Shown: in pieces, positions 1-64,000 of the stretch
Layout: each line of letters starts with the position of its first letter
Position numbering within the stretch: the first letter of the stretch is position 1
Source: Sphaerodactylus townsendi
Taxonomy: Eukaryota
Length of the DNA stretch: 64,000 bases
Reading direction: 5' to 3'
NCBI RefSeq assembly: GCF_021028975.2
Contig: NC_059429.1
Coordinates: 32,240,001-32,304,000, forward strand
The notes under the pieces: model-generated
The model's database searches: none
Told to the model about the DNA's origin: nothing
Seen by the model: only the letters and a program-made list of their open reading frames with translations
Program-made: the position numbers and the translations under genes

Positions 1-159
1 TGCTTGTGACTGTAATTGAGGCAATTCCTCTACAAATCTAAAACCTGTCTAAAAGCAAACAATAAAGGCTGACTTGAAACCAAGGTTAAGAATGTGAGCT
101 TTCCACAATAATGGGGGGAAGTGATGCTAAACAAATTGCCAACTGTTGTTTCACTTTAG

Positions 160-288
160 GCGTATGAGACCACCTTTCACTGTCTGCAGAAATGAGAAAG
201 AAAACCTTACCTGTTACAACCACGGCAACTGTACTGAGTTCCAAGGACGCTTAGAATGCACGTGTCTCGCAGGCTTTGCAGGACCACG
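160..288 (+). CDS. CRB1: CRB1 coding exon (human exon 10 equivalent), EGF-like domain
   Basis: Acceptor ttcactttAG|, donor |GTgaga, 129 bp. Translates [43 protein letters not shown], matching human CRB1 ...[29 protein letters not shown]. Confidence 0.93.
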
Positions 289-2035
289 GTGAGAATCTTT
301 GAGACATCATAGCTGATGCCTTTGTGAAGGAACGTGTGAACTTGTCACACAATGGCCCACACAAAGAAAGCAACAGCATTACTCATAGTTTTAGTCTGTC
401 ATGACAAACATTAAGATTAAGTGTGTAATTTTTTTTGCCTAAATTTGCAAAAGGATTGGGCACTGTAGAAGTTTACCTCCCATAGCTTAAAAGGACAAGA
501 GAGAAAAGATATGTCACAGAGAAGGGTAGTAACCTAGCCTTCACCCTGAAATGCTAATTTTCTATGTGCAAGGAGGTTTTTGTTTTATATGAGAGTCCAT
601 TTAAACAAAAATTTCCTCTGACTGCAGTTTGAAGAGGTAGAGCCCTGGGAAGGCAGTGCCACATGACTTCTCAGCAGGTGAAGGTCATCATTGATTCAGA
701 GTGTCATATGAAGCAGTGTGTAGGCTGAGCTCCTTTGTAAAGTGATTTCTCTTCACATCCATGAATGTATCCCTTGCACATTGTGAGCATCTCTTGATAT
801 GAAGCGAAACTGTCTTTTCCCTGGGTTGAAGTGAATGGGAAACCACTGTGCATGGAGCTTCGTAAGTGCTCACAAAGAAGCATTTGATGCGAGTAATGAC
901 ACTGCTAGAACCTCATCTCTGCCTTGATGCCTGCTGTACCCCCATTGCAACCTGAAAGCTTGAAAATGCTTCCTATGACCTTGGTCTCTACCAGAAGTAT
1001 TTACTAAACTTCCATATACTACATAGCAAATATAAGCAGTAGTTTTCATTCTAGAAAGCTCTAATTGCTCAAGAATAAAAGAGAAGTTCGGTCTCTATTT
1101 GAATTGTTATTCATTATTATTCCCCATTATCCATCAGTATATATGGAAATTAAATGAGTACCCAGAGGCCAATGGTTGGAGACATACACCTCAGAAAAGC
1201 ATGTACTTTTCTCCTGACATTTTGCATTAATAAAAGTAGCCTCAGGAGGCTGCAAATGTGATTGAAGGAAAAGGGAGATGGGGTGCTTTAGTGGCAGCCT
1301 GTTTTCACTCCGTTTAGAAAAGAGAGACTTTCCCACTCTCCAGTTCCTCTCATGTTCTGAAACTGCACTCTGCCCTTCATTCGGCTCCTCCTGAATTTTG
1401 GTTTAACAAGGAGCATTTCTATAATTAGTGGGCACTGTTTGCCAGAGCTGTCTATTCCTTTGACTCTCTTCCTTCCTTGGCATTATCAGTGCAAATGAGT
1501 GGATGTTGATAAAACACTGCAACAATCAATTTGATATAAGTATACATATGACTGCCCTCAAATCATTTGTATGTAGTTTTAATATTAATATGCACATGCT
1601 GAAGCATATTGGTAAAACACCACACAAAAAGAATCTTGATAAAACCAATCATAAATTTCCACCAGGACTGTGACCTTGGACCATAACTGTCTTTTAGCCT
1701 AACTTACTTAACAGGGTCACTGTAAGGATAAAGTGAGGGAGAGAATATGCCAGCTCTGCTCATTGAAGGAAAGACCAGACTTTCTATTTTTATTTTTTTT
1801 AACTTTATACATTGGTCATTTTTTTCATTTTCTCCCCTTTCTCTCTTGAAAATAGAAGATGGCTCTGGGGATAAAATGACTCTGGGGATGAAGGCCACTG
1901 CTTTAATTTCAATTATTGCAGAGGGCCAAATATTTTACTAAAGTCATTTGAGATGAACAGCCATGTCTTCTTACCTTTTCCATTCCTGTCAGGGTTATTT
2001 TTGTTCCAAATAATTGTTTTCCTTTAACCCCACAG

Positions 2036-2162
2036 GTGTGAAGTGGACATTAATGAGTGCAGCTCTGATCCCTGCCTCAACGGAGGCCTTTGCCAGAATC
2101 GGCTCAACAAATTCCAGTGCATCTGTGACATAAACCATGCCGGTGAACAGTGTGAGATCGAT
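2036..2162 (+). CDS. CRB1: CRB1 coding exon (exon 11 equivalent), last Ca-binding EGF domain
   Basis: ccccacAG| and |GTaagc, 127 bp, in phase with the previous exon. [42 protein letters not shown]. Confidence 0.95.
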
Positions 2163-2285
2163 GTAAGCGACATCTCCTTCTTTGTCTCTGTCTTCTTGTG
2201 GCAAAACCTCTTTCAGCTTCTTTCCTACCTCATTTTGCGTATGGATGATGAACCAGCTGTGGAGTGGGATGATCAGGAAGATTAA
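2163..2285 (+). CDS. CRB1: Exon 11b read-through: alternative CRB1-B-type C-terminus (hydrophobic segment + short acidic tail)
   Basis: The frame stays open through the donor: [40 protein letters not shown]. This is close to the human alternative end [41 protein letters not shown]. Confidence 0.88.
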
Positions 2286-2384
2286 TAGCAAATGGAATGG
2301 TGGTCATATTTTAAAGCCACTGAAGTACAACAGCAGATGCCTTAACAAAACAGGGGTTATTAAGGTAGTTTACATAAAATGTAG

Positions 2385-2454
2385 AATAAAACTAAATAAT
2401 TTATCTCTTAAATCACTGTAGCCTACACTCCCATTAAAAATTCTAGCCAATAAA
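2385..2454 (+). terminator. Intronic polyadenylation signals for the exon-11b isoform
   Basis: AATAAA 2385-2390, ATTAAA 2433-2438 and AATAAA 2449-2454 are clustered 100-170 nt after the 11b stop. Confidence 0.55.
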
Positions 2455-3430
2455 TGGCCCTTCAAAGTACTCTAAAAACCTCTTCCAGAAGCCCATTCCA
2501 AAGGGTGGGATGAGCTCTGAAACTAAAAATGATAAAAACATAGGATCTAGTCAGTGCCAGGTGGGCTATCTCAAAGGCGGCAACAACCGGTAGACAGCAG
2601 CTTCATGATGGTCAAGCAAGCTTAAGAATCAGAATAGTCATAATTCAAAATACTGTTTCGGGTGTTTTGAAAGTATGAAAATAATCTCATGGGGGATAAT
2701 TTGATACCTCATTCTGACATTTAGCACGGAAATAATCTCAATATGACAAGAGAAACTACTCTGGTGTTTCATCTTTCCAATCAGCTCTTCTTCAGAATGG
2801 ATAATTAGTGTTAGTGTTTCATGGAAAGGTTTCCCATTGGTCTCCATATGAGTCACTAGGCAGCTCTCTTTCTAATCAAGAGGCACACCCAGATCATTAC
2901 CTCATACAGAAAAACAAAGAGATGGCTCTAGGGAGAATAGGCAAGCCTATGGCCGATTACGCACAACAAGGGTCCCACAACTTCAAAGAGAACTGGCCAC
3001 AGAGTATTTGTTTGGGGGCCTGTTCAGCATTATTACCCACCACCCTGTTTGCAGCGGGGCAGACATTACTCATCAGCTGACTTTTTGCTTGCACTCAGGG
3101 GAGCAATGTTTAGCAGGCTCTTTATCACGCATGTGTGCCTTAGTTTTTAATATAATTTTTAACATTTAAATTCTCTTATCTATATATCAATATAAAAAAG
3201 GTGAACTATTCAAGGAGAGTCTTTTATACAGCATCTGTACACTTTGTCCAAACACTGAGTATCTTTTATAGCAGCGTGAAAACCACAAAAGGACAACATG
3301 AACCACCATTTGCTAAGCATTCCGGGATCATGATTGTCTGTCTCCTGATGTGCTGTAAACCCAAGCGTCAATACTGACTGGTTTTTCCCAGTGTAGTCTG
3401 GAATCACTGACTGCTTGTGTATAAAACTAT

Positions 3431-3570
3431 GGCTCATTCCGCACATGCAGAATAATGCACTTTCAAATTGCTTTCAGTGCTCTTTGAAGCTGTGCAGAAT
3501 GGCAAAATCCACTTTCAAACAGTTGTGAAAGTGGTTTGAAAACGCATTATTTTGGTGTGCAGAAGGGGCC
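3431..3570. mobile_element. Palindromic PIF/Harbinger-type MITE
   Basis: TIRs ggctcattccgcaca / tgtgcagaaggggcc, internally palindromic, 3-bp TSD TAT. Confidence 0.7.
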
Positions 3571-5070
3571 TATGAGACAGCAGATGTCCCAGTTTGTTGT
3601 TCAAATGCACAGGCAAATTGGGTGTTTGGACTGATAAACTAATCTTATTATTTTGACATTTCATAGTGTTATTATCGATCTATCAATATGGTTATTTATT
3701 TTTAAAATAATCTAAAGATTTAAAGATACACAGAAGCAGGGAGGCCATGGGCGATAGAAATGATATGGCAGGACAAGACGCAGGAAGTAGTTGGCAACAG
3801 GGAGGAGGCAAAGGGGAAGAGTGCAAAGCAGCACAAGGGAGTGGGGGGGAGGGTTGAGACTAGGCAGGCTGGCCATGGGTGGAGGGAAGAGGTCAGAGGC
3901 AAGGTTGTGCCCACTGGCAAATCTGTCCTGTTCTGGTGGCAAAGCAACTTAAATTCATGCTATAAGTGGTTTTGCTTACCACAGAAAGAGTGGAACATGA
4001 AAGCGGGGCAAGAGGATATACATCCACACAAGTAATCTAGCCACAACAGACATTTGCCTCCACCATGTGGCAAAAACCTTGTCCGTAATCGGCCTAGCTC
4101 TTGCATACCACAGAAGTAAACCATTTCATTTTGAAAGCGATGTGTGCCCCCAATTGTATCTCAGAGCAAAAAATGTTTCATCAGGTAATATAAAATTTTA
4201 AATTAATTTTTAAAAACATTTTTAAAGCATTAAATCTTTTTTAAAAATTAATTTTAAATTTTTTTACATGCTACCTTTTTTCTGAACATCTTAACTATGA
4301 CCCAAGAAGAGTAATAGCAACATAACAATAGAGATGGGTTTGTCTCTCTCCCCTCACCCTGTCCCATCACTATCTTCCACCAGTAGCTGACAACCTTTTT
4401 GTTTGCTTTAGCATTCCTTACCAACCCTCCTTCCTATTTATGTTTTAAATTATTGTTATGTGTGTACGGGCTATTTTTAAAGTTGCTCTTTAATATTTTT
4501 AATTGTTCACTGCCTTGAAGATCTGGATTGAGTTGAAAGGCTAAATACAAATATTTTAAATAAAAATGGACATTTCAAAAATTTGAATAAAATAAAAACA
4601 ATTTTATAGAACAATTTTTTTAAAAAAAACACGAAATCTAGAACATTAAAAACCAGTTTAGAAACTTTTAATGCACCCACAGCAGATATTCTTCCCTCTG
4701 CCCTGGCCCAGACTGCTGTGGAGAGACAGAGAGGAGTTTGTAATTTGAGACTGCTTACAGGAGAAAAAGCAAGGTATAAATCCAAACTCTTCTCCTCCTC
4801 CAAAAGATCTCTAGAATAGCTAAGTTTTGCAACTCAACTAGAAAGTCAGGAAGGTAAGAATCCCCCCTCTACCTCTTATAGGAGGCTGTTTCATAGACAT
4901 GGGGTAGTAACACTGAAAAGGCTCAAGCCCAGACAGTTGCTAAATATGCATTGGAAATATGGGATACCAACAGTACATGCTGGTGGGAAGAATAAAGTTG
5001 CCAAAAGAGAGGACTTTAGAGGTAAGTACCAACACCTTGAACTGGACCTAGAAACTAATCAACAGCCAGT

Positions 5071-5382
5071 GAGAGCCAGCATAGTGTAGTGGTTAAGAGT
5101 GTGTGGATTCTAACCTGGAGAACTGGGTTTGATTCCCCACTCCTCCACATGAGTGACAGACTCTTATCTGGTGAACCAGATTTGTTTCCCCACTCCCACA
5201 TTCCTGCTGGATGACCTTGAGCTAGACACAGTTCGTTCAGAACTCTCTCAGACCCACCTCAGACCCATCTTACAAGATGCCTGTTGTGGGGAAAGGAAGA
5301 GAAAGGAATTTGTAAGCTGCCTTGAGTCTCCTTACAGAAGAGAAAGGTGGGATATAAATCCAAATTCTTCTTATTCTTATTC
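5071..5382 (+). mobile_element. tRNA-derived squamate SINE (Squam3-like)
   Basis: A-box tagtgtagtgg, B-box ggtttgattcc, ends tataaatcc plus a (ctt)-rich tail; several copies in the window. Confidence 0.8.
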
Positions 5383-8300
5383 TTTGGTGAAGGGTGACAG
5401 AACAAGAATGGCTTGGTCCTGCCAGCTAGTCCCAGATATAATCTAGTTATTTTGCTAGAGCAGGAAGAAAAAGGACAAAGCTGGAGAAACATACCTTGCT
5501 CATGCAGGCTGCTAAACATTCCAAAAAAGTATGCTTTACATGATTGTATTCATAGCTTTCGTGACATTTTATTAACATGCTGTGACACATGTATCTCAGT
5601 AACAAACTGCATTTTGCAGTGTGAACTTTTACACTGGAAAAATGAGGGGTGGGAACTGCACATGCATATTTTTAGTCATTACTGGACCATAATGCAGAGT
5701 GACTTCCCAAAAAACACAGTAATGCAATGAGGAAATCTGTCCACCCCTCCTGTGAGGATGAAAGCATCTGATCTCATAGAGCATGTGGTGTCATAGAGAT
5801 GCAGGTTATCTTTCAGATGGAGAGATTACCATGAAGGTTCATAGTCCAGATTAAGGGTTCTGAGCCTGAAGATCTTGAAGGATCAAATGCAACTCAACCA
5901 TGGATAACCTGCATGCTGTTAATTAAGAAATTGTCTCTCAGCCCCATCTGGCATGTGTTGATAATCCTGGACTATCTTAAAGGATCATTTGATGCGTTAG
6001 TGACATAACATAAAAATACACCATTATCCATTGGGCCTTTAAAAAACAACAACATGGATGAGAGTCAATTATACAAATTAGATACATTTCAAGTTGGCAT
6101 AATGATCCATGAAATAGGGAAGAGAAGTATAACTCTCAAAAGTATTTCCTTACATGCTCCACTGCTATTGCACATGATGAAAAATAGATGGAACACAAAC
6201 TCTGCATAGCACAGAAAGAGTTGATAGAGTTTTTTCCCTGCTCAGTGTACTTGGTCAAATCTAAGGCACCTCATGTTTGAGTGAAACTGTATATACATTC
6301 TATCTCTATCAGGGTCACTAGTTACTATCAAAGAGCATTTACATAGGATTTTTTCTACTCATATTCAGTATGATTGTGTCCGAATGTTTTTTTCTCTTTG
6401 CCATCAAGAACAAACTGTACTCAGAAATGCTGTATGTTCCTCTCAAGTACATGCATGCTATTCTCTTCAACCTTCATTGTGTGTGTATGCCTGTTTCTAG
6501 CTTTCCTACCTTTACATTTGCAATAAATCTTCTGCCTTTGCCTCTTTGCATCTCTTTTCATATTTTTGTTCATACTAATGTCTACATTCTCATTTGTTTT
6601 AAGCATGTCATGATTTATAAATGTTTACACTTCAGAAAATTCTTACCTAGAAAGCTAAAGCTCAGTCTTTCTGCATAGTATTATACCCAGCCCCTGAGGT
6701 ATGTGACTGCTTAAACATCTCTCGAGACAGGTGTCTTCCAAGAAACAGAGTATCATTTTCTCTCCCTCAGGATAGAAACCCTTCATTTCTAATTCCAGAA
6801 TACATTTTGTGCCTGCTATTTTGATTTCACCAAATGTCATCAGAAACAAAAATCACTTGGGATTTCTCTCCTTAAATTTTAATTTCTCTCTCCCCTTTCC
6901 CAGTTTTCCCCATGCTGGAAGGAGAATGCATAAACAAAACATGCCCCTTAGTCAATGACTTTTCTGAATCAGCAACCTTCCTAACTCCACAACAATGGCA
7001 GGCTTAACTTGTGTCCGAGGAGTAAACAATTTATTTATCCCAAACCACAGGCATGTGAAGTTCACATTTCACTGAATCAAATGAGTTGTGCACAGAACTA
7101 GTTCCCAGAATGCCTTTCTCCCCTTTACCTTGCAGCCTCATATGCCCCTCTCTCAAAGCTATTCTTGAGAATTAGGGGTCCATCGGGCACATAGCTGAAT
7201 GCTGTGCAGGGGATCACATTAAAGAAGAAGGGACTGACAGAAACTATCCCTCCAAACACACACACATGAAAGAGCAAAATACTTTCAGAAGCTCTTCCTC
7301 AATTCAGGAAAAAACCATGTGGATTTTGGAAGCGGGGCAGGTCTGTTTGATGCTGGGCTCGACTTGGCCAGGTCCAGCATTGAACAAGCCTGCTCCACTC
7401 TTGAACTCCAAGACCAGATAGACACTGGTTGGTTCCGCATGCAACTGCACCTCTGCCCCCGAACTCCACGTGACCTACCCAAGTAGCACCTGGAGCTCCA
7501 ACCCCCTTGTGCCCCTCCCTCATTACGCTACTGGAGATCATCCATAGTGTCATTGAAGGCATCATAGCACAGCATGAGTTTTTGATGCTTCATAGCATCA
7601 GATCTACATATGTTTTTAAAAAATCATGAAACAACCACAAAATGGCAGCCAGGAATCATTTTAATGGGGTGAGTACTGACAAATGTGGGGGGATAGAAAA
7701 CATTTTACAAATGTTTTGCAAATGTTTGGGGGGATCTGTGTGGAAATGGCCAAAGTCTCACTATAGTCGCTGGCTGGAAAAAAACATAAGAAAGTGTTTC
7801 TTCCCTTTGTTCTTTTCTGCTTTAATCTAACTATTTGTCATATAACTGCCCTGCCCATTCCCACTCCAGTTTTTGTTAAATTCATAACAGGGCCAAAATT
7901 AAGTTTTCAAAGACTACACATTTGCATTTTCTTCCAATTTCATTTTAAACTAGGTTATTTTTTAAAAAAGTTTTATTTAGAAGAAATTTGCAAAGCAAAA
8001 ACATCCAATTTTTAATTAACTTTTAAAAAAATTATCCATTGTTATCCTCTCAGGCACAAAATTAATAGCCACAAGCAAGACACACGTTCAGGTCCACACC
8101 ACACCCAAAATTATGAATACATTAGTTCGAACCCACTATATCACTGCTGATATATGCTGAAAGTGTATGGACAATATCTGGTTAGACCATAAAAAATAAG
8201 ATCAGACCAAGCAACTTTTTTTTTAAACTGATTATTTTGCACTAATATTAATTCAATCAACACCTTTAACTAAAAAAGGGGGGAAACTATCATTCATTTC

Positions 8301-8444
8301 TCATAGTCACAAGATATTCTTAAGTTATGGCTGCTAAGGTTCTCTCAGAATGGAATCCACAGCCAACATCACACTACTTGGGAGAGTACAGCATCCCATA
8401 CAATTTGGAGAGGTGGTATCCTACCACTCTTATGCCTGAGCTAC

Positions 8445-8526
8445 CCAGTGACTGCCAGATATACCATTTAATGACTGCCTGATATACCAATTAATATATC
8501 CAGTGACTGCCTGATATATCATTTAA
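8445..8526. repeat. Three imperfect copies of a ~23-bp unit (tgactgccwgatata...ttaa)
   Basis: Direct repeats visible in the sequence. Confidence 0.7.
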
Positions 8527-9534
8527 CAAAGAAACATACCCGCTTAAAATGTGTAGCAAGCAGAAATGGGACAAGGCACAAATTAAAAATATTATTATTT
8601 ATCCTTGCCCTGCAATATCATGACAGAATTAATCATAAATAAAATGCCACATTTGCTATAATGTCTGCTGGCTGGTATTAATTTATTAAAGAGGAAAAGA
8701 ATAAGCATGCCAGATATCTATAAACATTGGGTTGAGATCAATTTAAAGCTATACCAGGCTTCCATAAAATGCAGGAGTTTAGGATTCTCACTGAATTTGC
8801 CTCTTGGAAATTATTTAATATATTCATTAACCATAAGTGTTAGTTACATGAACATGTCCTAATGACACTTAAATTACGATAATAAATGCCTGCTGCCTCA
8901 TGAATTATTTATTCTACATTTGCATAGTCATCCTTATGCAATTATTCCTGAGTAATTATCATACTGACTAAAAAGGCATCAAGGGCTGAATAAGTACCTT
9001 TCCTTCTATGTGCTCATCCTCTCCTTCCACCGTTCTTATTCATTTTTTATCTTTGATCCTATAGACATCCCTGAAAGTTTTCTATCTCAAGAATAAAAAG
9101 CAAAAACAGCTCCCTCAGCCCATTGAGCTAGATGGGGAAAACCAGATACAACAACATGTTCTCTTGTCCTATTCCAACAGTGCAGTGGTAACTGTTGTGG
9201 TATTCTGAAATAACTGGAATCTTACTGAAATATGCATTTGGACTTTGTGGATGGCCAACTCTTTGCTCACAAACATTTATTTGCTAGTTTTTGCTTTAGT
9301 CTGGACTCTAGAGGCACTATTTTACAGAAGGAAGAAGCAAGATTCAGTTACCAAAGAAGATTCAGTTGCCAAACAAGTTGTAAAAAAAACACCTAATGAA
9401 TTGTAAAAGCAATTGCTATAATTGTCTTTTTTGTAGGGCAGAAGGTGGTTCCTTTATATTTTAAATTGAAGCTGTCTCTGAATTATATACAACAGATCTA
9501 AGTTACCGGTATTTCATTCCTTAATACAATTAAG

Positions 9535-9680
9535 CAGGAGTCCAGTAGCATCTTCAAGGCTAACACAATTTATTCCAGCGTAAACTCTTATAAAAAACAT
9601 GTTGTTAGCCTTTAAAGGGGCTACTGGACTCCTCTTCAATATTGCTGCAGCAGACTAGCATTGCAGCACCTATGGAATCA
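9535..9680. mobile_element. Degenerate Penelope-like element with inverted ends
   Basis: ggagtccagtagcatcttcaaggctaaca versus tgttagcctttaaaggggctactggactcc inverted pair, typical of sauropsid PLE relics. Confidence 0.6.
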
Positions 9681-10739
9681 GTATTCTTTCAGAATGACAC
9701 ATTCAGTCCCATATTTACTGTTCTATTATTAGCCATCTATCATAACCCAAGTTCTTCTCTGTATCTATTTTAATATGTTTCAATTGTCTATACAAGAAAA
9801 GTTCCGTACCTTACTAATCAAGCTGTCATTTGAAACTGAGCTGGCTCTACTCTCAGATGTCAGCTGAATTCTAGTAGTGACAGGCCAGTTAGTTTTCAAC
9901 TACCATTCTTGCTGATTAACCTCATATTTTACATACCTACAATGGGAGTACACATCCTGTAGTTACTTTAACAATATCCTCAAATTTAACAATATTTCTC
10001 AAAATCCTTTCTCTGCTTCATTTTATCTTTTTTTAAAAAAATCCATAATGATTATAACAGATTGTCAACATGGAACAAAATAGGACACTCTTTTCTTGCA
10101 AGAAAGATATATGTGCACTTAATGTGACGACTGGTATATAGGCACACAACCCACAGGATATCAGTGCTTCTGAAACATCGTCACATGTGGGTGCCAATTT
10201 GCTGTTATGCCTCAGCATTCCTACTTCAGTTTAGCTCTGGGAACACCAGTTGAATGATTACTGAACTGTACTTTATTTAGCCAGATGATTTTTTAAAAAA
10301 TTCAGATTTATTTCATGTTCCAAAATCTCAGTAATTAACCTTTTTGAAGTTACTGAAAGAGAATAAGGTGTTATGCAGCTGATATTATGGAAAGGGAGAC
10401 AGCAATGGGTTGCCCTGTGCATGTGTGAGACAAAATCACATGTTTGGGGTTGAGAATCAGAGCTTTCTTATTGCTCCTGGTCCCAGGATGCTCAGCTTTT
10501 AGCATTGGCTAACTCTATTAGTTATATAGTTGTATATAGTTGTATACACACTGGAGCTGCTTTCATAAAGCTGAGGCTGAATTGACTAAAAAAATGGAAA
10601 AGAGCCTCATTTACTTGAGGGGCTTTGCTTCACCTCTGTTCAGCCAGGAATTACTTTTATAATCAATATTGGAGTCAAAATGGAGAATGGTACAGAAAAT
10701 CATGTTGTGACTAAAGTGAGAATAAGCACGATAAACCCT

Positions 10740-12348
10740 TAGCCAATCACAGTGCAGGACGTATACCTGCCTAATCCTGGTGCATCCTGTGCGCTTATAG
10801 GCCCGTGCCCTGCCCGACTGCTCCCAAACCTACCCACCCTACCACCACCCTCAAGGTTCCCACTCCTCCACCATCCCCCTACCCCCAGAAACAAAGCCAG
10901 GACAGCACCCACGCTCTCACACAGGGCCTGCCAAAAGCTAGTGCTTTCCCCTTCCCACACCCCAAACTGAACCCAAGCCGGGGCCCCACTCCACCTCCCC
11001 CTGAACTCCACACCGCCGCTCTGCTGCTTGAGGCAAAAACAAACGGCCCTCCCCCCAAACTTCCCTGCACCCAAACCAAAGTTGGCCCCATGCTTTTCCA
11101 CCAGGTTCCCCAAAAGCTGCCCCTTTCCCCTGCCCAGGCTTCCCTGCAGCCCAACATCCACCTCCCCACCAACTCAGCTGCTCCTGGCCAAGGCCAAGGC
11201 CCTGGTCTCCAGACTCCAACCATGGCCCCACCAACCCAACTATGAGGTCCGAGGGCAGTTCCCAGCCAGCCCACCAGCCAGCATGAAGGTGAACATGAAA
11301 GTGAGCAGGAGAACTGCCAGTAGGGGGCAGGAGATGGTGCCAGGATAGTTACCTGGGATAGTTACCACCCAGGACAGTTACCCGGGACAGTGGTTCAGTG
11401 GTGGCTTCCCACCCACTGGCCTCCCTGGCCTGGCCCTCTCCACACCCATGTCTGCAGTTTCCCAGCCACCATGTAGTGAGCCATCCCGGTCAGCCTTCTA
11501 TTCCTTGGAGATCTTCCATCAAAATACTTGCCATAGTTGACCCTTCTTGGTTTGACTCAAGGACATAGGTAAGGGTTTTTTTTCCAAATTTATGGACTTC
11601 CAAAGGGAGCGCCCCCATCCCCCATTGTTTCCAATGGGAGCTAATAGGAGATGGGGGCTACACTTTTGAGGGTCCATAACTTTGGACCCCCTGAACCAAA
11701 CTTCACCAAACCTGGGTGGTATCATCAAGGGAGTCTCCTAAAGATACCCTGAAAGTTTGGTGCTGCTAACTTAACAAGTGCACTCCTGACAGCAGGCACC
11801 CCTCAAATTTCCCCAGATTCTCCTTTTAAATCCACCCCCTTTGGCATGGATTTAAAGGGAGAATCTGAGGTCCCCAGTTTAAATATTGAAAATGATGCTG
11901 TTTCAGGATGGGGGATAATCCACCCCAGAACAGCATCACTTTCAATGTTGTTTTTACTGGGAACCCCAGATTCTCCTTTTAAGGTGGATTTAAAAGAAGA
12001 ATCTGGGCTCCCTAGTTTAAACACCATTGAAAATGATGCTGTTTGGGGGTGGATTCCAGCATCACAGTGGCTGACCATGGGGGGGGGGGCAAATATTTTG
12101 CACCAGGCTCCATTTTCCCTAGCTATGCTTCTGCCCGGAGGGGAAGGCAGAAGGGACTACCAGCTGCTGGGTGGGAGCCCAGCTGGTGGGGGGCAGAAGT
12201 CTGCCATCCCTGGCCTTGGAGAGCTGCTTTTATAAGAACCGAGGTTGGGGTGGGGCTTGGGGAGGCGTGGACATGCCCCCAGGGGCTGGTGGGGGCATGG
12301 CCCAACCCCCCAAACCCCCCCATAAAAAATCTATACCTACGTCCCTGG
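10740..12348. mobile_element. Composite GC-rich non-autonomous DNA-transposon-derived region
   Basis: Abrupt GC shift, hAT-like end tacgtccctg, internal alternating inverted repeats; no recognisable protein. Confidence 0.5.
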
Positions 12349-13004
12349 TTTGACTGACAAAATCAGGCTAGCCTGATCTATCCAGGTCAGGGCAAATACT
12401 ATAATACTCATTTGTTAATCTATAACCACATCAATCTGCTCTTACCAGTTACCAAATAATGAAGTATTGCTGCTGCTTCTCACTCAAGTAATCACTGGAA
12501 GCCAACTTTGAATTCTACAAACTGGGAGATCATAACCAAACAAAAGAGTGTGATTTGGCATACACTTGTTGAATGAACAAAATTAGAAACAATGGCTTTA
12601 TCTTTAGTTATAGAAACAACACCTGAGCAACCACACCCCCAAAAGTATTTTGAAAATCACCGAGTAAACATTCTGGTGTAATACTTACCCAAATGGAATA
12701 ATTTCTTCAAAATATCCTTTAAAGGGTATTTATTGCTCATTTGTTGTAATTAATATTCCTTCTATATTTAGAAGTGTAAGAAAAATTTTGCAGAAAAGAT
12801 GTGCCAAAAAACTACACAAAGATAATGAGGTTAAACAAAGGTCATAAACCTTTTTAAAAAGCCAAAGGTTGATGCTACCAAAGAAAAACTGTTGAATATT
12901 CAGCATGAACAGTAAATGCAAGTCAAAAGGGCAAGTAAAAATGCCACATCAGCATAACTTGTTAATATCAGATTTACAAAAATGAACAAATGAAGTTGCA
13001 GTTT

Positions 13005-13168
13005 ACAGAATCAGACCACTGATGCATCAAGATCAGTTTACTCAGATTGGCAGTAGTTTGCCAGGATTTCAGGTAGAGGTTTTTCACATCATCTACTATC
13101 TAACTCTTTTTGCTGGAAATACTGGGTACCTTCTGCTTGCCAAACAGATACTCCACCATTGAGCCACA
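13005..13168 (-). mobile_element. Degenerate tRNA-derived SINE (Squam2-like)
   Basis: Reverse strand starts gtggctcaatggtggagtatctg; a similar copy lies at ~56190-56390. Confidence 0.55.
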
Positions 13169-15224
13169 ATTAGCAGTGTTCAAAAAACAGTAGAGATTTA
13201 ATGTTATCACTCCCTCCAATATTTCTCAGATGCAAGCAGAGACATACATTCTTAACATCTCAATCCTCCCCCACCCCACACACTGCCTGAATCCCCTATT
13301 AGATCTTTCCCAAGTCTTTTATATCCTCTAATAGCAGTAAAGCCCATTTTAAAATGAAATAAAATGGGCTCTACATGGTGGGGGAAGAGGGTGGGCAGGA
13401 GAGGGCTGTTCTCTCCCGCCCTTGTTTTCCAAGCCCTGTGCAATGCGGGAAACAGGGAAGGGCCCCCGATCCTATCTGAGACCCACATGGAGGATTGGGC
13501 TGTTCCAATTTAATGATCTTGGATTACTGGAAAATTATACCCAATTGTTTTACTGATGCAGAATAGTTTAGTATACTGTTAGAGCCATAAGGTCACCTGC
13601 TCAAAGCTCAGCTCAGTCTTAAGGAAGCAATCATAGCTTTGTTTCAGTCTATCCACACCTTATTTTTTGTATTAAAATATTTTTTCAAACTATGTGGAAC
13701 ATTTAGGTATTATACAATGTCATCTTATGCAGAATTGCTTCATTCCAAGTCCATTGACATCATTGTTGGTGTTTTGCCTATGACGTTGATGCTGATTTAT
13801 GTGTGAGCGCTACAAAGTCAAAGGAACAGTAATCACAAAATGTTGATAGTGTCACACATGGGTAAAGATCAGAAGGCCTCCCCCAAATCTCAAATTTTCT
13901 ATACTTCACTTCTGAACCCCCACTTTTCTGCATAGATCTAGTTTTTAAAAGCTTAAAGAGTATTCACAGGTGCAATGGCAAAGATAAGGGACAGCATTTT
14001 ATAGCATAATGGAAAAGGTTCCATGAAAACACAAAATCACAAATGTTGTAGGCTTAACCTTCATTTGGTTTCATATGTAGTATAGCTGGCTAATTTTCCT
14101 CTCGCAAAGACCCTTGTCTGTATATGCGTTTAATCATCCTCCTTCTAAGAAACAAAATCCACATGACACCATCAAAACAACTCTGATGGGAAAGCGGGTA
14201 TGACATCTTTCCTGCTCATGAGGAAAAACTGAAAGAGTGTAGTTGAAAAGAAACAGGACTCTGTTGGTTTGGGGGCAATTACAGGTAATGAGAAGGATAG
14301 GGATAGATCATTTCAATGACTTGGAATATTTTAGCTGAAATCAAGTCTCTCAGGTTTCATTTTGCCCCCTCTGCCTTCATGCCACGTTCCCAGTGGAGTA
14401 AGCAAGTTCAGGCATCAGGAGGAACCAGTGGGGAATCTTCTAAGCTTTATTTACATTCAAAAGGCTGATTCACTGGGGAGCTACAGAGGTATACGACACA
14501 GCACTAACAACTACAAACACAAACACACACTTTACATACTTACTTTATGAATGTGATCTCAGGCTGGGATCCAAGTCTCATGCTTGAACTTGTCAAAAAT
14601 TATCAAGGAGATCCTGAATAATGCTCAGTATGAGGATGCCTGCCGTTAGATTAAGCATGTATGTCTCTACATTTAAAGAAATCAGGGGCTAAAGGAGTCC
14701 TTTTGTTGCAATTAATCTGGCAAAATATGGAAAATAGCACATGATAAATATCTTTGAGTTGTAAGACCAACTCCACGAAAGTTTTACTGACTAATTTAAA
14801 GCTCAGTCTTATGAACAAAGGCTGCAGATTTTGCCACAGATGCATTCAGCAGTCAAACCTACTGTGTTCGAAGGTAGTGACCAGATGTGAGTGATCAGGC
14901 AGTCTGCTTGGTTTGTGCCAAACAGCCATGAATGGCTTGCAAACAAATAGCCTTTTGCAAAAGGTACGTGCACAAAGACATTGCCAGTTCATAGTAGCTG
15001 GCATTGGAAGATGAACAACAATTTACACAAAGACAGCATTTATTTATTATTGATTTGTATGATTTGAGACCAATTCAATTGTCTGTGTAAACAATTGCTG
15101 AGTGAAGTTACACAGTTACACAGCAAGGATGGAGAAAGATGTGTGAGAGCATGCATGTGTGAAAGCCATGGCTGCTATTCTGCGTGGTTTTTTTTTCTAA
15201 TCTATCCCTCATAGTACGACTTTA

Positions 15225-15298
15225 CAGGTTTATCAGGTCTCAGAAGCTAAGCAGGGTCAGCCCTGGTAAGTATTTGGATGGGAGACCACCAAGGAATA
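15225..15298 (+). mobile_element. 5S rRNA-derived SINE head fragment
   Basis: tctcagaagctaagcagggtcagccctggtaagtatttggatgggagacc matches the 5S internal control region, but is truncated and diverged. Confidence 0.7.
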
Positions 15299-17537
15299 GG
15301 CTGTGAGGACTAGATGTGACCAACACACAAACATGACTCAATACCTGCTGAACATTGGAAGGTGTGTTTCTGTCCTTTAGGCAAACAGAAGTACCAGACT
15401 TATAGCTTCAAAGAGCCAGTGTTTGCAAGTTATCCAAAGAGCGTTTTCTATAGCAATATTAGTGACCTAGGGTTTGAAGTTCTCCAGATACACATCAGTT
15501 TCTTCCTTTTAAAAATATTGAAATGTCCACTCCCAAAAGAATCACTGAAAAATAAAAACAGGATTCTCTCTTGAGGAAGAGAAGAAGCAATTCAGAGGAA
15601 CAGACTAGCTCACAAAAGGTCCACAAGGATTTTGAATCAGACGATTCTAGGTTTTTCATGCACATGCAGATCCAGTTCAGACCATGACTATGGTGAACAA
15701 GCAGTGGGAACTTCAACCCCACACACACACATCCTTTTTTGTGACCTGAAATGTTGCTGCTATTAAGCCCTGTTTTTCAAAACTTATGTGCAGCCATCAG
15801 AAAGCATACATTAGGTCACAGGCCACATAGAGATTTGCTAGGGCCAGGGAAGATATTTAACACCCCTATTTTCCTATACTCCATGGTCACAATCCAAATT
15901 TGGTCCACACAACTTGGAAAGCATGAAAGTCACAGTATGTGTCTGATCCATGGCAGTCACATGTTGGTGTGAATTGGCCCCAAGAAGCAGGTACTAAAAG
16001 TTCACTGGAAGACAGCCACTTTACTGAATCTTCTGACAGTGAGGTTGTGCCCCTCCCCCATAGCCTATCTAGAGACCAATTCCAAGCAGATGGGACAAGT
16101 GTGAAAAAGGCTGTTCACCTTATACTGACCAAATGTGCCTATTGCCAAAAAGAAATGCCTCAGTGACATGCAGATCCAAGCTGACAAGCTGGTCTATACA
16201 GGGACAGACAGCCCTTCATCTATATGGGTCCCATGCTGAGAGCAATGTTAAAGGTTAAAACCTGCAACCTTAATTGCAACCAGAAACGAATAGGTGGCCA
16301 GTGCACTTATAATACAGAAATCATATGCATCTGGCTTCCAATTGCCAGCAAAAGGTTTCCCACTGCATTTTACACCAAGTTTCCTAGTTAATCTTGAATG
16401 AGGTCTCACACAAACACACAGAACTGCAGCAATGTAGTTTAATGCAAAAAAGAGTTTGGCTTTATACCTTGCTTTTGTCTCCTGTAAGGAGACTCAAGGT
16501 GGCTTACAACAGGGACATATCTACCTAAATCGGCACCCACGACAAGCTTGGATGCTATGACCTCCCCCCACAGTTGTGCCCACCCCAACTGGTGTGCAGG
16601 ACTTGCCCCCATTCACAATCTCCACATGGTGTAGTTTGGGGGTGCTAAGTGTAGCCACAAAATGAGCCCCCCAGAAGAGGTGCCTGGGGCTAAAGACCCT
16701 CTCTCCCCCTAGATATGCTAATCAGTTGAAGTTAATCATAATAGATCATTATGACTTTTCAGAATCCCAGTTCCAAATAAATAGTTTGCAACCATTTTGC
16801 TCAATCTGTCTGTTGTCACTCTTTAAAAATCAATGTTTTGGAGTTTCAAAATCATCTCTCTTTGTGCTCCATTTCATAAAAAGAGTATTAGCAAGGACCT
16901 CAACTATCTGGGCCAACAGTTCCCTTAACTTCTTTAAAAAACTTTTTGTCAATGAGGCATTAATTGGATTCCATTGCCCAGACAGATGTGCTTTATTGGA
17001 ATGATGCAGATACCAGAATGGTCAATCTGTGCTTGAGCTTAAAGTGATCCAGGTGATATAGCTGGCTTCAGGCCGGGTATGGACCCACTCCTGAAGTTAC
17101 CCAAAGAAACAGCAAAGTAGCCAAACACAATTATTCTAAGTTTCCTGAACATGATTTCTGATGTAAATACATTACAAAATTCACAGACAACGCAAATGAA
17201 TCAAGATTCTTGAGCCAACTCCCCCCCCCCCCAACACATACACACACAGTATAAACATGCTAGTCAGGGGTCTGTCTTGCATGCCTACATTCCACCTCAG
17301 GAACAATCACATTGTAGGAGAGAGTGAGCCTTATTACCTTCTGTTGCAGATATGGGACTGAGGTTGGGGGAATGTGGCATCTCTAACGCTACCTTGCAAG
17401 TTCATGATTGAGGTGAAACAATTTAAAACTTGCTAATTTGCAGATGAACCGCTTAGCTAACATGTTACACTACCTTTTACATTTTAAGGACCAGGCTAAT
17501 CTGAGACAGTTATAAAACAGAAACCCAGATAGCTCAA

Positions 17538-18483
17538 TTGAGGCCTCACCTAGAGTACTGTGTTCAGTTCTGGGTACCGCAATTTAAGAAGGATATTGAC
17601 AAGCTGGAATGTGTCCAAAGGAGGGCAACCAAAATGGTAAAAGGTCTGGAATCCATGCCATACGGAGAGATACTTAGGGAGCTGGGGATGGTTAGTCTGG
17701 AGAAGCGAAGGTTAAGGGGGGACCTGAAAGCTATGTTTAAATATTTGAAGGGATGTCATGTCAAAGAGGGAGCAAGCTTGTTTTCTGCTGCCTCAGAGAC
17801 TAGGACACGGAGTAATGGATTCAAGGGATGTTCAACAGTGGAATTCACTGCCTCAGGCCGTTTCCGCACGGGCGGAATATGGCGGCCTGGGGACGGCAAA
17901 AACGCCGTCCCCAGGCCGCCATTCGCACAGGAGGCGCAGCTGCTTCACAGCCGCGCCGCCCTTGCGCCGCCCGCCCGGCGCCGAGCCGGTGTTTTCAGAG
18001 TGCGCTGGGAAGCGCACTTTTCTGAAAACGTCGGCTGGAAGCCGCTGCCGTGCGAACGGCAGCGCCTTCCCGGTGCTCCCCCCCCCACTCCCTGCCTTCA
18101 CTCATCTGCTCTCCGACCCTCCAGCGCATTGCCGGGGCCTGAGGACACGCCCCGCTGCTCTGCAACACGGAAGCAGGCGCACAGGGCAGGGGAGGCATGT
18201 CCCCAGGCCCTGGCGATGCGCCGGAGGGCCGGAGAGAAGGTGAGTTGACCGGGCGACGGCGCCCAGTGGCGCCGTCTTCCCAGTTCTTTCTGAAACGCCG
18301 ACCCAAGCCCTTCCGCCTCCGTGCGGAAAGGGCCTCCGATAGTGGTAGAGTCTTCTTCTTTGGAGGTTTTTAAACAGAGGCTGAATGATCATATGTCAGG
18401 AGTGGTTTGATTGTGTATTCCTGCATGGCAGGGGTTTGGACTTGATGGCCCTTGTGGTCTCTTCCAGCTCCATGATTCCATGA
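17538..18483 (+). mobile_element. 5'-truncated CR1 LINE 3' end, interrupted by a MITE
   Basis: [11 protein letters not shown]...[16 protein letters not shown]...[10 protein letters not shown] is CR1 ORF2 C-terminus; ends in a catgattccatga tail. Confidence 0.9.
17856..18334. mobile_element. CpG-rich Harbinger-type MITE inserted in CR1
   Basis: TIR ggccgtttccgcacgg / ccgtgcggaaagggcc, imperfect TSD tca/tcc, subterminal hairpin. Confidence 0.8.
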
Positions 18484-18578
18484 GGTGAAATCCTCACATT
18501 GTTGGATATTCTGCTATTATAATCACTTGCTTTTGGGATTTTCCTGTCTAGTTGAGAAAATCTAGGAAGTGAATGGTT

Positions 18579-18680
18579 ACAGTAGTACAGTATGCTAGTA
18601 GTACAGCAGTAGTACTAGTATGCTAGTAGTACTAGTATGCTAGTAGTACTAGTATGCTAGTAGTACAGCAGTAGTACAGC
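18579..18680. repeat. Compound tandem repeat (agtagtactagtatgct / agtagtacagc)
   Basis: Directly visible; abuts the 5' end of a SINE. Confidence 0.85.
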
Positions 18681-18968
18681 AGTGGCGTAGGAGGTTAAGA
18701 GCTCGTGTATCTAATCTGGAGGAACTGAGTTTGACTCCCAGCTCTGCCACCTGAGCTGTGGAGGCTTATCTGGGGAATTCAGATTAGCCTGTACACTCCC
18801 ACACACACCAGCTGGGTAACCTTGGGCTAGTCACAGCTTCTCAGAGCTCTCTCAGCCCCACCTACCTCACAGGGTGTTTGTTGTGAGGGGGGAAGGGCAA
18901 GGAGATTGTAAGCCCCTTTGAGTCTCCTGCAGGAGAGAAAGTGGGGATAGAAATCCAAACTCTTCTTA
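18678..18968 (+). mobile_element. Young full-length Squam3-like SINE
   Basis: agtggcgtaggaggttaag head, B-box, tail aaatccaaactcttctt. Confidence 0.8.
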
Positions 18969-19119
18969 TATAGGTGCAGGATAATCAGGGGGAAAGTAAT
19001 AATCACGAGCAAAATGTCAGCCACTCCACATTTTATCGTTGTAGCATAAGCCAGTTCCTTAGAGCTATTAAAAGTATGTATGTATGTATTCATGTATCAT
19101 CAAGTTGCAAAGCTCTCAA

Positions 19120-19232
19120 GGCAACCAGCAAACAGAAGCAGTTTGCCATGGCCTTCCTCTGCAGAGTCTTCCTTGCTGCTCTTTCCCCCCCTCGTGCTGA
19201 CCCTGCTTAGCTTCTGAGATCTGACAAGATCT
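19120..19232 (-). mobile_element. 5S-derived SINE fragment
   Basis: gaccctgcttagcttctgagatctgac is the reverse complement of 5S sequence. Confidence 0.6.
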
Positions 19233-21674
19233 AGCCATTCTGCTACCGAGCTACTGAAACATTATGAGAAACCATTTACTTAAAAATAACATGTACATAT
19301 TATTAGCTGATGTGATGATTGAATCAGAGTTATTCACTAAGATAGGTCAGGAATTATCATATTTTAATCTCAAAATCCATCATGTGAGCAGGGTTAAGAT
19401 GGTGAATTGCCAAAGGCCATCTAACCAATCTTATGGTTGAATGAATATTAACCCAGGTCTGTGCTGATTTAAGTCTGTAATTAGGGATGTGTGAAACCTT
19501 GACAGATTTTGTTTGTCTCACTAAAATTTTAATGGCTTCCCTCAAAAATTTCTCAGATGTTTTGCCTCAGGAGGCGGCAAATTGCTTCAAATTTCACTTC
19601 GTATGAAATCTGATGACACCTTGGGGATGCATGGAAACCTCATTGAGAAACACATCCCAAATTTTACAAGAAACTCTTTCAGCTTCCCTCAGAATTTCTC
19701 ACCTGTTTCACCTGAGGAAAAACCCTCGTATTTATCCAATGCCATATTCACTGTCAGTTACTGACACTCCTAATGGCAGAAGTGGTAGGGTAAAGTGGCC
19801 AAATATGCAGTGCCAACATGACAAATAAGGCTTTGGGTTCTATCCTTCAAATCATATGAAATGAGAGTAGACATTTGGGCCTGATCCAAAGACCTCTGAG
19901 TGCCTCCTGTAACATGAGGAGCGTCTGGCTTGGGCTCACATTGTTTACCATCTGGTGCCTCAGCACTGCTATCGTCTCAGAAGACTGGATATTCCAATAG
20001 TTACTGCATGCTCTGTTGTGAACACCAGGCTCCTCTTGGTGAACAATTATGCATGTGATTGGAGTCCACAGCTGAAGGAGGAGATCTACATTCCAAGTGA
20101 AAAATTTGCCATCTGGCTGCTTGTGGCATGATATGCCGTGGGCAGAGCCACAAAGTGAAATGTTTATCATACTAGTATCCTGCTTTTCTGTGGAAAAGCT
20201 CAGAGCAGATCTTGAGCAGTTTTCCATCCAGGTGTGGGACAGGTTGAGGGCTGTTTAACTTTAACAATATAAAAGCATCATTACGGAGAGCTCAGGGATA
20301 AAACACATGCTTTTCATGCAAAAAACCTCTGGATTAGTTTCTGGCATCTCCAGTTTAAAAAAAACTTAGGCAACACACTTCAGCCTAAAACTTTGGCAAT
20401 GTGCAGACAATATTGGAATGTGTGTTGGAGTGAGCAATCCATGAGAAAGTAATAAAAAGCCAAGCTAAACAGACCCTGTTCTTTAATATACTTACTGTGT
20501 CTAATTAAAATAGGCAAATCAACCACATTTAAATTTAATGTGGGACTCCTCTGTGTTCTCTGGTGCCTTACTGATTCAGTCTCATGATGGGGAGGGACGG
20601 GAGGAAAGAGTGATTCAGCAATATATGCCTGATAGGAAAACTGATCAATCAGAAGACTGTCAATGTTTCTAACCAGTCGGCATTTCTACACATGACATTT
20701 TCACTTGTTATCACTTCATATATACAGAGAGAGACAGGGAGAATGCACACATTGTTCCTGTTCAAGTGAGCTGTTTCATTATCTGGTTCAGTATTGACTA
20801 TTAGACAGGGGCCAGAAGCAAAGATTGTACCCACTGGAAGAAACACAGGTGTGTGGATTGGAGAAAATAAAGCCAGAGGTTTAAGACTTTGCCCTCCCAC
20901 CCACCATAGGAAAACATTGCAGGGGAGGACAGAGGCAGATATTTGAATTATTAGCTGGTAGTCAGACAGAATCAGAGATTGCAGAAATATAAGATAGAAG
21001 CTTGAATTTTGCTCTTCCCTGCAATAAACAGTTTGCCTGCTTTGTATAATAGGAGTGAAGATAGTGGAGGGATATACAATTTTGTCCCCCAACAGGAAAC
21101 AAAAACATACCTCAAACCAAACATAATCTAGATCCGAGATGAGGAAGTATTAGATCACATACGTATGTTACATAGACCTCTACAATCTCCACTTGGGGAT
21201 CCCCCCCCAAAAAGAAAAGACATTCCAACTCAGTTAAGCCTCCCTACGCTCAATTTGCAAGTAAGAGTTTTAATAGCTATACTTTTTCCTATTTGACTGA
21301 AATTTGGCACAGAGACTCTAAGGCACAAGGGATTCTTTCCATGAGATTCCCATTCCTTTTACATACATGACAGGGAGCTACAGGCAAGCATGTGATCCCA
21401 CTGAAGTCGGAAGTACCTAACTGTTTTATACATGTATTAATTTTAAAGTTGATTTTAATGTATTTTAAATGTTTGCTGCCTTGAAGCTAATTAGGTGGAA
21501 AGGCAGGATAAAAAAGTAAATAAAAGTATGGAAAAAATAAGAATGGGTTTACTAACTATATGTTAAAATGTTAAATAAAAACTAAGCACACATCCCTAGA
21601 TTAGGTGTTCCAATGGCCTAATTCAGTATGAGTTACACAGTATGTGAATATGAGTTTATATATGCATTCAGACC

Positions 21675-21840
21675 CAGTCTTGCCTGTAACTGTTGTTCAT
21701 TACTTGGTCTTTTGCACATATGCAAAGCGGGACTGCATAGAAACCATGAAGAACAGAGTTGCGCTTACCTGTAACTGTTGTTCATTGTGTGGTCATCTGT
21801 GCAGGTGCACATTGGGCATGTGGAGTCCCCAATGTGGGAC
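21675..21840. mobile_element. DIRS-like terminal fragments (two tandem copies)
   Basis: cctgtaactgttgttcatt repeated twice; related sequence in opposite orientation at ~32480-32535. Confidence 0.45.
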
Positions 21841-22965
21841 TACACAGTAATCACGAAAATGAAAAGTCAATTAACTTATATGAGGGTGGGGATGGGGGCT
21901 AAATTAAGGCCTTGTCCTTGTACCTAGTCATTCCAGAGACTATTTCATTGATAATCCCGCCCCCCCCCACACACACACACAGGAAATCTATTTTATTTCT
22001 GATATCTGTTAGTGCTTCATCTTTCACATCCAAAATCAGCTCATTGTCACCTTTCCTGTTTTCAAGTGTTCTCACTGCCATCAAATATTATGACAAGTAG
22101 TTCCTGATGTTGAGAATTAGTCAACCACCCCCATCACTACCCTTTAAAAAAAAACACCACTCTGTTCTCAGAAAAGCCAATGTCTTTTATGTTAATTAAT
22201 GGCTCAGCTATCAATTAGTGAAGAAGAGTTGATCCTGATGAGACCTGACTGATGAGCCTTGGAGCTTTTTTAAAAAAAAAGACTGCTCACAGCTATCAGA
22301 GCAACCTGCATAGTAGATCATGGCATTGCCATGAGAGCCAAGAGATGGGTATGGAAGTTCATGACCGTTGCTTTTTACAGCTAAATAAAACACAGACAAG
22401 TACAACAGGAAAGGACATCAGCAAAAAGAAAAGGATACAAGAAGCAAGCTGTTAGAAAGGATAACCTGATAGAAAGTGCAACATTTATTTTAAAAGAGAT
22501 ATGCCAAATCGTAAACCTCTAGTAATTGGGTTATCCAAAAGTGTGGAGCTGGCTATAGTGACAAAGGAAAGGGGTTCTGATGAAGCACTAATCTGGCCCA
22601 ATGGACTGCCAACCAGGCAGTGTTTCTGTAGTGTGCTCAGGAAAATCATGTTTGTCAAGCAGTCAGTACTTGCCAGCATGATGTAACGGTTACAGAACCA
22701 AACAAGGACCTGGGATAACCAGATTCAGATCCCTACTCTGCCATGGAAATTCTCTGGATGACTTTGGGGCACACATGCTCAGCCTCACCTATCTCAAAGA
22801 GTTATTGTGAGGATAAAATTCAGGATGGAAGAACTATTCTGTAAGTCATATTGTGGGACCCTGGGGCTGGAAGTAGGGCATAAATCATTCAATCTCCTAA
22901 AGCACATAAAGTTTGAGGTACTGAACCAACAGTATCAAAAATATTCCCTTGTATTTGGCTTTCCA

Positions 22966-23252
22966 AGGTGTTTTCCCCATGGACAAAATATCATGGGAAA
23001 GACCCGGGATCATATATCCCAGGGTGTTTTTATCCTGGTTTCTCCCTTCACATGGCTGCCCATCAGTGCGTTCAAGCCAGGAGGAAGAACTCCAGTGAAC
23101 TATGCACAAGCCCCCGGTTTATTTTCATTTTCCACATGAACGCTTATGTTTACATTGTTTACGTAGTTTATGTAGTTTGCGCACATTTACATGGCCAAAA
23201 CGAGATGGTTCACTTCCTTATCCCAGGCTATATTGGCCATAGAGAAAACGCC
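22966..23252. mobile_element. Degenerate Harbinger-like MITE
   Basis: Imperfect TIRs ggtgttttccccatggacaa / ttggccatagagaaaacgcc. Confidence 0.5.
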
Positions 23253-25628
23253 CAAGATGGTATCTGGTCTCCCATGTTTATTAACCTGTAGTCAGCTGCC
23301 ATTGTCATCATCATTATTACTGCTAATAAATACATTTATATCCAACAATCTTAATAAATAGGGTTTCTAACCACCACCTCCAAAAATACTACAGGACAAC
23401 ATCAGTAATAACACACAATGAAAACCGCATCAATTAAACACCATCAAGTCAAACAGAACCTACTTTGAAATCAAACCAGCCATAAAATTCAATAAAACAA
23501 TAGCAGAAGGCTTTAGATATGATAATAATATGGGTCTTCAAAACTAGGACCCAGCATTAAGAAAATCAAGCCTGGAGCATTTTCACCTGGTGTCTAAAAC
23601 CATCCAGACTAGGAAACAGTCTAAATGCTGAGAAGATGAGGGGATTCCATAAACAGTGTGCCACCACAAAAAAAGCCCTCTTTGATGCCCATCTACTTCA
23701 TTTCAGATAGATGACTGTGGCCTGCCAAATTTTCAATAATTAAAAATACATTTTTAATTAGTACTTCATTATTATTGACACTACTTTCAATTGCTTTTTA
23801 CTTCTTTGCAGATATTTCAAAGCACAATGCTAATTTTGTATGAAAATGAGCCACTAAGATAGTACCCTCATTTCACAATTCACATTTTTAAAGAATATTT
23901 TTTTCTCTGATTGCTGTTTAGGATTTAGGAAAGACTACAAGTACAGAAGTATTATAATTTTCACATCAGATAAAGGAAACTACTGTATAATTAAATTAAC
24001 TTCGTTAAAAGACAAGACATCAATTCCTGAGAGGAGCTGCACACAAAATTCTGGGAGCCCCTGCAGCATACACTGCACTATATTTTTACATATGATTGCC
24101 AGTTCTGGGTTGGGAAATACTGGGGATTCTGTGGGTCGAGCATAAAGGGACAAAGTTTGGGGAGGGGAGATAATTCAGTGAGGAATAATGCCATAGAGTC
24201 CTCCTTCCAAAGTGGCCATTTCTCCACATGAATTGATTTTTGTTCCCTGTAGATCAGTTGTAATAGGGGAATATCTCCAGTCTCAACCTGGAAGTTGGCA
24301 ACCCTCTAGCTATGCTACTTACAGAAAAGTGGCAATATTGGTGAAGTGGCTTAAAGAAAGAGGCAGATGGCATCTCCAAGCAGATGGCAAAACCAGGATT
24401 ACTTGAGGCCTTGGTGGGCTGGACTCACATTATATAGGCCCAACACCATACACACCAGGGTTAGACCCAAGGTGGGGCCTGAGATCTCCCAGAATTACAA
24501 ATGTTCAGATCTCTTGGAATTACAAATAAAGGGCAACATCCTCTTATTCAGTAGAGGCATAATGACAGGCATGGACAGCATGCAGAACTTCTTGGGGGCA
24601 ATAACTAAGAAGGCCCCTAAGATCCAGAATGGCGTGTGGCCCACCATCCTTCTTCTGAATAACAAAGTAGCACAAGGAGACCTGCTCCCAAGGGAAGCAT
24701 GGGGTATTCACCGCATAGAGTTTTTCTCAATAGTGTGGTCCCCTGCTGCTTCTGGAGCCCATACTGGGAGTAAGTCCCATAGTTATAGTACTGCTTGAGG
24801 GCCACACCTCGGCAAGACAAGGAGCCAGCTGTCTGGGCAGGTTGAGAAATCCCCAGGGAGTTCGCCTCAAGTTTGTCTTTACAGAGACCAAGCAGCACAG
24901 TATCTGTGCTCTTATGGAATAGCTATTTCCTACCAGAAGGCAAGTTCTTCACTTGTGACCTTACATCATGTAACAGATCAGAGGAATGCAACCATGCTTG
25001 GTGGTGCAAAAGTGACACAGAAAGCAACCCCCAGGTGCAGCCATCAGCACAAGGAGTAGCCACCTGCCTGTGTAACCTCAGCTTGTGGGTTCTGTGGGGC
25101 AGTACTTGGAAGGAGTTGCAAAGAACCAAATTTAAACAAAACAGTTTACTTCTCTTTACAAATAACATTAAACATCAGCATTTAACAGTACAATCCAAGG
25201 TCCTGTTCAGGTTGCATTTCAAGACCTTCTAGTTACAGTCTACTGATACTGCCAAGTCCAATTCTTCTTTGCAAGTGGGTTGGCCCCTGAAGACTCCAAG
25301 GGTTTGATGAACAGGATGCAACATGATGAAGGTTTCCAGGAGAACTCTCACCCATTACAACCACAAAAGAAACCCTGAAACAATAAACTCCAACATTTAC
25401 AACATAGCAAAAACAAACAACTACCTTCCTGGTAGTTCCCAATAATATTGCAGTTAACCTTAACAAGGTGTTAAGGGCTTATAGAAATCAAGGTCCGAGT
25501 CTGGTAGCCTTGTCTTCTCCAAAGAGCTCTGCAGCCTTTCTGCTGCTCTGAGTCTCCACCCCCTTACTGGTTCAACCCATTCTGGGCATGGGGGTTACAC
25601 CTGCAAGAGGCATTCTGAATCAAGGGTG

Positions 25629-26112
25629 TGTTGGCCTAGTGCACAGCGGAAGGACTAGGTGCCAACTCACCCTTGCTAGAACAGGAGGTAACTGCTTGCA
25701 GTATAAGAAAAAGAAACACTCAGACAGTAGATTTAGTTCCAACAGGAATACTTTATCTCTTGTTTCTCAAAGGAACAAAAATAACAATAACTATCCACTC
25801 TCTACTCTGACAACAATCTGAGCCCGAACCTGAAGGTGAAGGAGAGGTACTGAATTGGGTATGCAGTCTTCTTATATAGTTTTGTCCAGCAAATCATTAG
25901 CTAGATGATCTAATCATCCTGGCCTGTGACCTTTTCACTTCTGCTGACTGTTACATGCCAATCACTGCAGACCCAGACAGAGAGGCTCCGACCTTTACAA
26001 TTCTGCTGACTGTTACATGACAATCACTGCAGACCCAGACAGAGAGGCTCCGACCTTTACAATTCTGCTGACTGTTACATTCCAGTCATTCTAGACCAGC
26101 ATATGACCAACA
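25629..26112 (-). repeat. 3' LTR of copia element
   Basis: Matches the right LTR up to 26109; TATA (tatataag on - strand, ~25871-25878) and 62-bp U3 tandem repeats at 25941-26080. Confidence 0.92.
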
Positions 26113-26137
26113 GAGTCATTGCCAAATTGGACAGCTG

Positions 26138-29100
26138 CTAAACCCAAACCAAACACCAAGTCATTATGTTTTTTTGTATTGGTAATGGCTTTGTTAAGAT
26201 GTCGGCTATGTTTGCAGATGATTCACAGTACTGCAACTTAATCATATTTGACTGTATCAGTTGTTTTACATTTTGGAATTTCACAGCTACATGTTTAGTA
26301 CGACTTTTAAGGTTTTCGTTCTCTGCCATGGCTATACATGTCTGTGAGTCTTCAAAAACTGTTATAGGTTGTTCACATTTCTCACCCAGGTCTTTTAGCA
26401 ACTGCATAACCCATTGTAGCTCATTGCATGCCTCATTAAGAGCCGCATACTCTGCCTCAGCAGTTGAAGTGGCAACCGTTGTTTGTTTCCGAGATCTCCA
26501 ACAAATCGGATGGCTGCCATATTGCATATAATAACCACTCACTGACTTACATCCTGAGTCCTCTGCAAATGAGCTGTCCGCATACACCACTAAGTCCTTG
26601 TTGTTTTGGTTAGAAAAGTGTAAACCATAGTTAGCAGTTCCCTTCAAGTAACGAATTACTCTTTTTAGCCCCTGCCAGTCTTTCTCAGTAGGTTTTGCAA
26701 CTGTTCTACTTTAATAAACCTACAGCAAAAGCTATGTCTGGTCTTGTCCAGTTAGCAATGTGCAGCAGGCTTCCAATTAAGGAACGATATAGGTCTTGCC
26801 TTTCAAATGTTTTGCTGTTATCTTGCTTACAAAAAATCAGCCACCATTGGGGTTTGTGCCACTTTGGCATCTTGCAGACCAGCTTTTGTATGACACCCTC
26901 TATCTTTGGTGTTTGTGTCATAGTCCCTTCCCTTGCTTCAGATTTACTGACTTGAATACCCAGGTATTGCTTTAGATACCCCAAGTCTTTCAGCTTAAAG
27001 TGTTTACTCAACTCAGTGTAAAGTTGTTTGATTTGGTTGTCTGTTTTTGCAACCACACAGAGATCATCAACATAAATCATCAAAATGATACATTCATCAC
27101 CAGTACCTCTGGTATATATACAGGCATCGGCCACACTTTAGTCAAATTTCAGTTCACATAATGCTTTGTGTATGCACCTGTTCCAACATCTGGCTGACTG
27201 TTTCAGCCCGTACAAAGCTTTGTTGAGCTTATAAACTTTATCAACTTGTTCATGCTCATAACCTGGTGCTTGCTTCATGTATATGGTCTCTTGCAAATCT
27301 GCATTTAAATAAGCTGTTTCAAAATCAAAGTGCCTCATTTTAAAGTCTCTTTGCTCAGCCAGAGCAATCACTAATCTCATGGATTCTGCCTTTGCAGTGG
27401 GTGCATAAGTCTGATCATAACTGTCAAACTTTGTTTGAGAGAAGCCTTGTGCGACTAATCTTGCTTTATATTTGTAAGTCCCATCGGGCATAGGTTTCAT
27501 GTATACCCATCTTGCACCTATGATCGGCTTATCAGTAGGTTTATCAACAATGTTAAACACTTTTAAGTTCACCAAGGATTCAAACTCATTGTCCATAGCC
27601 TGATTCCATTTTTCCTGTTCCTCAGGTGGACATTTCAACATATCATGGAAACCTTGTGGTTCTGTCCCTAATTGGCACACTCTCACTTCTTGTACCATAA
27701 ACCTTTTTGGTGGTATGCCTTTATTTGCTCTTTCTGATCATTGGTATAGCTATTTCTCCAGTTTGCTCAGCCCCCTCCTCTCCCTGGCTTCCTTCCGATC
27801 ACTATCACTGTTCTGTTGTTGCTTAAGGCTCGGAGCAGATGTGTGACCTTGAACAGGGAGTGGGGGTTGCGTGCTGTCACTCGGTACCGTGCCATGGCTT
27901 ACTGGTGGTAAGAACACTTCAGAGTTTTGATGCACATGTTCCCAACCTGTATGCTTTTCAAAGTTGGCACCGCGTGAGATAGCAATTCTTCCATGACCCA
28001 ATGAAAATCTATACCCTTTGGTATTCTGCGCATATCCTACAAAAACGCAGTCTCTGCCATTTCTTTTGTCCTTTTTTCCGTTGCTGTCTGGGAATGAGGA
28101 CGTTAGCAAAACTCCCAAATATTCTAAGGTGTTTCAGGGAAGGCCTTTTGCCAAACATTCTGAAAAATGGTGTTTCATTGATACTTGAACTCCACAACCT
28201 GTTTATTACATGTGTGGCAGCTAAGACAGCCTCTCCCCAGAAATGGAATGGAACCTTGGCATCATTTATCATGCAATCCCGCATTGTTTGAAGAATGCCT
28301 AGTCTCCTCTCAGCCACGCCATTTTCAGCCGGGCTGAACGGATTTGTTCTCCTGTGGCTAATACCTTTCTGTGTCAGCCATGTTTGGAATTTGTTCCCCA
28401 TGAACTCACCGCCTCTGTCAGATTGCAGGCAAGCCACCTTGTGAGGGAACCTCCGTTCAATCATTGAGACCCATTCCTTAAACCTTGTAAAGGCTTCATC
28501 CTTAGATTTCAACAGCAAGCAGTAAGAATATCTGCTATAATCATCAATCAGCAGAAATATATATCAGTGCACCTTGATTGGAAAGGACCAGCTAAGTCTG
28601 TATGGACTAGTTCAAATGGTCTTTCCATTTGTCTGTAGCTCTTTGGGGATTGGATAGGATTTCACCTTAACCCCACTACAGACTGAACAGTCTAGGAATG
28701 CTTTGCAAGGCTTTACACTCAAATCACATACTTTTGCCAACTGCTTGATGGTGGCAAAACTTGCATGTCCTAGGACTCTGTGAAGATAGTGCACACAATC
28801 ATCATGCATAGGCTTATTAGCTAGACTTGAAACATTCATTACATTTTCATTTTGCCCTTTATCAGTCATAACATACATTTTGTCGCAGAGTGTACCTTTT
28901 GCACACTCTATGTCATTCTGCCATACTGTACAACCCTGTCTATCAAATATAGTTTTGTACCCTTGTTCAGCTAAACTTGGGACGCTCAACAAACAAAAAT
29001 CCAGTCCAGGAACACACAACACATTTTGCAACTTTTTACCTAGGCATGGTATGTAGGCAGTTCCTTGCAGCGTAACAGCAGCTGGTGATCCATCGGCCAA

Positions 29101-29987
29101 GCTGACATGCTTCACACTTGCCTTGGACTCCTCAGTCAATAGGTGATGAGCATTTACGACATGCTCTGGAGGAGGCAGAGGCGAAGAGCCAGATGGGTGG
29201 GTGTCTCTGGACATCGGTTCTCAGCAATGCCCGTCAAGTAGTGCTCCTTCTTTCCTCATCCCCGTTGTCCTTTAGCTAGCCCCTTATTCTCCCCCTTCTG
29301 TGAGCATTCTCGGAGAAGATGATTAGTAGAGCCACAACAGAAACAGAACTGCATATGACCTTGGACAGTTCAGGGAAAGTTGGGTTTCACTTTTGCCTCT
29401 GGAAACAGCAGGCTTCTCTCTGGCTGTGGCTTCAAGGCAAAACTCTCTTTGTTTCTGGAGCTCCAGAAGCCGTGCAGTCACATAGTCTAGAGTCAAATCA
29501 TCTTCCTTTATGCTCTGCATACTATAGACAAAATTGTCCCAGCTGTCATCTAGGGAAGATAGTACAATATAGGCCCTATGCTGTTCAGTGAAAGTCATGC
29601 CTCTGTCTTCCAGCTCGACGAATAGTGTATGCAGCTGTTGGACATGGTTGGCCACATTTTCACCTCCTTTCAGCTTCAAATTGTATAAACGTCTGGTCAA
29701 GATTACCTTGGAACCAGCAGTCTCGTGCCAGGTACAGGTCCTTCAACACCTTCCAGCAGTCAGAAGCCTTCTCAGCAGCCGTAGATAGATGAGCTGGGGA
29801 GTTTTCCACAGCCAACATTATGGACGCCTTGGCTCTGGCATCTGCCCTCTGCTCTGCTGCTGTGCCTGGGTTCGGTGGGGTCTGCGACTACAGCCCATAA
29901 ATCTTCGCATGTATGAGAAAGCTCTGCATTTTCACACTCCATGCTGAGTAGTTCCCTGCAGTCAGCCCGCTCAAAGGCAAACTGCAC
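26138..29987 (-). pseudogene. Frameshifted copia gag-pol
   Basis: Gag with CX2CX4HX4C knuckle (CFCCGSTNHLLREC, ~29300-29345); IN HHCC and DDE motifs (VHTDLAGP, SDRGGEF, ENGVAERR); RT (KARLVAQG, LYGLKQS, YVDD); RNaseH (YADSS, TAEAEY, NIADILTK). Split over 8 ORF pieces. Confidence 0.93.
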
Positions 29988-30046
29988 ATGGTGGATGTCA
30001 TCGTGTCACACTGCCTCGACACTCTCTAGCTTCAGTGGTTAGGATA

Positions 30047-30060
30047 CTGGGCCCATAACC
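30047..30060 (-). other. Primer binding site for 5'-half initiator tRNA-Met
   Basis: GGTTATGGGCCCAG, 4 nt after the 5' LTR; complementary to the anticodon stem-loop of tRNAiMet, as in Drosophila copia. Confidence 0.9.
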
Positions 30061-30064
30061 AAAT

Positions 30065-30575
30065 TGTTGGCCTAGTGCACAGCGGAAGGACTAGGTGCCA
30101 ACTCACCCTCGCTGCTAGAACAGGAGGTAACTGCTTGCAGTATAAGAAAAAAAGAAACACTCAGACAGTAGATTTAGTTCCAACAGGAATACTTTATCTC
30201 TTGTTTCTCAAAGGAACAAAAATAACAATAACTATACACTCTCTACTCTGACAACAATCTGAGCCCGAACCTGAAGGTGAAGGAGAGGTACTGAATTGGG
30301 TATGCAGTCTTCTTATATAGTTTTGTCCAGCAAATCATTAGCTAGATGATCTAATCATCCTGGCCTGTGACCTTTTCACTTCTGCTGACTGTTACATGCC
30401 AATCACTGCAGACCCAGACAGAGAGGCTCCGACCTTTACAATTCTGCTGACTGTTACATGCCAATCACTGCAGACCCAGACAGAGAGGCTCCGACCTTTA
30501 CAATTCTGCTGACTGTTACATTCCAGTCATTCTAGACCAGCATATGACCACCTTGCAATTTTCAATATCCTGACA
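30065..30575 (-). repeat. 5' LTR of copia element (511 bp)
   Basis: TGTCAGG...CCAACA on the - strand, followed by the PBS. Confidence 0.93.
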
Positions 30576-30679
30576 GGGTGTTCCCCGCCCCCCAGCACCA
30601 TCTATCAAGGAACCCAATCATGAATGCATAGCTTGCTACTCGGGGCCTCACTGCCTCCATAAAGTAATTACAATGACTC

Positions 30680-32535
30680 AGGGCAACCCAGCTTTTTCCC
30701 TTCCTTGTGAAATGGGTGCCATCACCAAGGTGGCTTGAATGTGGCAGGCAGAACCTGAGCCACTAGAAAGTTGGAAGGGGGATGCATTCCCCACTGGCAG
30801 CTTGATTTCAGAGGTGTCAATCACCTCAATAATGTCCCCAATAATGTCCACCACCTCTGGTGGTGCCATTATTCCCTTGCAATTGAAACTCATAGTTAAT
30901 TGACTTGGCATTGCTATAGAAGTAAAGCCCTCAAAGCCCTCGGTAACTCACCATCCTGACCAGCTAGTCAATGTTTCTGTGAGCCTCCAATGAGGCAAAC
31001 CACCATCTCAAGTTCCCCATGGTTGGTGCCAGCCTCAGAGTCTGAGCTGATCGCGAGGGTAGGAGGGGGGGTTGGAGCAGAACCAATCAAGTGCCTTAAC
31101 CTCTCACCAAGCAGATAGTGCCCTCTGATGGAACTATGTCCATTCATCTGCCATAGGTCATATTAGCATGCCTGCGTAGGTCTTAGTGTGCTGCCAACAT
31201 TCTTGGGGGATGCTGAGAGTATCTCTGCACCCCAGGAGTCTTCTGTAGAAAACATGAGAATGCAGTCCAGGCTATTGTTTCCTCCAAGTAGGAGGAACAG
31301 CGGACATCTCCCCGAAGATATTGGGGAGGGTAGCCAAGCACTTCTCTCTGGATGAGGAGATTGCCTGTTCCGTAACACTCAGGCCGTTTTCGCACGAAGG
31401 CGGAAGCAGCCGGGTTGGTGTTTACGACGCCGACCCAACGATGCTGGGACCGTCCGCACGGACGGTCCTGGAAACAGCCGGGCAGCCAGCGCCGCGGAGC
31501 GCCGGTGCCCGGCCGACCTGGCATGTCCCCAGGCCTCCGGCGCGTCGCCGAGGCCTGGGGACACGCCCCCCTGGCCCTGCGTGCCTGCTCCAGCGGCGCA
31601 GGGCAGGGGGGCGTGTCCCCAGGCTTCGGCGATGCGCCGGAGCCCAGGGACAAGGTAAGTGCCGGGTGGGGGAGGCATCGCAAAGCCGCTGCTGTTCGCT
31701 CGGCAGCAGCTTCGAGGCGGCGTTTCACCAAAAAGAGCGCTTCCAAGCGCTCTGGGGAAACGCTGGCTCCGCGACGGGCGGGCGGCGCGGCTGCGATGCA
31801 GCTGCGCCCCCTGTGCGAATGGCGGCCTGGAGACGGCGTTCTTACCGTCTCCAGGCCACCATTCATTGCCCGTGCGGAAACGGCCTCAAAGATTGTTGAG
31901 AATGCTGCTCAGGAGAATGCCAGCTTTTGGCCTGCGCTGGTCGTTTCTTCCCTGGGGAAGGTGACTGGAGGTGCTTCAGAGTCTATTCCCTTGCTGAGGT
32001 GGTAGGGGAGCCTTCTCCCCCACACCCAGAGAATTATCCTGCATCCAGGCAAACAGGGAGCCTTGGGGGGAGAGCATCATCTTTCAAGAAGGAGTGAAAT
32101 GCTCTCAAAAGAAGTCACTCTCAAGAGAAGTCCCATGGAGAGAGTGTTACCCTTCAAAGAGAGCCAAAGTGCTCTTAGAGGAAGCCATAGCTAAGTGTCA
32201 TTCCCTTAGCCTTCTTAGGCAGTGCCAAGACCTGCCATAGGGAGCAGTCAGCGGTGGAGGATGAAAGTTTGGCATCCCGGGAGTACCCTGCTTCAAGGGG
32301 TACCGGTAATTTCTACAGCTATGAAGGTACATCTGGAGGGAGAGAGTACGCCCCTCCCACCAGGTCATGTGTTCCTGGGCAGGAAGAGCAACTATCCCAG
32401 GCTTGTGACTGGGGAAGGGAAGCACTCATCTAATGACTAGAAACTCTTAAAATGCTAACTTAAACTGCACAAGTGCAGTCCCATGTACAGAGGACCACTG
32501 GATGAACAATAGTTATGATAAGCAACACTGTTTAT
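30680..32535. mobile_element. Degraded retroelement relic, possibly DIRS-like
   Basis: Ends in gaggaccactggatgaacaatagtta, related to the DIRS-like ends at 21.7 kb; no intact ORF. Confidence 0.35.
31382..31885. mobile_element. CpG-rich Harbinger-type MITE (same family as 17856-18334, opposite orientation)
   Basis: TIR ggccgttttcgcacg / cgtgcggaaacggcc, perfect TSD TCA. Confidence 0.85.
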
Positions 32536-34171
32536 CTCCAGACACAAGGTCAATTTCCCTTGAGAAAACAACTGATTTGGATGGTGGACTCTATGGAATT
32601 ATACCCTGCTGAGGTCCCTCCCCTTCCTGGGCTGCACCCCTAACATGCCAGGAATTTCCTAAACTGGAGGTGGCAATTCTAGAGGCCCAACTACAAATTA
32701 ATACATCCTCCCCACCTTTCTTCTGCCAATTTTGTAGAACTAGAGTTCTGAGGGTTTTTCATACTGTTGAGGAAATATGGCAGAGTGGCATGGGTCACTG
32801 TTTCACATATTAGGGGAGGTTGTTACATAGAAGGTTTGGATACTGTAGGAAATAATTAACACCTTTTCTAATTATAATCATAATTTGTTCCATTTTCAGA
32901 GGACCATTAAAAAGGGCAGAGGGAGGTTGTAATCTTGGCAGTTCACAAACTCCCTATGGAAACGCCTAGAGCCAAGCTTAGATGTCTTTTATTACAATTT
33001 TCTTAATTCTCTTTTTTTTAAGTCTCTCAAATACCTGCTTAATATTCCTCTGGTGGTGCCATTATTCTCTTGCAATTGAAACCCAGAGTTAATTGACTTG
33101 GCATTGCTATAGATAGAAGTAAAGCCCTATCTTGTAGTAAAAAACCCCAAAACATATTGGTAAAAATGTACATGGAGAAGATTGTTCCCATAGGTAGCTA
33201 AATAAGGTATCTGAATCCTTAGGATTTTTTTTTTGAGATTTTGACCTGCTGGGTTCTCTAGTTTGTTTTTAAAACATTTGCATTTGAAAGTTCAGCCCCA
33301 AGCACATGTTCAGTCTCCAGAGGTTCAATTGTCACTAGTAATACAAATCAAAAAAACCCAAAGCAAGATCTGCCTGAGCTATCAAAATCTTTCAGGGTCA
33401 AGCTGTCCACAATAGCCAATGTTTTCCCATGTTACTTTTGTCCTTTCAGTGGGTTGTGGTGCATTTAAGGTTAAAGGACGACCATGTTCTAATAGTTCCA
33501 GAAGAATAGCTGTGCTAGTGTATTGCAACCACATTAAGCAAAACTCTTCGAGTACCTTAAAGATTTCTAGCTTAAGCTTTTGTGGACTACAGACTGCTTT
33601 GTCAGAGCCATCTGGCAAATTGAGCTGTAGTCCAGGAAATGTTATACTAGAATAATGAGTTTGTTTTTAAAGGGTCACAGGACTTTTACTTGACATAATT
33701 TCCCTGTTTTGTTGTTGCTTTTTAAAAATCTAGTATCCCTCCTTAGGTATTGGGCATAGCCTGGAATATGTTGGATTTTACTGTTTATTTGAGGTGATCC
33801 TATATCTTACTGCTTTGTAGATCTATACATTAAGGTCACAATACATCTGTCCACCTTCAACCTCCTCTACTTATAAAGAAAGGGAGACACCACAGTGTCC
33901 CCATGTGCATACTGAACATTATATGGAACTCTGGATCAAGCAAACATTTAAGAGGCAAAATTAGATGTGAGGACAGTAGCTCCATCAGTTTAAACATAGA
34001 ACTAGCACAACTGTGTAGAGAGGGAGGGAGCACAATATCAAGTTTTGAAGGCAAAAGGGACTCATACAAGAAAGGAGTTGAATATCCCTCCTTCTCAGGA
34101 GTTACCTCCCTGTAATACCCCCTTCCACAAGGGCTTTTCCACAGTACCCCAATCCATTGTGGGAACGAGAA

Positions 34172-34325
34172 AAAGAAGAGTTGGATTTATATCCCCCTTT
34201 CTCTCTTGTAAGGAGACTCAAAGGGGCTACAAACTCCTTTCCCTCCCCCGCCCCCACAACAAACATCCTGTGAGGTAGATGGGTCTGAGAGAGCTCAGAA
34301 GAACTGTGATTAGCCCAAGGTCATT
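34172..34325 (-). mobile_element. Squam3-like SINE 3' half
   Basis: aagaagagttggatttatatcc... is the reverse complement of the SINE tail. Confidence 0.75.
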
Positions 34326-35789
34326 CCATGTAATCAAATGGAGAAGTACTGGAAAGGCTGTGAAGAAATAAATAGCATGTCAGGGAGAATTCTGCATGCC
34401 TCACCATTTTGCTTTTAAGGCCGGACCTGCTTCTCCCCTTTTCTACGTGATTGAAGCAGTTTTGTTTTAAACACATAGATTGCCAATATTCACATTTTGG
34501 GGATTAGAAAAACCTAAAAATCACATAATCAATATTTTCTTTTAAAAAGTGTAACATTAGGATCTCAAGAGACTGTTGTGCGATCTTGGCAGCCCCATTG
34601 AAGATTACTAGGCAACCTACAACATACATTGCTGGAGAGTCCAAGCTTCAGTTAATGACACTTTATGGGGAAAGGGGGAAGGGAACAAATAATAAAAAAT
34701 AAAAAATATGAGGGAAGAAATTAAAGAGGAGAGAACACCAGAAAAGGCAAAAAGGAAAAGCTAAAGCTAGCAGGGGGACAGAAAAGAGGGAGGAGATAGA
34801 GGTGCAAGAGGAAGAACAGAAAAAGGTAGGTGGATAGAAGAGAAGGAAAGGAGAGAGGAGGCAGGCACTGCAAATAAAAAAACTGAGGAGGAGAGAGAGA
34901 GAAAGAGTGTGAGGACTTGAATTTCCCCCTGGAAGTCTTTGTGAGCCCCTCATTTGTAAATATTAACCACATTCAGTGTTCAGACTGTCACACAGTTTGG
35001 GTTGCCAGACCAAGTCCGACAATTTGAAAGGTTGAAGGTAGGGACAGTCTGGATAACACCACTTCTGGTAAAATAATGTCACTTCTGGTAAAAATTGGAT
35101 GTGCCATTGGGGTAGTTCTAGGAACTGTTGGAAGCTCTTTGATAAAAACTAAAGAGTTTCCATTGATTCCTAGAGCTACATAATGTCACTTTTGGGGGTT
35201 GAATCACAAGTGAGGCAGTGCCACACATGACACGATGTTGCAGGCTGGGTATCATCCACTGGGCACTTGGTAGCCCTACTCATTATTTTGGAGCTGAGCA
35301 CATCTTCAAGATTTCCTACTGCTATAACCAAACATCTAAAACCATTGCTATGAACAATCTACTGAAGAGCATTTTAAGCCTCTTTTTTAAAATTAATGTG
35401 TAATTTTGCAGTTCAGAAAATGCAGTATCTAAAATGGGAAATGTTAGCTGCAAGAACCACTGAGTAGCTGGGAATGGGAGAACCTAGGAGCTTCCTTATT
35501 TCTGCTATGGGCATATAGACATCAGTGCCCCTCGTATAGCTTCACCTATCTCTCAATTCATAGTAAGATGATACTATATTTGTTCTGAAAACACATTGAA
35601 ATATATATAAACCCCATCAAATATCCTGAAATATATATACACCTTAACAAACTAGGCAATCAGGAAGACCTTGGGGGGTAGGTTTTTCCGAAGTATAAGT
35701 CTTTTTTTATGTTAGGCAGTTTCTATGTTTGTTTTGTGTATTGTTTGGTTGGGCACCAGTTACATTGTACATTATTTCCATCCTTCCAG

Positions 35790-36005
35790 TTGACGTCTGA
35801 CCTGGCCTCCAGCATCTTCACTACCATTGGCTCAGTAACACTGGTCTTGTTGCTCATCTTCCTGCTGGCAGGTGTACTTTCAGTGGTCACTGCCAACAAA
35901 CGAGCTACCCAAGGGACCTACAGCCCCAGCCACCAGGAGAAAGAGGGATCTCGAGTTGAGATGTGGGACATGGTACAGCCTCCTCCAATGGAAAGACTGA
36001 TCTAG
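35790..36005 (+). CDS. CRB1: CRB1 last exon (exon 12): TM helix, FERM-binding motif, PDZ-binding ERLI
   Basis: tccttccAG|, phase 0. [71 protein letters not shown]. Confidence 0.97.
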
Positions 36006-36573
36006 CAAGAACACCTAATGTATTCCTTATTTGAAAAAAAAATCCAGCAGGAATGACTTAGCAATGTGAATAAGATGGAAGAATCCCTCCAGAGAATGTC
36101 ACATCTCTTGCCATTTAACCCAGAAATCTTGGCCAAGATCCAGAGTGCCATATTCAATGTCTCATGAGCTGATAGAGATTTTTCAGATCTTCTCTTCTCC
36201 AGAGCAGCACTCCATCAGGCATAATGTGTTACTTTGAGAAAACAGAGAACACACACACAAAGTATGAGTGGAAGCACTTTCTGCAAGAACACCAACTTCT
36301 CTAGAGCTCAGAATTAATGACCGAAGACTTCTGAAAACATTTGCTAGAGGATAATTATTTATTGCACTGGAAATTTTAGCTTTAGCATAATCAACTATAG
36401 AGCACTCTGACTGTAATGACTACGAACATAAACATGATAAGTGCCTGTGTTTCAGATACTATTGAAGCCATTATTTTGCATTTGCTTTTCCCTTCTGGCT
36501 GACTAGACATCATCATCATAGTAGAAGACAAAGATGAACAATCAGATAAGTTTGGTTAATCTATCTGCCAATC

Positions 36574-36696
36574 TATTGTCAAAGGCTTTCACGGCCAGAT
36601 TCAACTGGTTCTGGTGGGTTTTCCGGGCTGTGTGGCCGTGGTCTGGTGGTCCACCAGACCACGGCCACACAGCCTGGAAAACCCACCAGAACCAGT
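36574..36696. mobile_element. Short Penelope-like insertion with inverted 46-bp arms
   Basis: ggctttcacggcc..actggttctggtgggttttccgggctgtgtggccgtggtctgg resembles squamate PLE ends; 11-bp TSD atctgccaatc at 36563-36573 and 36697-36707. Confidence 0.8.
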
Positions 36697-36829
36697 ATCT
36701 GCCAATCAATCACTGCTTTGCAGTAACATAAGTTTTAGAAGAAGAAGTGTCCCTCCTCAACACATTTAGTTTAATTCTTTAATCAGGGATTAAATGAATA
36801 CTATGGAGGGAAAACTCATAATTCAACAA

Positions 36830-36835
36830 AATAAA
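36830..36835 (+). terminator. Candidate CRB1 polyA signal
   Basis: First AATAAA after the stop (ATTAAA at 36789-36794), followed by a T/GT-rich stretch. Confidence 0.5.
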
Positions 36836-38027
36836 CATTTGGAACAGTCAAATCCTCTTTTTATTTTGGTGTTGCTTATTTCACCTTCTGCTCCACCCAG
36901 GGCCAATCTGGAGGTTGGGGTACAGCGGGGTAATTTGGCCTGAGTTTCAGGCTCATAGAGGTCCTCAGATTTAAGTACCTGTTAACTTTTTTGTGTACTT
37001 AATAAATTTTACAACTTGTGATGACCAGATAGCAATTTGGAAAGCCATATATAAGGGACACCGAGTTTTCCTAAGCCAACATTCTAACCACTATACCACA
37101 CTGACTTGCTGGGGGAGGAGGCAGAGGTTTTGTCTAAGCTTCTTCTTTTTTTACTTACAGACCAAGGTTTTTTCTACATGTGTTATTTCATTAGTTGTGT
37201 GCCCATTCCACACTGGGAGATTTTCCTCTTCTGCATGTGTTTTGCTCCCTCTAGTGGTCACTTCAATCTTTCCTATCGTTTTTTGTCTAGGTTTGTTTTT
37301 CAGTGAGCTAGTTATAAAATAACACATGCAAAAAAACTGTAAGAGGGCTTTCCAACAAGAACAAAACAGTGTGAAAATACAATCTTTGTGCCACCAGCAA
37401 CACTAGGAAACTATTTAGCAGAAACATTTATATCCTGTTTTTCTATCTATAAAATGAATAGATTGCATGCAAAAAAATCCCAAAACAAAACAAAAGCATG
37501 CACCTACAAATCACAAAGTCACAGCAAAAAGTGACTTTAGCCAATAAGCAACCCACATTTAATAATCCCAAAAAGCCAGCAACATTAAAATGAACCTGAA
37601 TAGAAACATAAAACCAAATCAACCATTAAATATTGTGTTGATGACAACAACTGAGTCTTATGGAGAATATCTGATTGTCATCTGGAGTCTCCAATGCTTC
37701 AGCTGTTTTAATGGGGGAAAGCAGGGGTCAACAGATAGCATATCAGGCGCTTTCTAGATTCCCCACTGCATCTTGCCAACCACATGCAATTTTTTAATAT
37801 CCTAATAGGTAGCTCAGTACAGAAGAGGTGTCTCCTCAGGTTTAGTATATATCAACAAGCATTATACATAGCAGCTAATTTGGGGATTAATTGAAACAAC
37901 CAAGACCTGACTAATAAAATCCAGTTCACCACATACCTGGTTAGAGACATGAGTACTTGGCACAAATGTTTCCAATGTTAACTAGAGTTGCATGTGGTGT
38001 ACAGGGTTTTTTAAAGAAATGTTTCCA

Positions 38028-38096
38028 TTACAATGTCTCTTCCTCATCCTCCCAGATCTCTGGAGGATCTTTATCCCATAAGTCATTGCTAGCTTC
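38028..38096 (-). CDS. Putative terminal coding exon of an unannotated small ORF
   Basis: Branch-like ctgat + ttctaccattcctttAG|; EASNDLWDKDPPEIWEDEEETL*. Confidence 0.4.
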   Translation of the reverse strand, partial: EASNDLWDKDPPEIWEDEEETL

Positions 38097-39496
38097 CTAA
38101 AGGAATGGTAGAAATCAGTACTACAAAGGAGAACCATAGGCATAGGCATACTCTTCTTTCAGAGACCCAGAAATCTGAATTCAATGGATGAAAGATACCA
38201 AGAGACACTTTCCCTTGGAGCATAAGACAGATACTGAGAATGCCAGAGGACAAAAATATCACATGAAAGGATCATAGAATTCTCGACACAGATTCCTGAA
38301 GCAAGCTACCAACTGCACATGGTAATGTTATGAACAAACATGTCATGTGAAAACAGAAATCTTCCTGTAATGAGCAGATTGCCTAGACCAGACTTAAGAT
38401 ACCTGGTATCACATGCTACAAGTGTCTGAAAGACAAAACTAGCACTTCAGATAAAATTATAGAAAGGGAATCCAAGGAGCTTGGCACCAGTAACTTCTTC
38501 TCCCAGCCAACAACCACACAGTTCATTGAGTGGCTGTGTTTTTCATGCCCCAGTGAAGCATGCATCACCTTCAGCCTACTGGCATGTGTCAAAATGCAAC
38601 CAAATGCCCTCTCTCTAAATAAATGCATCTGGTTGGCATTTACTGAGAGCAAGGACTTGTTTGAACAGCACAGGCCAATTTGGAGAAGAAAAAACTAGGG
38701 ACATCACTTGCCCCCAAACAAAAGGGTGTTCTAACCCAGCCTCTATTTCTAATATGCTATTTTCAAAGTAGCTGATACATTTCAGAAGAAAAATATTTTA
38801 AAATATCCAAACCTTCCTCTGAGATTTGTTACAGCACTGAGAGTAAGGTGTTGTGGTGCAGTGGTCAAATTGCAAGACCAGGATTCAAATCTCTACTGTG
38901 ACATAAAGTCCATGCAAATGTATCCCCCTTGCTTTCCATATAAGAAAGGTCAGGGATAAAAATGCTATGGGTTGCTAGATAGTCTGTACATCCTTGCAAT
39001 AAAAATTCAAATTGCGAATGAATTCAGAATTGATCAGACAAAGGGTTGGATCACACATGCACTTTCAGCCCTTCTGGATTGTCATTTCAAGTGATGATTT
39101 CCATGTATGAAAAGACCATCAAGGATATATTAAACCACTAATGAAAACCATGTATTCAACAACACAGGTTCCTTGAAATCAGTCGCCTTCACCCAACTAT
39201 ATTACACTTTAACTCCTATTTATGTTTACGGGATTTATTATTTTAAAAATTATATTTAGGGTTCCACACAAAAACTCTATGAGCTAAACAGTCAGAGGCT
39301 TCAATGTGATTTTGTTCCGTAACTGTTGTTTTTCATTAATAGCTCTTTGAGAGACTGTAATTTTCATCCCATCTCCAAATTGTTTGGCAAGGCAACTCTA
39401 TACCTCAGTAATTCATCCAGTATTGTCAAATGACAGCATGGCTGATGGATTCAGAACTGTGACTTCAAATCATCCTTTTGATCATAATAAACCTAC

Positions 39497-39574
39497 CTGA
39501 GTCTTCATCTGGTTTTTATGGTTTAAGCGGAAGGATTCAAAGTTCGGCATTTTCGTTTCCTCGCTATCGTTCAT
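39497..39574 (-). CDS. Putative first coding part of the same small ORF (exon 39497-39602)
   Basis: tttcgtttgcAG| and CAG|GTAGGT; MNDSEETKMPNFESFRLNHKNQMKTQ, phase 0. Confidence 0.4.
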
Positions 39575-39993
39575 GACCTTTCAAGTGCTGCTTCTGCTTT
39601 CACTGCAAACGAAATTTCCATTGGCATGCATCACTATAAAGTACAGATCAGAAGGAGGGCAGGGTTCCAATTTAAGCCTTCATCAGGTCTTTTTGGGCTC
39701 ATGCTGATTTGTTTTTAACCTTGCTGTACTAAGGGGGGAGGGGGAGACTGTCAGCAAAATTGGGGTTGAAAAGCCACTTTGCAAAGAATCATATAGAAAT
39801 GACTCAAAATTTCTCAGTACAGTAAACCTTTATTGGGCATAATTTCTCAATAAAACTAAATTCTTTTGAGCAGATCCTGCAGTGGTTTGATGTTCACCAT
39901 CAGATTCTGTCAGAATTCCTCACAATATGTAGGGACTTTTGCAAGGACTCTAAAGGGTTTTCAGAGCACTAGCATAGGCAGTCATTCAACTGG

Positions 39994-40144
39994 GGCCCCA
40001 TCTGCACATGCAGAATGATGCACATTCAATCCACTTTTGCAATTGTTTGAAAGTGGATTTTACTATTCTGCACAGTAAAATGCAGCTTCAAAGTGCATTG
40101 AAAGTGGATTGAAAGTGCATTATTCTGCATGTGCGGGAGGGGCG
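39994..40144. mobile_element. Palindromic Harbinger-type MITE (family of 3431-3570)
   Basis: Same internal palindrome and TIR type; apparent TSD TGG. Confidence 0.7.
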
Positions 40145-43100
40145 TGGGTCATGCCGAAATCAAGAGGGTGGAGAATGAGTTCTTCTGTGAAGCCCCATGT
40201 CCTCAGCATGCACATAATGAATACTTGCAACTATGTGAGGATGGCACATTGAACAATGGGAATTGTGGACCACATTGTTTGAAGAATATACAGAACTATA
40301 TAGGAATTGTGTTCAGGGTGTGGCATATATGGCAAAGATTTCTCCCTATCCTCTGCCTTCCCTTCTTGATGACTGAAGTCTTTTCAGCAGCCTTCTAGCA
40401 CTGATACTTTGCCACATCACTGGATTATAAAAGATAGCCAATATAGGGGTTAAAGTATCACACTGAAATCCCCACTATACCACAGTAATTCACCGGATGC
40501 TCTTAAGCTAATCATTCTCTCAGCTTTACCTATTTCACATAGTTATTATGAAGATAAAATGGAGGTGAGAAAACAATGCTGTATGTTGCTGGGGAGAGTC
40601 TAAATGAACAAATTAAAAAAATTACCTTCTTCGAAGGACTGGATAGTTCAGTATACAGGATCCAAATCCAAGCAGGTTCCAGATAAGTCAAATAAAATAT
40701 GGTGAGATTCCAGGAACTGTTGTACAATGGGATGTTTTTGATTGGAACTACTGAGCTATTGAGCCACAGCATAATTTGCCCCACAATACTTAATCAACAA
40801 AGGGCTGCCCTGAGTCCTGCTCCCATGAGACCTCAGGAAAGGTCATAATGTGATGCTGAATGCAAAATCCAGGTTCCTCGTCTCAGCTTGATTTTTTTAA
40901 AGGAGCCATTTTATACCTCTTTGATTGCCAAGACAGAGGGGGGCAGATTCCAATGTTTTGGGACAAAACTTCATTATTCTACCAAGCTGTTTGTTCTGTT
41001 CCTATAACTAGCAAAATCAAAACATTTACAATGCATCAAAGACTCTGATACAGTTTGCACAGCTACCTAATTCTAGCACTAAATCCACATTGATCCCATA
41101 ATATTTTTGTGTAGAATGTCTACAACCCTATCTAAGCTTCTCCCATTAATATTTTTATTTCACTGATAACTTTTACAATTTATAGACAGATTCATCAAAA
41201 GGCTAGAAATCTAGGCAACCTCTCCAGCCCCCCACTCCGCACCATAGACCAGCTAGCAAAATGAAAGTATAAGCCCAGCATCTTTCATTAGGCACAAGAA
41301 CACTGCTACAACTAAAGCAAGCAATGCTGTTGTAGCCTCTCAAAAAGGAAATAAAATAAAACAACATCTTCCAGAGTCAATGGCTGCTCTGAACTTCAAT
41401 TTTACCCCAAAGGAAAAGTGCTTAATCAGTCTGAAGCACGAAAGTAAAGAATGTGAAAGCCTCCTGAAATCTGTAACCTTTAGGGTCTTCACCTCTATCC
41501 TTCCCAGCCAGAGCCCACACCAAAAGACCATTGGATGTGGTGTCTTAGCATTCTGCTTGCCCTTATCCTCTCCTATGTCATCTGATCTCTTCTGTAGTCC
41601 AGTCAGACACTGAGAAGATGCTATTTTGGATGCTTGCTGCTCAGGAAAGAATTGCTACTTACTGGTAAAACTTGCCAGAAAATGGTAGGCATAGAATGGC
41701 ATTGTCATCACCATTCCATGATCTCCTTTTTGTCATGTTCATGTTTTTTGGCTGAGCAAGTTGATACTTCTAGTGAGATTTTTCTGGGCCACTTGGTTGC
41801 TTTTCGTCCTGGTCCCTGTTGATCTTGGTCCCAGCAAGCACTTGTCCATTTCCAAATAGTACCAGGTCTGGAATTATGCATACATATTGGGATATTGGGG
41901 TGTTTAAATGATATTATAACTGGGATTTCTTTAAACCATGCAGCAGCCGAACAAGGAAGTCATTGGCAAAGTCTACGTGACCCACACAATGCCAGTCCCT
42001 CTAAGCTGTGGAAAATTAGACATACTGAAGTTTGTAAACATCAGGCAGGCCAAATAGTACTCCTATGCCCCCCCCCCTCCCAATAGGTTTGCCATGTGCC
42101 TGATTGGAGCAGGGTATTTTCTCTCCCCAGCAAGCATTACCCATCAGCACTGAAGTCATCACCATTTGCCCAGCCTGTTACTTATTCTTATTGGCAGTGG
42201 TAATCCATGTGATTTAGCCAATGATGGCATGACATGATATATGAAAAAATAGTGAAAAAGGTGCTTCTAAACAAAATAACGTGGGTTATCAAAGCTAACA
42301 GGATTAAATGGCTGGATTGAACAATTAAATCATAGATGGTGAAAGCAAAAGAAGGTGGAACTGAGGTGAACAGTGTTGAAGAAAGGTGTTTAATCAAATT
42401 GTATTCCTTACAAACACTGAAATGAGAGAATATGCAGGACAACCATAGCTGAATTTTGACACACAACTGCTCAATCTTATTTTTGGATGGCAAAGAGAAG
42501 GTGGGGGGCGGGACAGATTTTAGAAATATCCTGACATTTTTAAAAATAAAAACAATTATATGAGTTTACAAAAAGTGAAAAAAAACCCATGGGCAGCGCC
42601 TCAAAGGGTCAAAAGACAAAAAAGAAGCGGGGGATGGGGGGGGGAGAAGAGGTTTTTAGCTAATTAGTTTGAAATGCCAATGTTGTTCAAAGAACCCACA
42701 CTGTCACAATGCTAATGGTGACCCTACAATCTGAATATGCCAGAGGGTTATAAAGCAAACACTGACTCGGGAAGTCAAATACAAATATTTTGAGATGACA
42801 TTTTAATTTCCAGCAAGTTGTTTTGACATTATTTTGCTCAAATAAGGGAAGCATATCACTAAGCCTTGGAGCAGACCAAATGTCAGATGCTTTGTATGTA
42901 TTATTTAAGCAGAACATCTAAATTGACTTTTCTCTGTTCATTGTTAAACAGGTGACGACATTGTCCTGAGTTATTATAATGCAAGGAGAAAAACTTGAAA
43001 AACAACAACAGTGGAGGCAGAGAAGTATCGATTCACGGGACATGGCGGGGGCCGAGATCTGTTTTTTCCCTCATGTTGCACCAAAGTGAATTTGTGATTT

Positions 43101-46100
43101 TTAATTTCTTATTACTGGACTGTCGCTCTTCTTACAGACTAACAGAGGAGTACTCATCCGACTCGGAAATTTAAAAAGAAAACCAAACCAGCCAAATCTT
43201 AGCAAGGCTCCATATCTTCTTCCCTCATACACCAGATGTGAAGAGCAAGAAGGAAAGTAATGATTCACAGAGTTGATTCCCTGACTGAATATGCTGGTGC
43301 AGCCACACATAAACCAACATAACTTGTTACTGGAAATCAGTAAGCTTTCCAGAGGGCTGATTAAAGGATATTTCCTTAGCCCCCAGGAAACTCTGCCCTC
43401 TCACAGGCTGCTGATTACAAACATATGCATCCTTCCCCCATATTGCCTGGAATAGGATTGCTAATTCCCAGTATTGGAAATGCTTTTTTGCAGAAAGCTC
43501 TCCAAAATGTGCACTAGCGCATAAACATACATTGACCTACTCAAGCAACCTTGATTCCCATAAGGAAAAGTAGAGAAAAGAAATAAAAGTCAGAGTACAT
43601 AATAAACTACCAGAGAATATTAAAATAAAAAGATACCCATAAGAAACTCCTGCACATGGTAATACCCCCTGAAATCATCACACTGAGGATGTGGCTTTTG
43701 GAACAATCTCATAAAGACTCCAGAGTGGATGGTTGGTTTATGGTTCATTAGATTTGTATAACGCCCTCCCCCCGATGGGCTCAGGACTCAGGATGTGCAT
43801 GTCTGGTCGGGAAGTAATAAGTGCAAGACCTGCAATTTTTTTAAAGCTACCACGAGTCTAGTAAGCTGTGCACAAAGGCTCACTGTACCACGAGAGAGCT
43901 TACAGAGCCCAGACATGTTACGTGTTAGATGACACTCTTGTTCCTGTGTTGGTTAAAAAAGGTTGTTTACCTTGACCACGTGTTGCTATTCATCACATGG
44001 TGATTCCAAAATTAAGTGATGACTTGCATGGTGAATGAGGCATTGGAGATCTCACGCAATACACAGAATCACAATGTCTTGCAATTCAGTGGCAAGAGAG
44101 GGAAATGAAGGGACAACAATCAACTGATACTACAAATACACACACCAGTCAAGCTAAAAATCTATTTGTAATCTCAGAACCACAAAAGGCAGCTTTGTTC
44201 ATGAACAGATCTGTAGAAATTAGCCCCAGTCAAAACACTGTGCCTACATTTAAAAAAAAAAAAACGCTCCAAACCTAGTTCTTGTTGATGGATTTCATGC
44301 AGAATTTGAAAGAAGACTGACAACCTCCAGGGATTTCTTGCTTGCCAGCCATTTTTTTCCCTTGACTGATGAAAAACCACAAAGCCTCTCATTCTGCTTT
44401 AGCTGCATACCAGCAAACCCACATCATAACTAGCGGCATTGCTGAGGTTTCTGTTGTTGTTGTTGTTCCTTGTCACATCCAATAAAAATCCAACTCCCTG
44501 GATCTGATATCGCTGCTTTTCCTGTTATGATCATCATGACGATAAAAGACCAGGGAGTCCTGGGTGGAAAATGGAATTCTCTCCTCATCTTTTCAGAGTT
44601 GTACATGAATACTCTGTAAGAGCATTCAGAATTTTTCTTAGGCACATGCAGAATGTAAAATAGCAGCTATGGATTTTTTAAATAAAAAAATCCCATCCAA
44701 AGCTGGGTCAATGTTTTTTTACAATGTTTTGTAAAAAAGAGAACAGCCATGGCTATAATCCAGTTAAAATTAAGCACTTCAAAATCCTAAGGATTTCAGT
44801 GGGCTGAGCACATGTTTAGAACTGTTCCATTGAAACCCATGCGTATCTTTTGCTGGTATGATACTAGCCTTCATTTTTAACTTGTCGTGTGAATCATCTG
44901 GCTATTCTAGAATATGTTCCACAAATCAAGTTCATGTCTATTGATGGGGATGTACTAATTTTAAGGCCTGCTTCTTCAGAGTTCACCAGCGAGACCTGAT
45001 TAACGAGAGATTGCATTGTACACCAGACTGTTCAAAGGGTAGTTGGAGGCTTTGGAGCGTGGTCTGAAAAGGGGCCACTGGCTTTCCTTTCCCCATATCA
45101 GCAAACCCATGCATGGACAAACACTGATGGTCATGCTGGAACAACTTCCATCCGGAAGTGAAGGCTTCATAAAAGACTAAATCCGCATGTTTTAGCCTTG
45201 TTACCTGTTATTGCAAAGCAGCTGGACATGCATGGCCCCATATGTTCATGAGTCTATGATTTGTGGGAATGGCAAGGGACACCAGCATTGCCTCCCTGCA
45301 TGGTATGGAATAACAGAGTGATGGGCTACCACCTTCTCTCAAAATACATGGCAGGTCTCTTCTGAGAAACTTCTAATGAAATGCATATTCCCCATGACAG
45401 CTTTTGCTGAGTGCCTTGAATGAGCCAGGAGCTGCTGCACCATCCGTCAGGTTAGGTGGTCCACCGAAGAGCAATTTGTCTTCCATGGATTACCTGCCAT
45501 GGCTGCCTTTGTATTGTGGACAATAGAATTGCACAATGCCATGTTTGCAAAAGATGCTGTGGTTCACAGAGGTTTACTAATTCTCTAAACATACTATTAC
45601 TCATTTTATAGCCTTTTCAAAACATTGTTCCTCTACAGTCATTACAATTGCCTGGCAAGGTAAACCAGTATAATCCCCAATACTGCAAATTTAGATCTGA
45701 GAAAGAAATATTTATGGTAGAAGCAACATTTGAATCAGGAACGTCTTGGTTTACAGCCCAGCCTTCTGAGCCACAATGTGATACTAGAATTGTTGTTAAA
45801 AGCGCAACACCCCTGTGGCATGGTAGGCATTCAGTGAACAGGAATTAAATAGTTGCCATGAGGAAGGAGATTTTAACACAAGTAGTGACATTTTAATATA
45901 TTTGATCTTTTGATCCTTTCATGAATATTTCTATACCGTCTCAATTCCGCACCTTTTCAGGGTTATGACAGATCATGAATTAAAAACAAATAAAGTACAG
46001 TAAGATTGCCATGTATCTAAACTGAGAAGCATCAGTAATGCAACTAGAGAGGAATGGTCTGCTGACAGTTGATAACATCACTGCAATTCTGACAGGAATA

Positions 46101-46924
46101 ACTCAAAGGGATTTCCATCTTTGTAGCACTCTGTGTTTTTTGTTAGTTGGACATGTGACAAGCAGACTTGCTGTTCTAGCTGTCAGGCTTGAGAGATGAC
46201 TAAGTAGATGTGATTTCCGCCCACCCCCCCATCTCTTTTTCAAAACAATGACTGAGGATCAAAAATACCAACATTGATCTGGCAGCCTGGATACCGCTGC
46301 TAAGAGTGGGCAGCTAACTGCACCTGTCACTTGCTACTCATGAATTGTTTGGGTGCTGTGCCAGCCAGATGGTGCATGGTGCCCATTTCACATCAAGCTC
46401 TTGTGGCTTTTGTCAGGTTAGGTGGTCCTCTGGTTTCAAGAGACAATGTCCACCGGAAGGCAGTGGCTGCCAACATGCCTATGAGAGATGCAGCTCCTCC
46501 GAATCTCGCATTCTGAACGCACCATTACATAATTCTTCAGCATTTTAAGACCATGGATTCCATATAATTACAAATGGCACACTTAGGGCAAAACAATGCC
46601 CTGCAATAAGGACAGAGGATGCCAACAAAACTCACAGTTTCGTATCAACCTCTTTTAATGTGTATACTGAATCTTACCTGCCATGTTCAGACACAGCTGA
46701 ACTCATGTTTCTTTGTGCTGCACATCACTTGCTGCTAGGGAAACAAGATATGGACAGGCTTTACAAAAAAAAGTCACAGTAATGTGTAGCTTTCTCCGTA
46801 TTCTATGCCAGTTTCAAAAAATTCTGCAGTGGTTATCATTTGAGCCATACTGTGATGTTTTAATGCTCTTTATTTCAAAAAAGTCTTCCAGTTCTAATAA
46901 AGTTGGCATAATGACCAAAACAAC

Positions 46925-47465
46925 CGTCATGAACCACCCCCTGGGTACTTACCAGGACACAGAGGACTCTGAGGCAGAACCTGAGGATACAGAGCAGCCA
47001 GAGGTTGCTGCTCCTGAGGAAGACCTGAAAGCAGAACCAACTTCCAGCCCAGCCCTATGATGTGCAGGTGGAGGAGCCTGCAAATTCTAGGGAATCCAGA
47101 AGCAGAGGCAGCTGCTGCAGAGGCAAAGAAGGAGTGCTCGTGTGGCAGCAAAACATGGGAAGTGTCTGCATCTGATGAGGATTAACTCCTTGCAGAATCC
47201 CTGCCCCTTGAACAAGGCTCTCTATATAAACCTTGCTGTGAGCTCGCTTCTGCCTGGGTGCAACAAGCGTGTTTCCTGCTACTTCTGTGTGCCTGGTCTA
47301 CTTCTGATCTCCTGTGCCGTGACCTGTTGGGCTGACTGATGACTACGCCTTCACCTGCTGAGTGCCTTGACCCATTGTACTGTCTTCTGACCACACTCTT
47401 GTCTGCTGCCTGTTCTGTCCTGCAGTACTGGATCTGACCACACCCTGCCTGCTTGCAGCACAACA
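46925..47465 (+). mobile_element. Probable gypsy-type solo LTR fragment
   Basis: (t/c)gtcatgaac start, acidic pseudo-ORF, tatataaa box at ~47224; resemblance from memory only. Confidence 0.45.
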
Positions 47466-49262
47466 ACCTTCTGAACATCCTTTTCAAAAAGTAAAAACTA
47501 ATCTTTTGAAATGCAGGTTATTGTATTGCTTTGTGCATCGCATAATCCAAACAAGTGACCAGTCCAGACAGTAAAACCCAGCACTAAGCAACATTAGTAA
47601 GTTTGGTAAGTTTTTATTCTATATTACACAGTGGGGCACTTTACGGCAATGTGGAGCTCACCAAATACTTTGTACTGACATTAACAAAAACAGTTAAAGT
47701 GCATTCAGAGGTGCTACTGACAGGAGTTCAAGTTCTGGTCTTTAAACTCTAAAGCAGCCGTCTTCAACATTTTTGGAGCTCAGACCCACCCAAAAACCTC
47801 AACCTGTAATCCTGGACCCACTTTTGTTTCCACATATGCGATCATACAGCATGTGACGGAACTAAGGAAAATAGCATATAAAAACTCTATTCCATATAAC
47901 ACTATTTCAAAACTAGGAGCATTCAAAAGCTGACTGTGAAGAGTTAATTCCTTACAGAGCCTGTGTATGTGAGTGACAGCTGGGTGTGGGTGGAGCTTAG
48001 AACTCAGTTGCTGATGGGAATACAGACATATTTAGTGTCTGTGTATAGACCTGCGGTGTTGGCAGAAAGAGTATTTGGGGAAAAGCACCCTCCTTTAGCC
48101 AAAGAGGAAAATAAACAAAGCTAGTTGGTCTCCTGAACTGTGAGTTTAGGACAGAGGGAGCTGTCTAAGTCAGAGAGATAGTAAATAACTTTTAATTTAT
48201 TCCTAATAAAGGTTATTGTATTGTATTGACCAATCTCTAGCCAAGAGGAATTTAAATTCTGCATGGAAGAAGAATTCCCATCCCAAGTTCTAAGGTAGAT
48301 TTATTCTGAAATGAGCCTATTCTGAAATGAGTTTGGGAAGTCTGAAGAGAAAAAATGAGTTTGGTGAAAACTCCATTCCTTCTAGATTTTAGTCACCAGA
48401 GTTTACCCATGAACCTCTGAGTGCAAGTATGAGTCAATGCTGTATAACAACCAGAAAGTCTTATTTCAAAGAATTCAGAAATCTTTAACAAACCAAAATC
48501 TTATTAAAAAGCCAAATACTATCTGTGCTGTATTATTAAGAATATATTAAAAAAATTGTATATAACTTAGCTTCCTCCCTCCTCACCAAATCCCCCATCC
48601 CATCCCTGAAGAGTTTAATAAAATTCTATTGTATTATTGTCAAATTTTGGAAAGCCTCTAGTGTAATAATTTTTGAGATCAAACACAGGAGAAAGGTGGG
48701 GAGGAATCACTTCAATTCTTTAAGCTGCTTCAGTTATGCATCTACTTTAGTGAGGTACAGTGTGGGACAAATGAATAACCTGCCCCCGAAGGTTATACAT
48801 AGCAAAGTTGACCAGTGAGAAGATCAGAACAAGCAAATATCAGAAGAATTAGAAAACATTCCTGCTTCTGAGTTTAGGGGAAGCGGAAGATACCCCAGCA
48901 TGACACAGCACTTCATATATATTATCTTGTTACAGTCCTCACAACTGTTGGTCAGTTTTGTGATCACCCCTATATTTCGGATTGAAACAGCAACCAAAAC
49001 AGTGTAGCTTACATGCGGTCACCTAATAAAATGTGGTTAAGGTGAGATTCCAACCACTGACTTCTAGCTCTCAGTCACAATGTTACATTAGCTCTTCTCA
49101 TCTTTCTTATTTTAAAGAACTAGGAAGAAAAATTCCCAGCCCTTAATGGTTAAACCAGAGAGGGAATCTGGGAAGGTGCAACAAATTTTAGAAGTTTCAT
49201 CTCCTGAATCTCCTTCACAACTATAATAATAAAGGATCTTTCCTCTTTTTGCAAATAGTCTC

Positions 49263-49327
49263 TCCTTCCTTCCTTCCTTCCTTCCTTCCTTCCTTCCTTC
49301 CTTCCTTCCTTCCTTCCTTCCTTCCTT
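49263..49327. repeat. (CCTT)n microsatellite
   Basis: About 16 perfect units. Confidence 0.98.
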
Positions 49328-52300
49328 GTTTTTATGATAATGGCATCACTAGCACAAATTGCCTGAAGTTAGGTGTGATCCCCTTATGGATATTAACATA
49401 CCAGTTGAAGACCAGTGCTCTAGAGTTAACCTCATAATATAAGCTAGTGCAAAAGTACAAGCAAATCTCTAAAATAGGTGGCAGTTTCAGTGGGTTTTTT
49501 TGTGTGTAAATAGCTCTGCAATATATGAAAGGGTTGAAAAAAGCATTCCAATATAAACCACCCCGGAATTCACTGACGGTTTGTATAATATTGGTGTGAA
49601 AATTCTAGAAAGAATTATTCAAAAAAGACGGGTCACAAAACATTTGGAGATAAGGATATATACTGGGTTCTTCCATTCAAAGCTGACTTTCACTCTTTTT
49701 AAAAAAGCCCTTCAAAGATAGATTATTCACTGCACCACTTCCAGGTACAGTGTGCATATAGAACAATAAATTCACCACAATATTTGTAAGCAATTTGCAT
49801 CCAGAACTTGATAAACTGCACGGTGCTTTAAGCTGACTCATTCAAGTATGTTAAAGTAGGCCTTGATGGATGTTTGGCCATGAGAAGAAAATGTAGATCA
49901 ATACATGAACATAAAAATTAACATAATTTACACACAATTCAAAATGTACTGGCATCATCTATTGATTTGATCAATCATGGTGACGATGAGGGATGCCACA
50001 TGCCGGACTGTGGAAACATAAAAACCTACAAGCTAGTATTTTGTCACTGCAAACCAGGCACACCCTTTTCTTCCTGCAAGGGGGTTGAGATGCCTGTCAC
50101 CTCCTCTGCTACTGACGGCTGTGAGCAAGGAGAGTCCCAGTAGAGTACCAGCACCCTTCTTACGGTGCCACCCCAGTCTTTTGGATGGTAATTGCAGAAC
50201 TGGCCCTGCATCTGCCATTGATCGCTTCAATGCATAAAGAAGAAAATGAGCATCAAAAATTCTCAGTGAATCCAGAAAAATTATGTCCAGCAGCTACTGA
50301 TAAAGTACAGGGTGCTGCATAGGCATTAACAACTGTGAGTCACTGCTGTGTTGATTGTGTAACTGGCTAAGCCTGTATTTCTCATTATAACACAAAAATG
50401 TGGCATCCCTAGTCATTTGCAGTTAATAGTAAAACCATTTGTTGACTGACAAGGTAGAGTTCTTTTATTTATCAGACAACTGTAATTAAATGCTACAAAA
50501 TTATTTCAAACACCTGCATGGAAAGCAGACACATATATTTGTCAAAATAAATCACATAAAAAAAGCAAAAATATTGCACAAAATCCAATATATTTTGTCA
50601 AAGCCAATAAATTTCCCTCACATCCTGGTAGCTCCCTTGTTATGGTTAAACTGAGATACTAAACGAAGGAAATCTTACACAGCAATCTTGACTTTGGAGT
50701 TTACATTTCCTTGTCACTCATACTAATACTGATTCTAGAATTTAAATAAGAGTTAATGGTCTAAAATTCATATAATGTTCTACCAGATACTATGGTAGAA
50801 CCAGATTGGCACTTATTTCATCTCACTTACTCTACGATCAAGCACCTTTCCAAATGGCAGAACATTACAAAAGACTTTGGTCAAAGAAAATGGAGGGTAC
50901 TGGAGGAAAAGATGAACTATCTCCTGTACAATAATCCCCATTAAGAAAAGAGATGTCTGTTACTCTCCCACTTCTGTGTTAGACTAACAGTGAACACAAT
51001 GAAAGCATTTATGTCTCAAGTCTCACATTTTCCAAATGGCTTCAACTTGGCAGCTAGCTAGCTACCATTGTTTCCCAACTGCAAACTACAAGCTAGTTTA
51101 GCATTTAATCTGTGTGAATAACCCATTATATTTAATCTGTCTAATTTAATCTGCCCAACATAATTTGGGTTCAATCCACCGTGAATTGTAAAAATCCCAT
51201 TAAAATGAGGTCATTTAAGTGGGTTTCTGCACAGGAGATCCTTCTGTTGGATTTAAGTCATCTATTCCACTTCTGAATATTAATGTTTCCAAAAGTGCTA
51301 ATGTAGCATTTGATCAATTGGAAAACTCTTGCTGTCATGTTTAGGAGCAGAGCTAACCAGGACTGATAGCTTTCAATAACCTAACTTTAGCAATCGTAAA
51401 CAGCAATATTGCTATTTGAAATGCTGCAGAACAAAGTTGTGATAAAAATGTGCTTCTTTCATCATCACTAGAAGTACACTACCCACTCAAAAGCATGCCT
51501 TGTTTCAGGAGATTCATTTCTTTGCATAACTTTTAAAACATGTGGACATCAAACTACCCTATGTTACCTTCTATGCATAGATGTGCAGGTGAACACACAA
51601 GATCTTCTGCTAATTTAGTGTCTTTCATGTCTGAATTCTGGCAATGGCCTTTCATGGCACTTGGAACCAATTATGGGTGGTGATTGTGGCACTGGAATGG
51701 CGGATCAGGATATTTACCTATCAGTTCCATTGGCAACTCTAACGTTGTTGCCTCTGCTGAAATTTTTCTCTGTCCTCGAGTACATATTATCAAAGAAGGC
51801 TTTGGTAGTGGATCAACTCCTTTGGGTCCTGTAACATGAGATTCTGGTTCAGAACATTTCCATTTGGGGATTTTGTGACAAGGAACTACAAGACTTTAAA
51901 TTTTGCTTGCACTTAACTTTGTTATTTAAATTTAAATGCTGTGGAAATTTGTTTTAATGGGGTTAAGTTTTAGTTATGTATTTTATGTGCTGTTATTGGA
52001 ACAACTGTACTGTGAGCCACCTCGAGCCCTTTGGGGGTGAGGCGGCCTATAAATCTAATAAATAATAATAATAATAAAAAGTTATGATGGGTATCCAAAA
52101 ATACTAAAACTTATTGTGATTTTAACAGACTAATGGTGAACTAGGAGACCTTAGCTGAAGGTCTAATGTGATCAGATTAGATGTTTTATGGTTCTAAATT
52201 TAACAGTCTGAACAGCAAGCTAAATTTTAATGCAAAAAACTACACTTTTTCCTTCTAGGAGGAAGAAAATAATCTGATGATTCCATCAACTGCATCTACT

Positions 52301-52831
52301 AGGATTCCTGAGAAACTTTCGGGTTTACCTGAAGCCTGCTACCACCATATCAATGATTTTACAAAGCCCTAAGAGTGCAAGGTATATAGAAGCTGTTAAA
52401 GAACAATGCTTCCTGTGATGATGTTACAGTAATGATCAAAATGCTACAGATCTGACCTATGATGATTTAGGTGAGCAAGTGAAGGACATGGTGGTTCCTG
52501 GCAAAGGGCTTCATAAATTGCTAATTAAACCATTTTGGCAAGTTTCATATCTGTTTTGTTTGCTTGTTAGTAAGAAAGATAGCAACTACATAAAAATATA
52601 AGGCACAGCTATTAGCCTTCTAAAATTATTTTTGATAACAGTGATTAAAAGTGTGAGAGTTTTACAGTCTCAGTGAATTTAACAAAATTTCAGCTCAAAT
52701 GGCCCCTAATGAGGCTGCACTACAAAAGGGTCAATGAGGAAGCCACATTACTGAAAATTTAACCAGAGTTATGTAACAGAAAAGGTTCAGGCCACCCTAC
52801 CACATTTCCTGCCGATGCAAGTCCCCCCAAC

Positions 52832-53011
52832 CAGAGGTGGGATCCAACCAGTTCTTCTAGAGAAGTGGTTACTAATTTTTTCTGAGTGCCGAGAACGGGT
52901 TACTAAAGCAACCCCGCTGCCCAATAGAGACCGGAGGTGCGTGTGTGCGGCCACTGTTTGAATCCCACCACCATTGTAACCTGTTATTAAAATTTTTGGA
53001 TCCCACCACTG
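52832..53011. mobile_element. hAT-type MITE
   Basis: TIR cagaggtgggatcc / ggatcccaccactg; perfect 8-bp TSD cccccaac. Confidence 0.88.
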
Positions 53012-53933
53012 CCCCCAACCTATGTGTTTTGCCAGACATCTTATTGCTTTTTCCCCACCCACACCTATTTCAGGTGTGAGAACAAATCTTGAATGCAGGA
53101 TTTTCCCTCCCTCACTTATTAGAAGCTAACTTCTGTGCATCCAATGGAAAGACTCCATCTGGACACATAGGTTCTGGATCTTGTTTCTAATCTGTATTTG
53201 CATATAGAGACATGAATCCACATTAATGACTTAAAAGTAAATTTCTGATGTTGAAAACAGTCCTCATTGTCAAGAAGGTTGGGAACCACTGGTCTGAAAC
53301 ATATTGGCAGGTTAGCAGTTTCCACAAACCTAGACTTGGGTGGCAAAAGAAAATCAGGAATAGCACAGCACAAGCAAATAAGGACTTGTGCCAGACAGCC
53401 ACATTAATGAGTTCAACGGTGCTTTATATAATAGACAAAAGACTAACCCTGAGTCACTGGCTGGCAGGAGAGACCAAAAAGCTGCATAGGATAAATCTCT
53501 TTAAAGACTATGTGTGTGGCTATTTAATTATTTGACATGTAACTGGAAATATGTCTTCTGACTCACTGCGCTACTATTGTCTAAGCCCACTGAAACTAGC
53601 GGATTCAAACCCTTAGGCTGGAATAGCCCTGCCCAGGATTGTACTTAAACACCACTTTTAAAAGGTACTTGCAAAAGTTAAATGGGCAACAACAACAGTG
53701 CAGTGGATCTGTTTTAATTTAGAAACATTAAAATAAATTCTGCTTCAATTTTGAAAAGTTTTTCTTTCTGAAAAAAAATGTGGACAGTGTTGTAAATGTC
53801 ATACTGCATTTCAGTACTCTGGTAAGATAAAAATATGCAGTACCACTTGTTGCAGATAAGGAAGTCTAGGGTACACTGGGGTACAGTAAACTAGAGAAGA
53901 TTCAAGCAAGCTGTTAAAACACTCATTCACATA

Positions 53934-54179
53934 GAAGAAGAGTTGGTTTTTATACCCTGCTTTTCTCTACTGTAAGGCGTCTCAAAGCGACTTGCAATCA
54001 CATTCCCTTCCTCCCCCCACAACAGACACCTTGTGAGGTAGGTGGGGCTGAAAGAGTTCTGAAAGAACTGTAACTGGCCCAAGGTCACCCAGCAGGATTC
54101 CTGTGGAGGGGTGGGGACTCAAACCTGTTTCTCCAGATTAGAGTCTGCTGCTCTTAACCATGATACCACACTGGCTCTC
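53934..54179 (-). mobile_element. Squam3-like SINE
   Basis: Full head-to-tail reverse copy. Confidence 0.8.
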
Positions 54180-54713
54180 AATGTGGTGATAAACACATCA
54201 TGAGAGAGCTTTCCTTTCCTTGATAGGTATTGCTTCAGTATGTCAAAAAAGTTATCACCTTGGAAGACAATATGCAGGAGAAAGCCCCGTTTGATCAGGG
54301 TCTCCTACTTCGTAATTGCAGTCTCTATATGAAACATAATCATATAGATCACCCACTTTTAATTGCAGGACTTCCTGTAGTTCAGAATAGATTCACATTT
54401 CCTATTGCCCAAGTACTTCAATGTTAGCCTTTTTCTGAATATTTGCAACTGAAACTTTGGGATAGTTAAATCTTTCCCTTTATCTTTAAGGCAATTAGAT
54501 CATGGACCCCTTCATTCTCAGAAGAATACAAGTCACTGCTGACCTAAAAGTTTTCCTTATGCGCAGGATGAGAAGGGGAAAGGGTAGTAACAATGAGTCA
54601 AGTGCTACATACCAGCTGTAGCATAAACATAGAATCGCAGGAGTACCTTGATTTAAAAATGCATTTGCTGATCCAGGCCCGTACAATGAATTTAAATGCT
54701 GCGAAGTAGTAGT

Positions 54714-54998
54714 AGAAGAAGAGTTTGGATTTATACTCCACTTTTCTCAACCATAAGAAGTCTCAAAGTGGCTTACAAACTCCTTCCCTTCCTCTCCCCA
54801 CAATAGACATCTTGTGGGGCAGGTGGGGCTGAGAGAGCTCTGAGAGAACTGTGACTAGCCTAAGGTCACCCAGCAGGCTTCATGTGGAAGAATGGTGAAA
54901 TAAACCTGGTTCACCAGATTATGTAGAGGAGTAGGGAATCAAACCCAGTTCTCCAGATTACAGTCCACCACTCTTAACCACTACACCATTCTGACTCT
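54714..54998 (-). mobile_element. Squam3-like SINE
   Basis: Reverse copy with duplicated head segment. Confidence 0.8.
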
Positions 54999-55175
54999 TA
55001 AAGTAATCTAAGAGGAGATTATATTCAAAATAAAACAGAAGATACATCTGTGAGGCAAACCACAACTAAGATTAGTCAAACAGAAGAGTTTGTTTTCTTT
55101 GTGATGTTTTCACAAAAGAGAGATGGAGTCCTGAGTAATCCTTGTTGGAAATGTACCTTTCCCCTCCAAAATTTC

Positions 55176-55721
55176 TTATGACTTATTCCCATTGCTACTG
55201 GAAATCTGGTCACTTGAAATGTTTAAGCCATCCTTGAAAGCAGAAGTCATTTTACACAAAGACACCACTTCATGAAGCAGCCCACCCTCCTCTAGGATTT
55301 CACTTTCTTTTTTAAGTTCTTTCTCCCAAGGAACTAGAGTGGATGGACTCTGGATCACGTTTGACGACCCTGGATCCACTGTTGTACCACTTAGTGTTTT
55401 ATTCCATTTTGTCTCCTTCACAGGTAAGCCTCTTGGAGAACACAGATGCATAGTTTCTTGAGACTGGTTTGCAGATTTCATACAAGTTTTAAGGTGGCCC
55501 ATGCTGTCAGAGCTGAAGGCAGAGGAAGGATTTTCTTTTTCCAGCGCAAAGGGAGATTCTGTGCGGCTGAGGCTAGAAGGAGCACGTTTCCTTGGTGATG
55601 GGGGAAGCTGTTTCCCACTGAGGACACTGTCATCTTGCCCGAGATTCCACTCTCCTTGATCAGAAGTAAAACCGCTGCAAAGCAGAGCAAGATTGCTCTC
55701 ACTCGGGGTGTTGGATTTATT
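55176..55721 (-). CDS. DENND1B: DENND1B (connecdenn 2) last coding exon
   Basis: tctttatttcAG|. NKSNTPSESNLALLC...EWNLGQDDS...LPPSPRKR...VPWEKE...GLLHEVVSLC...NGNKS* matches the human C-terminus. Confidence 0.93.
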   Translation of the reverse strand, partial: NKSNTPSESNLALLCSGFTSDQGEWNLGQDDSVLSGKQLPPSPRKRAPSSLSRTESPFALEKENPSSAFSSDSMGHLKTCMKSANQSQETMHLCSPRGLPVKETKWNKTLSGTTVDPGSSNVIQSPSTLVPWEKELKKESEILEEGGLLHEVVSLCKMTSAFKDGLNISSDQISSSNGNKS

Positions 55722-57286
55722 CTGAAATAAAGAATGCACATTTATATTGCATGAGGCTTCCTGGCTGTGGCTTTACTGAAACAAGAACAATGTTTTCCTG
55801 ACTGGACTAATTGTGCTTCACTGAAATGATTATGAACTAAACTTACAAAAAGATTTATCCCCAGCAAATATTTAACATGATGACAGTTTGGATCCCCTCC
55901 AACTCTGAGGTTAATGGAGCTTCAAAGCATGAAGAATGCAGATCTGTGTTTTTCAGTACATGTAAAAAAAAAACTGGGCACCTTCAGAGGACTCCCCTCC
56001 CTATTGTGATTCTGTTGACAGGAAGTAGTCAGGTATGGGGTCAGCATTCAAAGACACAGTGAGTTATCTCCACTGAGGGTAGGCAACTCAGCACGAATGC
56101 AACAAAATTAATCAGACCTAGCAAAAGCTGATTGGAAGGAGTTAAGCACAGGGAGAAGTAGCTTGGGTGCACAGAAGCCATTAACAAACACATGAAGCTA
56201 CCTTAAATTAAATGAGATCTTTGGTCTATCAAAGTCCGTATTGCCTACTCTGACAGGCAACTACTCTCTAGGACCTCAGGCAGAGGTCTTTCACATCAAC
56301 TGCTTGATCCACTTAAGTGGAGATGGCAAGGATTGAACCTGGAACCTCCTGCATGTAAAGAAGATTCCTATCCACTGAGCCAGGGCCTCTTCAGCATGCT
56401 AACACTTCCCTCATGGTGCACAGTTTGGAAATGACTGTCCTTATTGCCAGTGAGGTTTTTGCCTTGATCTGGGTTTCACCTTGGAATAACTGATGGTATA
56501 GATAATAGTCTGGTCAATATCACACATAATAGCCTAGTCAATATCACACATGGGCAGAGTTCACAGTGCGCAACAAATACAGTTGTTTATACCACTTGAA
56601 CATGGATATAGGCACATACTGTAAAGTTGAGCAAGTGATAGTGAATGAGAGGATTCTTGTAATTATTCCCACATCTGAGGGTTATCTTTTCCACTGACAT
56701 AAACTAAATTTTCTGACTCTTCTACCTCAGTCCCACATCTGGTCCCTGGATGGCCATCACCAGCTTGGATTCCTTCAGAAAATACATGGTTAAAATTGCT
56801 TTGTTCTAAACAAAAGTAAGCTATACTCACACTAGACTTCAAGTGTTTTACCTTTGTTAGAGCATGACTGATCGGTCACCCTTCCTTCGCTATCATTACA
56901 GATTTGTGATTTTATGAGAACATCCTGTATCAGATCGTTTGAAACCATTTATTCAAACCATATATTCTTATATCTGCGTGTACTGTTCTACAGGTGGCTG
57001 AATCCTCTCCCCGTAATAACAACCTTAAAGCCCAAACCCCACAAGAATAACACTGGTAGATCTGATAAAAGGCCAGTCTAACCCAGAATCCCATTTCCCC
57101 GTGGACCTCTAATTGTAGTCTGGTAGTCCTCTTACTTTAACCTGGAGTACATGATTACTGGAGAATTAGCATATACTCAAGATCAGAAAACATCTGTTTT
57201 GGCCATTTGTGTGGAGGTCCCACCACTAAATACAGGTTATCATGTAAAAGAAAGGAAGCTGTTTTTGTAAACTGGGAGGAACGAAC

Positions 57287-57503
57287 CACTGTCTTGTAAT
57301 CAATATCATCCATAGATCGAAAGAAGTCCAGGCTCTTGGCTCCTGAAAGCTTTCCTAGGTCAGAACTATGTGTGCTTAAAGTGTCCAAAATCTCTCCCAG
57401 CAAGTCCATTTCTCCCGGGGTCACAGATGTTTTGGTCATTTCTCCCGAGTCATCACTGTCATCCAAATAATAAGATATTTCCTCGCTGTCTTCAGATGAC
57501 AAC
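57287..57503 (-). CDS. DENND1B: DENND1B penultimate coding exon
   Basis: tttttAG|. LSSEDSEE...GEMDLLGEILDTLSTHSSDLGKLSGAKSLDFFRSMDDIDYKTV; donor GTtcgt (an alternative GT lies 3 nt earlier). Confidence 0.93.
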
Positions 57504-58601
57504 CTAAAAAACAAATAAACCCAGAAAGCCACTTCATTATTGTTGCTCGTTATGACCATAAGAATGAGTTTGGGGGAAATACGAATGATTTATTAGGAGC
57601 AATGATTTCCTTAACACCATTTGCTTCACCAGATTAACTCTTTGAATTCATCAGGTGAAACAAAGATTTTAACATAACACTGATTAACCAGTGCCTTAAA
57701 CATCACACAATATTTGGATGAATTTAATATCTTCCTGACTTCTTTTAAAGCATAAAGATGTATTAAGTGCATTGTAGTGCCTGAAATTGCATGTGTTTTT
57801 ATTCACACCAAAAACATTTAGCAAATTGTGTAAGTCTTCTTTTTTCTGACATCCTGAGGGAAAAAAGGATAAGATTGCTCCTCCTTGTTCTTTGCTTAGG
57901 ATGGAAGGCTAGCAAACAGTTTATTGCTGCAGGCAGAAAAAATGTACACCTATAATGCATTGTGACAATTCCTTGATGAGTGCACTTGTGTGTGTGAAAA
58001 GCTCACTCTGGAAAAGATAGACCCATAATCCAACTCTGTGAAAAGTTTGTGGCTGCAAATGCTATTGTGGGGAAACCAAGCCCTGAGATTTATTCATGTA
58101 ACTATTTATCCCCAATGGGAGACCAAAGTGGTTTACAGAATTGTTCTTTCCTCCATTTTATTCTCACAACCAATCGCCTTGTGAGATTATGCTGAGAGTG
58201 AGTGACTGGTCCAAGGTCATGAAATCCGGATCAGTTTTAATGTGTTCAGTTATTCAGAAACTTACCTAGCTTTGATCACTGTTTGCTTATCATGGATATT
58301 CTCTTAAGAGTATTATATGTAGAACTGAATTCACAATGCCATGTAACAGTGGTGTTAGGACAATGTTTTCCAAACTTCTAATAGATTGCCATGTTTTTAA
58401 ATTTAAAATTGGAAGCACATGTTGCTCTGATCAACTGAAAAAGGCTTACTATTAGGAATTACCCTTTTTCAGAAGTCCTCCCAAGCCAGTGTTCCCATAT
58501 GAGTAACTGATCTGGACATCTCTTGAAACTGGACAGATACTCATGCACTGATATAACAGGCAACCTCCTCTAAATATAGGAACTCTACAATGTTAACTTA
58601 C

Positions 58602-58678
58602 TTGCTTGCTCTTTCCACTTCATCATCAGCATCTTCATCCAAGGCAGAATCATGTGGGATTGGATGCCCAAACCGCGT
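58602..58678 (-). CDS. DENND1B: DENND1B coding exon
   Basis: cttctttgcAG| and |GTAAGT, 77 bp. TRFGHPIPHDSALDEDADDEVERAS(K), joins the next exon in phase as ERASKLSSED. Confidence 0.88.
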
Positions 58679-59052
58679 CTGCAAAGAAGTTATTTTTTTT
58701 TAGCAATACCATATATTCTAATGGTATAATAGCTATTTAACTGCAATTTTGAAGCAGATCAAACTAGCTTTATTTTAAAAGGACACTGTAAACAATACAA
58801 AGCTTACCAGAAATCCAATAGCAATGTTGTATTTTGATTCAACGAAAGCATTGTTCTACATATGTGACTCAAGGTAAATAAAAAAATGAATACATGGCAT
58901 TAAATATGCCAAACTTAAATTATTGTACAATCATCATCTATACATACAATACTGTGAGTGACTAGAACTTTCATAGTTCTGGAAGATTTTAACATGAGAT
59001 AATTTAAATGATAGAACAGTTTACATAGTGGACTTAAGAAAATGTTTACTAA

Positions 59053-59808
59053 TGTCCGGGGGTCGCCGCGCCGGCTCGCCCCGGCCGTGGACAGCCGGGA
59101 GGCGAGGCGAGCAGCGGGCCGGCAGCGGGACCCAGCAGCGACCGGCCTGACGGAGAGAACACCTGCGGGGTTTCGGGCCGGCCGGGAGACGGCCGCGAAG
59201 CGGCGCAGCTGCGGCTGGTCAAGCCGGCGGCTGGGTGCAGCCGGCGCGAGAGCGAGGCTGGGAATGCCCCCGTCGCCCCGTCGAGGCTTGAAAAGGGGCG
59301 AAGAGACGGGAGAGCGAGGCTGCTGGCCGAAACAGGTCGTGGGAGGGTCTTGCGGGAGCCGCCGGAGGGAGCGCGAAGGAGCGTGGGGAGAGGGCTGCAA
59401 GAGATAGAGAGAGGAGAGAGCGAGCGAGAACAGAGAAGCGTGTGAGAGAGGAGAGAGACAGAACGAATGAGCAGGAGAAGGAGGAAAGAGGGAGAGCAGA
59501 AACACAAGTGAGAGAGGAGGGAGAGAGAGCGGCGGAGGAGCAGGGGAGCGAAGGGAGGCAAGGGGGGAAAGGGAGGCTGGACGGGGTGACCATAGGAGGG
59601 GCTGAGGACCCCATCCGCGCTTAGAGCGCGCCTCTTCCCCTAGAGGCTTCTTCCCCTCCTCCCTCCACGGGCACCCTGTGGTTCAGGCAGCTGACTACTT
59701 TACAAGCCCCAAAGACCGGGGCCACGGACGAGGAGACCAACACCTCGGAGAGGGACGGTGGGACGGCTTGTCAGCCCGAACTGCGGGAGGGGGAGGGAGA
59801 ACGCCACA
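59053..59808. mobile_element. GC-rich solo LTR-like insertion (CpG island-like)
   Basis: TGT...ACA termini, near-TSD actaa/acgaa, sharp compositional borders. Confidence 0.7.
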
Positions 59809-60204
59809 ACGAACTTTAGAATGGTTATCCACAGGAACAAGGAAATGCTTTTGTGCTTACTATTTCCTTGTTGTGAATTCAATCAGTCAGTCAGTGGCTT
59901 TTATTAGCATAAAACAACAACATAATGTAAAATAATTAAGTATAAATCAACAGCAATAGTCAAGTAAAATTGTTGTGAAATCATTAACTATTGCTGTTAG
60001 CATCTGACAATATAAATAGGATTAGGGTTGATCAAAAACAAATTAAAACAACATATATGCTGACAATGTTATGCTGTAGATAGATACAACTAAAATACAA
60101 CTTCTCAGGCAAGTGGTTTACATTTAATTTCTTTTCAAATTAGTACAAGAAAAGTTTGCGTACAAAGTACTAGTACATTCAAAGCCTCTCCCCATGTTGC
60201 CTCA

Positions 60205-60640
60205 CCAGGCCCCTCCTTTTGTTGGAGGGGAATCTGCTGGAGATCCCTGGTCCAGAGGAAATCTGTCTGGCTTCTACAAGGGCCAGGAGGGTTTTTCAGC
60301 CCCGGTCCCTACCTGGTGGAATAAGCTCCCCAGGGAGATCAGGGCCCTGTGGGACCTGAATGAATTCCGCAGGGCCTGTAAGGCAGAGCTTTTCGACCAG
60401 GCTGTTCCATCTTGCCAGCTGACCTGACCGCTGTCATCATTGGCCTCCCATGGGTGCAGTTGGGGGGGGGGTGTTACTGCCATCTGTCAGTTATTTTAAT
60501 GTTTTAATACTGATTGCTGTTTTATGATTGTTTCAATCTGTATTTATTTGATGTTTGCAGTGCTGAGCCCAATTGGGAAAGGGTGGGGTATAAATGTGAA
60601 AAATAAATAAATATAAATAAATAAATAAATAAATAAATAA
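60205..60640 (+). mobile_element. L2 LINE 3' fragment with (TAAA)n tail
   Basis: FSAPVPTWWNKLPREIRALWDLNEFRRACKAELF is an L2-type ORF2 end. Confidence 0.8.
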
Positions 60641-61764
60641 AAGTGCTAAACAAATTTAGCAAAGCACTTCTAAATGTGTGTGTATACATATATACACATA
60701 CAGACATGAATACTCTGCATACTTGTGCCCATGTTTAATTTTAATTCTGGACAATCAAAACAGCTGTTCCTAGAATAAAAGACTGCATTTAAGATTTCAG
60801 AGGCACCACCCATGATAATTAGCTTTTATAAAACTAAATTAAAAGCGATCTTTGCTTTCCTGTATTCAAAGTTCTTCTTACCTTGCATTTCTAAGCTTAC
60901 CAAATATAAAGATATGAGAGGAATAGTCTCTCCTCCCTTCATTAAAATATGGATGCATTATTTCTGTCAACAGAATTAAAATCTCTTGGGACTACCCTGA
61001 AGGTCCATAGCCTGGTTTCAGAAAACAATGAATATTCAGCTTGTAAATATGGCAGGTTAAAAAAGAAAAAAAAAGTGCCCTTGGGAAATGGAAACTGAAT
61101 ACTCCAATTAGAGTTGGCAAAAATCCACTGAAAGTAACAGTTACCCTCATCTTCATTACTTTAAAAAAATCCCACAGAAATCGTGTTCTGCCAGTGTTTT
61201 ACTTACTTACAGCACTGATACAGTTGGGGCAGAAACGATTCCCATTTAGAAATGAAATTAATAGGTACTCTCTTGTAGCCTAACAGTATAGTAGTAGGGC
61301 AGTGATCGACTTCCATTTTCTGTTACAGCTAGGCATTTGCTGACATTTAAAAATTTAGGGATGTCTATACGAAGGACAATCCTTGCATAAAATTAGTGAA
61401 GAAATGTCAATGCTCCAAATGCTTTTAGAGATTCAATGTTGACAGTCATTTCTCATACTTTTAATGAGAAACGGATCTTAGAATGTCCACCCCGTTCATT
61501 TTCACAGCGATTCCAAGAGGAAGACTGCTCTCATTTTAATTACAGTGATTTCGACCCAGCAACTTACAAGACAACCTTGATTTCTGCCACATGGCTTTCC
61601 CACTTCCCACCTGAGGGGTTTTTAAAATTTGGGGTGGGGGTGGGGTATCTTCAGAAACAAGTTTGCATGTGGCACGGAAAACTGAGATAGGGCAAGAAAA
61701 AATAGGGGAAAATCTGCTCAATGGCTTGTCTGAATCCAAGCTGGCAAAACCCTAAGAGCACTTA

Positions 61765-61894
61765 GGCTGATTCCGCATGGGCTAAAAACAGCAGTGTGAA
61801 AACAGTGTGAAAACAATATAAACCCTTTTACACCATTTTAAACCTTTTAACATCATTTTCACACCGCTTCTTTTTGGCCCATGCAGAATCAGCC
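61765..61894. mobile_element. Harbinger-type MITE
   Basis: TIR ggctgattccgcatgggc / gcccatgcagaatcagcc; TSD TTA. Confidence 0.85.
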
Positions 61895-64000
61895 TTAGTG
61901 AGGCATATAACATGTCAAAGCTGTTCTGCTATATTTCAGCTGTGTAATACTGCAATATTCAGTCAACATATAGTGGATACACTTGCTGCATGAAAGAATG
62001 GATTTCCGTGGGAGCTGAAACTGTCTGGTCTCAAGGTAACAACTAGAAAAACCTCTTGTTCGATCTCTGGAAGCTGGTCAAATTCCATTTAGGAGGCCAA
62101 GTGCCAGGACTTGCAGCTGGGGTTGTGTACTTGGTATGCTTGAAATAAAACTCACCCTTTTTATTTTAGTGGGAGTTCTCTTTTTGCAGGTGGATCACTT
62201 CTGTTAGGGCTTTAAAATTTTAGCTGAATTTGTGTATGTTTAGATTTTATAACAAAATTTGTATATTCAGGAAGGGAGAACCTTTTGCCAAATAGTGTAG
62301 GAAATCATACAAAAACTCAAAGACAGTTCAGATAGAGCTGTGCAAAACCCTCCAAGTTTGATGCTAAAGATTTGAGCCAAACTACTGAGTCTGTATATGC
62401 TTGAAAGGAAGATGAACTTGAATGTAAGACAAGCCCCTTAAAAACGTCATTTGTATGTGAATCTAAAATGACTTTTGATGGCATACTTGTGGAAGAAATC
62501 ACCCAGCCTTGAATTTGAGTAAATACTGTATGCAATCTTTGGAGCAAAGAACCTCCCATGCCTTGGGAACAAGAGAGCAGCACCATCCCCAAGTTCATTT
62601 GACCTGTGTGGGAAGTTCCTCAGTTTGATTGCGTTGAAGTTTAAGGCAGTTGTTCTCGTTGGAGGCATGGTGTTCGAGCAGGGCATTTACCCGTCACATG
62701 GGCTGAAGCAGAACTTACATGGTGTATATGAAGGGACTTTGGCAAAGCTCAATTCAACTCTTTTGATCTTCAGGGATGAAGCTCCCCTGACCTTCAAACT
62801 AACTCATACAGTTTCCTAAGCCTGCATAGTTCTGTCTGAGTTATCATTAGTGCCCAGGATTTCTCCCAAACACAAACAACACTTTGAGGGTACAATTAAG
62901 AGCATGCTAGCTTTTTGACAACGATGAAAGTGAAAAACAGAAAAAATCATGAAAAAATTAGGCTCAGTGTGGGAGGGAAGAGGAATAATTGGTTTAGCTT
63001 ATCAGTGGAGACATTACGGGCTCTACCCAATAGCTGCTTGTCCATAGCAGATAATTTGAAACATACTTTTAAAGTTCTTATGAACTGTAAGAAACACCAA
63101 CACAAGGGAGAGGCACATAGGATTATTGGGGTGGGGGTGGGGGTGGAGTTTAATAAATCATTAAAGGAGAGCAGTAAATCTTTTCTAAAATTTGACCAGA
63201 TGAAGCAACATAGAATGTCCACCTGGAAAAATGTCAGTCATTTAGGATAACTTTTCTTCACTGATGCCGCCTGTTGTTTGCAGTTATTTAAACTTTTAAT
63301 TTCTGTCTTTTCTGTATTTTTGTGTGTGCACATTTTTCTCTACTGTTTTTGGAGGGAAAAAAAACCCACACTGTTTCCTTCCTGATCAGTATTCTAATAA
63401 TAACCAGACCTCTTCCATTTTATAAAAAGAAGGGGAAAAAATAGAATTTGTTTCAAGTTTTAGGAAAGTTGTATAAAGTTCTTAATTTGGGGGGGGGGGG
63501 CACTTGCACAAAATAGGTAACAAGTTTACCTAGCATCTGCCACTTCTACATATAGAATAAGTGCAACATCATTATAATTTGTGAACTCTTTGTACTGGAA
63601 AACAGCCAAGTTTTTGTTTGTTCAATTTAACCTGTAAGGGAATTTGTCCATTCTTGGGAGAACAGCTCCCTTTAAAGCGATCTGACAGAAACTTTATGCC
63701 TGTTTTGATACAGCTGGAACAGCAAGGGCATGCGAAGAAACATTCTCAGACTACTGCACACACTTGCTGGACTGCTTTGCCCCGGAGCTCTGTTTACATC
63801 TAAGACTGAATAATTTCCAAAAGAATTTTAAAACTCTCTTATTTGAACAAGCATTCAATGGCCAGAGCTGTGAAAGCTAAACTGACTATTTTGTTATTAT
63901 TGTTGCATTATTTATAACCATTGCTTCCTATCCTGAACTCTTGGAACAGAGAGAATGGAAATGGAGTTGACTAGGTAAATAAGAAAAATTGTGCAAGATC

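Follow-up and report, generated by a model that had tools for sequence, protein, structure and literature searches.

A putative second primer-contact site in the U5 end of half-tRNA-primed copia retrotransposons of Sphaerodactylus townsendi

How the half-tRNA primer of copia/Ty5-type retrotransposons is annealed to the element RNA, and how it is cut, has to our knowledge been an open question since 1986. The question is raised again by a copia element in a 64,000-nt stretch of the Sphaerodactylus townsendi genome (contig NC_059429.1; hereafter the window), where the LTR end beside the primer binding site (PBS) carries a second stretch of complementarity to the same initiator tRNA (tRNAiMet), and we ask here whether this stretch is a contact site for the primer and whether it might bear on how that primer is made. 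Half-tRNA priming defines the hemiviruses (PMC8515867; also passages of PMC1181622, PMC6317226, PMC10275265 and PMC10886601), in which synthesis starts from nt 40 of tRNAiMet in standard numbering (PMC8515867, with a passage of PMC1181622), and primer contacts outside the PBS are described for Ty1, Ty3, HIV-1, FIV and RSV in part of PMC5371799. Hemivirus LTRs, by the excerpted text of PMC3601003, could not be modelled in that study.

The element runs along the minus strand, with a 5' LTR (TG...CA) at 30065..30575, a 3' LTR of nearly the same sequence at 25629..26109, and a 5-bp target site duplication whose upstream and downstream copies lie at 30576..30580 and 25624..25628. Its coding remnants are a pol fragment with a Pol beta-barrel domain and GAG-pre-integrase (28612..29220; PF22936, PF13976), an integrase core fragment (28009..28563; PF00665, PF25597) and, downstream of the integrase, a copia-type reverse transcriptase fragment (27138..27737; PF07727, E 4e-46), all on the minus strand, and by these profile hits the integrase (rve) precedes the reverse transcriptase (RVT_2), as is the order in Ty1/copia elements (Pseudoviridae). 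The two LTRs, their TG...CA ends, the 5-bp duplication, the PBS and a polypurine tract known from a sister copy likewise are those of Ty1/copia; relative to that sister copy, the present one lacks the polypurine tract and the beginning of its 3' LTR. Since the LTRs differ by only two substitutions and two small indels, the insertion appears young. The closest named vertebrate proteins to those of its family come from Podarcis lilfordi, and trees built without named copia, Ty5 or 1731 sequences show a clade of element families with Podarcis lilfordi proteins. Because a TATA-like and a poly(A)-like signal are positioned within the 5' LTR at 30319 and 30199 (minus strand), from which we infer the U3/R/U5 borders, the feature of interest here falls in U5. 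Both LTRs also carry a 62-nt tandem duplication in their U3 part (30369-30538 and 25928-26097), and near the element lie a 67-nt direct repeat pair (30854-30920 and 33047-33113, 2193 nt apart), a 46-bp near-perfect palindrome (36604-36696) and dispersed GC-rich copies (18119-18290 with 31471-31642).

The tRNA used throughout is that of the host, taken from its two tRNA-Met(CAT) genes (L034, L035) in place of the vertebrate tRNAiMet sequence on which the initial annotation of this DNA had relied, and it is numbered sequentially along the 72-nt gene. Against this sequence the PBS (30047..30060, minus strand) is, as had been proposed, the exact complement of nt 26-39, that is of the anticodon arm and not of the 3' end, which makes it a PBS of the Hemivirus or half-tRNA type; a 4-nt spacer (30061..30064, minus strand), a trait of this family that most other families lack, sets it off from the LTR end. 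The annotation had also folded the adjoining LTR end into a hairpin, and the element RNA (minus strand) does form it in both the MFE and the centroid structure, as a family-specific hairpin of 11 bp with a 2-nt bulge and a 13-nt loop at 30066..30102 (in plus-strand coordinates stem arms 30066-30076 and 30090-30102, loop 30077-30089, bulge 30096-30097) that recurs at 25630-25666 in the 3' LTR. The proposed pairing of the loop with the tRNA holds with the host gene as well: 12 nt (30077..30088, minus strand) are complementary to nt 10-21 with a sole G-U at G12, and thereby cover the 5' strand of the D-stem and the entire D-loop. The one departure from full complementarity amounts to a C-to-T change at a CpG, and the match can be extended by 3 bases into the 3' stem arm (30074..30076, minus strand; tRNA nt 6-8) if one G of nt 9-10 is skipped, a step that is energetically about neutral. 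At -24.3 kcal/mol against tRNA nt 10-22 the U5 site is equalled by none of 5874 background 40-nt windows from the rest of the window, and at -29.5 kcal/mol against nt 1-25 by 8 of the 5874 (all energies are for unmodified RNA, ignore modifications, proteins and topology, and put no penalty on crossing helices). The complementarity of loop and tRNA is thus far above chance for this genome.

The annotation had further supposed that the tRNA site is displayed in a hairpin loop; of this, a second tRNA-contact site in U5 stands, and loop display as a general trait does not. The hairpin is weak and not convincingly more stable than shuffled sequences (z -1.56, equalled by 12 of 200 shuffles), and on this score and with no matching hairpin among 12 representatives of other families we rejected it as a conserved structure. 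In those 12 representatives the match sits in open, internal-loop or paired stretches, and in at least one family it lies inside a U5-leader stem that explains its CCGC core equally well. Within the family the stem region is identical in the 30 best-scoring LTR copies (chosen by score, this element's two LTRs included) and differs in 6 of 10 copies from the PBS sample, mostly by small indels and with 0 compensatory changes; contigs from three related organisms, a weak test, show no change at 5% or more within 30065-30102 and changes on both flanks. The family is young and the tRNA invariant, so that neither the stem nor the pairing of element and tRNA offers covariation to score.

The match to the tRNA, unlike the hairpin, reaches beyond this family. 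The PBS 14-mer has 714 exact copies in the 1.81 Gb, its reversed control 0, and 141 PBS sites were examined (89 after removal of tRNA genes, four tRNA-derived loci and duplicates, plus 52 more). These gave 28 LTR clusters, from which 16 families were kept (12 multi-copy and 4 singletons with a gag hit) and 12 singleton clusters lacking a gag hit were dropped. A family was called positive when, in most of its copies (up to 6 scored), the final 60 nt of U5 could pair with tRNA nt 1-22 over 7 bp or more, a single G-U being allowed; these cut-offs of 7 bp, 60 nt and nt 1-22 were set after part of the data had been seen, only 3 families being new afterwards, 2 of them positive. By this measure 14 of the 16 half-tRNA LTR families sampled carry a match, and the U5 ends of the 14 do not align with one another. 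Control probes recovered far smaller numbers of the 16 families (tRNAiMet nt 41-62, 2; tRNAiMet nt 51-72, 0; reverse complement, 0; reversed, 2; tRNA-Leu, 4; tRNA-Lys, 4), control windows 60-240 nt further upstream gave 2-4, and shuffled probes reached 14 families in 1 of 150. After opening costs, net binding at the U5 end beats that of the upstream control window in 16/16 families.

Coverage along the tRNA peaks at nt 1-8 (0.40-0.59) and nt 13-20 (0.35-0.58), dips at nt 9-12 and falls to background over nt 23-39 and 48-72. The target is accordingly wider than the D-arm, since nt 1-8, the 5' strand of the acceptor stem, are matched in many families. The D-arm is the sole target in the family studied here and in the largest family, and others match the acceptor strand only or both parts in order, at a distance of 3-52 nt from the PBS. 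A second, unrelated U5 end contains the same 12-mer as part of a 15-nt match. Leaving this family out, the 9 gag-linked families retain a signal at nt 12-20 (equalled by 0 of 300 in each of three nulls) and at nt 10-22 (by 11, 3 and 1 of 300). As separate observations from the survey, a near-palindromic ACTC..GAGT lies within 45 nt after the PBS in 13/20, 9/17 and 11/15 copies of clusters 0, 2 and 3 (e.g. L020, L016, L417), and as it pairs with U5 in some folds it is a possible dimer or U5-leader element; moreover, scattered single-base indels in otherwise near-identical copies (L028, L047, L061, L260) may be assembly errors, which would also affect apparent frame breakage.

The 16 families are not independent trials, because 11 of them belong to one clade. 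A quick gag tree joins these 11 with two Podarcis proteins (SH-aLRT 100), places one family outside on a long branch and finds too little alignable sequence in four, one of which falls outside the clade in a quick integrase tree and has an acceptor match in 3/4 copies. By these trees at least two lineages carry the match. It also appears to go with the type of primer: a copia family of the same genome that is primed from the 3' end of the same tRNAiMet has the nt 1-22 helix in 0/26 copies, tRNA-Lys PBS loci have it in 0/6, and all control clusters together in 1/22, so that the site follows primer type as judged against one 3'-end-primed copia family and 6 Lys-PBS loci. Leu-PBS loci were tried as a further control and set aside, their matches being mostly chance (12 against 6 for the reversed probe). 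The 3'-end-primed family (L453-L482, 26 copies) has features of its own, namely, in 22/26 copies, a PAS-like 6-nt match to the T-arm (nt 49-54) within 45 nt of the U5 end, and in 19/26, just after the PBS, a match to nt 26-31 that could also pair with U5; these are short matches in one family.

Outside this genome the picture is different. From 71 half-tRNA clusters in metagenomes we kept the 28 that were gag-confirmed and dropped 43 that had no gag hit, and these 28 copia clusters show no overall U5 enrichment, with nt 1-22 matches in 5/28 against 43/340 controls. The acceptor match is weakly raised (4/28 against 10/340, p 0.016, uncorrected and one of eight tests). A D-arm match occurs in 0/28 of these metagenome clusters. 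Among 99 PBS sites from a viral collection none gave a copia protein hit. Some members of metagenome cluster 0 (35 sites; L123, L169, L172 and relatives) have an 8-nt D-loop match about 20 nt after the PBS, in the style of a Ty1 box, which is not significant across the 28 clusters. In the Sphaerodactylus genome itself, the feature is real and lineage-wide.

On the state of the primer the genome offers a record of its own. A search for genomic matches to the PBS plus five further tRNA letters returned 16, comprising 2 tRNA genes, 2 tRNA-like copies, 4 that extend only 5-6 nt and 8 read-through copies (L252, L254, L256, L257, L259, L261, L264, L265), in which an LTR-like end and the PBS are followed by tRNA sequence from nt 25 downward and then by unrelated DNA, where we found no copia protein hit. 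All 8 belong to sister families and none to the family studied here. These genomic copies start at tRNA nt 39 and stop by nt 10: three of the 8 have nt 10 as their last tRNA letter, the rest end at about nt 10-15, and 0/8 pass nt 10. In human tRNAiMet m1G9 is present and G26 only partly modified, according to part of PMC7293042, and the host tRNA is presumably modified in the same way. Judged by their sequence, the read-through copies are likely to be inserted plus-strand strong-stop products that record a stop at G9. Because they carry read-through into the tRNA, never past nt 10, the 5' arm would have been on the primer. The insertions would then document, at the level of the genome, priming of a vertebrate copia from nt 39 of a tRNAiMet that still has its 5' arm, and an end of copying at G9. 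In families c1, c2, c6, c7 and c11 the partner of tRNA G9 is often skipped or mismatched where the match spans nt 9, while other families keep C (an observation made without statistics), as would be expected if m1G9 does not pair. Two further loci, L007 and L009, are palindromes of two head-to-head copies of tRNAiMet nt ~10-45 with related flanks, and by gag or LTR end are not LTR elements.

Taken together, the complementarity, its spread among families and its link with primer type suggest that the U5 match is probably a functional second primer-contact site, which would hold and open the 5' arm of the tRNA while the PBS pairs with the anticodon arm. From the geometry, the first contact would be loop to loop, between the exposed U5 loop and the D-loop (nt 13-20), and pairing would then invade the D-stem, for which the top of the hairpin must open. 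With the D-arm paired, the anticodon stem would open to the PBS at a lower cost, and the initiation complex would be stabilised until reverse transcriptase, about 16 nt into synthesis, displaced the U5/tRNA helix. The co-folding check that the annotation had suggested shows one helix at a time, because the U5 and PBS helices cross: a full-length tRNA binds at the PBS and the loop stays unpaired, whereas a half tRNA binds at the U5 site.

Whether the site could also promote cleavage of the tRNA, as the annotation had supposed, depends on the family. In families in which nt 1-8 are bound as well, the 3' half thus released is modelled to refold into a helix between nt 40-44 and 65-69, and a cut site would then come to lie at the 3' end of the primer. 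In a constrained model the probability of this helix is 0.02 when nt 26-39 are held and 0.09 when nt 10-21 are added, the acceptor stem remaining closed, and rises to 0.98 with nt 6-21 held and 0.99 with nt 1-39 held. The cleavage role is thus modelled where the site takes nt 6-8 or 1-8, and does not extend to this family's own site, whose best state is nt 10-21 alone at a net -16 kcal/mol with the acceptor stem closed; reaching nt 6-8 would gain 1.1-1.5 and cost 1.5 plus the opening of the stem. Refolding is predicted in 12/16 families and in 8/16 control windows and so does not discriminate, for which reason we treat the cleavage role as a hypothesis. In its fullest form, this would have the half-tRNA copia elements of this vertebrate lineage make their own primer: U5, together with the PBS, would act as an RNA guide that captures the entire 5' half of tRNAiMet (nt 1-21 and 26-39) and strips off the 3' acceptor strand, the 3' half would refold into a mini-helix with its 5' edge at the 39/40 bond, and a host nuclease such as RNase P would release the primer only on element RNA. 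This is a tentative and rather doubtful proposal; if true, U5 could help explain how a half-tRNA primer is made.

Could the match have come about for other reasons? It may be an old U5 motif with another job, such as a U5-leader stem, integrase end recognition or 3'-end processing, which the clade inherited and whose resemblance to the tRNA is a one-time coincidence, and the common ancestry of 11 families, the frequency of CTG-rich words, the pairing of CCGC with the leader in one family, several acceptor matches at 3-5 nt from the LTR end and the lack of a general signal in the metagenome families would all agree with this. We nevertheless think it unlikely, as the part of the tRNA that is matched varies from family to family (nt 12-19 alone, nt 1-8 alone, or the two in order) over a range of 3-52 nt from the PBS, two unrelated U5 ends have matches of 12-15 nt, one family outside the clade has a match and the 3'-end-primed copia family has none. 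The read-through copies raise another origin, in which such a tRNA copy from plus-strand synthesis was captured into an LTR and has been decaying there since, to no function. That 8 of the 16 pattern matches are read-through copies, that this family's site starts at nt 10, just where they stop, and that its single difference is a C-to-T at a CpG speak for such a fossil, which would however contain nt 22-39 and lack nt 1-9, when the families show the opposite; moreover no nt 22-39 remnant is found 5' of the site, as 232 of 1000 shuffles score as well here and 164-983 of 1000 in five other copies. As a full account we regard it as improbable, although capture could be the origin of a site that was later kept for function.

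Two further readings give the match a different partner or a different strand. In the first, a CTCTG-type box would find its partner in nt 40-45 of the full tRNA and so lengthen the PBS helix past a small bulge, flagging the 39/40 bond to a nuclease that the element encodes; tRNA nt 40-44 do repeat nt 3-7, coverage has a small bump (~0.2) at nt 40-46 and two families have the box as close as 3-5 nt to the PBS. Yet the sequence beside the box is mostly that expected for nt 1-8, with CT at its end, no variant among the commonest listed has the terminal GG that pairing with nt 38-39 requires, and the family studied here has no such box and matches the D-arm instead, so that we give this little credence. 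Least of all do we favour an antisense A box for RNA polymerase III, derived from a tRNA in the manner of Helenus-type LTRs, which according to part of PMC10886601 carry tRNA-derived A and B boxes. Although tRNA nt 8-19 are the A box, a B-box motif on either strand near the site occurs in 0/10 copies of the studied family and at most in 3/17 of any family, the match in this copy passes over one G of nt 9-10, which belong to the A box, and many families match nt 1-8, outside it; such a promoter is a most improbable source of the match. A point that counts against the second-site reading itself is the 1999 work of Ke, in which Ty5 reportedly tolerated tRNA changes outside the anticodon arm.

A second primer-contact site in U5 is the reading we prefer, and it can be set beside several known systems. 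Like Drosophila copia, Ty5, Osser and 1731 (Hemivirus), this element has a PBS to the tRNAiMet anticodon arm and the copia domain order; it differs in that its U5 end matches the 5' arm of the tRNA, no second U5 site being reported for those elements in the literature searched. In retroviruses the PAS/U5-T-arm site lies 5' of the PBS, binds a tRNA segment 5' of the PBS-paired part and can hide in a U5-leader stem. The layout here is alike in its crossing helices and would be shifted to the arm that a half primer keeps, in that the HIV-1 and RSV contacts bind the T-arm of a full-length primer, whereas the present site matches the D-arm or the 5' acceptor strand. The HIV-1 PAS and the U5-T-arm contact of RSV/ASLV aid initiation by extra pairing outside the PBS (part of PMC5371799), and the U5 site here has a putative role of that kind. 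Ty1 and Ty3 use the same tRNA, and Ty3 contacts with the D-arm are described in the same part of PMC5371799. In contrast to the half primer considered here, both prime from an intact 3' end, and the second part of the Ty3 site is ~4800 nt away in U3. Ty1 boxes lie 3' of the PBS and thus give nested, not crossing, helices.

As to the making of the primer, a passage of PMC5371799 attributes the Ty5 primer to RNase P, and the titles of Kikuchi 1990 and 1992, as given in part of PMC2359750, speak of RNase P 'hyperprocessing' of Drosophila tRNAiMet by an internal cut in an altered conformation. The likeness lies in the 40-44/65-69 helix, which our model predicts once nt 6-8 or 1-8 are taken. Drosophila tRNAiMet is reported to be cut by RNase P RNA when folded with this helix. 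The Kikuchi work reportedly used bacterial M1 RNA and had no element RNA as a trigger, whereas in the model considered here the trigger would be the U5 of the element. Helenus TRIMs are similar in having tRNA-like sequence in the LTR, and their fungal members use anticodon-loop priming (part of PMC10886601), but they keep A and B boxes as a promoter, where this family has a short antisense match to the 5' arm and no B box in 10/10 copies.

In the literature searched, to which older key papers and Repbase did not belong, we found none that describes a second U5 site for half-tRNA elements, and none on the PBS types of squamate copia. By sequence, the locus has what marks a bipartite PBS or PAS-like arrangement, a stretch of the element away from the PBS that is likewise complementary, beyond chance, to the primer, and the best reading by analogy is that of a site comparable to the HIV PAS or the Ty1/Ty3 boxes, adapted to a half primer. 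If the U5 site is functional, the PAS or bipartite principle known from retroviruses, Ty1 and Ty3 would extend to half primers.
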